From contig JBDKKE010000335.1 in assembly GCA_039796255.1 (NCBI GenBank), forward strand, positions 1 through 32,905: 32,905 nucleotides of DNA, given 5' to 3'. The position numbers and the translations under genes are program-made. Shown in pieces: positions 1 to 32,905 of the stretch (its first letter is position 1; the number at the start of each line of letters is the position of its first letter). The notes beneath the pieces are model-generated. The model saw only the letters and a list, made by a program, of their open reading frames with translations. It did no database searches and was not told the origin of the DNA. The stretch comes from Verrucomicrobiota bacterium (GTDB taxonomy: Bacteria > Verrucomicrobiota > Verrucomicrobiia > Limisphaerales > UBA9464).

Positions 1-1
1 G

Positions 2-3000
2 GATGGGGCATCATTCGTGGTCAGCCACTGCACCTTCCCCTCCAGCACCTCTCCCTTCGAGCTGGTTCACGGCACTCAGGGCATCAAGGCAGGTGGCCAG
101 GGCATCATCCGCCACTGCTTCTTCGGCACCACCAGCGGGTACAATGACATCGTGGACTTTACCGGAGGAAACCGCGCCACCCAGCCCATCATTCATTTCC
201 TCAACAACGTGTTCACCGGCGCCACCGATGACATTTTGGATCTCGACAACACCGATGCCTGGATCGAGCACAATGTCTTCCTGCACGTGCACAAGAACGG
301 ATCCCCGGATTCGGCCAGCGCAATCAGTGGCGGGAACGACAACGGACAGCCGTCGCAGATCACCGTCATTGGAAACCTGTTTTACGACTGCGACCAGGCG
401 GTCACCGGCAAGGAGCAGAACTTTTATGTCCTGCTCAACAACACCATCGTCCGCCAAACCCACCAGGGAGGCTTGGACACGGACGGTGCAGTGGTGAACC
501 TGGCCGACGAGGGCAAGGCCGAGGGCTCCGGAATGTATCTGGAGGGAAACATCATTCAGGACGCCGAAAAACTGGTGCGCAATCAGGTCAGCGCCGTGGT
601 GACCCTGAATGACAACCTCACCTCCCTGCCGTGGGACGGTCCAGGAACCGGCAATCGAAACCTGGACCCGCTGCTGAACCATCTGCCGTCCCTGGAGGAG
701 ACCCATTTTGGCACCTGGGAAGAGGCCCAGGCGCTGTGGAATTGGTTCGCCCTTCAATCGGCCTCGCCCGGCGTCGGCAGCGGTCCCGGGGGGCAGGACC
801 TGGGCGGTGTGATTCCCATCGGCGCCGTCGTCACCGGAGTTCCCTCCGGCACCACGCGCGAAGGTACGGCGACGCTGACCGTCGGTCCCCTTCGCGCGGG
901 CGGAACCATTCCCGCAGAGGGATGGCCCCTTGGCTCCGGTTACACCCATTATCGCTGGCGTCTCGATGGGGGTCCGTGGAGCGCCGAAACTCCGGTCAGC
1001 ACCTCCGTCCATCTCGACGCCGTCCCGCCCGGAACTCACACGATCGAGGTGTCCGGACGACGGGACTCCGGATTGTATCAGGATGACCCGCGCTTCGGCG
1101 ATGACGCCCGGATCACCGCGCCGCCCGCCTGGACCGTAGATCCCGCCTTCGCCCCCCCCGTCACGCCATCACTCCGTCTCAATGAAATCCTCGCCCGCAA
1201 TACGATCACCTTCACCAGCGGCGAGACGACTCCGGATTTGGTGGAACTGGTGAACACCGGCGGCGAGGCCTTGGACCTGGGCGGCGTGGGGCTGTCCGAC
1301 GACCCGGCGCTGCCCTATAAATTCCGCTTTCCCACCGGCATTCGGCTGGAGGCTGGGGCGTTTCTCGTCGTGCAGGCGGACAGCGCCATCGCCAACCCCG
1401 GAATCCATCTGGGATTCGCTCTGGGCCAGGACGGGGACTCCCTATTCCTCCATGACGCGCCGGCACGAGGGGGATCCCTGCTCGATTCACTCGGATTCGG
1501 TCACCAGATCAACGACCTCTCGCTGGGGAGGCGGGCGGACGGGACCTGGGGATTGTGCCGCCCGACCCTGGGCGCCCCCAACGAAGCCGTATCCACCGGC
1601 GATCCAGGCGCACTACGCATCAACGAATGGCTGGCGAATGCGCGCTACCTGTCCGCCGACGACTTCATCGAACTGTACAATCCCGATCCCCGTCCGGTGG
1701 CATTGGAGGGGCTTTATCTCTCCGACTCACCGGGCACCCCGGATCGCCACCGCCTGCCGCCGCTGAGTTTTCTCGCCGCCGGCGGATGCCTCGCCCTCAA
1801 GGCCGATGGGGACGACCGGGGACGTCCGGGACACCTCTCCTTCAAGTTGGCGGCCGAGACAGGAACCATTCAGCTGTCCACCGCCAACCTCACCCCGGTG
1901 GACACCATCAACTACGGCCCCCAATCCACCGACATCTCGCAGGGACGGACTCCGAGCGGGTCCGATCGTTTCGCGTTCTTCCGCCAGCCGACTCCTGGCG
2001 CCTTGAATCCCGGGTCCAACGGCGGCGGGTCCACCAACATCACCTGGACGAGTACTCGCCTGCTGGGATTTGACGCCAACTGGCGCTACCTCGCAGGACT
2101 CGCCGATCCCGGTGACTCCTGGCGGAATCCCGAATTCAACGACAGCGGATGGTCCTCAGGTTCCGGCCCGCTCGGCGTGGACCCCAGCACTCCCTTCCCC
2201 TATCCCCTGGCCGTCCGGACGCCGCTTCCGATCACCGCTCCCAACGGGACCCACCTCAAGTCCTACTACTTCCGCACCCACTTTCAGTCGGAAGCACCCG
2301 CCGCCGGGGTCACTCTGTATGTGACCAACTACCTGGATGACGGAGCGGTCTATTATCTCAATGGCTTTCGGATCGGCGCGCTGCGGGTCGCGGACAACCC
2401 TGCCCGCCACGATAGCGACGCCACTCTTCAACCCGACGAGGGCCAGATGGAGATCCTTTCCCTGCCTGCGACCCATCTGGTCTCCGGCGACAACGTCCTC
2501 GCCGTCGAAGTCCATCAATCCGGAAACTCCAGCACGGACGTGATGTTCGGACTCTCCCTGGGAGCAGTGCAGGCCACCACCAACCGACACCCGGACTCAA
2601 CCCGACCGATCGTCCTCAACGAGATCTTCGCCCGCAATCGGACACGACCCACCGCCGGTGGTCGGATCTGCGGTTGGGTCGAACTCTTCAACCCCAACAC
2701 CAACGCGGTGGACCTCGCCGGCCTGGGCCTGAGTGATGATTCCACCTCACCGCGCAAATGGACCTTTGCAGCCGAGTCCCCAATTGCTCCGGGCGGATTT
2801 CGCACCGTCCGGTTCGACAGCTCCAGTCCCGCATCCTCCACCAACACGGGATTCGACCTTCCGCTCCTGGGCGGGAGCGTCTTCCTCTCAGATCGACCCG
2901 CCACGGGCGGGGCCATCCTGGACGCGCTGTATTTTGGGCTGCAGGCGGCGGACTTCAGCATCGGGCGTTTCCCGGATGGCGGCGACGAATGGCTGCTGAC

Positions 3001-3856
3001 GCTTCCGGGCGAAAGTGCCGCAAACCTCCCGGCTGGCCTCGGCTCGCCCACGGTGCTGCATCTCAACGAGTGGATGGCGGATCCGGTGTCCGGCTCCGAC
3101 TGGTTTGAAATCTACAACGCCGACGCCGCCCCGGTATCCCTGCATGGCCTGGCGGTGACCGATGACCTCGGCGCACCGGTCAAGTCCCCCTTCTCTCCGC
3201 TCTCCTTCATCGGCACCGGCCCGTATGGATTCGTGCAGGTTCTGGCCGACAAGAAGCCGGCTTCCGGCGCCAACCACGCCGACTTCAAGCTCGCCAAGGA
3301 GGGTTCGGCACTCGGGCTGTTTGCCCTCTCCGGGCTCGCACTTGATGCCTTGTCCTTTGGTCCGCAGGCCCACGGCGTGTCCGAGGGCCGGCTGCCGGAC
3401 GGTGCGGCAACCGTGATTGTCTTTCCAACCAGTCCGACCCCGGAAGCCCCCAACCGCCTCGGTGGCCAGGCCGGTGACACCGACTCGGATGGAATGCCCG
3501 ACGATTGGGAGAACGCCCACGGTTTGAACCACCTGGTCGACGATTCAGCCCTCGATCCCGACGCGGATGGATTCTCCAACCTGAACGAGTACGGTGCGGG
3601 CACCGATCCCCAGCAGGCATTCAGCAACCTTTCCCTCCACGCGGAGTCCAATCCGGATGGGTCCGTGGAACTTTTCTTCCAGGCCATCCAAGCGCGCAGC
3701 TACTCGGTGCAGTTCCGCGACGACCTCGCCCTCGCCCACTGGCAAACGCTGTCAGCGATACCCAACCAACCCTCCAATGGCACCGCGATCGTGCCTGCGG
3801 GAACCCCGCCCGCGAGCGGCCGGTTCTATCGGGTCATCACCCCGGTGACGCCCTGA
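2..3856 (+). CDS. Large surface/secreted lamin-tail-domain (LTD) repeat protein, 5'-truncated
   Basis: Frame is open from base 2 (DGASFVVSHC...), so the start lies upstream of the window. Four LTD-like repeats (LRLNEILARN..DLVELVN, LRINEWLAN..DFIELYN, IVLNEIFARN..WVELFN, LHLNEWMAD..DWFEIYN), a beta-sandwich insert (WRY..YYFRTHF..DDGAVYYLNG..LAVEVHQ), DxDxDG motifs and C-terminal RFYRVITP. Confidence 0.85.
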   Translation, partial: DGASFVVSHCTFPSSTSPFELVHGTQGIKAGGQGIIRHCFFGTTSGYNDIVDFTGGNRATQPIIHFLNNVFTGATDDILDLDNTDAWIEHNVFLHVHKNGSPDSASAISGGNDNGQPSQITVIGNLFYDCDQAVTGKEQNFYVLLNNTIVRQTHQGGLDTDGAVVNLADEGKAEGSGMYLEGNIIQDAEKLVRNQVSAVVTLNDNLTSLPWDGPGTGNRNLDPLLNHLPSLEETHFGTWEEAQALWNWFALQSASPGVGSGPGGQDLGGVIPIGAVVTGVPSGTTREGTATLTVGPLRAGGTIPAEGWPLGSGYTHYRWRLDGGPWSAETPVSTSVHLDAVPPGTHTIEVSGRRDSGLYQDDPRFGDDARITAPPAWTVDPAFAPPVTPSLRLNEILARNTITFTSGETTPDLVELVNTGGEALDLGGVGLSDDPALPYKFRFPTGIRLEAGAFLVVQADSAIANPGIHLGFALGQDGDSLFLHDAPARGGSLLDSLGFGHQINDLSLGRRADGTWGLCRPTLGAPNEAVSTGDPGALRINEWLANARYLSADDFIELYNPDPRPVALEGLYLSDSPGTPDRHRLPPLSFLAAGGCLALKADGDDRGRPGHLSFKLAAETGTIQLSTANLTPVDTINYGPQSTDISQGRTPSGSDRFAFFRQPTPGALNPGSNGGGSTNITWTSTRLLGFDANWRYLAGLADPGDSWRNPEFNDSGWSSGSGPLGVDPSTPFPYPLAVRTPLPITAPNGTHLKSYYFRTHFQSEAPAAGVTLYVTNYLDDGAVYYLNGFRIGALRVADNPARHDSDATLQPDEGQMEILSLPATHLVSGDNVLAVEVHQSGNSSTDVMFGLSLGAVQATTNRHPDSTRPIVLNEIFARNRTRPTAGGRICGWVELFNPNTNAVDLAGLGLSDDSTSPRKWTFAAESPIAPGGFRTVRFDSSSPASSTNTGFDLPLLGGSVFLSDRPATGGAILDALYFGLQAADFSIGRFPDGGDEWLLTLPGESAANLPAGLGSPTVLHLNEWMADPVSGSDWFEIYNADAAPVSLHGLAVTDDLGAPVKSPFSPLSFIGTGPYGFVQVLADKKPASGANHADFKLAKEGSALGLFALSGLALDALSFGPQAHGVSEGRLPDGAATVIVFPTSPTPEAPNRLGGQAGDTDSDGMPDDWENAHGLNHLVDDSALDPDADGFSNLNEYGAGTDPQQAFSNLSLHAESNPDGSVELFFQAIQARSYSVQFRDDLALAHWQTLSAIPNQPSNGTAIVPAGTPPASGRFYRVITPVTP

Positions 3857-3993
3857 CGGATCCCAACACGATGCGGAGGCATTCTCCCATCCGGATTCCG
3901 TGAAGCCCCCGGCAGGGAATCCCGTAGCCGGTGAGTTTTGTGAGCAAGTATCGATTGAGTTGAAGACCCGGGCCTGACCAGGGTGTGGGCTTC

Positions 3994-4350
3994 ATGGCAC
4001 GTTCAGGGCTGGGTCGGGGATTGGGAAACCTGCTTTCGCAACACGCAGGCCCGGGGACTTCCATGCCCGGGCCGGGGGTAAGCCGCCTAATGCGCCTGAC
4101 CTCCGAGAAAAAATTAGCCCCTGTGGCGGAGGCTCCGACGCCCCTCAACGCCATTGCTTCAGCACCTCTCGCCGGCGCGGCCACCCTTGGGCTGTGGATC
4201 GCCGATTTCTTCCTTTCGGTCACCGCCCTTTGGTTGGGCGGATTCAGCCCCATGGCCGGTCATCCGGACGCCCTATGGCTGGGAGGAATTCTCGTTGGGA
4301 TTGCAGGATTTCTCGGCCTGGTCGCTGCAGGAGTCTTCTGCCGGGGATAA
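3994..4350 (+). CDS. Small predicted two-TM membrane protein with ParB-like N-terminal LGRGL peptide
   Basis: ATG 3994 (alternative GTG 3985) to TAA 4350; MARSGLGRGLGNLLS, Pro/Ala linker, then two hydrophobic segments (LGLWIADFFLSVTALWLGG; LWLGGILVGIAGFLGLVAAGVF). Confidence 0.7.
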   Translation: MARSGLGRGLGNLLSQHAGPGTSMPGPGVSRLMRLTSEKKLAPVAEAPTPLNAIASAPLAGAATLGLWIADFFLSVTALWLGGFSPMAGHPDALWLGGILVGIAGFLGLVAAGVFCRG

Positions 4351-4464
4351 TTAAGCCACGCCCGACCTCTCGCGGATCCACACGAGTTCCGTCTCCCAAC
4401 CATCCCATCCTGAGTTCGACGGGATCAATCCCAAGGCCGCGGTTCACCGGCGCCGGCCCCTGCG

Positions 4465-5484
4465 CTACGACTTTCCCGAATGCTTCTTGGCGTGCTCGTG
4501 GTCAGCGCGGAGCACCAGCTTTTCCGAGCCGCCGCCGTGTTCTTCCAGATCGGTGAAGAGCCCCTCGTCCGTGAGATCAAGCGAATGCGAGTGTTCCCAA
4601 TCATGCCCGGCCACTTTTTCGAGACGTTCCGCCACCTCGTCATCGTGAACCTCGATGGCCAGTTCCCGGCGGTCGTCGAAGCTTCCCGGGGCCAGGTTGA
4701 TGGAACCCACGATGGCGCGCTTGCCGTCCGCCAGGAGCATTTTGCCGTGGAGTTTCAGATGCTTGAGCTTGTGAATCTTGATCCCCACATCGTCCATGAT
4801 GCGCAACCCGCCCACCCCCTCGACGATCTTCTCCCGCTTCAGCGAATGCGGTGGCCGCGCCATGACGTGAATCTTGACGCCACGGGTGGCGGCGCGGACG
4901 AGGCGTTCGATGATGACAGCGTCCTGGTAACGCTCGTTCTGAACGAACAGCGTGTGCTTGGCCTCGTCGATGAACCGTGCGATGCGGTCGCGCCCGTTGA
5001 TCGGACACCAGATCAGGTGCGGACTTTCGCCGGGCTTGAAGTCCTTGCGGTGCCAATCGGCGTCGAAGCAGTCCGCGATCTCGGCCACCTCGTGTTTGTG
5101 GGTGGTGGTAATGGCGTAGTCGCGGGTTTCGGTCAGATTCTTGGTGGCCCAGTTGAGCGACTTGACGAAGGCCACCTCGTGATCCAGCACCATCGATTTC
5201 TCGTGGGTGATGCCGAAGTCGGGATTGCTGTCCTTGATGTCGATGCCCGCGTGGGCAAGCGCCTTGCGGACGTGATCATTGTCATCCTCGCCGCTGCGCC
5301 GGGCCGCATTGAGCATGACCCGCACCTTCACGCCGCGCGCGTGGACGTCGATCACCGCCTTGAGCAGTTGCGGATCCGAAAAGACGAACATCTTGACCCA
5401 AAGTGACTGCTTCGCCGCTTGGATCGCATCGAGGATGGGCTTGGAGGATTCGTCGGGGAGAACAATGAGTGCGCGCTTTGACAT
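4465..5484 (-). CDS. Phospholipase D family protein (two HKD motifs)
   Basis: HEKSMVLD and HGKMLLAD...GSIN fit HxKxxxxD; no evident signal peptide or TM segment. Confidence 0.88.
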   Translation of the reverse strand: MSKRALIVLPDESSKPILDAIQAAKQSLWVKMFVFSDPQLLKAVIDVHARGVKVRVMLNAARRSGEDDNDHVRKALAHAGIDIKDSNPDFGITHEKSMVLDHEVAFVKSLNWATKNLTETRDYAITTTHKHEVAEIADCFDADWHRKDFKPGESPHLIWCPINGRDRIARFIDEAKHTLFVQNERYQDAVIIERLVRAATRGVKIHVMARPPHSLKREKIVEGVGGLRIMDDVGIKIHKLKHLKLHGKMLLADGKRAIVGSINLAPGSFDDRRELAIEVHDDEVAERLEKVAGHDWEHSHSLDLTDEGLFTDLEEHGGGSEKLVLRADHEHAKKHSGKS

Positions 5485-5614
5485 GCCGGTAGCGGAAGAA
5501 GGTTAGGGAGACCCGGCCGCGTTGACGAGTCGAACCTGAAGGCGTGTCGAGGGCTGAAGGCCCAGCGGCAACGGAATCAAATCGCGATTGAGCGGGGTTT
5601 GGCGGAGTCCAATT

Positions 5615-6271
5615 CTAGAACTTGTGACCCAAATCCTGGATCCCCTCGCCAATTCCCTTAAACCAGGAGTCCACCTGATCCGCAGCCGTCTTCACCCCTT
5701 CCCCGGTCGCCTGACCAGCCTTCTTAAGCCCCTCGCCCGTTGCCTGGCCGGCCTTCTTGATTCCGTCCACCGATGCCTGGGCCCCAGCCTTGAGCTGGGT
5801 TCCGGACCATTGGGCAGCGCCCGCGAGACTGGCCCCCGCTTTGGCGAGATCTGCGCCGGCGTCCTTACCGGACTTTCGGGACTCCTCCGCCGTCTGATGC
5901 CAGCAGGTGGCAATCTGGTGATCGACCTTGGCAAAGGTCTTCTCCAGTTCCGCGGAGGATTTCACCGACCCGTTCTTCACGCCGTCCCCCAACTTGTCCA
6001 ACTCGTCGCCGGCCTTCTTCATCCCCTTCTTGGAACCCGCCGCCACCTTCTCCGACTCCGCCTTCACGTCCGCCGCCGCCCGGTGCAGGTGTTCCGCAGC
6101 CTGGTTCATGTCCTTCTTCACGAACGATTCGTGCGCCGCCGCCAGCGTTTTGTCCGGCTCGGTGGCGAAGTCACCGGGGGACTTCTGGGCCTGAGCGGCC
6201 CCGAGGGTGATGATGAACGCGGTGAGGAATAGTCCGTGGATCGTCTGCAACGTCTGGCGAGCTCGTTTCAT
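5615..6271 (-). CDS. Hypothetical secreted Ala/Lys-rich helical protein (218 aa)
   Basis: Start reassigned to ATG 6271 because the longer ORF overlaps the sulfatase; signal-like MKRARQ..GLFLTAFIITLGAAQA; internal KKAGQATGEG x2. Confidence 0.75.
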   Translation of the reverse strand: MKRARQTLQTIHGLFLTAFIITLGAAQAQKSPGDFATEPDKTLAAAHESFVKKDMNQAAEHLHRAAADVKAESEKVAAGSKKGMKKAGDELDKLGDGVKNGSVKSSAELEKTFAKVDHQIATCWHQTAEESRKSGKDAGADLAKAGASLAGAAQWSGTQLKAGAQASVDGIKKAGQATGEGLKKAGQATGEGVKTAADQVDSWFKGIGEGIQDLGHKF

Positions 6272-6314
6272 GATTTGTGTGAGTTGTATTTCGTTCTTCA
6301 ATATTCGGCGCTGA

Positions 6315-8717
6315 TCACTCCGCCACGACACCGCGGCCCCGGATCTCATCGAACTCGCGTTGCTCGGCGGCGGACAGCTTCTCCTCGCCCAGGCGAATCG
6401 CGACTTTGCTGATGGTGCCGGTGAACTTGAACGGCGTCCGGTAATCCTCGCTGACGGGCGTGCCGGTGTCTTCACCGCAATCGAGTGTTTCGTCCAGCGA
6501 CATGCGGAACGGCAGGGTGCGCGCGATCCTGCCTTCGCCTGCGGGCTTGCCGTCCACCAGCAGGGTCGCCGTGCCCCCCTTGCCGAGACCGGCGCCGTCG
6601 GACTTGAAATTGAGTTCAACCGTATGCTTGCCCGCTGGGAGCGTGTCCCGGCCCGTGACCAGGTAACGGTCAACGCCGGCGAGGTTGTAGCAAAACACGA
6701 GCTTGCTCCCGAGCACGTACAGGCCCCAACCCGAGAAGCGCCCACCCTGCGTAACCAGCATGCCATCGGCGCCGTCCGCGGGAATTTCCACGCCGGCCGC
6801 AATTCTGAACGACTTGTTCTTCACGTCCGGAGCCGCGCCTTCGGGGATGCGGACCTGGCCTGGAAAATAGGTGAACACGGAACGGCCGCGGGTGAGGCTG
6901 GGGCGGTTGGCAGTGTCGAGCCGCTCCACCTTGCTGTTGTCCAGCGGCAGCACGCCGTATTTGGCGGCCTCCACCCAGAAGAGATCCTGCAATTCGCGCA
7001 GCTTGGACGGCTCTTTTGCCGCCAGGTTATCGGCTTCGCTGAAGTCGTCGGTCACCCGGTAAAGTTCCCACTGGTAATCCAGCACCTTGACGTTGCCACC
7101 CGAGGAGGACCAGGGCGGCGTGGGAGGGGTGGTGGCGGCCACCCAGCCATCGTGGTAGATGGCGCGGTTACCGAGCATTTCAAAATACTGAGTGGTCCGG
7201 CGCGATGGGGCCTTCGCGTCGTCGAACGCATAAACCATGCTCACCCCTTCGACTGCCTTCTGCGGCACGCCGTTGAGCACGGCCGGCGACGACAGGCCGG
7301 CGGCTTCGAGAACGGTGGGATAGATATCAATGACATGGTGAAACTGACTGCGGATGCCGCCCACGTCCTTGATGCGGGCCGGCCAGGAAATGACCATGCC
7401 GTTGCGCGTGCCTCCGAAATGCGAGGCCACCTGCTTGGTCCACTGGAACGGCGTGTCCATGGCGTGCGCCCAGCCGATCGGATAGTGGTTGAAGGTGTTG
7501 GGTCCGCCGAGTTCATCCATGCGGCGCTCCACTTCCTTGAAGTCTTCGGGGATGGCGTTAAAAAAGGTCATTTCGTTGAGCAAGCCCGCCGGCCCGCCCT
7601 CGGCGCTGGCGCCGTTGTCGCCCTGGATGTAGATGACCAGCGTGTTGTCCAGTTCGCCGAGGTCCTGGATCGCATCCAGGACGCGGCCCATTTCGTGATC
7701 GGCGTGCGACAGCGCGGCGGCATAGACCTCCATCATGCGGGCGGCGACTTTCCTGTGGGCGGCATCCAGCGAATCCCACGCCGGAATGCCCGGTGCGCGT
7801 TCGGTCAGTTTCGTATCTGCCGGCACGACGCCCAGTGCCTTCTGACGGACGAGGGTCTCCTCGCGGACCTTGTCCCAACCCTGATCAAACTGGCCCTTGA
7901 ACTTCGCGATCCAGTCCGGCGGCGCATGATGCGGCGCGTGCGCCGTTCCGGTGGCGTAGTATTGCAGCCACGGCTTCTGCGGGGCGACCGAATGCAGCAT
8001 GCGGATGCGGTCAATGCAGTGATCGGCCATGTCGTTGTCGAAGAAATAGTTCTTCGCGTCATGCGGCGGCTCGATGGGCTTGATGTTCTCCACGATGGCG
8101 GGATTCCACTGGCTCGTGTCGCCGCCGATGAAGCCGTAGAAATACTCGAAGCCCAGCCCGGTCGGCCACAGGTCAAACGGCCCGGCCTGGCTGCCGTGCC
8201 AGTCGGGGACGTTGTGGTTCTTGCCATACCAGGCCGTGTTGTAGCCGCTCTGCTTCAGGACTTCGGCAAACGTCCCGCAGCTTTTCGACATGAGCGTGTT
8301 GTAACCCGGGAAACCCGTGCCGGCCTCCATGATAACGCCGGTGTTGGCGCTATGATGGTTGCGGCCGGAGAGCAGCGCCGCGCGCGTCGGCGAGCAGAGC
8401 GCCGTGGTGTGGAAGTTGTTAAACCGCAAACCGGCTTTCGCCAGCCGATCCATCGTCGCGGTGGGGATCGGCCCGCCGAAGGTGCTGGAGGCGCCGAAGC
8501 CCACGTCGTCGGTGAGGATGACCAGGATGTTGGGCGCGCCTTTCGGGGCTGTGACCTCCCTGGGGAAATCTTTGACGGAATCCTGGGCCGTGAGCCCGAT
8601 GCGGCCGCTGAAGGGTGGTTCAGGCCGGGGCAGGACTTCCTGTCCCCGGACTGGCGGCGCGAATGGCGCAGCCAACGCGAGGCCGAGGGTGGCAAGAAGA
8701 AGGAAGCGGTCGCTCAT
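6315..8717 (-). CDS. Arylsulfatase (Cys-type) with C-terminal beta-sandwich extension
   Basis: PNILVILTDDVG, TTALCSPTRAALLSGR (CxPxR), YGKNH, GDNG; signal peptide from ATG 8717. Confidence 0.92.
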   Translation of the reverse strand: MSDRFLLLATLGLALAAPFAPPVRGQEVLPRPEPPFSGRIGLTAQDSVKDFPREVTAPKGAPNILVILTDDVGFGASSTFGGPIPTATMDRLAKAGLRFNNFHTTALCSPTRAALLSGRNHHSANTGVIMEAGTGFPGYNTLMSKSCGTFAEVLKQSGYNTAWYGKNHNVPDWHGSQAGPFDLWPTGLGFEYFYGFIGGDTSQWNPAIVENIKPIEPPHDAKNYFFDNDMADHCIDRIRMLHSVAPQKPWLQYYATGTAHAPHHAPPDWIAKFKGQFDQGWDKVREETLVRQKALGVVPADTKLTERAPGIPAWDSLDAAHRKVAARMMEVYAAALSHADHEMGRVLDAIQDLGELDNTLVIYIQGDNGASAEGGPAGLLNEMTFFNAIPEDFKEVERRMDELGGPNTFNHYPIGWAHAMDTPFQWTKQVASHFGGTRNGMVISWPARIKDVGGIRSQFHHVIDIYPTVLEAAGLSSPAVLNGVPQKAVEGVSMVYAFDDAKAPSRRTTQYFEMLGNRAIYHDGWVAATTPPTPPWSSSGGNVKVLDYQWELYRVTDDFSEADNLAAKEPSKLRELQDLFWVEAAKYGVLPLDNSKVERLDTANRPSLTRGRSVFTYFPGQVRIPEGAAPDVKNKSFRIAAGVEIPADGADGMLVTQGGRFSGWGLYVLGSKLVFCYNLAGVDRYLVTGRDTLPAGKHTVELNFKSDGAGLGKGGTATLLVDGKPAGEGRIARTLPFRMSLDETLDCGEDTGTPVSEDYRTPFKFTGTISKVAIRLGEEKLSAAEQREFDEIRGRGVVAE

Positions 8718-8891
8718 GGTCGGGTTCAATGGGTCTTGCGAAAAAGCGTTGGGTTCGCTGTTGAAGTCGCGGGCCGCTCCACATCGCCATGCGCCCTGGG
8801 AGACGGCCCGCGTGTTTCACGAGCGAACTCCTCGCTGCATGGCGCGGGGAGGTTTCATAATTTGGCTTCGCTGCGGGATGAAGGGGTGGGG

Positions 8892-10487
8892 CTACTTGTC
8901 TCCCCCGCTCTTGGTCAGTGTCTCCAGCACGCTGTCGAGACTGAAACTGCCGGCCTTCTGGCTCGGCGGGAACTCGCGGAATGTGGAGAGAAACTGCCCG
9001 ACATACTCCTGCGCAGGCACGAGCAGGAAGGCGCGGTCCACCCGCCATTTTCCGTAGTTGATGCTTTCATGGTCGGCGATCTCGAACGGATCAGAGCGCA
9101 GATTGAAGAGCTTGGGGAAACGCAGCGGCACGAAGGGATTCTGCCACACGTCCAGACCCTGCGAGCGCTGCTCGGCGAAGACCATCTTCCATTGGTTGAA
9201 ACGCAGCGCCACCAGCGAGCCGTCATCATTGAAGTAGAAGAACTCCTTGCGCGGGCTGGGCGCCTTGCCGGCGAGCAGGTCGGTGAGGTTGTAGCCGTCC
9301 AGATGGACCTTGAAGGTCTGGTTGCCGACCTTCATGCCCTTGAGCAGCTGTTCCTTCACATCCGGCACGCCGGCGGCGGCGAGCAGCGTGGGCAGCATGT
9401 CCTCGTGCGAGCCGATGTCGTTGACGACGGTGCCGGGCTGAATCACGCCGGGCCAGCGAATGACGCAGGGCACGCGATAGGCGCCTTCCCAGTTGCTCGC
9501 CTTTTCATTGCGGAAGGGTGACGAACCGCCGTCCGGCCAGGAGAACTTCTCCGCACCGTTGTCGGTCGAGTACATGACGATGGTGTTCTCCTCCAGGCCA
9601 AGTTCTTTGAGCTTGGCGAGAATCTCGCCGACGTGGCCATCGTGCTCGACCATGCCGTCGGGATAGATGCCCAGACCGGTCTTGCCCTCGCTCGCGGCCT
9701 TGAGGTGGGTCCAGATGTGCATGCGGGTGGAGTTCCACCAGATGAAGAACGGCTTGTCGGCCTTCTTCGCGTCCGTCATGAAGCGCAGCGTCTCCTTGGT
9801 GAATTCATCATCGCACGTTTCCATGCGCTTCTTGTTGAGCGGGCCGGTGCTCTCAATCCGCTGCGTCCCATCCGGGTTGGCCCAGCTGTGGATCACGCCG
9901 CGGGTGTTGTACTTTTTGATCAGCGCCGGGTCCTTGAAATAGTCGGGATTCTCCGGCTCCTCCTCGGCGTTCAGGTGGTAGAGCGAGCCGTAAAACTCGC
10001 CGAAGCCATGCGCCGTGGGCAGGTGTTCGTCGCGGTCACCGAGATGATTCTTACCAAACTGGCCGGTGAGGTAGCCCTGTGCCTTGAGCAGTTCGGCGAT
10101 CGTCACGTCCCGCGCCTGCAACCCTTCCTTCGCGCCTGGCAGACCGACCTTGAGCAGCCCGGTGCGGAAGCCGTTCTGCCCGGTGATAAAGCACGCGCGC
10201 CCGGCAGTGCAGCTCTGCTGGCCATACCAGTCGGTGAACATCGCGCCTTCCTTGGCAATCCGGTCAATGTTGGGCGTCCGGTAGCCCATCTGACCATGGT
10301 TATAGGCGGATACGTTCCACCAGCCAACGTCGTCGCCCCAGATGATGAGGATATTGGGTTTCTTGCCTGTCCCCGGCGAAGCGGGAGCGGAGGCCGGGTC
10401 CGCGGCTTGGGCTGGCAGGACCGCGCTGATCAGGGCAGCCGCTGCACAGAGAAGTTGCAGGCCGTTGTGGAGTACCTTTCGATTCAT
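8892..10487 (-). CDS. Arylsulfatase (Cys-type, CxAxR variant)
   Basis: KPNILIIWGDDVG, QQSCTAGRACFITG, FGKNHLGD, STDNG; signal peptide ending AQA. Confidence 0.92.
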   Translation of the reverse strand: MNRKVLHNGLQLLCAAAALISAVLPAQAADPASAPASPGTGKKPNILIIWGDDVGWWNVSAYNHGQMGYRTPNIDRIAKEGAMFTDWYGQQSCTAGRACFITGQNGFRTGLLKVGLPGAKEGLQARDVTIAELLKAQGYLTGQFGKNHLGDRDEHLPTAHGFGEFYGSLYHLNAEEEPENPDYFKDPALIKKYNTRGVIHSWANPDGTQRIESTGPLNKKRMETCDDEFTKETLRFMTDAKKADKPFFIWWNSTRMHIWTHLKAASEGKTGLGIYPDGMVEHDGHVGEILAKLKELGLEENTIVMYSTDNGAEKFSWPDGGSSPFRNEKASNWEGAYRVPCVIRWPGVIQPGTVVNDIGSHEDMLPTLLAAAGVPDVKEQLLKGMKVGNQTFKVHLDGYNLTDLLAGKAPSPRKEFFYFNDDGSLVALRFNQWKMVFAEQRSQGLDVWQNPFVPLRFPKLFNLRSDPFEIADHESINYGKWRVDRAFLLVPAQEYVGQFLSTFREFPPSQKAGSFSLDSVLETLTKSGGDK

Positions 10488-10828
10488 AGCTTGGTTGGTA
10501 AGTTTCCAGTTGAATGGAGCGTTTGCAGGCCCAGGGAGGGGACACCGCGAAAATCAAGGTGAGGCATGCCGGTGTGGTGGTCTGTCAACGGAGTGGTCGT
10601 CATCGGGCATCCAGGTCAACAGCGACGTCTTCATTCCCCCACACCCCGGAGGTTCGCCGGGGGAACAATCGACGCTCTGCGATCACGGGTGATGGGAAGC
10701 AGCACACGCCTGAGCATTCTACTGAGTGATCACGTCGTGGCAATCCTACACGCACCGATCGAGAGGCTTCGCTTCCCCATTCTCGGAATGGCGGAAGCCT
10801 TGCCTCACCCAGAGCCGCTGGCGCCAAG

Positions 10829-13800
10829 TCAGGGAATGATGACGCGGTAAAGACGCGACCTCGGGGTCGCGCCCGCCGGCTGGAGCGTCTCAATGTCCCG
10901 CGCGGTGATTTCCGGAAGCACCGTTTGGACCGTCGTCCAGACTCCTCCCGGGATCGGATCGGCTTCCTGCAAGGCATAGGCCCGTCCGGCCTCGGCGCGG
11001 AAACGCAGGGTCACCCCATCGACGGCTCCGTCCGCCTGAATCCGAAGACGACTTCCCGCCCGTTGCGGATCGGTCCCCGCCAGGTACTCGTCGCGATTGG
11101 CAAATCCGTCCCCGTCAGCATCGGCCAGACTGTCGGCGCGGAGCGGGTCGAGTCCGTGAACCCGCTCCCAGGCGTCCGGGAGTCCGTCGGCGTCGAGGTC
11201 CGCCCCACCACCCACCGCGGTGGAGACAACGGTGATCGCATTGGACGCCGCCAACTGACCGGCGAAGTCGTATCCCAACACCTCCAGGCGGTTGGTCCCC
11301 AGCCACAGGGGAACACGGATCTGCCACTCGGTGATCGAACTCCAGGTCCATTCCCCGGCGGTCTCGGGCGAGCGAAGGACCAGGGTGCGCAGATCGATTC
11401 CCGCCGTGCCGGTCAGGGTGATGGCGGAGGCTCCGGTCAACACATCCTGGCCCGCGCCCGTGCGGATGCTCAGCGGCACCGCGGGCGGCAACTGCTGACG
11501 CGCGTAGGCGGATCGCTGGCGAATGTAGGTGAGTACACCCCCATAATTCTGACCGGCCAGCGTCCCGAAATGGGACGTCCAGCGCGCCAGGTAGGTGGGA
11601 TTGTAGGAGCGGTTCAACAAGTCCTGAAGGTGTCCATAAAACAGGCGCCGGTTGCCCGGCAGTTCCAGAATGCGGCCAATGTTGGCTCCCACCGGGAGCG
11701 ATTCCGTCGGCCCGCGCGCCCAGCAGAAATCCATGTCCCAGGGAAAGGTCAGCGCCTTCCCGTCTCCGGGCCGAAAGTAGATGAACTGGTTGTGCGGATA
11801 TCCCACCGCATAGGTGTCCGCATCCCCACTGAGCGACTTGAGGGCCATCGCCCGCGCCCATTGATCCACGTCCATCAGGTCGCGGCTCTCACGGTCCAGT
11901 GCCGCGCCCCCCAGACTCATCGCCTTCGCCAGACGGATCACGGGGGCGTAGTCGTCCCCGGACCGAAGGTTCTCGATGGGGAAGTACCACCGGTACGCCT
12001 CCGGATCATCGCCCCGATCCTGGATGTCGGTTCCGATCACGTCGTCCGGTTGCGGAAGCTTGGGATTCTGCGGATTGCCGCCGACCGAGGTCGTCGGATA
12101 GTAAATCAACTCCAGCTTGAACAGACTGCCATCACTCCCGTTGGGATAGGAGTCCTCCAGAAAGCCATCGCCGTACTTGGTGGTGACCAACTGGGCGACT
12201 CCGGTGCGCCGTCCGTCGAGGTTGCGCGGATAGATCCCGCGCACCAGATCGGTATACATTTCGGGAAGTCCGCCGGCCTGGGTCATGATGTGCCGCAGCA
12301 CGATTTCATCCTGGCGTCCGCCCCGCCCCGAATAGCCGCCGCTCCGATCCAGGGTCACCGAATCGTGAACCCCGCGAAAGGGCCGGTCGGCGTCGAACTC
12401 CAGGGTGAATCCCACGCGGCTGGAATCCGGACGCCCCCGCTCGCTGGAGTGAAGCCGAACTCCGATGTCATACAGGGGCTCGGTCTCGTCCACATACAGC
12501 GTTCCACCCAAAGCCTCATTGCTCATCAGGTTGGTCGCCGCGAATTGAAACGCAGAGTCGGCAACGGTCATCACGATGCGCATCTGGTGCAGCCGGGTAT
12601 TCGCGGCCTGACCATCCCGCACCTGATAGAGCACCCGCGAGTCGCGTCCGGCGGGGGGAAACACGGATCGGGCCCCGGCCGCATCGGCAGCCTCCACATA
12701 AAACTGAACCACCGTCGCCGCTGCCTGGGGCGGGATCTCCGCCTGCCAGGAAGCCTCACCGGAGCGGTTCATGACCGCGCTTTGCCATCCCCTCGCCCCG
12801 GGATTCCACCACAGCAGGCACTCTGCAACCCCCTCAGGATCCGCGGGGGTCACGACCACGGTCACCGGGTCGGTTGGCGCCGGGATGACCGGAAAATGGC
12901 GCAGTCCGGAAAAGGTGGGTCCGGCATTGGTCAGCCATCGGGAGTTGCGGGCACCGGGAGTTCCGCTGAGTTCGGGCAACTCCAGAACGGTCGTGCGCGC
13001 CAGCCGGCTGAAGTAGAGTCGCGAGTTGAGCCGAGGGCTCCCTGAAATCCAGCGGGCGCGAAACGCGATGCGGTAGGTGCGGCCATCCTCGACCCGGGCA
13101 CCGCCCACCAGCGTGGTCTCCAGGTGATTGTGCATGTGTTCCGTGGGACCGGTGGCCACCAGGCGGAGCACGGAATTCCCCGGCTGATCCGGATCGGGAA
13201 CCACCTCGCTGCGACGGTGATTTCCCAACCGCCGCCAGGACGCGGTGCCGGAGGAGAAATCACCATTGACCAGAAGTTCCCGGGCGGACGCGGTATCCGG
13301 GGACTCGATGACGCTCAGGTCGTCGATCAACACCTCACCGGCGGCGAGCAGTCCCAGGATGAATTCGTTCCACTGGGTCGGACCGCCGTCCGATTGGGCG
13401 ACTCCCTCGTAGCGGTAGGACTTCCATACCGAACGGCCGGACTCATCGCTCGCCGCCCACGCACCGGCCTGGGCATTGTCCGAACGGGGATCGCGCAACT
13501 CGAGACTCGAGCCGCCGCCGTCGGGGGCGGAAGGCCAGGGTTTGCCGGTGAAGTAGCGCACCCGGTCCACCGGATTCCCCAGCGCATCCAGCAACGTCAC
13601 GGCATCCCCGGAACGGGACAGCCGTCCCGCGAAGTTGCCCAGGACCCGGATTCCCGGACGCTGCTCCCGCAACGAGGCCGCATCGCGGGCCACCACCAGG
13701 TAGCCACCCGCCTCCAACTGCGTGTTGGCCGGAAAGGTGAAATCAATGCCCTCCTCCAGCCTCCAGCCCGAAAGCTCCACCGCCCGGGTTCCCGGATTAT

Positions 13801-15325
13801 GGAGTTCCACCCACGACTCCGGGGATTCCCTCAGCGGAAGCGCCGGACGGATCTCCTCGATCAGGGAAGCCTCCAGACCAAAGACCACATCGGAACTGCC
13901 CAGCGACGACTGGTGAACCTCCACCGCCAGCACATTGGTACCCACCCGCAGGCTTTCCGAGGGCACCACCTTCCGATCCGAGAACACGGCATTGCCGACA
14001 CTGGGGGCGGCGAAGGTGGTGTACTCCAGCGGACCTTCGGGAAGATTCATCCGCAGAACCTCAGTCCCGTTCAGAGACACCACCGCCCCGTCGTCCACCA
14101 GCAGACGCAGCGCCAACTGGGTCGCGGCCGACTTCTCCTCCACGACCACGGTGGTGCGAAAGTAGTAGGTAATCCTGCCGAGCGTGAGGGGCGTGCTCTT
14201 GGGGGCGGGAAGGTCCGCGTCCTCCGCGAAAAACGCTCCGGCCCCCTGGCTCCAGCCGCTGTCGGAGAACCCGGGTTGCCTCCAATCGCCTGCGGGTTCG
14301 GATCCGGACTGGTCGTAACGCCACACCGAGTCCACAGCCAACAGCGGACGTTCCGTCACCTCGGCCGGCTGCGCGGGCAGGTCGGGAACGTGGTATTGGA
14401 TCTCGTTGATGACCACCTCCCCCTGCGGCGGGAACTCATTCACCGTCCCCGGCGTGAGACGCGATGGCGTCCACCAACGATTGTCCGATCCGCGCCGGGC
14501 CAGGGCAGCGCGCCCCATCGTGACTCCGTCCAGATATTCCCCCTCCATCCGATTCACCAGGAGAAGCCGGTCGCCGGACTTGGGAATCCATCCCAGCGTA
14601 TTCTGGTCCCAGGCCAGATATCCGCGTTCGGGCAAAATCACCCCGGCGGGTGGGACCCATTCATTGCCACCGCCGCCCACCCGGCGCACCGCCAGGCCGT
14701 CCAGCGAAAGCGGTTGATCCGTCGGATTGAAAATCTCCAGCCAGAACGGCCGATCGCCGGTGCCCGCAATCTCGCTCAGGCGCACCGGCGGTGGCGCCGG
14801 GGGGCCGTCGGGAACGTTGGCGGCGGCGGGCGTGCCGCCCATGCGACGGCTGTGGGTCCACGCGGCGGGATCGGAGGTCGGCAGGAACTCATCATGCCGG
14901 GAGAGGGTGGCGCCCGACCCGGCAGGAATCACGGGCCAGGGAAAGTCGGTGCCGTATCGGATGCTCTCCATGAGACGGCCGTTGTGATTGCGGAGTTCGA
15001 GCCGCTCCCCGGAATTGTCCAATCGACCGGAGAATGGTCCCAGAACGTTGGTGGCACCGGTGGCGCTGACCAGCGCCGTCGCCTCCGCAGCCACCACCAG
15101 GTAGCCGCCCCCGGCCAGGATGGTTCCCGCGGGAAAGGTGAATCCCACGCCCTCGGACAACCGCCATCCGGACAGCTCCACATCCACCGCCATCGGATTG
15201 TGCAGTTCCAGCCACTCCACGGAGTCGCCACCGGCACCCGACGGTTGGTAATGAATCTCGGTAAAGACCACGGCCGTATCCACCGCCAGAGCCCGGGAGA
15301 GCCAGGCTAGGAGGATCCAACCCAT
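10829..15325 (-). CDS. Lamin-tail-domain / CotH kinase-like surface protein
   Basis: LTD repeats (VVFTEIHY..EWLELHN; VVINEIQY..WVELHN), CotH-like region (DTY..HNQFIY..FPWDMDFCW), C-terminal DxDxDG motifs and RLYRVIIP. Start uncertain: ATG 15325 gives a short signal-like MGWILLAWLSRALA; an in-frame GTG near 15364 is also possible. Confidence 0.8.
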   Translation of the reverse strand: MGWILLAWLSRALAVDTAVVFTEIHYQPSGAGGDSVEWLELHNPMAVDVELSGWRLSEGVGFTFPAGTILAGGGYLVVAAEATALVSATGATNVLGPFSGRLDNSGERLELRNHNGRLMESIRYGTDFPWPVIPAGSGATLSRHDEFLPTSDPAAWTHSRRMGGTPAAANVPDGPPAPPPVRLSEIAGTGDRPFWLEIFNPTDQPLSLDGLAVRRVGGGGNEWVPPAGVILPERGYLAWDQNTLGWIPKSGDRLLLVNRMEGEYLDGVTMGRAALARRGSDNRWWTPSRLTPGTVNEFPPQGEVVINEIQYHVPDLPAQPAEVTERPLLAVDSVWRYDQSGSEPAGDWRQPGFSDSGWSQGAGAFFAEDADLPAPKSTPLTLGRITYYFRTTVVVEEKSAATQLALRLLVDDGAVVSLNGTEVLRMNLPEGPLEYTTFAAPSVGNAVFSDRKVVPSESLRVGTNVLAVEVHQSSLGSSDVVFGLEASLIEEIRPALPLRESPESWVELHNPGTRAVELSGWRLEEGIDFTFPANTQLEAGGYLVVARDAASLREQRPGIRVLGNFAGRLSRSGDAVTLLDALGNPVDRVRYFTGKPWPSAPDGGGSSLELRDPRSDNAQAGAWAASDESGRSVWKSYRYEGVAQSDGGPTQWNEFILGLLAAGEVLIDDLSVIESPDTASARELLVNGDFSSGTASWRRLGNHRRSEVVPDPDQPGNSVLRLVATGPTEHMHNHLETTLVGGARVEDGRTYRIAFRARWISGSPRLNSRLYFSRLARTTVLELPELSGTPGARNSRWLTNAGPTFSGLRHFPVIPAPTDPVTVVVTPADPEGVAECLLWWNPGARGWQSAVMNRSGEASWQAEIPPQAAATVVQFYVEAADAAGARSVFPPAGRDSRVLYQVRDGQAANTRLHQMRIVMTVADSAFQFAATNLMSNEALGGTLYVDETEPLYDIGVRLHSSERGRPDSSRVGFTLEFDADRPFRGVHDSVTLDRSGGYSGRGGRQDEIVLRHIMTQAGGLPEMYTDLVRGIYPRNLDGRRTGVAQLVTTKYGDGFLEDSYPNGSDGSLFKLELIYYPTTSVGGNPQNPKLPQPDDVIGTDIQDRGDDPEAYRWYFPIENLRSGDDYAPVIRLAKAMSLGGAALDRESRDLMDVDQWARAMALKSLSGDADTYAVGYPHNQFIYFRPGDGKALTFPWDMDFCWARGPTESLPVGANIGRILELPGNRRLFYGHLQDLLNRSYNPTYLARWTSHFGTLAGQNYGGVLTYIRQRSAYARQQLPPAVPLSIRTGAGQDVLTGASAITLTGTAGIDLRTLVLRSPETAGEWTWSSITEWQIRVPLWLGTNRLEVLGYDFAGQLAASNAITVVSTAVGGGADLDADGLPDAWERVHGLDPLRADSLADADGDGFANRDEYLAGTDPQRAGSRLRIQADGAVDGVTLRFRAEAGRAYALQEADPIPGGVWTTVQTVLPEITARDIETLQPAGATPRSRLYRVIIP

Positions 15326-15470
15326 CCCTCCTCGACGAAGAAGTGATTTCAAATGCGGGAACACCACACAGAACCATGGCGAAGCCCCTCCCCCGGGGAA
15401 ACAGCGAAATGGACAGTCTGGCGTTGAGGGTCCGAAAGCCCGCAGACCCGAAGCTGTGCCGCCGTGCCCG

Positions 15471-15494
15471 CACCTGCCCACCTGCCCACCTGCC
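15471..15494. repeat. Short tandem repeat (CACCTGCC)x3 in the divergent CotH/purB intergenic region
   Basis: cacctgcc-cacctgcc-cacctgcc, with degenerate flanking copies. Confidence 0.7.
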
Positions 15495-15597
15495 CGCACC
15501 GCCCCCCTCTTCCCTCACGGGCTCGATCCATCCGATCTGGGCGTCTGCGGACCAATTTCCTTTTCCCCGCCCCATCGGCCCGATTTGATGGGCGCGC

Positions 15598-16932
15598 ATG
15601 ATTCCGCGCTATTCGCGGCCCGAGATGCGGGCCATTTGGACCGATGAAAACCGCCTCAAGATCTGGCTGCAGATCGAGATGCTGGCCAGTGAGGCGCTGG
15701 TGGCGGAGGGCATCGTTCCCGCGGCGGACTTCGCGAAGATGCAGGCCGGCGCGGAGCGCTGCTTCGCCGACACCCGGGCGCTGACCGAGCGGGCCAAGGA
15801 ACTGGAGAAGACGCTGAATCATGACGTCATCGGCTTCACCACCGCCGTTTCCGAGCAGATCGATGACACCGCTTCGCGCTGGCTGCACTTTGGCCTGACC
15901 AGCAGCGACATCGTCGATACCGCCTTCGCCGTCCAGATGGTGCAGAGCGCGGATCTGCTGATCCAGGATGTCGCCCGCCTCCTGCCGATCATCGCCCGCC
16001 GCGCCCGCGAATACATGCTCACGCCCTGCATCGGACGCAGTCACGGAATTCACGGCGAGCCCACCACCTTCGGATTGAAGCTGGCCCTGATGCATGAGGA
16101 ATTCGTCCGCGCCCGGGAACGGCTGGTCCGGGCCCGGGAAACCGTGGCCGTGGGGAAGCTGTCCGGAGCCGTCGGCACCAACGCCCACCTGTCGCCCACC
16201 GTGGAGGAGGCCGTCTGCGCCAAACTGGGGTTGCGCCCGGCGCCCATCGCCACCCAGGTGGTGCAGCGGGATCTGCATGCGGAGTTCATGAATACCCTGG
16301 CGCTGATTGGCGCGGGGCTCGAGCACTGGGCCGTGGAGTTCCGTCACCTGCAGCGCACCGAAGTCCTGGAGGCGGAGGAGCCGTTCACCGCGGGTCAAAA
16401 GGGCAGCAGCGCCATGCCGCACAAACGGAATCCCATTACCTGGGAACGACTCACCGGACTGGCCCGCGTGCTGCGGGGCAATGCCGTGGCGGCCATGGAG
16501 AACGTCGCCCTCTGGCACGAACGCGACATCAGCCACAGTTCCGTGGAGCGGATCATCTTTCCCGACTCCTGCACGCTGCTCGACTACATGCTGGGCCTCC
16601 TGACCCGACTGATGGACGGCCTGCGGGTCTATCCGGAGAACATGAAGAAGAATCTCGGGCTCAGCCTGGGCATGTGGAACAGCCAGACCGTGCTGCTGTC
16701 GCTGATCCGCAAGGGGCTCACCCGGGAGCGGGCCTACGAATTGGTCCAGCGCAGCGCCATGAAAACCTGGGAGGTCAAGCACGCGGGACGCGACGATGCG
16801 GACTTTTTGGAAGTGCTGCGCGAGGATCCCGAGGTGGCCTCCTTCTTTGCGCCCGGAGAACTGGAGGGATTGTGCTCCCTGGAGTTCCATCTCAAGGAGG
16901 TGGAGAACCGCTTCCGAAAGCTCGGAATCTAA
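15598..16932 (+). CDS. purB: Adenylosuccinate lyase
   Basis: MIPRYSRPEM start, HDVIGF, HFGLTSSD, GRSHGIH, signature GSSAMPHKRNP, WHERDISHSSVER. Confidence 0.97.
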   Translation: MIPRYSRPEMRAIWTDENRLKIWLQIEMLASEALVAEGIVPAADFAKMQAGAERCFADTRALTERAKELEKTLNHDVIGFTTAVSEQIDDTASRWLHFGLTSSDIVDTAFAVQMVQSADLLIQDVARLLPIIARRAREYMLTPCIGRSHGIHGEPTTFGLKLALMHEEFVRARERLVRARETVAVGKLSGAVGTNAHLSPTVEEAVCAKLGLRPAPIATQVVQRDLHAEFMNTLALIGAGLEHWAVEFRHLQRTEVLEAEEPFTAGQKGSSAMPHKRNPITWERLTGLARVLRGNAVAAMENVALWHERDISHSSVERIIFPDSCTLLDYMLGLLTRLMDGLRVYPENMKKNLGLSLGMWNSQTVLLSLIRKGLTRERAYELVQRSAMKTWEVKHAGRDDADFLEVLREDPEVASFFAPGELEGLCSLEFHLKEVENRFRKLGI

Positions 16933-16939
16933 TCAGGGA

Positions 16940-17764
16940 CTACAGGGCGGCCTTCAGCCGGACCAGTTGCGTCATCAGTTTCCGCATCTCGGCGAGGGGC
17001 ACCATGTTGGGTCCGTCACTCAGGGCCTGGTCGGGGTCAGGATGGGTTTCCATGAACAACCCGTTCGCACCCGCCGCCACCGCGCAGCGGGCCAGCACCG
17101 GAGCGAACTCGCGCTGACCGGCCGACCGGTCGCCCGCGCCGCCCGGCAACTGCACCGAGTGGGTGGCGTCGAAGATGACCGGATATCCCAGATCGGCCAG
17201 GATCGGCAGTGACCGCATGTCGCTGACCAGATTCTGGTAGCCAAAGGTGGTGCCGCGCTCGGTCAACAGCAGTCGCGCCCGCCCACCCGACGCCGCTTCC
17301 CGGGCCTTGTTGACCACGTTGGCCATGTCGCCGGGAGCCAGGAACTGTCCTTTCTTGATGTTCACAATGGCCCCGGTGGCGACCGCCGCATGAATGAGGT
17401 CGGTTTGCCGGCACAGGAAGGCGGGAATCTGGAGAATGTCGCAGACGGCGGCGGCCGCCGTTGCCTCCTCGACGGTGTGAACATCCGTCAGAATCGGAAC
17501 TTCCAACTGCTCCCGCAGCCTTCCCAACTGCCGCAATCCCTCTTCCAGTCCCGGACCCCGGTAGGATTTTCCGGAGGAACGGTTGGCCTTGTCATAGCTG
17601 GCCTTGAAGACATAGGGAATACCAAGGTCGGCGCATATCTTCTTCAGTGTCAGACCAATGCGAAGGCAGATTTTCTCATTCTCCAGCACGCAGGGCCCAG
17701 AGATGAGAAACAAATGGCGTCGATCACGGAGGCGTCGCCACAAGTCGGCGTACCGGACAGGCAT
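16940..17764 (-). CDS. kdsA: 3-deoxy-8-phosphooctulonate (KDO8P) synthase
   Basis: [49 protein letters not shown]. The Cys of GPC suggests the metal-dependent class. Confidence 0.97.
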
Positions 17765-17853
17765 GGAAAGAGTTTGCGGCCGGGAACGCCCCAGAGCGAT
17801 GCCGAAACTTCACCACTTGGCGGCGCTGGCATTCTCGAAGAGGATGCGCCGCA

Positions 17854-18918
17854 GTGATCGACACGATCGCCGAACTAAAGGACTTCGCCGCCCGGGTGCA
17901 TGCCGCGCCCTGGGTAGCCGTGGATACCGAGGCGGACAGCCTGCATGCCTATCCGGAGAAGCTTTGCCTTCTCCAAATCGCCATCCCGGGCGAGGAACGG
18001 CTGGTGGACCCCCTGGCCGACCTGCATCTCGAACCCATCTGGGAGGCGTTCGACAGGCACGAGATCATCTTCCACGCCGCCGACTACGATCTTCACCTGC
18101 TCTATTCCGGACATCGATTCCAGCCCGCCTCCATCTTCGACACCATGTGGGCGGCGCGGTTGCTGGGAGAGCCCAAATTCGGGCTCAATGACGTCCTGTC
18201 GAAGTATCTGGGGCTCACCCTGGAGAAGGGTTCGCAGAAGGCGAACTGGGGACGACGGCCGCTGACCGAGAAGATGACCGACTACGCGCTCAACGACGTC
18301 CGCTACCTCCATTCGCTGGTGGAGCATTTGCGGGCGCGCCTGGTCGAGTTGGGTCGCCTGGACTGGCATCGGCAGATCTGCCGCAAGATCATCGACGTCG
18401 CGGTGCGTTCCGAGGGAGCGGATCCCGATTCGGTGTGGCGCATCAAGGGCCATGACAAGCTGAGCGAGACCGGCCTCGCCGTCCTGAAGGAGCTGTGGCT
18501 CTGGCGGGAGCGAGATGCCCTGCGGACCGGACGCCCCCCCTTCTTCATCCTCAAACACGAGGCCCTGAGCGAGATTGCCGATCAGGCCGCGGTCGGCGGC
18601 GTGAAGGCCATCCGCCTCCCGCCCTATCTCACGCCCAGGCGTCGCCAGGGAGTTCTGGAGGCGGTGCGCACCGGATTGTCGATGGGGCCGGAGCAGCGTC
18701 CCCAGCATCTGCGGGTGGTCACCCGCCGGATGACCCGCGCAGAGCTGGATCATTCCGACCGGCTGAGGGATTTCCGCGACAAACGGGCCAAGGAACTGGA
18801 GATGGATCCCACGATCATCGCCGCCAAGGGGACGCTGATGGCCCTGGCCCGGGCCGACTCCGGTGAATGGGACCGCCTGTTGCCCTGGCAGCGCGAGATC
18901 CTCGAACCGGGACGTTAA
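17854..18918 (+). CDS. rnd: Ribonuclease D (DEDDy exonuclease plus HRDC-like region)
   Basis: AVDTEADSLHAY, LLQI, FHAADYD, FDT, NWGRRPL..YALNDV, WRER..RPPFFIL. Confidence 0.9.
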   Translation: MIDTIAELKDFAARVHAAPWVAVDTEADSLHAYPEKLCLLQIAIPGEERLVDPLADLHLEPIWEAFDRHEIIFHAADYDLHLLYSGHRFQPASIFDTMWAARLLGEPKFGLNDVLSKYLGLTLEKGSQKANWGRRPLTEKMTDYALNDVRYLHSLVEHLRARLVELGRLDWHRQICRKIIDVAVRSEGADPDSVWRIKGHDKLSETGLAVLKELWLWRERDALRTGRPPFFILKHEALSEIADQAAVGGVKAIRLPPYLTPRRRQGVLEAVRTGLSMGPEQRPQHLRVVTRRMTRAELDHSDRLRDFRDKRAKELEMDPTIIAAKGTLMALARADSGEWDRLLPWQREILEPGR

Positions 18919-19079
18919 GCCGAAAGAAACACCGCCTGAGTCCCAAATCGCTGGGTGATCTCGAATCCGAGAACATCGCGATAAAAGCCGAGGGCGCGGT
19001 CCAGGTCGGCCACCTTGAGATGGACGTGTCCGATCCGGACGCCGGCGCCCACCGGACGCGGCGGGAGGAGAGGGGTCAT
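18915..19079 (-). pseudogene. Truncated VOC/glyoxalase (CatE-like) gene, 54 aa
   Basis: Hand translation: MTPLLPPRPVGAGVRIGHVHLKVADLDRALGFYRDVLGFEITQRFGTQAVFLSA*. Not in the ORF track. Ends just before the GGYHHH motif that normally follows FLSA in this family. Confidence 0.8.
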
Positions 19080-19095
19080 GATTTGAGGGTCCCGC

Positions 19096-19788
19096 TCAGT
19101 TCAGATCGAACAGCAGCACCTGGGCCGGGGTTCCACCGACGACGGTCAGAGTGTCCTCGCCCGTCAGCGCAACCGCGTCGCCGGCCTCCAGACCTTGACC
19201 GTTGACCGACACGCCTCCCTCCGCCACGTGGAGCCAGGCGTGCCGGCCGGCGGCCACCCGGTGAACGACTTGCTGACCCGGATTGAGCCGGGCCAGCCAG
19301 AGATCGGCGTCCTGGTGAACGGCGATGGAATCGTCGCGTCCGGACTTGCTGGTCACCAGGTGCCACGCGCCGGGAGCGGCAGCCGCCATCGACTTCTCCG
19401 AATAGCGGGGAGTGACACCGGCGGTATCCGGACGGATCCACACCTGCAGGAGATGCACCGCCTCGTCCTTGGCGGGATTGAACTCGCTGTGCAGGACGCC
19501 GCTCCCGGCAGACATGTACTGCACCTCTCCGGTGCGAATCACGCGTCCGTTGCCCATGGAATCCTTGTGCTCCAGGGAGCCTTTGAGGATGTAGGTGATG
19601 ATCTCCATGTCCCGGTGCGGATGGGTCCCAAAGCCCATGCCGGGCATCACCAGATCGTCATTGATCACCCGCAGGCTGCGATAACCCATCCATCGCGGAT
19701 CGTGGTAATCCGCGAAGCTGAAGGTGTGGTAGGTGTCCAGCCACCCGTGTTCGGCGTGGCCCCGTTCATTGGATTTGCGAATCGTCAT
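19096..19788 (-). CDS. Pirin family protein (YhhW-like bicupin)
   Basis: RGHAEHGWLDTYHTFSF, LRVIND, GFGTHPHRDMEI, HKDSMGN, MSAGSGVLHSE, LLFDL; start ATG 19788 or GTG 19791. Confidence 0.93.
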   Translation of the reverse strand: MTIRKSNERGHAEHGWLDTYHTFSFADYHDPRWMGYRSLRVINDDLVMPGMGFGTHPHRDMEIITYILKGSLEHKDSMGNGRVIRTGEVQYMSAGSGVLHSEFNPAKDEAVHLLQVWIRPDTAGVTPRYSEKSMAAAAPGAWHLVTSKSGRDDSIAVHQDADLWLARLNPGQQVVHRVAAGRHAWLHVAEGGVSVNGQGLEAGDAVALTGEDTLTVVGGTPAQVLLFDLN

Positions 19789-19846
19789 CACGTCCTGACT
19801 CTGCACCCGGAACCGTCCCTCCGGGAAAGACCATGTTCCTTGTCTC

Positions 19847-19867
19847 AGCATAGGCAGAAGGCATGCT
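19847..19867. promoter_or_regulatory. Probable LysR recognition site (T-N11-A dyad)
   Basis: AGCAT-aggcagaaggc-ATGCT: perfect 5-bp arms, T-N11-A core, about 60 bp upstream of pirin and 9 bp upstream of the lysR ATG. Confidence 0.65.
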
Positions 19868-19876
19868 CAACGCCGC

Positions 19877-20779
19877 ATGGAACTCCGCCATCTCCGGTAT
19901 TTCGTCGCCGTGGCGGACACCGAGAACGTCTCCCGCGCCGCGCTAACCCTGCATGTGTCACAGCCGGCGCTGAGCCGGCAGATCCGCGATCTGGAAGAAG
20001 AACTGGGGTTCAACCTCCTGGATCGCGGCGCCCGTTCGGTGCGGCTCACGGATGCCGGACGAACCTTTGTCGAGGGGGCGCGGGCCGTGCTTAGGCGGGC
20101 CGACGAGGCGGTGGCCGAGGCGCGGATCATCGCCACCGGGGGGAGCCGAACCCTGGATGTCGGCTATGCCATGTCGCCCACGGTGCGGATCCTTCCCCAG
20201 GCGCTGCGGGCCTTCCAGAGTCTCCAACCCGCGGTGCGGGTCCGTCTGCATGACTTGTCCACGGAGGGAATGCTCACCGGACTGCGCGACGGAACGCTGC
20301 ACATCGCCTTTCTCGTCTGCTCCACCCGCTCCCTTCTGCGGGGACTGCGGTCGGTGGAACTCGCGCGACTGGGCACCTGCCTGGCGGTGCCGCCGGGACA
20401 TCCCCTGGCGCGGCGACGGCGGGTCACCCTGGCCGAGATCGCCCGGCAACCACTGATCGCCTTCACGCGGAAGGACTATCCGGACTACCATGAAACCCTG
20501 ACCGCCCTGTTTGCCAAGACGGGACTGCGTCCGCGCATCACGGAAGAACACGACAGCGTCTCCAGCCTGATCGCCGCGGTGGAGGCGGGCAGCGGGGTGG
20601 CGGTGGTGACCGATTCCCTTGCCTGCGTGGCTGGCCCGCGTCTGAAACTCCTGCCCCTGTCCCCGGCCCCACCCCCCTTCGTGATCGCCGCCGCGTGGCC
20701 ACCGGACGGCCCTGTTCCCGCCGCAGCCGTATTCCTCCAATGCGCCCAGCGGGCGGCCTCCACGGAGGGAGGCAAATAG
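19877..20779 (+). CDS. LysR family transcriptional regulator
   Basis: MELRHLRYFVAVA..SRAA..LHVSQPALSRQIRDLEEELG..LTDAG HTH; substrate-binding domain (VEAGSGVAV); divergent from pirin. Confidence 0.95.
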   Translation: MELRHLRYFVAVADTENVSRAALTLHVSQPALSRQIRDLEEELGFNLLDRGARSVRLTDAGRTFVEGARAVLRRADEAVAEARIIATGGSRTLDVGYAMSPTVRILPQALRAFQSLQPAVRVRLHDLSTEGMLTGLRDGTLHIAFLVCSTRSLLRGLRSVELARLGTCLAVPPGHPLARRRRVTLAEIARQPLIAFTRKDYPDYHETLTALFAKTGLRPRITEEHDSVSSLIAAVEAGSGVAVVTDSLACVAGPRLKLLPLSPAPPPFVIAAAWPPDGPVPAAAVFLQCAQRAASTEGGK

Positions 20780-21388
20780 GGAGTTTTGACCACGGATAGC
20801 ACGGATCTACACGGATGGGATCGGGAGAGAAATCCTCCAAGAAATGCGTTTGCAGAATCTTCTCCATGCCCAGCGAGGCTTTTCCTGCAGCCGCCTTCCT
20901 CCCCATCCGTGTTCATCCGTGCTATCCGTGGTTAAATTCCCCCTCCTTTCCGCCGCCCCGTTTCCGCAGTAGCCGGCCTCCACGGAGAGAGGCAAATAGG
21001 GAGTCTTGACCACGGATAGCACGGATCCACACGGATGGGATCGGGAGAGAAATCCTGCGAGAAAGGCATTCGCAGAATCTTCTCCACGCCCAGCGCGGCC
21101 TTTCCTGCAGCCCCCTTCTTCCCCATCCGTGTTCATCCGTGCTATCCGTGGTTAAACTTCCCCCTCCTGTCCGCGGCGCCGTTTCCGCAGTAGCCGGCCA
21201 CCACGGAGGGAGGCAAATAGGGAGTTTTGACCACGGATAGCACGGATCCACACGGATGGGATCGGGAGAGAAATCCTGCGAGAAAGGCATTCGCAGAATC
21301 TTCTCCACGCCCAGCCAGGCCTTTCCTGCAGCCGCTTTCTTTCCCATCCGTGTTCATCCGTGCTATCCGTGGTTAAAATTCCCCCTCC
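20754..21388. repeat. Tandem array of ~3 palindromic ~220 bp units (REP/MITE-like, CACGGAT-based)
   Basis: Units begin near 20754, 20974 and 21195 (periods 220 and 221). Each has 34-bp inverted arms (unit 1: 20786-20819 vs 20902-20935, 31/34 match) around an ~82 bp core. Confidence 0.92.
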
Positions 21389-21476
21389 CTCATCCGTGGC
21401 AACCTCAACAACTCCGCGAAACCACGGAAGAGGGTTGACCCTCGGTATCCGGAAGGCACCGTTGTCCCGTTCACGA

Positions 21477-23711
21477 ATGTCGTTCGGTCCAATCATTGCC
21501 TCCAGGCCTCCCCTCGGCCTTCGGCCTTGGATACTGGCGGTGCTATTCCTGATGACGGGCTTCCTCCCGTCCCGGGGAGCGCCCTGGCGCTGGTATTGGT
21601 CGAATCCGCTTCCCCATGGGAACAACATTGCGGATTTCGCCTACCACACGAACCACCATTTCGTGCAGGTGACCGATCACGGCCAGGCCTATTTCAGCGA
21701 TACATTGGTCCGGTGGGACAGCCGCGACACCGGAACCCGCCACAGCCTGCGCGGCGCCACCTTCCTGGGCGATCGGTTGATCATTTCCGCCGAACGCGGA
21801 CTGATCCTGTGGTCGGACGATTTCTTCCGATTCCAACAGGTGGACCTTCTCACCGAAAATTGGCTGGAGAGCGTTGCCGCTTCCCCGGTTCGCGCCGTCG
21901 CCGTCGGTGACAACGCCGCGGTCTACCTCAGCGACGACGGCATCCGGTGGCAGCTCCAGCCGGTGCCTTTCACCAATTGGCTTCACGGAGTCGCCTGGGG
22001 AGGCAACGTGTTCGCGGCGGTGGGTGACGATGGCCTGATCGTCACCAGCCCCGATGGAGTGGAGTGGACCTCACGAAGCGTGGCGGACGGCAACAACGCG
22101 GGACTCAATCGGATCGCCTGGACCGGAAACGGATTCGTGGTGGCCGGGGATCAGTTCGCGGGTTCGGCAACGGTGATCTTTGGCAACTCCTCCGGAACTT
22201 CCTGGGTCCGGCAAACCCAGAGCGCGGCTACCGGCAATCTGCTGGCGGCAGCGGCGGAATCCCCAAGCTCGCGGTTGGTGACGGGAGATTTCGAGGTCCG
22301 GCTGGCTTCCGGATCCTCGGTCATTTTCTGGTCGGACCAGACCGCACCTCCGGACGGGGCGCCACCGGCCGAGTACCTCGCGGCAATTTCGGACGGAAGA
22401 CAATACCTGCTCGGTGGCCGCACTGGACTGACGGTCAGCAGCCAGGTCGCTTCCCCCTTCCCGGAGGAAACGCAGTGGAAAGCGTTCCCGAGCCCGCCCC
22501 GGAACTGGCTCTTCGATGTCACCACCGCCCGAGCCGTATCGACCAACGTGACGTTCGTCATCAAGGACGGCGAGGTCCTGTACCGCAGCGCGGTGCTGAC
22601 CAATCAGTTCTATGTGGCCTGCGGGGATCTGGCGACCCTGGTGACCTCCGACACCGGGATCACCTGGGGCACCTCCCTGCCGCCGGCCAGCGCCAGCAAC
22701 CAGGTCTACCTGGCCATCGCCGGAAATGACCGCGGTCTGGTCTCGGTGGGCAGTGCCGGAACGCTCTCCTTCAGCCCGGTGGCGTACGAGACGCTCATTT
22801 CCACCAACCGGATTTCGGACTCCACCGATGATCTTGGACAGGTGGTGACCAACCACGTCACTGTGACCAACGAGGTCAACACCCTGGGCGTCGCCTGGTA
22901 CGAGATGAACTCTACCACGAACCTCGATCTGCTCGCGGCGTGCGCGAACCCGGAACTGTATGTCGTCGCTGGCCAGGGCGGATTCGTGGCCAGCAGTCCG
23001 GACGGTACCAACTGGACGGCCCAGGTGAGCGGATCCACCGCCACCCTCAGCGGGTTGACCCCCTGGGCGGGGGGCTTTGTGGCGGTGGGCGATGAGGGGA
23101 CGATTCTGACCAGTCCCGACGCGGTGACCTGGACCCCGCGTCCCAGTGGCACCACCAATTGGCTGTTCCGAGTCCATGCCGGCCCGCGTCAATTGATTGC
23201 GGTCGGACGCAATGGCACTCTCCTCACCAGCTCCGACTCATTCACCTGGACCCCCCGGAACAGTGGCGTCACCAACGCCCTCAACGACGTGACCCGTGTC
23301 GCCGGCGTCTGGTTTGTGGCCGGCAATCAGGGCACCCTGCTCTCCAGCACCAACACCGTGGACTGGGCTCTGGACGACCAAATCATTACCGGAAAATCCC
23401 TGTTCGGCCTGACCAGTCGCGGCGTTCAACTCCTCACCGTTGGCATTGAGGGGATCATCCTGCGCACCCGGGTAACCCCTTATCCGAATCCGATGACCAT
23501 TCTCGACTACCCGAAGGCACCGGAGGATCGGGTTTTCGTCTTCCGGGGAGAACTCGACCAGCGTTTCCGATTGGACCGTGGCACCGCGGTGAACACCCTG
23601 ATCAAGGGTCCGGTCCTGAATATCACCGACCCCAGCGGCCTGTTGCTGTATTTGGATCCGTCCACCCATGATTTGCCCGCGCAAATTTTTGCGGCACCGA
23701 CGGATCCCTGA
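21477..23711 (+). CDS. Secreted beta-propeller-like (BNR/YCF48-type repeat) protein
   Basis: Signal-like N-terminus, WYWSNPLPHGN, repeated 'AVGxxG.I..SxDGxxW' blades. ATG 21477 chosen because the ORF-track start lies inside the repeat array. Confidence 0.8.
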   Translation: MSFGPIIASRPPLGLRPWILAVLFLMTGFLPSRGAPWRWYWSNPLPHGNNIADFAYHTNHHFVQVTDHGQAYFSDTLVRWDSRDTGTRHSLRGATFLGDRLIISAERGLILWSDDFFRFQQVDLLTENWLESVAASPVRAVAVGDNAAVYLSDDGIRWQLQPVPFTNWLHGVAWGGNVFAAVGDDGLIVTSPDGVEWTSRSVADGNNAGLNRIAWTGNGFVVAGDQFAGSATVIFGNSSGTSWVRQTQSAATGNLLAAAAESPSSRLVTGDFEVRLASGSSVIFWSDQTAPPDGAPPAEYLAAISDGRQYLLGGRTGLTVSSQVASPFPEETQWKAFPSPPRNWLFDVTTARAVSTNVTFVIKDGEVLYRSAVLTNQFYVACGDLATLVTSDTGITWGTSLPPASASNQVYLAIAGNDRGLVSVGSAGTLSFSPVAYETLISTNRISDSTDDLGQVVTNHVTVTNEVNTLGVAWYEMNSTTNLDLLAACANPELYVVAGQGGFVASSPDGTNWTAQVSGSTATLSGLTPWAGGFVAVGDEGTILTSPDAVTWTPRPSGTTNWLFRVHAGPRQLIAVGRNGTLLTSSDSFTWTPRNSGVTNALNDVTRVAGVWFVAGNQGTLLSSTNTVDWALDDQIITGKSLFGLTSRGVQLLTVGIEGIILRTRVTPYPNPMTILDYPKAPEDRVFVFRGELDQRFRLDRGTAVNTLIKGPVLNITDPSGLLLYLDPSTHDLPAQIFAAPTDP

Positions 23712-23832
23712 TCGGGCGACGACCTTCCCTGATCCCCCGTCTCCTGTCCGACAACCAGGGGTGCAAGCGGCCAACAATCTTTAGCAACTGGGCGTCAGCC
23801 GGCGGCCCCAGTTTCCGCGACGGTTGCTCCCG

Positions 23833-24750
<918 letters not shown>

Positions 24751-24910
24751 CTTCCCATCCCGCACCCGCCCGTCCCATCAGCGCGACGGGTTCCCGCCCG
24801 ACGCAAGCCCGCGGATCGGACATCGAGTCAGGGTTTCGTCTGCAGGACCTGTTCTGCGCGAACGATGCGATGTCAGTCCACACAGACTGGCCTGGTAATC
24901 AGCGCGGTAA

Positions 24911-27262
24911 CTACTTGCCGGCGGGCACCGGAGTTACGGCGGCTGTTTCCTTTTCCGGAGAGGCGACGAACAGGCTGATGGGCTGGGTCTTTTGACGCCA
25001 GAGGCGGTCGTTGTGGTTGGCCGAACCGGTCACGGTGAACTTGGTCTCCTTGCCAGTTTCGGCGGCATCGGTGATCAGGAGGCGGATCGTCGCCTCATTC
25101 TTCTCGGCGGGTATCGGAGGCACCGTGGCCACGACGCCGGCCGTCAGATCCTGGAGCGCGAGGACAATCTCCCCGGTCATGCCGCGACGATCCACCTTCA
25201 CCACAAACTCCGTCGCGTTGGCGGCGGAGGTGGAATTGGTCGGCAAGGCCACGGCCGAGAGTCGAAAGGAATCCGTTCGGAAAAAGGGAGAGCCCGGCAG
25301 CATGGCCGTCAGGAACATGGGAATTCCCAGCGTGGACAGGGGAATCACCGAAGGAGCGTGGGAAACGCGGACATGGACGCCCTCCCCCGTCTCGCCACGC
25401 AGCAGGACCGGACGCAGCCCCACCTCGGCATTGTAGGCCGGCCGAACCGCCACCTTCGCGCGGGCCTGTCCAGAAGGGAGGGTGACCCCGGGGATGCTGA
25501 CCCCGGGCAGTTCCTCGGCCGCGATGCGGACTTCACCGTCGAAGCCCGGTTTCCGGATCACGCTGACTTCCAACTCCGTGCCGCCGTTTTGTTCGGCAGA
25601 CGCTGCAAGGGGCGTGACGATCAGGGAGAACGGAACCGGCGGCAGAACGGTCAACCACCCGGCCTCCGCAAGAGACACCGGATGAGCAAGGGCGCGACCT
25701 TCCCGCTCACCGGAGGCCGTCAAGCGCAGGGGAAAGTACCCCAGCGGAGCCTCATCGGAGGCGGTGAGAATAAGCCAACCGAAGTTCAGGCCCCCACCCA
25801 GTACCAGCGGCGAGGCCGTGACCCCGGCGGGAAGACCATCCCCCGCAATCCGAACCGCGCCATCGAATCCGTTTCGGCGATCCACCTCGCAGCGCACGGC
25901 CGTCTGAGCACCCCGGGCGATGCGAATCCGTCCGACAGGAGCCCGGACTGAGAAATCAGGCGAGCGGTCCGGGGATTGAACCGTCATCCGATAGCCAAAG
26001 CGGGATCCGCCGCGATCGGTGAGATCCCGCAGCGAGACGAGATAGACGGCGTCCTTCTTCGCATCGAACTCGATGCGTGCGTCGAGTCCGGCCGCGTCGT
26101 CATTGCGCTGGAGCACCGCTCCCTTGTCGTCCATCAGGGTCAACAGGGCATCTAGGGGGGAGCCGAACCGCCGGGCCTGCACCTCCACCGCCAGTTTCTG
26201 ATCGGCGGTGCTGGTGATGCGAAAAGTATCCACATCACCGGGCTTCCCCACCCGGCCATTGACGACCACCGGAGCGGCAAACGGCCCGGCTTTGTCGGGG
26301 GAATCGTTGGGTTCCGTCTCCCTTCCCTCAGGCAGATCGCCCGCCTCGAACGACTGCGGATTCGAAAGCCCGCGCAGGGTATGGGCCCGGATATCCTGTC
26401 GCCCCACCGGCGCATCCGCGGCGATCTGAACCGTCATGCGCTCCGTCCCCTCCAGATTGCGCCCGTCCAATTCCAGTTCAACGGAGGACCCACGCCGCCC
26501 GCCAAAGGGATACAGGAACTCCAGGTAGGGCAGCGCCCCGGCCACCAGCCGATATCGGTAATTCGCGCCGCCCTGGAAACGAAGGTCGGAGACGCGGAGC
26601 GAGTATTCCCCGTCGGACGGCACGGTGAATTCCAGGAAAGGATCCAGCCCATGGACATCCTCGCTGCGGGCCAGTTCCTGACCCGCGGAATCGAACAGCA
26701 CCAGGGTGGGATCCAGCGGGGAGCCCAGCCGGTTGGCCTGCACGTCAAAGACCAGTTTTTCTCCGGCCTTCGCCGTCACGCGGATGGTGTCCACTTCGGT
26801 GCTGGCGCCGATGATCCCCGAAATCGCTACAGGGAGCGTCAACGGCGAACCAATGGCGGGAGGCTCGCCCACCTCGGGCAGGTCGCTGATGTTGAGGGTC
26901 AGCGGATTGGACACGCCGTCCGGACCGGCCACCCGAATCTCGCGGGAACCGAGCGGCGCGTCCGGGGAAACCACCAACTGAACCGGAAGGGACTTTGCCG
27001 CCTCCGGTCCGGCGGTGAGTCCGCCTGCCGAACCTTCCAGCGTAACCGCCGGGGCCATGCGGATCCCGGGGGATGCCATCACGCCGCCGCCTGAAATTAG
27101 AACCGCGCTGACCGAGGACAGGGCCTCGCCCGAGAGCGTGACTTCATTGGTGGTACCGCGCTGGAACCAGGTGACTGGCGACGAGGTGAGCTGGGGAACA
27201 GGCTGGGCCACGGCGGGCAGAGCCATGCCAAGAAGCAGAAGGATTCGGAAGGCAAACTGCAT
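24911..27262 (-). CDS. Secreted PPC (pre-peptidase C-terminal) domain repeat protein
   Basis: Signal peptide MQFAFRILLLLGMALPAVA from ATG 27262; two PPC-like repeats (EVDTIRV..RLGSPLDP..SED; ETEPND..DVDTFRI..RFGSPLDA..NDD). Confidence 0.82.
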   Translation of the reverse strand: MQFAFRILLLLGMALPAVAQPVPQLTSSPVTWFQRGTTNEVTLSGEALSSVSAVLISGGGVMASPGIRMAPAVTLEGSAGGLTAGPEAAKSLPVQLVVSPDAPLGSREIRVAGPDGVSNPLTLNISDLPEVGEPPAIGSPLTLPVAISGIIGASTEVDTIRVTAKAGEKLVFDVQANRLGSPLDPTLVLFDSAGQELARSEDVHGLDPFLEFTVPSDGEYSLRVSDLRFQGGANYRYRLVAGALPYLEFLYPFGGRRGSSVELELDGRNLEGTERMTVQIAADAPVGRQDIRAHTLRGLSNPQSFEAGDLPEGRETEPNDSPDKAGPFAAPVVVNGRVGKPGDVDTFRITSTADQKLAVEVQARRFGSPLDALLTLMDDKGAVLQRNDDAAGLDARIEFDAKKDAVYLVSLRDLTDRGGSRFGYRMTVQSPDRSPDFSVRAPVGRIRIARGAQTAVRCEVDRRNGFDGAVRIAGDGLPAGVTASPLVLGGGLNFGWLILTASDEAPLGYFPLRLTASGEREGRALAHPVSLAEAGWLTVLPPVPFSLIVTPLAASAEQNGGTELEVSVIRKPGFDGEVRIAAEELPGVSIPGVTLPSGQARAKVAVRPAYNAEVGLRPVLLRGETGEGVHVRVSHAPSVIPLSTLGIPMFLTAMLPGSPFFRTDSFRLSAVALPTNSTSAANATEFVVKVDRRGMTGEIVLALQDLTAGVVATVPPIPAEKNEATIRLLITDAAETGKETKFTVTGSANHNDRLWRQKTQPISLFVASPEKETAAVTPVPAGK

Positions 27263-27461
27263 GTTGGGATTCGGTAAAGTCGGGCTGCCGGCTGATTCCA
27301 GCTTCCGTCCACAACCGCTCGGCTGTGGACCGGGTCTGACCGAGCGTCCGGCCAAAACCTCCGGGTACAACGGCGGCGACATCACGAGCGCTGGTCGTTC
27401 GCACCGCGGGCGCTGACGGTCCGCCAGCAACAGGCGGCAGCCAGTCCCCACCCAGAGGGGA

Positions 27462-28916
27462 TTAGCTGAAGAGACCGAGCACGGGGTCGGCTTGGACCAG
27501 TTCACGCGGTTGATTGAGGTGATTCATCACGAGGGTGTGCGGATCAATTCCCAGTGCGTGGTAGATGGTGGCCACGATCTGGGTGGGGTGTACCGCATTC
27601 TCGGACGGGCTGCTGCCGGTGGCGTCCGACTTGCCGTAGATGGCCCCGCGGCTAATGCCGGCTCCGGCGATGAAGGCAGTGTAGCAATAGGGCCAGTGAT
27701 CGCGCCCGTCGGGGGAGTTGGTGTTGCCGCTGGTGCTGACCCCCAACCGCGGGCTGCGGCCGAACTCACCCAGTGCGACGATCAGCGTCTCCTTGAGCAA
27801 CCCGCGCTGATCCATGTCCTCAATGAGGGCACTGAGGCCGGAGTCGAGTTTTGGGCAATGCAGGTTGCGCAGCGGACCGAAATTCGCGGCGTGCGTATCC
27901 CAGGCGTCCACCGTCGGATCCCCATTGGCCACCGCCGGCCAGTTCATCTGCACCACCCGCGTCCCCGCCTCGATCAGGCGGCGCGCCAGCAGGCAGCCCT
28001 GTCCGAAGGTATGACGTCCGTAGAGATCCCTCAGGGCGTCGGGTTCCCTCGCCAGGTCGAAGGCGTCGCGGGCGCGTCCGCTGCTCACCAGGTCGAAGGC
28101 CTGGTGGTAGTAGCTGTCGAGGGCGTATTTCCCCACCGCCTTCTCCATGTCAGGCATGGCGTCATTGACGGTCTTGAGCAGCGTCTCGCGGCGTCCCAGG
28201 CGTTCCTTGGAAACCTCCTTGCGCAGGGTCAGGTCCGCCAAATTGATCTCCTTCGCGGGGTCCTGATAAAAATAATAGGGATCGTAGGCCGCCCCCAGGA
28301 ATCCGGCGGTGCCTCCTTTCCCGATGACGTTCGACTCCTGCAACGGACGCGGGAGCATCACGAAGGGCAGCATCGGCACCTCCGGCGGCTTGAGTCGCGA
28401 GATCTGGGATCCGAGGTGCGGAAAGTCATTGGGAGCGGGCGGCTCCAACTGTCCGGACGGCGACACGCGGTCCGGAGTATACCCGGTCATGATCTGGTAA
28501 ATGGCCGCCGTGTGGTTGAAGAGCCCCACCGGGGTGTAGCTCATGGAGCGGATGAGTGTGGCCTTGTCCACCTGCTGCGCGAGCTTGGGCATGACCTCAC
28601 TGAGAAAGGTGCCCGGCACCTTGGTCCGGATGGGCTTGAAGTCGCCGCGCACATTGGACGGCGCGTCCGGCTTGGGATCCCAGATGTCGATGTGGCTGGG
28701 CCCGCCCTGGAGGTAGATGATGATGACCGATTTCGCCCGGCCCCATCCATTCTTCGGCGCTCCGGGCGCCGGTCCGACTCCCGGAGCCTGCTGCGCCTGG
28801 ATGCGCAGGATGTCCGAGAGGCTGACGCCCACCAGTCCCGCCCCACCAAGGCGGAGAAATTCGCGGCGGCTGAAGCCGTCACAGGTGGCGCCGTACTGGC
28901 CGGGGATGGAGATCAT
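27462..28916 (-). CDS. DUF1501 domain-containing protein
   Basis: [59 protein letters not shown]. Confidence 0.92.
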
Positions 28917-28939
28917 GGGCGGGGAGGGAGGGTAAGGTT

Positions 28940-29299
28940 TCAGCCGTTCTGACCGCGAGCCTCGATACGGATTCGTTCGAGGATTATTTCCAGATTCAGA
29001 AGTCGTTGAGTCACGGTGCGATAAACCAAAGCCAGGTTGACTCCCGAGTAGTCATGGATGAGTCGATCCCTCATTCCCGACATTTCCCGCCAGGGAACAG
29101 CCGGATAACGCACGCGCAATTCAGCGGGAATCTTCTTGGCCGCCTCGCCAAGGACCTCGAACGCGCGAATCACGGCAAACTGGGTACGATCATCGGCCTC
29201 AAATTGGCCGAGAGTCATTTCTCCAACGAACCCGCGGGCCTTTCGACTCATAGTGATCCTATCGTCAAGGTGATCGGCGAAGTCCCGCCGGCCGTTCAT
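28940..29299 (-). CDS. hepT: HepT-like HEPN ribonuclease toxin (DUF86)
   Basis: [24 protein letters not shown] (RX4HXY); ATGA overlap with the upstream MNT gene. Confidence 0.88.
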
Positions 29300-29589
29300 A
29301 GGGGAACTGCCTCCCCAAAAATCATCTCGCCCATCTGCGGCTTCAGGGATTCTTTCAACACCAGATCAACCCGGACCCCCAACGAATCGGAGAGGAAATT
29401 CTCCAACTCGAGAAACAGAAAGAGATCGGGCGGCCTCGAAAAGGTCACCAGTACATCCAGGTCACTGGCTTGCGTCGCCTCGCCACGGACAAATGAACCG
29501 AACAACTCGATAGTGGCCACGCCAAAGGCGTTCACCAATTGGGGCCGAAGCTCCACCAATTTCGCTCGTAGTTGCTCCAATGTGTTCAT
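29296..29589 (-). CDS. mntA: Minimal nucleotidyltransferase antitoxin (MntA-like)
   Basis: [15 protein letters not shown] fits GSX10DXD; VDLV; 97 aa from ATG 29589. Confidence 0.88.
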
Positions 29590-29667
29590 GCCGTGGGCGA
29601 TTCCAGGGGCTCCCATCCTTCAACATTCAAGAGGGCCACGCGTTCCAAGATCTGCGCTTCGCTGCAT

Positions 29668-32190
29668 TCACCGGTTGAAAAGAAAGGCCGGGCTGTTCAG
29701 CAGGGCCCAGGTCAGATCCTGGGTATTCTCCAGACGGGCATCCCCTTCCCCGAGCTGGATGTCCTTCAACTCCCGTTCCGTGGGCGGACGGTTGAGGCAG
29801 CTCAGGTAAACCTCCTCGATGACCCTGCGGTTGTCGGACTGCGACTTTACCAGCTGGGTGAGTCGGTTTCCGGAATTGCTGACACACTCGCCCAGGGTCG
29901 GGCCATTGATGAGGTTGAGGGCGTGCGAAAGGGTTACGTTGCTCGACCGCTCGCATTCGCAGGCGCTCTGGCGCTTTGGACGCCCAAACAGCGCGAGGAA
30001 ATCATTGCCGCCCACCATGCCGTCCGGCACCTGGACAGCCCGAAGCCCCTCCGGCATGTCCTTGAAGCGGGCGCGGTAACCGGTGGCCACGGCCACGGCA
30101 TCCAGCATTTGCTCCGCGCTCAACCGGCGGGGAATCGCATGGGAGAAATTCACCAGGTCATCCTCATTCCAGCGGTTGGGCAGGATGCTCAACTGATAGG
30201 TGCGGGACTGGCAGATCGTCCGCAGCAGGCGGCGTACATCGTGTCCATGGGTGGCGAAATCGTCGGTCAGGGCATCCAGCAGCGCCGCGTTGCTGGGAGG
30301 ATTGCCAGCCCGGATGTCGTCCACGGGATCAATGATCCCGCGTCCGAAGAAGTAGCTCCAAAAGCGGTTCACCGTGGACCGTGCGAAGTAGGGGTTCTCC
30401 CGGGAAGTCAACCAGTCCGCGAAGACACCCCGCCGATCGGCGCCCGACGTCGGTTCGGCCGCCGTGCCGTACGGCACCCGGGGCGGCACCGGCTGGTCGG
30501 TCTTGGGATGCTTCACCTCACCGCCGTTGTAATTCTGATAGACGATGTCCTCCGAAACCTGCTCCGAGGCGTAGGTCTCGGTGCCGCGGATCAGCGTGTC
30601 GCGACCGAGCGTTCCGCGCTTGAAGGCGACCTGGGCAAAGAAGGCGCCAAACTCGTAGTACTGGTTCTGCGTCCAGCGCTCGAAGGGATGGTCGTGGCAC
30701 TTGTTGCAGTTGAAGCGGACGCCCAAAAAGGTCTGGGATACATCCTCGGTCATCTTGCCCGGATCGCGCAGTGCCCGCAGGTAGTTGCCGGCGGGGTTCT
30801 CGAAGGTGCTGCCCTTGGCCAGGATCAGGTCCCGCGCGAACTGGTCGTAGGGACGATTCTGGGCGAACTGCTTTCCAATCCAGCTCCGGAACACATAGGT
30901 CCCCTTCTTACCCAGGTTCTCCGAATTGCACTGGAGCAGGTCGGCGAACTTGTTGCCCCAGTAATCGCCGTAGGCGGGCGAGGCCAGCAGCTCCTCAATC
31001 AGGGCATCACGCTTTTTCCGGGAATCGGCGTTATCGGCGAGAAACGCCCGCACCTTCTCCGCGCCGGGCGGCTGTCCGGTCAGGTCCAGGGACACGCGGC
31101 GGATGAACTCGGCGTCGGTACAGAGATCGGATGGGTTGATCTTCATCCGCTCCAGCTTGGCGTTGACCAGCGAGTCGACGAAACTGTGCACCGGCATGGC
31201 GGCGAACTGGAATCCACTCCGATCGCCCATCACCACCACCTCGCGGGCGGCATAGAGCCCTTCGTACCGGACCAGAACCGCCATTTCCCCACGGCGCAGG
31301 GCGGTGAGGTGATGGTCCTTCACCAGCGCAATCTCCTCATTGTTGCTGCTCAGAATGGCCTCGCGGGTGACATCGCGGGTCGAGCCGTCCGGGAAACTGG
31401 CGATCACCAGGAACTCCTGCTGACGCCCCGGGAGGTCGATCTCCACGGTGGAGGGCAGGATGCTGATATGGGTGGCCCGCGCCCGGGCCGGATCCTCGTA
31501 CCGGGCGCCCTCGGCGATCCACTGGCGCAGGAGGGAGTGATAACGGGAGCCGGGCTTCAGCGCCTGACCGCCCTCATGAGGCACATCCCCGAGCGGTTTC
31601 TGCAGCATGAGGGAGTCGTCCACCGCCACCCGGTTGAAGCGGCGTCCGCTCAGGTCATTGATCAGCGCCTGGTAGTCGAAATCGGGATCGTAGCCGCGCA
31701 GGGAAAGCTTGAAGCCATTCTTGCCCTTGGCCGAGCCGTGGCAGGTGCCCTGGCTGCAACCGACGCGGTTCATGACCGGCTCAATCTCGCGAACAAAGCC
31801 CACGGGAGGATGGTCGATGCCGCGCACCTTTACCGGGACGCTGACCGACTTTCCGCCCGCGGTCACCGTCACCGAGCCCTCCCCCACGGCCTTGCCGGAA
31901 ACGAATCGATCCTCGCCGACGGACACGAGATCGGTCTCCGGCTTGAACACCGCCTCGCCGGTCAGATCGATCAGCCCACCGTCGCTCCTTTCACCGAAGA
32001 CCAGCAGCGTCCGCGCATCGCGGGCATCCTCCAGCAGCAACTGCGCCGGCTCGACGCGCAGGGCGGTGATGGACGGCAGCGGAGGCTTCGGCGGCACGGC
32101 CTTGTCGGAAGCCCGCTCCGCGGACAGCGGCCGAACTGCGCCGGCGAGCAGAAGCGCAAACGCGAGAATTCTCTGGCAGTGACGAGGCAT
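29668..32190 (-). CDS. DUF1549/DUF1553 domain protein with Ig-like domains
   Basis: Signal peptide; GCSQGTCHG..GFKLSLRGYD; EFIRRVSLDLTG; FLGVRFNCNKCHDHPF; VNRFWSYFFGRGIIDPVDD; RRLSAEQ; LLNSPAFLFNR. Confidence 0.92.
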   Translation of the reverse strand: MPRHCQRILAFALLLAGAVRPLSAERASDKAVPPKPPLPSITALRVEPAQLLLEDARDARTLLVFGERSDGGLIDLTGEAVFKPETDLVSVGEDRFVSGKAVGEGSVTVTAGGKSVSVPVKVRGIDHPPVGFVREIEPVMNRVGCSQGTCHGSAKGKNGFKLSLRGYDPDFDYQALINDLSGRRFNRVAVDDSLMLQKPLGDVPHEGGQALKPGSRYHSLLRQWIAEGARYEDPARARATHISILPSTVEIDLPGRQQEFLVIASFPDGSTRDVTREAILSSNNEEIALVKDHHLTALRRGEMAVLVRYEGLYAAREVVVMGDRSGFQFAAMPVHSFVDSLVNAKLERMKINPSDLCTDAEFIRRVSLDLTGQPPGAEKVRAFLADNADSRKKRDALIEELLASPAYGDYWGNKFADLLQCNSENLGKKGTYVFRSWIGKQFAQNRPYDQFARDLILAKGSTFENPAGNYLRALRDPGKMTEDVSQTFLGVRFNCNKCHDHPFERWTQNQYYEFGAFFAQVAFKRGTLGRDTLIRGTETYASEQVSEDIVYQNYNGGEVKHPKTDQPVPPRVPYGTAAEPTSGADRRGVFADWLTSRENPYFARSTVNRFWSYFFGRGIIDPVDDIRAGNPPSNAALLDALTDDFATHGHDVRRLLRTICQSRTYQLSILPNRWNEDDLVNFSHAIPRRLSAEQMLDAVAVATGYRARFKDMPEGLRAVQVPDGMVGGNDFLALFGRPKRQSACECERSSNVTLSHALNLINGPTLGECVSNSGNRLTQLVKSQSDNRRVIEEVYLSCLNRPPTERELKDIQLGEGDARLENTQDLTWALLNSPAFLFNR

Positions 32191-32214
32191 GATGTCTCTG
32201 GGGAGTTCTTGGAA

Positions 32215-32243
32215 ACGCTAGGCACCGGACTCCCAGGGCTCAA
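32215..32243 (-). promoter_or_regulatory. Candidate sigma70-type promoter for the DUF1549 cluster
   Basis: Minus strand TTGAGC-17 bp-TAGCGT, ending 24 nt upstream of ATG 32190. Confidence 0.45.
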
Positions 32244-32263
32244 GCAGCATTCACCGCACTTTA

Positions 32264-32568
32264 GAGCCTGTTTTAAAATTCAAAGGGGTCCTGTTTTCGC
32301 GGAAACGACCCGATGGCGATCCGACTTCGCATTCCAGCTTCGGCGGGATGCAGGCGCGACGAGCGAGCATACCCGCAGCGGTCTGTGAGCGAGGAGCAAC
32401 GAAGCCAGTGGGTCGTTTCCGCGATAACCCTCCGGGCGGCGGGTCTTTTGCCGGTGGCCGGCGTTGGCTCGGCCGTTACAGCCCACTGCGGGGATGCGCC
32501 AGCCTCGCCGCCTGGGCCACCACCAAAATCCCTCGCCGCAGGACCCCTTTCAATTTCAAAACAGGCTC
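32264..32568. mobile_element. MITE-like non-autonomous element with terminal inverted repeats
   Basis: 32261-32293 ttagagcctgttttaaaattcaaaggggtcctg vs reverse complement of 32539-32571 ttagagcctgttttgaaattgaaaggggtcctg (31/33). TA flanks GAGCCTG...CAGGCTC on both sides (possible TSD); no transposase inside. Confidence 0.8.
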
Positions 32569-32644
32569 TAAGGAGAGTCTGGAATCCGCGGGTTCTGTCA
32601 GACTGGAGCCGCTTCTTCCGTCAAAGTCCCTGAACTGGGAGTTT

Positions 32645-32681
32645 GAAAGCCGGCCCACACCCGAAAAGGTGTGGGCCGGCT
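32645..32681 (-). terminator. Intrinsic terminator downstream of the probable TonB-dependent receptor
   Basis: Perfect 14-bp stem agccggcccacacc/ggtgtgggccggct, 6-nt loop, short T run on the minus strand, 17 nt after the stop codon. Confidence 0.75.
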
Positions 32682-32698
32682 GATTTAACGGAGGAAGA

Positions 32699-32905
32699 TC
32701 AGAACTTCTTGGCAACCTGGAAGTAAATGAACCGGCCGATGATGTCGTAGTTTGCCTTGTCGGTCATGTCCTCGGAGGAGGAGGCAATGAGCCGGGGCTG
32801 CGTGTTGCTCACATTGTCACAGCCCACCGTGAGCGCGGTGTTGTTCCACCATTCTTCGCGTCCCTTGGACAGGAAGGTGTAGGAGAGCTGCATGCTGATG
32901 TTGTA
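32699..32905 (-). CDS. Probable TonB-dependent outer-membrane receptor, C-terminal fragment
   Basis: Frame open to the window edge; LTVGCDNVSNTQP..YDIIGRFIYFQVAKKF* with terminal Phe beta-signal. Confidence 0.82.
   Translation of the reverse strand, partial: YNISMQLSYTFLSKGREEWWNNTALTVGCDNVSNTQPRLIASSSEDMTDKANYDIIGRFIYFQVAKKF

Follow-up and report, generated by a model that had tools for sequence, protein, structure and literature searches.

Noc, the nucleoid occlusion protein, is a ParB paralog whose N-terminus became a membrane-binding amphipathic helix. PopZ, TipN, HubP, DivIVA and PadC are ParA sinks and tethers at the envelope or the pole that help to form the ParA gradient; to our knowledge none of them uses a copy of the ParB N-terminal peptide, and as large scaffold proteins they bind ParA via other surfaces. 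In chromosomal ParB (Spo0J) itself, the pattern LG(R/K)GLxxL(L/I/M) falls among the first 15-20 residues, ahead of a disordered stretch, and the peptide sits on a DNA clamp. According to a study in M. xanthus (PMC12462528), the ParB motif occupies residues 11-19 and is necessary for ParA binding; Ser substitution of L11, L15, L18 or I19 in each case strongly impairs binding, while R13 is needed for ATPase stimulation and less for binding; in about one half of chromosomal ParBs the residue is Lys instead. The same study reports that a 20-aa ParB peptide is sufficient, that paired, juxtaposed peptides are far more active than single ones, a single unpaired peptide being a weak activator, and that non-chromosomal ParAs use other partner motifs, avoiding cross-talk (PMC12462528). 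For partners of ParA/MinD ATPases such as PomX, McdB, MinE and TlpT, another study describes a short, positively charged, disordered N-terminal peptide that addresses the ATPase, a 'luggage tag', while the rest of the protein binds the cargo (10.1101/2022.06.09.495121). The principle that a ParA/MinD ATPase is addressed by a luggage tag at the N-terminus of its partner is thus already known.

The window, by which we mean the whole stretch of 32,905 nucleotides analysed here, is the entire contig C335 of an assembly that is 82.7% complete and consists of 691 contigs. Positions 3994-4350 on the + strand translate into 118 codons (MARSGLGRGLGNLLSQHAGPGTSMPGPGVSRLMRL...) and a stop at 4348-4350. 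The product (P0001) reads MARSGLGRGLGNLLSQHAGPGTSMPGPGVSRLMRLTSEKK..., with LGRGL at residues 6-10, as the original prediction had noted, and two hydrophobic stretches at its end. A very large gene for a lamin-tail-domain (LTD) protein lies 138 nt upstream on the same strand, and a PLD-like gene at 4465-5484 on the minus strand is convergent with the ORF. Elsewhere the window holds sulfatases, a second LTD protein, housekeeping genes, PSCyt2/PSD1/DUF1501 genes and a HepT/nucleotidyltransferase pair.

The single ParB of the same genome (310 aa, contig C533) has the N-terminus MSKPGLGRGLGALLSGG, and the ParBs of five relatives have the N-terminus MSKPALGRGLGALL. The likeness to ParB that the original prediction drew from LGRGL extends, in this genome, to 11 of 15 residues identical with its own ParB N-terminus. 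When the small protein and the ParB of the same genome were compared over their first 15 residues, four of five genomes had 11-12 identical residues and the fifth had 7; in one relative (G019) the count was 12, with the prefix MSKP common to both proteins. Third codon positions of the small gene and parB are only about half identical, which gives no indication that gene conversion took place recently. An hhalign comparison of a 35-member family profile with six ParBs of related genomes gave a probability of 95.2% and an E-value of 2.5e-8 over 22 columns, corresponding to residues 1-22 of both proteins (3994-4059 in the window, + strand), and no alignment beyond column 22. The best match of the family profile among all PDB sequences is the Caulobacter ParB N-terminus (6t1f, E 0.03), and its next-best matches in whole genomes are ParB N-termini. 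The short pattern LG[RK]GL occurs 63 times in a six-frame translation of the whole 5.5-Mb assembly; the longer M-x4-GLGRGLGxLLS occurs only in ParB (C533) and in the ORF at 3994-4350. Judged by these comparisons, the resemblance of the peptide to the ParB N-terminus is more than chance, and the peptide matches the ParB N-terminus and nothing else.

Beyond the peptide the two proteins differ. Where ParB has the ParB/Srx CTPase domain (PF02195), an HTH domain that binds parS and a C-terminal dimerisation domain, the family protein has none of these, and its peptide sits on a membrane hairpin instead of a DNA clamp. The original prediction was right that the ORF contains no ParB CTPase or HTH domain: NCBIfam returned nothing and Pfam only AtpZ below threshold. 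Neither library has a model for the ORF or for any of 35 family members. We rejected AtpZ (E 0.036, 14.1 bits against a cut-off of 25) and likewise Trp_oprn_chp (3 of 35 members, best E 3.8e-4) as identities, both being matches of hydrophobic helix on hydrophobic helix. In the ESM Atlas, a long-form member groups with clusters from Verrucomicrobiota that are labelled 'hypothetical protein' and have no Pfam family.

Following the protein from its N-terminus, the putative ParA-binding and -activating motif of ParB type, LGRGLGNLL, occupies residues 6-14 (4009..4035, +). The family N-terminus can be written M-x(3-4)-LG(R/K)GL-xx-L(L/M), and reads MSKP(A/V)LGRGLGSLL in many genera. A second conserved motif, predicted to be cytoplasmic, is found at residues 28-35 (GVSRLMRL; 4075..4098, +). 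In most of the window's taxonomic family the motif is GVQLLLRG; the order-wide form is [PR]G[VL]xx[LF]L[RK]G, in brief G(V/L)xxLL(R/K)G. It starts about 10-40 residues after the N-terminal peptide. What the original prediction had described as a degenerate echo of the first motif, GPGVSRLM at residues 26-33, is present and belongs to this second motif, in which G28 is nearly invariant (alignment A2). We considered motif 2 as a homolog of the first strand of the ParB domain and rejected it, the hhalign alignment stopping at column 22.

Residues 36-59 (4099..4170, +) form a variable, Pro/Ala-rich linker that is predicted to be disordered (pLDDT 56-64); in relatives the linker is rich in Pro, Ala and Ser and very variable, and the whole N-terminal region measures 53-194 aa. 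Two transmembrane helices follow. AlphaFold2 models them in the window protein at residues 60-83 and 91-117 with a pLDDT of 80-87, and a hydropathy scan also gives two segments, so that the Pro/Ala linker and the helix pair of the original prediction were both recovered. Helix 1 (4171..4242, +) contains the invariant Asp71 (4204-4206) and Trp80, and an Asp early in helix 1 is found across the family (alignments A2 and A3). The short loop at residues 84-90 (4243..4263, +) has no Lys or Arg and is predicted to be periplasmic, and helix 2 (4264..4344, +) would bring the C-terminus (..CRG) back to the cytoplasm. The members that were modelled have a confident hairpin (pLDDT 80-93) and a short helix at residues 10-15 or 10-17, with tails that are otherwise disordered. 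In six genera of the window's family the C-terminus is extended by a basic tail containing P-x-[IL]-R-V-x-F-x-[DE]-E-x-P-x-x-R; the tail is absent from the window protein, which is thus a short form of the family, and from genera g1, g5 and g9.

Every one of 35 members has two hydrophobic segments joined by a loop of 5-16 aa with 0-2 Lys/Arg (none in the window protein). The hydrophilic N-region, 53-194 aa long, contains 4-12 Lys/Arg and does not begin like a signal peptide; the C-terminus is basic. By the positive-inside rule, this charge distribution predicts both ends to be cytoplasmic, and not the periplasmic N-terminus that would have spoken against the original prediction. The protein is thus predicted to be a small inner-membrane protein anchored by a hairpin with both ends in the cytoplasm. 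With the N-terminus in the cytoplasm, a tether of roughly 40-180 residues would let the peptide extend as far as ParA on the nucleoid.

A word-indexed search returned 8 close relatives at 62-77% identity, and every close relative covering the N-terminus retains M[AS]RSGLGRGL[GD]NLL. Among 1.84 billion representative proteins, an exhaustive profile search gave 14 matches at E<=1e-3. P0015, a repetitive protein, and P0016 (886 aa, 11 stretches) were set aside, the match being confined to the hydrophobic part in both. Profile A1 had no match in genome contigs; a single-protein scan then found relatives. With a 15-sequence profile, 73 of the 81 genomes of the window's taxonomic family match, 46 of those 73 at full length (one in two pieces), and nine further members with very long linkers, read from the DNA, bring the family genomes with a verified member to at least 55 of 81.

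At the level of the order, 199 of 251 genomes match a 35-sequence profile at E<=1e-3. Full-length members, defined by a match from profile position <=3 to >=106, were counted by hand among the matches listed in at least 68 of the 251 genomes and 31 of 86 families, the 68 being a lower bound with 13 candidates scored per genome. Nearly all other order matches listed are short N-terminal matches in ORFs of about 300-400 aa, and wherever such matches were checked (G016, G020, G025 and G034) they were ParB genes. Beyond the order, a single genome among 300 from the phylum passed E<=1e-6, through a match that lacks the N-terminus, contains two in-frame stops and is spurious. On this genome survey the family is confined to one order, the Limisphaerales of the Verrucomicrobiota. 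The lineage specificity put forward in the original prediction therefore held as a restricted distribution, the lineage being the whole order rather than one genome. Most order genomes gave no detectable member at the sensitivity used, and given this patchy detection the protein may be dispensable for ParA function.

The 35-sequence alignment has a mean column identity of 20%, with members down to 19% identity, and its only invariant columns are M1, L6, G7, G9, L10 and D71; L13 is conserved in more than 90%. Position 8 is basic in all 35 (Arg in 30 members and Lys in the other 5), and Leu, Met or Val is found at position 14; exceptions were seen at G9, which is Ser in 3 sequences read. As the original prediction had anticipated, homologs exist and LG(R/K)GL and the transmembrane pair are the parts they conserve. 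By alignment to M. xanthus ParB as given in PMC12462528, L11, R13, L15, L18 and I19 map to L6, R/K8, L10, L13 and L14 of the family, all of them conserved positions. L6 is encoded by six different codons and G7, G9 and L10 by four each, and pN/pS is 0.355 over codons 2-14, which argues for constraint on the peptide and not on an overlapping DNA or RNA signal. The alignment and the codons together show that conservation is highest in the N-terminal motif and that selection acts there at the level of the protein.

These observations bear on whether the motif is translated at all. The database entry for the window gene (P0002) has 86 aa, is 100% identical over 73% of the query and begins at Met33 (4090..4092, +), a start that would remove the motif, and the entries of two relatives likewise begin at the equivalent of Met33. 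Were this the true start, or were the ORF no gene at all, the 5' stretch would be a DNA or RNA element. Contigs from two metatranscriptome runs cover only the flanks, at 3600-3734 and 4501-4700, and leave the ORF itself uncovered; this absence fits such an alternative, although as such it is no evidence either way. Against it, residues 1-14 are the best conserved across the order with saturated synonymous change, Met33 is conserved among the closest relatives only, and two relatives (L009 and L010) have a stop codon one codon upstream of Met1, so that the motif must lie at the extreme N-terminus. The conservation of residues 1-32 together with these stops favours Met1 as the start, and we regard an untranslated motif as very improbable. 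By its homologs and codons, the ORF at 3994-4350 is a real, conserved gene.

A conserved box, TTGTGAGCAAGTATCGATTGAG, lies about 35-57 nt before the start codon (3938..3959, +) and aligns with the upstream regions of five relatives of genus g5. It may be a promoter or operator; it has no sigma-70 consensus match, and a promoter and terminator scan of the gene region gave nothing above shuffled sequences. Both the window protein and this box are closer to genus g5 than to other species of the window's own genus, g1. The mnmG locus of the window's own genome also lacks the small gene, which is present there in the four other g1 species read. The contig may have been mis-binned, or the gene may have moved, and the finding is unchanged either way.

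For a partner, the assembly encodes a canonical ParA/Soj of 263 aa (from its likely start), which is close to solved Soj/ParA structures (8ray, 1wcv, 6iub and 8jmj; E 1e-51 to 2e-74). A search of five genomes, three of which are single-contig, yielded no MinE and, above the cut-off of the model, no MinD. The window's genome also encodes an orphan ParA-like protein (326 aa), an Mrp/ApbC homolog and two Wzc-type tyrosine kinases, so that the peptide might activate one of these other P-loop ATPases of the ParA/MinD superfamily rather than ParA/Soj, the more so as partners of many such ATPases use N-terminal peptides, as 10.1101/2022.06.09.495121 describes. The orphan ParA gene, which apart from parA/soj is the sole ParA-like gene of this genome, is however directly downstream of an unannotated 397-aa gene with no NCBIfam match. 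Among the ParA-like loci of a complete relative (G104) the orphan has no ortholog, its best matches being 28-30% identical and going to Soj and plasmid-type ParA, and we rejected it as the partner. Moreover, the peptide is nearly identical to the chromosomal ParB motif, whereas non-chromosomal ParAs use different partner motifs according to PMC12462528. We consider activation of another ATPase improbable; among the ATPases encoded, chromosomal ParA/Soj is the only conserved candidate.

The gene is not linked to its candidate partner. No ParA-like neighbour was found in the window, in five relatives with 8-kb flanks or among 49 neighbouring genes of 28 loci, and no parA or parB adjoins the small gene at any locus examined. 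On the complete 7.89-Mb chromosome of G104 the small gene is at 4.81, parA at 7.06, parB at 7.85 and dnaA at 1.48 Mb, and thus they are unlinked. In genera g1, g5 and g9, mnmG immediately follows the small gene in the same orientation. As a functional link for the whole family mnmG was rejected, since the arrangement is absent at the window, at the mnmG locus of the window's own genome and in other genera and families. A SNF2-type helicase is directly upstream on the same strand at 6 of 20 order-level loci, in four families, and an M42 peptidase at 3 of 20; the neighbourhoods of the small gene are not conserved across the order.

On balance we lean, by a modest degree, towards a membrane-anchored partner of chromosomal ParA that would dock ParA-ATP and promote its discharge, and the protein probably links the ParA motor to the cell membrane. 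Its flexible cytoplasmic N-terminus would present the short, helix-forming LG(R/K)GLxxLL peptide of chromosomal ParB, which in ParB docks into a hydrophobic pocket where the two subunits of the ATP-bound ParA (Soj) dimer meet and triggers ATP hydrolysis. Nucleoid-bound ParA-ATP dimers would in this way be captured at the membrane and then discharged or released. Self-association of the hairpin, with the buried Asp as a candidate contact, could pair two peptides much as the closed ParB clamp does. Possible outcomes are transient tethering of the nucleoid to the envelope and a membrane-proximal sink that shapes or reads the ParA gradient; the protein might also compete with ParB, or be positioned in its turn by the ParA gradient. 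From the sequences we infer each of these elements: ParA binding, stimulation of the ParA ATPase, pairing of peptides by the hairpin and any cellular role.

Several features of the family are unexplained by the ParA model, namely motif 2 (GVxLLLRG), the C-terminal RxRVxFxDE tail and the intramembrane Asp. Other points can be held against the model itself: the N-terminal amphipathic helix of a membrane protein may have some different use, an unpaired peptide, which the protein would present unless it dimerises, is a weak activator (PMC12462528), and the gene is never beside parA or parB and was detected at full length in at least 68 of 251 order genomes. The peptide may have descended from, or converged on, the ParB N-terminus and no longer engage ParA, acting as an amphipathic helix on the membrane or for another cytoplasmic partner, with the job of the protein set by the hairpin Asp, GVxLLLRG and the C-terminal tail. 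The two extra conserved motifs and the invariant intramembrane Asp, roleless in the ParA model, would find a place there, as would the missing genomic link to par genes, and Noc provides a precedent for the N-terminus of a ParB paralog turned into a membrane-binding helix. A generic amphipathic helix, however, needs neither the invariant Gly7 and Gly9 nor the MSKP prefix that many members have in common with ParB. The conserved positions also coincide one for one with residues that were mapped experimentally as contacting ParA (PMC12462528). We therefore judge a role apart from ParA to be rather unlikely, though it is the alternative to which we give the most weight.

Taking the protein as a partner of ParA, its layout is that of the known partners of ParA/MinD ATPases: R/K8 is basic in 35 of 35 members, the low-pLDDT N-region contains a short helix at 10-15, and the hairpin forms a second module. 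The known partners (10.1101/2022.06.09.495121) differ in having system-specific peptides and in being usually, if not universally, encoded beside their ATPase, whereas the family protein bears the peptide of ParB, is unlinked to the ATPase gene and has a membrane anchor for its 'cargo' part. Like Noc, the protein would link nucleoid and membrane by means of an element derived from ParB. Noc, however, retains the ParB CTPase and DNA-binding domains and binds the membrane with its N-terminus, while the family protein has no ParB domains, has two predicted transmembrane helices, keeps the ParA-binding pattern at its N-terminus and would have an indirect link to DNA, via ParA. A transmembrane protein bearing the chromosomal ParB tag was undescribed in the literature searched at abstract level and in the family libraries. 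What would be new, on the sequence evidence, is an order-wide conserved transmembrane protein that bears the chromosomal ParB tag itself.

More speculatively, the ParA of the Limisphaerales could have two clients that use one docking peptide, ParB-parS and the membrane hairpin protein, so that the ParA gradient would be coupled to the envelope; we offer this wider reading tentatively, as possible rather than probable. If it holds, the hairpin protein would be either a competitor or sink that sets ParA dynamics or a nucleoid-sensing mark on the membrane, which could serve the choice of the division site or the organisation of the envelope, and the family would exemplify, in nature, deliberate cross-talk on chromosomal ParA through peptide mimicry. 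A family so far filed as 'hypothetical protein', with some gene calls starting from an internal Met that removes the motif, thereby gains a hypothesis in a poorly studied and mostly uncultured order of the Verrucomicrobiota. It also gains a testable handle in the peptide of about 20 aa, whose critical residues are known and which bears on the shaping of the ParA gradient and on communication between nucleoid and envelope. The specificity of ParA-type ATPases is thought to rest on each partner having its own N-terminal peptide, and a membrane protein with the peptide of ParB would, if the proposed role is true, be a natural exception, a second and membrane-fixed client or regulator of the segregation motor.

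In genus g1, the window's own, and in genera g5 and g9 of the same taxonomic family, the small gene is immediately followed by a co-oriented mnmG (gidA); loci with the small gene directly 5' of mnmG include L011, L012, L013, L015, L054-L057 and L061. In the window's own genome (G000), no small-gene ORF was found upstream of mnmG, which is on contig C607, and the window's copy of the small gene (3994-4350, plus strand) resembles those of genus g5 more than those of its own genus. This placement, together with the likeness to g5, may reflect either relocation of the gene or mis-binning of its contig, C335. Elsewhere in the order, the small gene is immediately preceded by the 3' end of a co-oriented SNF2-related helicase gene at 6 of 20 order-level loci, spread over four other families (L077, L084, L090, L091, L095 and L098), and at three of the 20, in another single family, that position is held by an M42 aminopeptidase.

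When upstream regions were compared, we noted a conserved box, TTGTGAG(C/T)AAG(T/A)AT..(A/G)TTGAG, at window positions 3938-3959, ~35-57 nt 5' of the start codon. The box is common to the window and five genus g5 genomes (upstream regions of L003, L004, L005, L035 and L039). It may be a promoter or an operator; no match to the sigma-70 consensus was found within it.

Two very large secreted-type proteins are also encoded in the window, one of >1284 aa (2-3856, plus strand) and one of 1556 aa (10829-15499, minus strand), each combining several lamin-tail domains with TSP3 repeats of the bacterial type. A HepT/MNT-type toxin-antitoxin pair lies at 28940-29616 (minus strand), flanked by a DUF1501 gene and a PSCyt2/PSD1 gene; its two overlapping genes encode a HepT-like ribonuclease of 119 aa and a nucleotidyltransferase of 106 aa.

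On the G104 chromosome, a complete Limisphaerales sequence (L112, L118, L120, L121), no two of parA (at 7.06 Mb), parB (at 7.85 Mb) and dnaA (at 1.48 Mb) are linked, and a second parA-parB pair, which is linked, is found at 6.84 Mb. The parB of G000 likewise has no parA neighbour. Neither MinD above the TIGR01968 cut-off nor MinE (PF03776) was detected in any of five genomes of the order (G000, G016, G104, G227 and G237, three of them single-contig). The Bac_DnaA model (positions 33-143) also gave 12 matches of 43.7-43.8 bits dispersed across the G104 chromosome, in ORFs of 301-849 aa, a pattern that looks like a multi-copy insertion sequence with its helper ATPase.

The long forms of the family, found in relatives (L047:1501-1944, L033, L040-L046, L058-L071), carry a conserved basic C-terminal tail, ..LNPL.EEKPR[IL]RV[RQH]F[MVL]DE.PRRR, predicted to be cytoplasmic and disordered. 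Across 26 sequences, R136 is invariant and P133, F139 and R147 are each conserved in >90%. The window's protein lacks this tail.

In the protein collection, the window's product is an 86-aa protein (P0002) starting at Met33 (4090-4350), and the entries for three relatives (P0008, P0010 and P0011) likewise begin at this internal Met, so the ParB-like motif is cut from the predicted proteins. Such motif-deleting start calls may be why the family has been overlooked so far.
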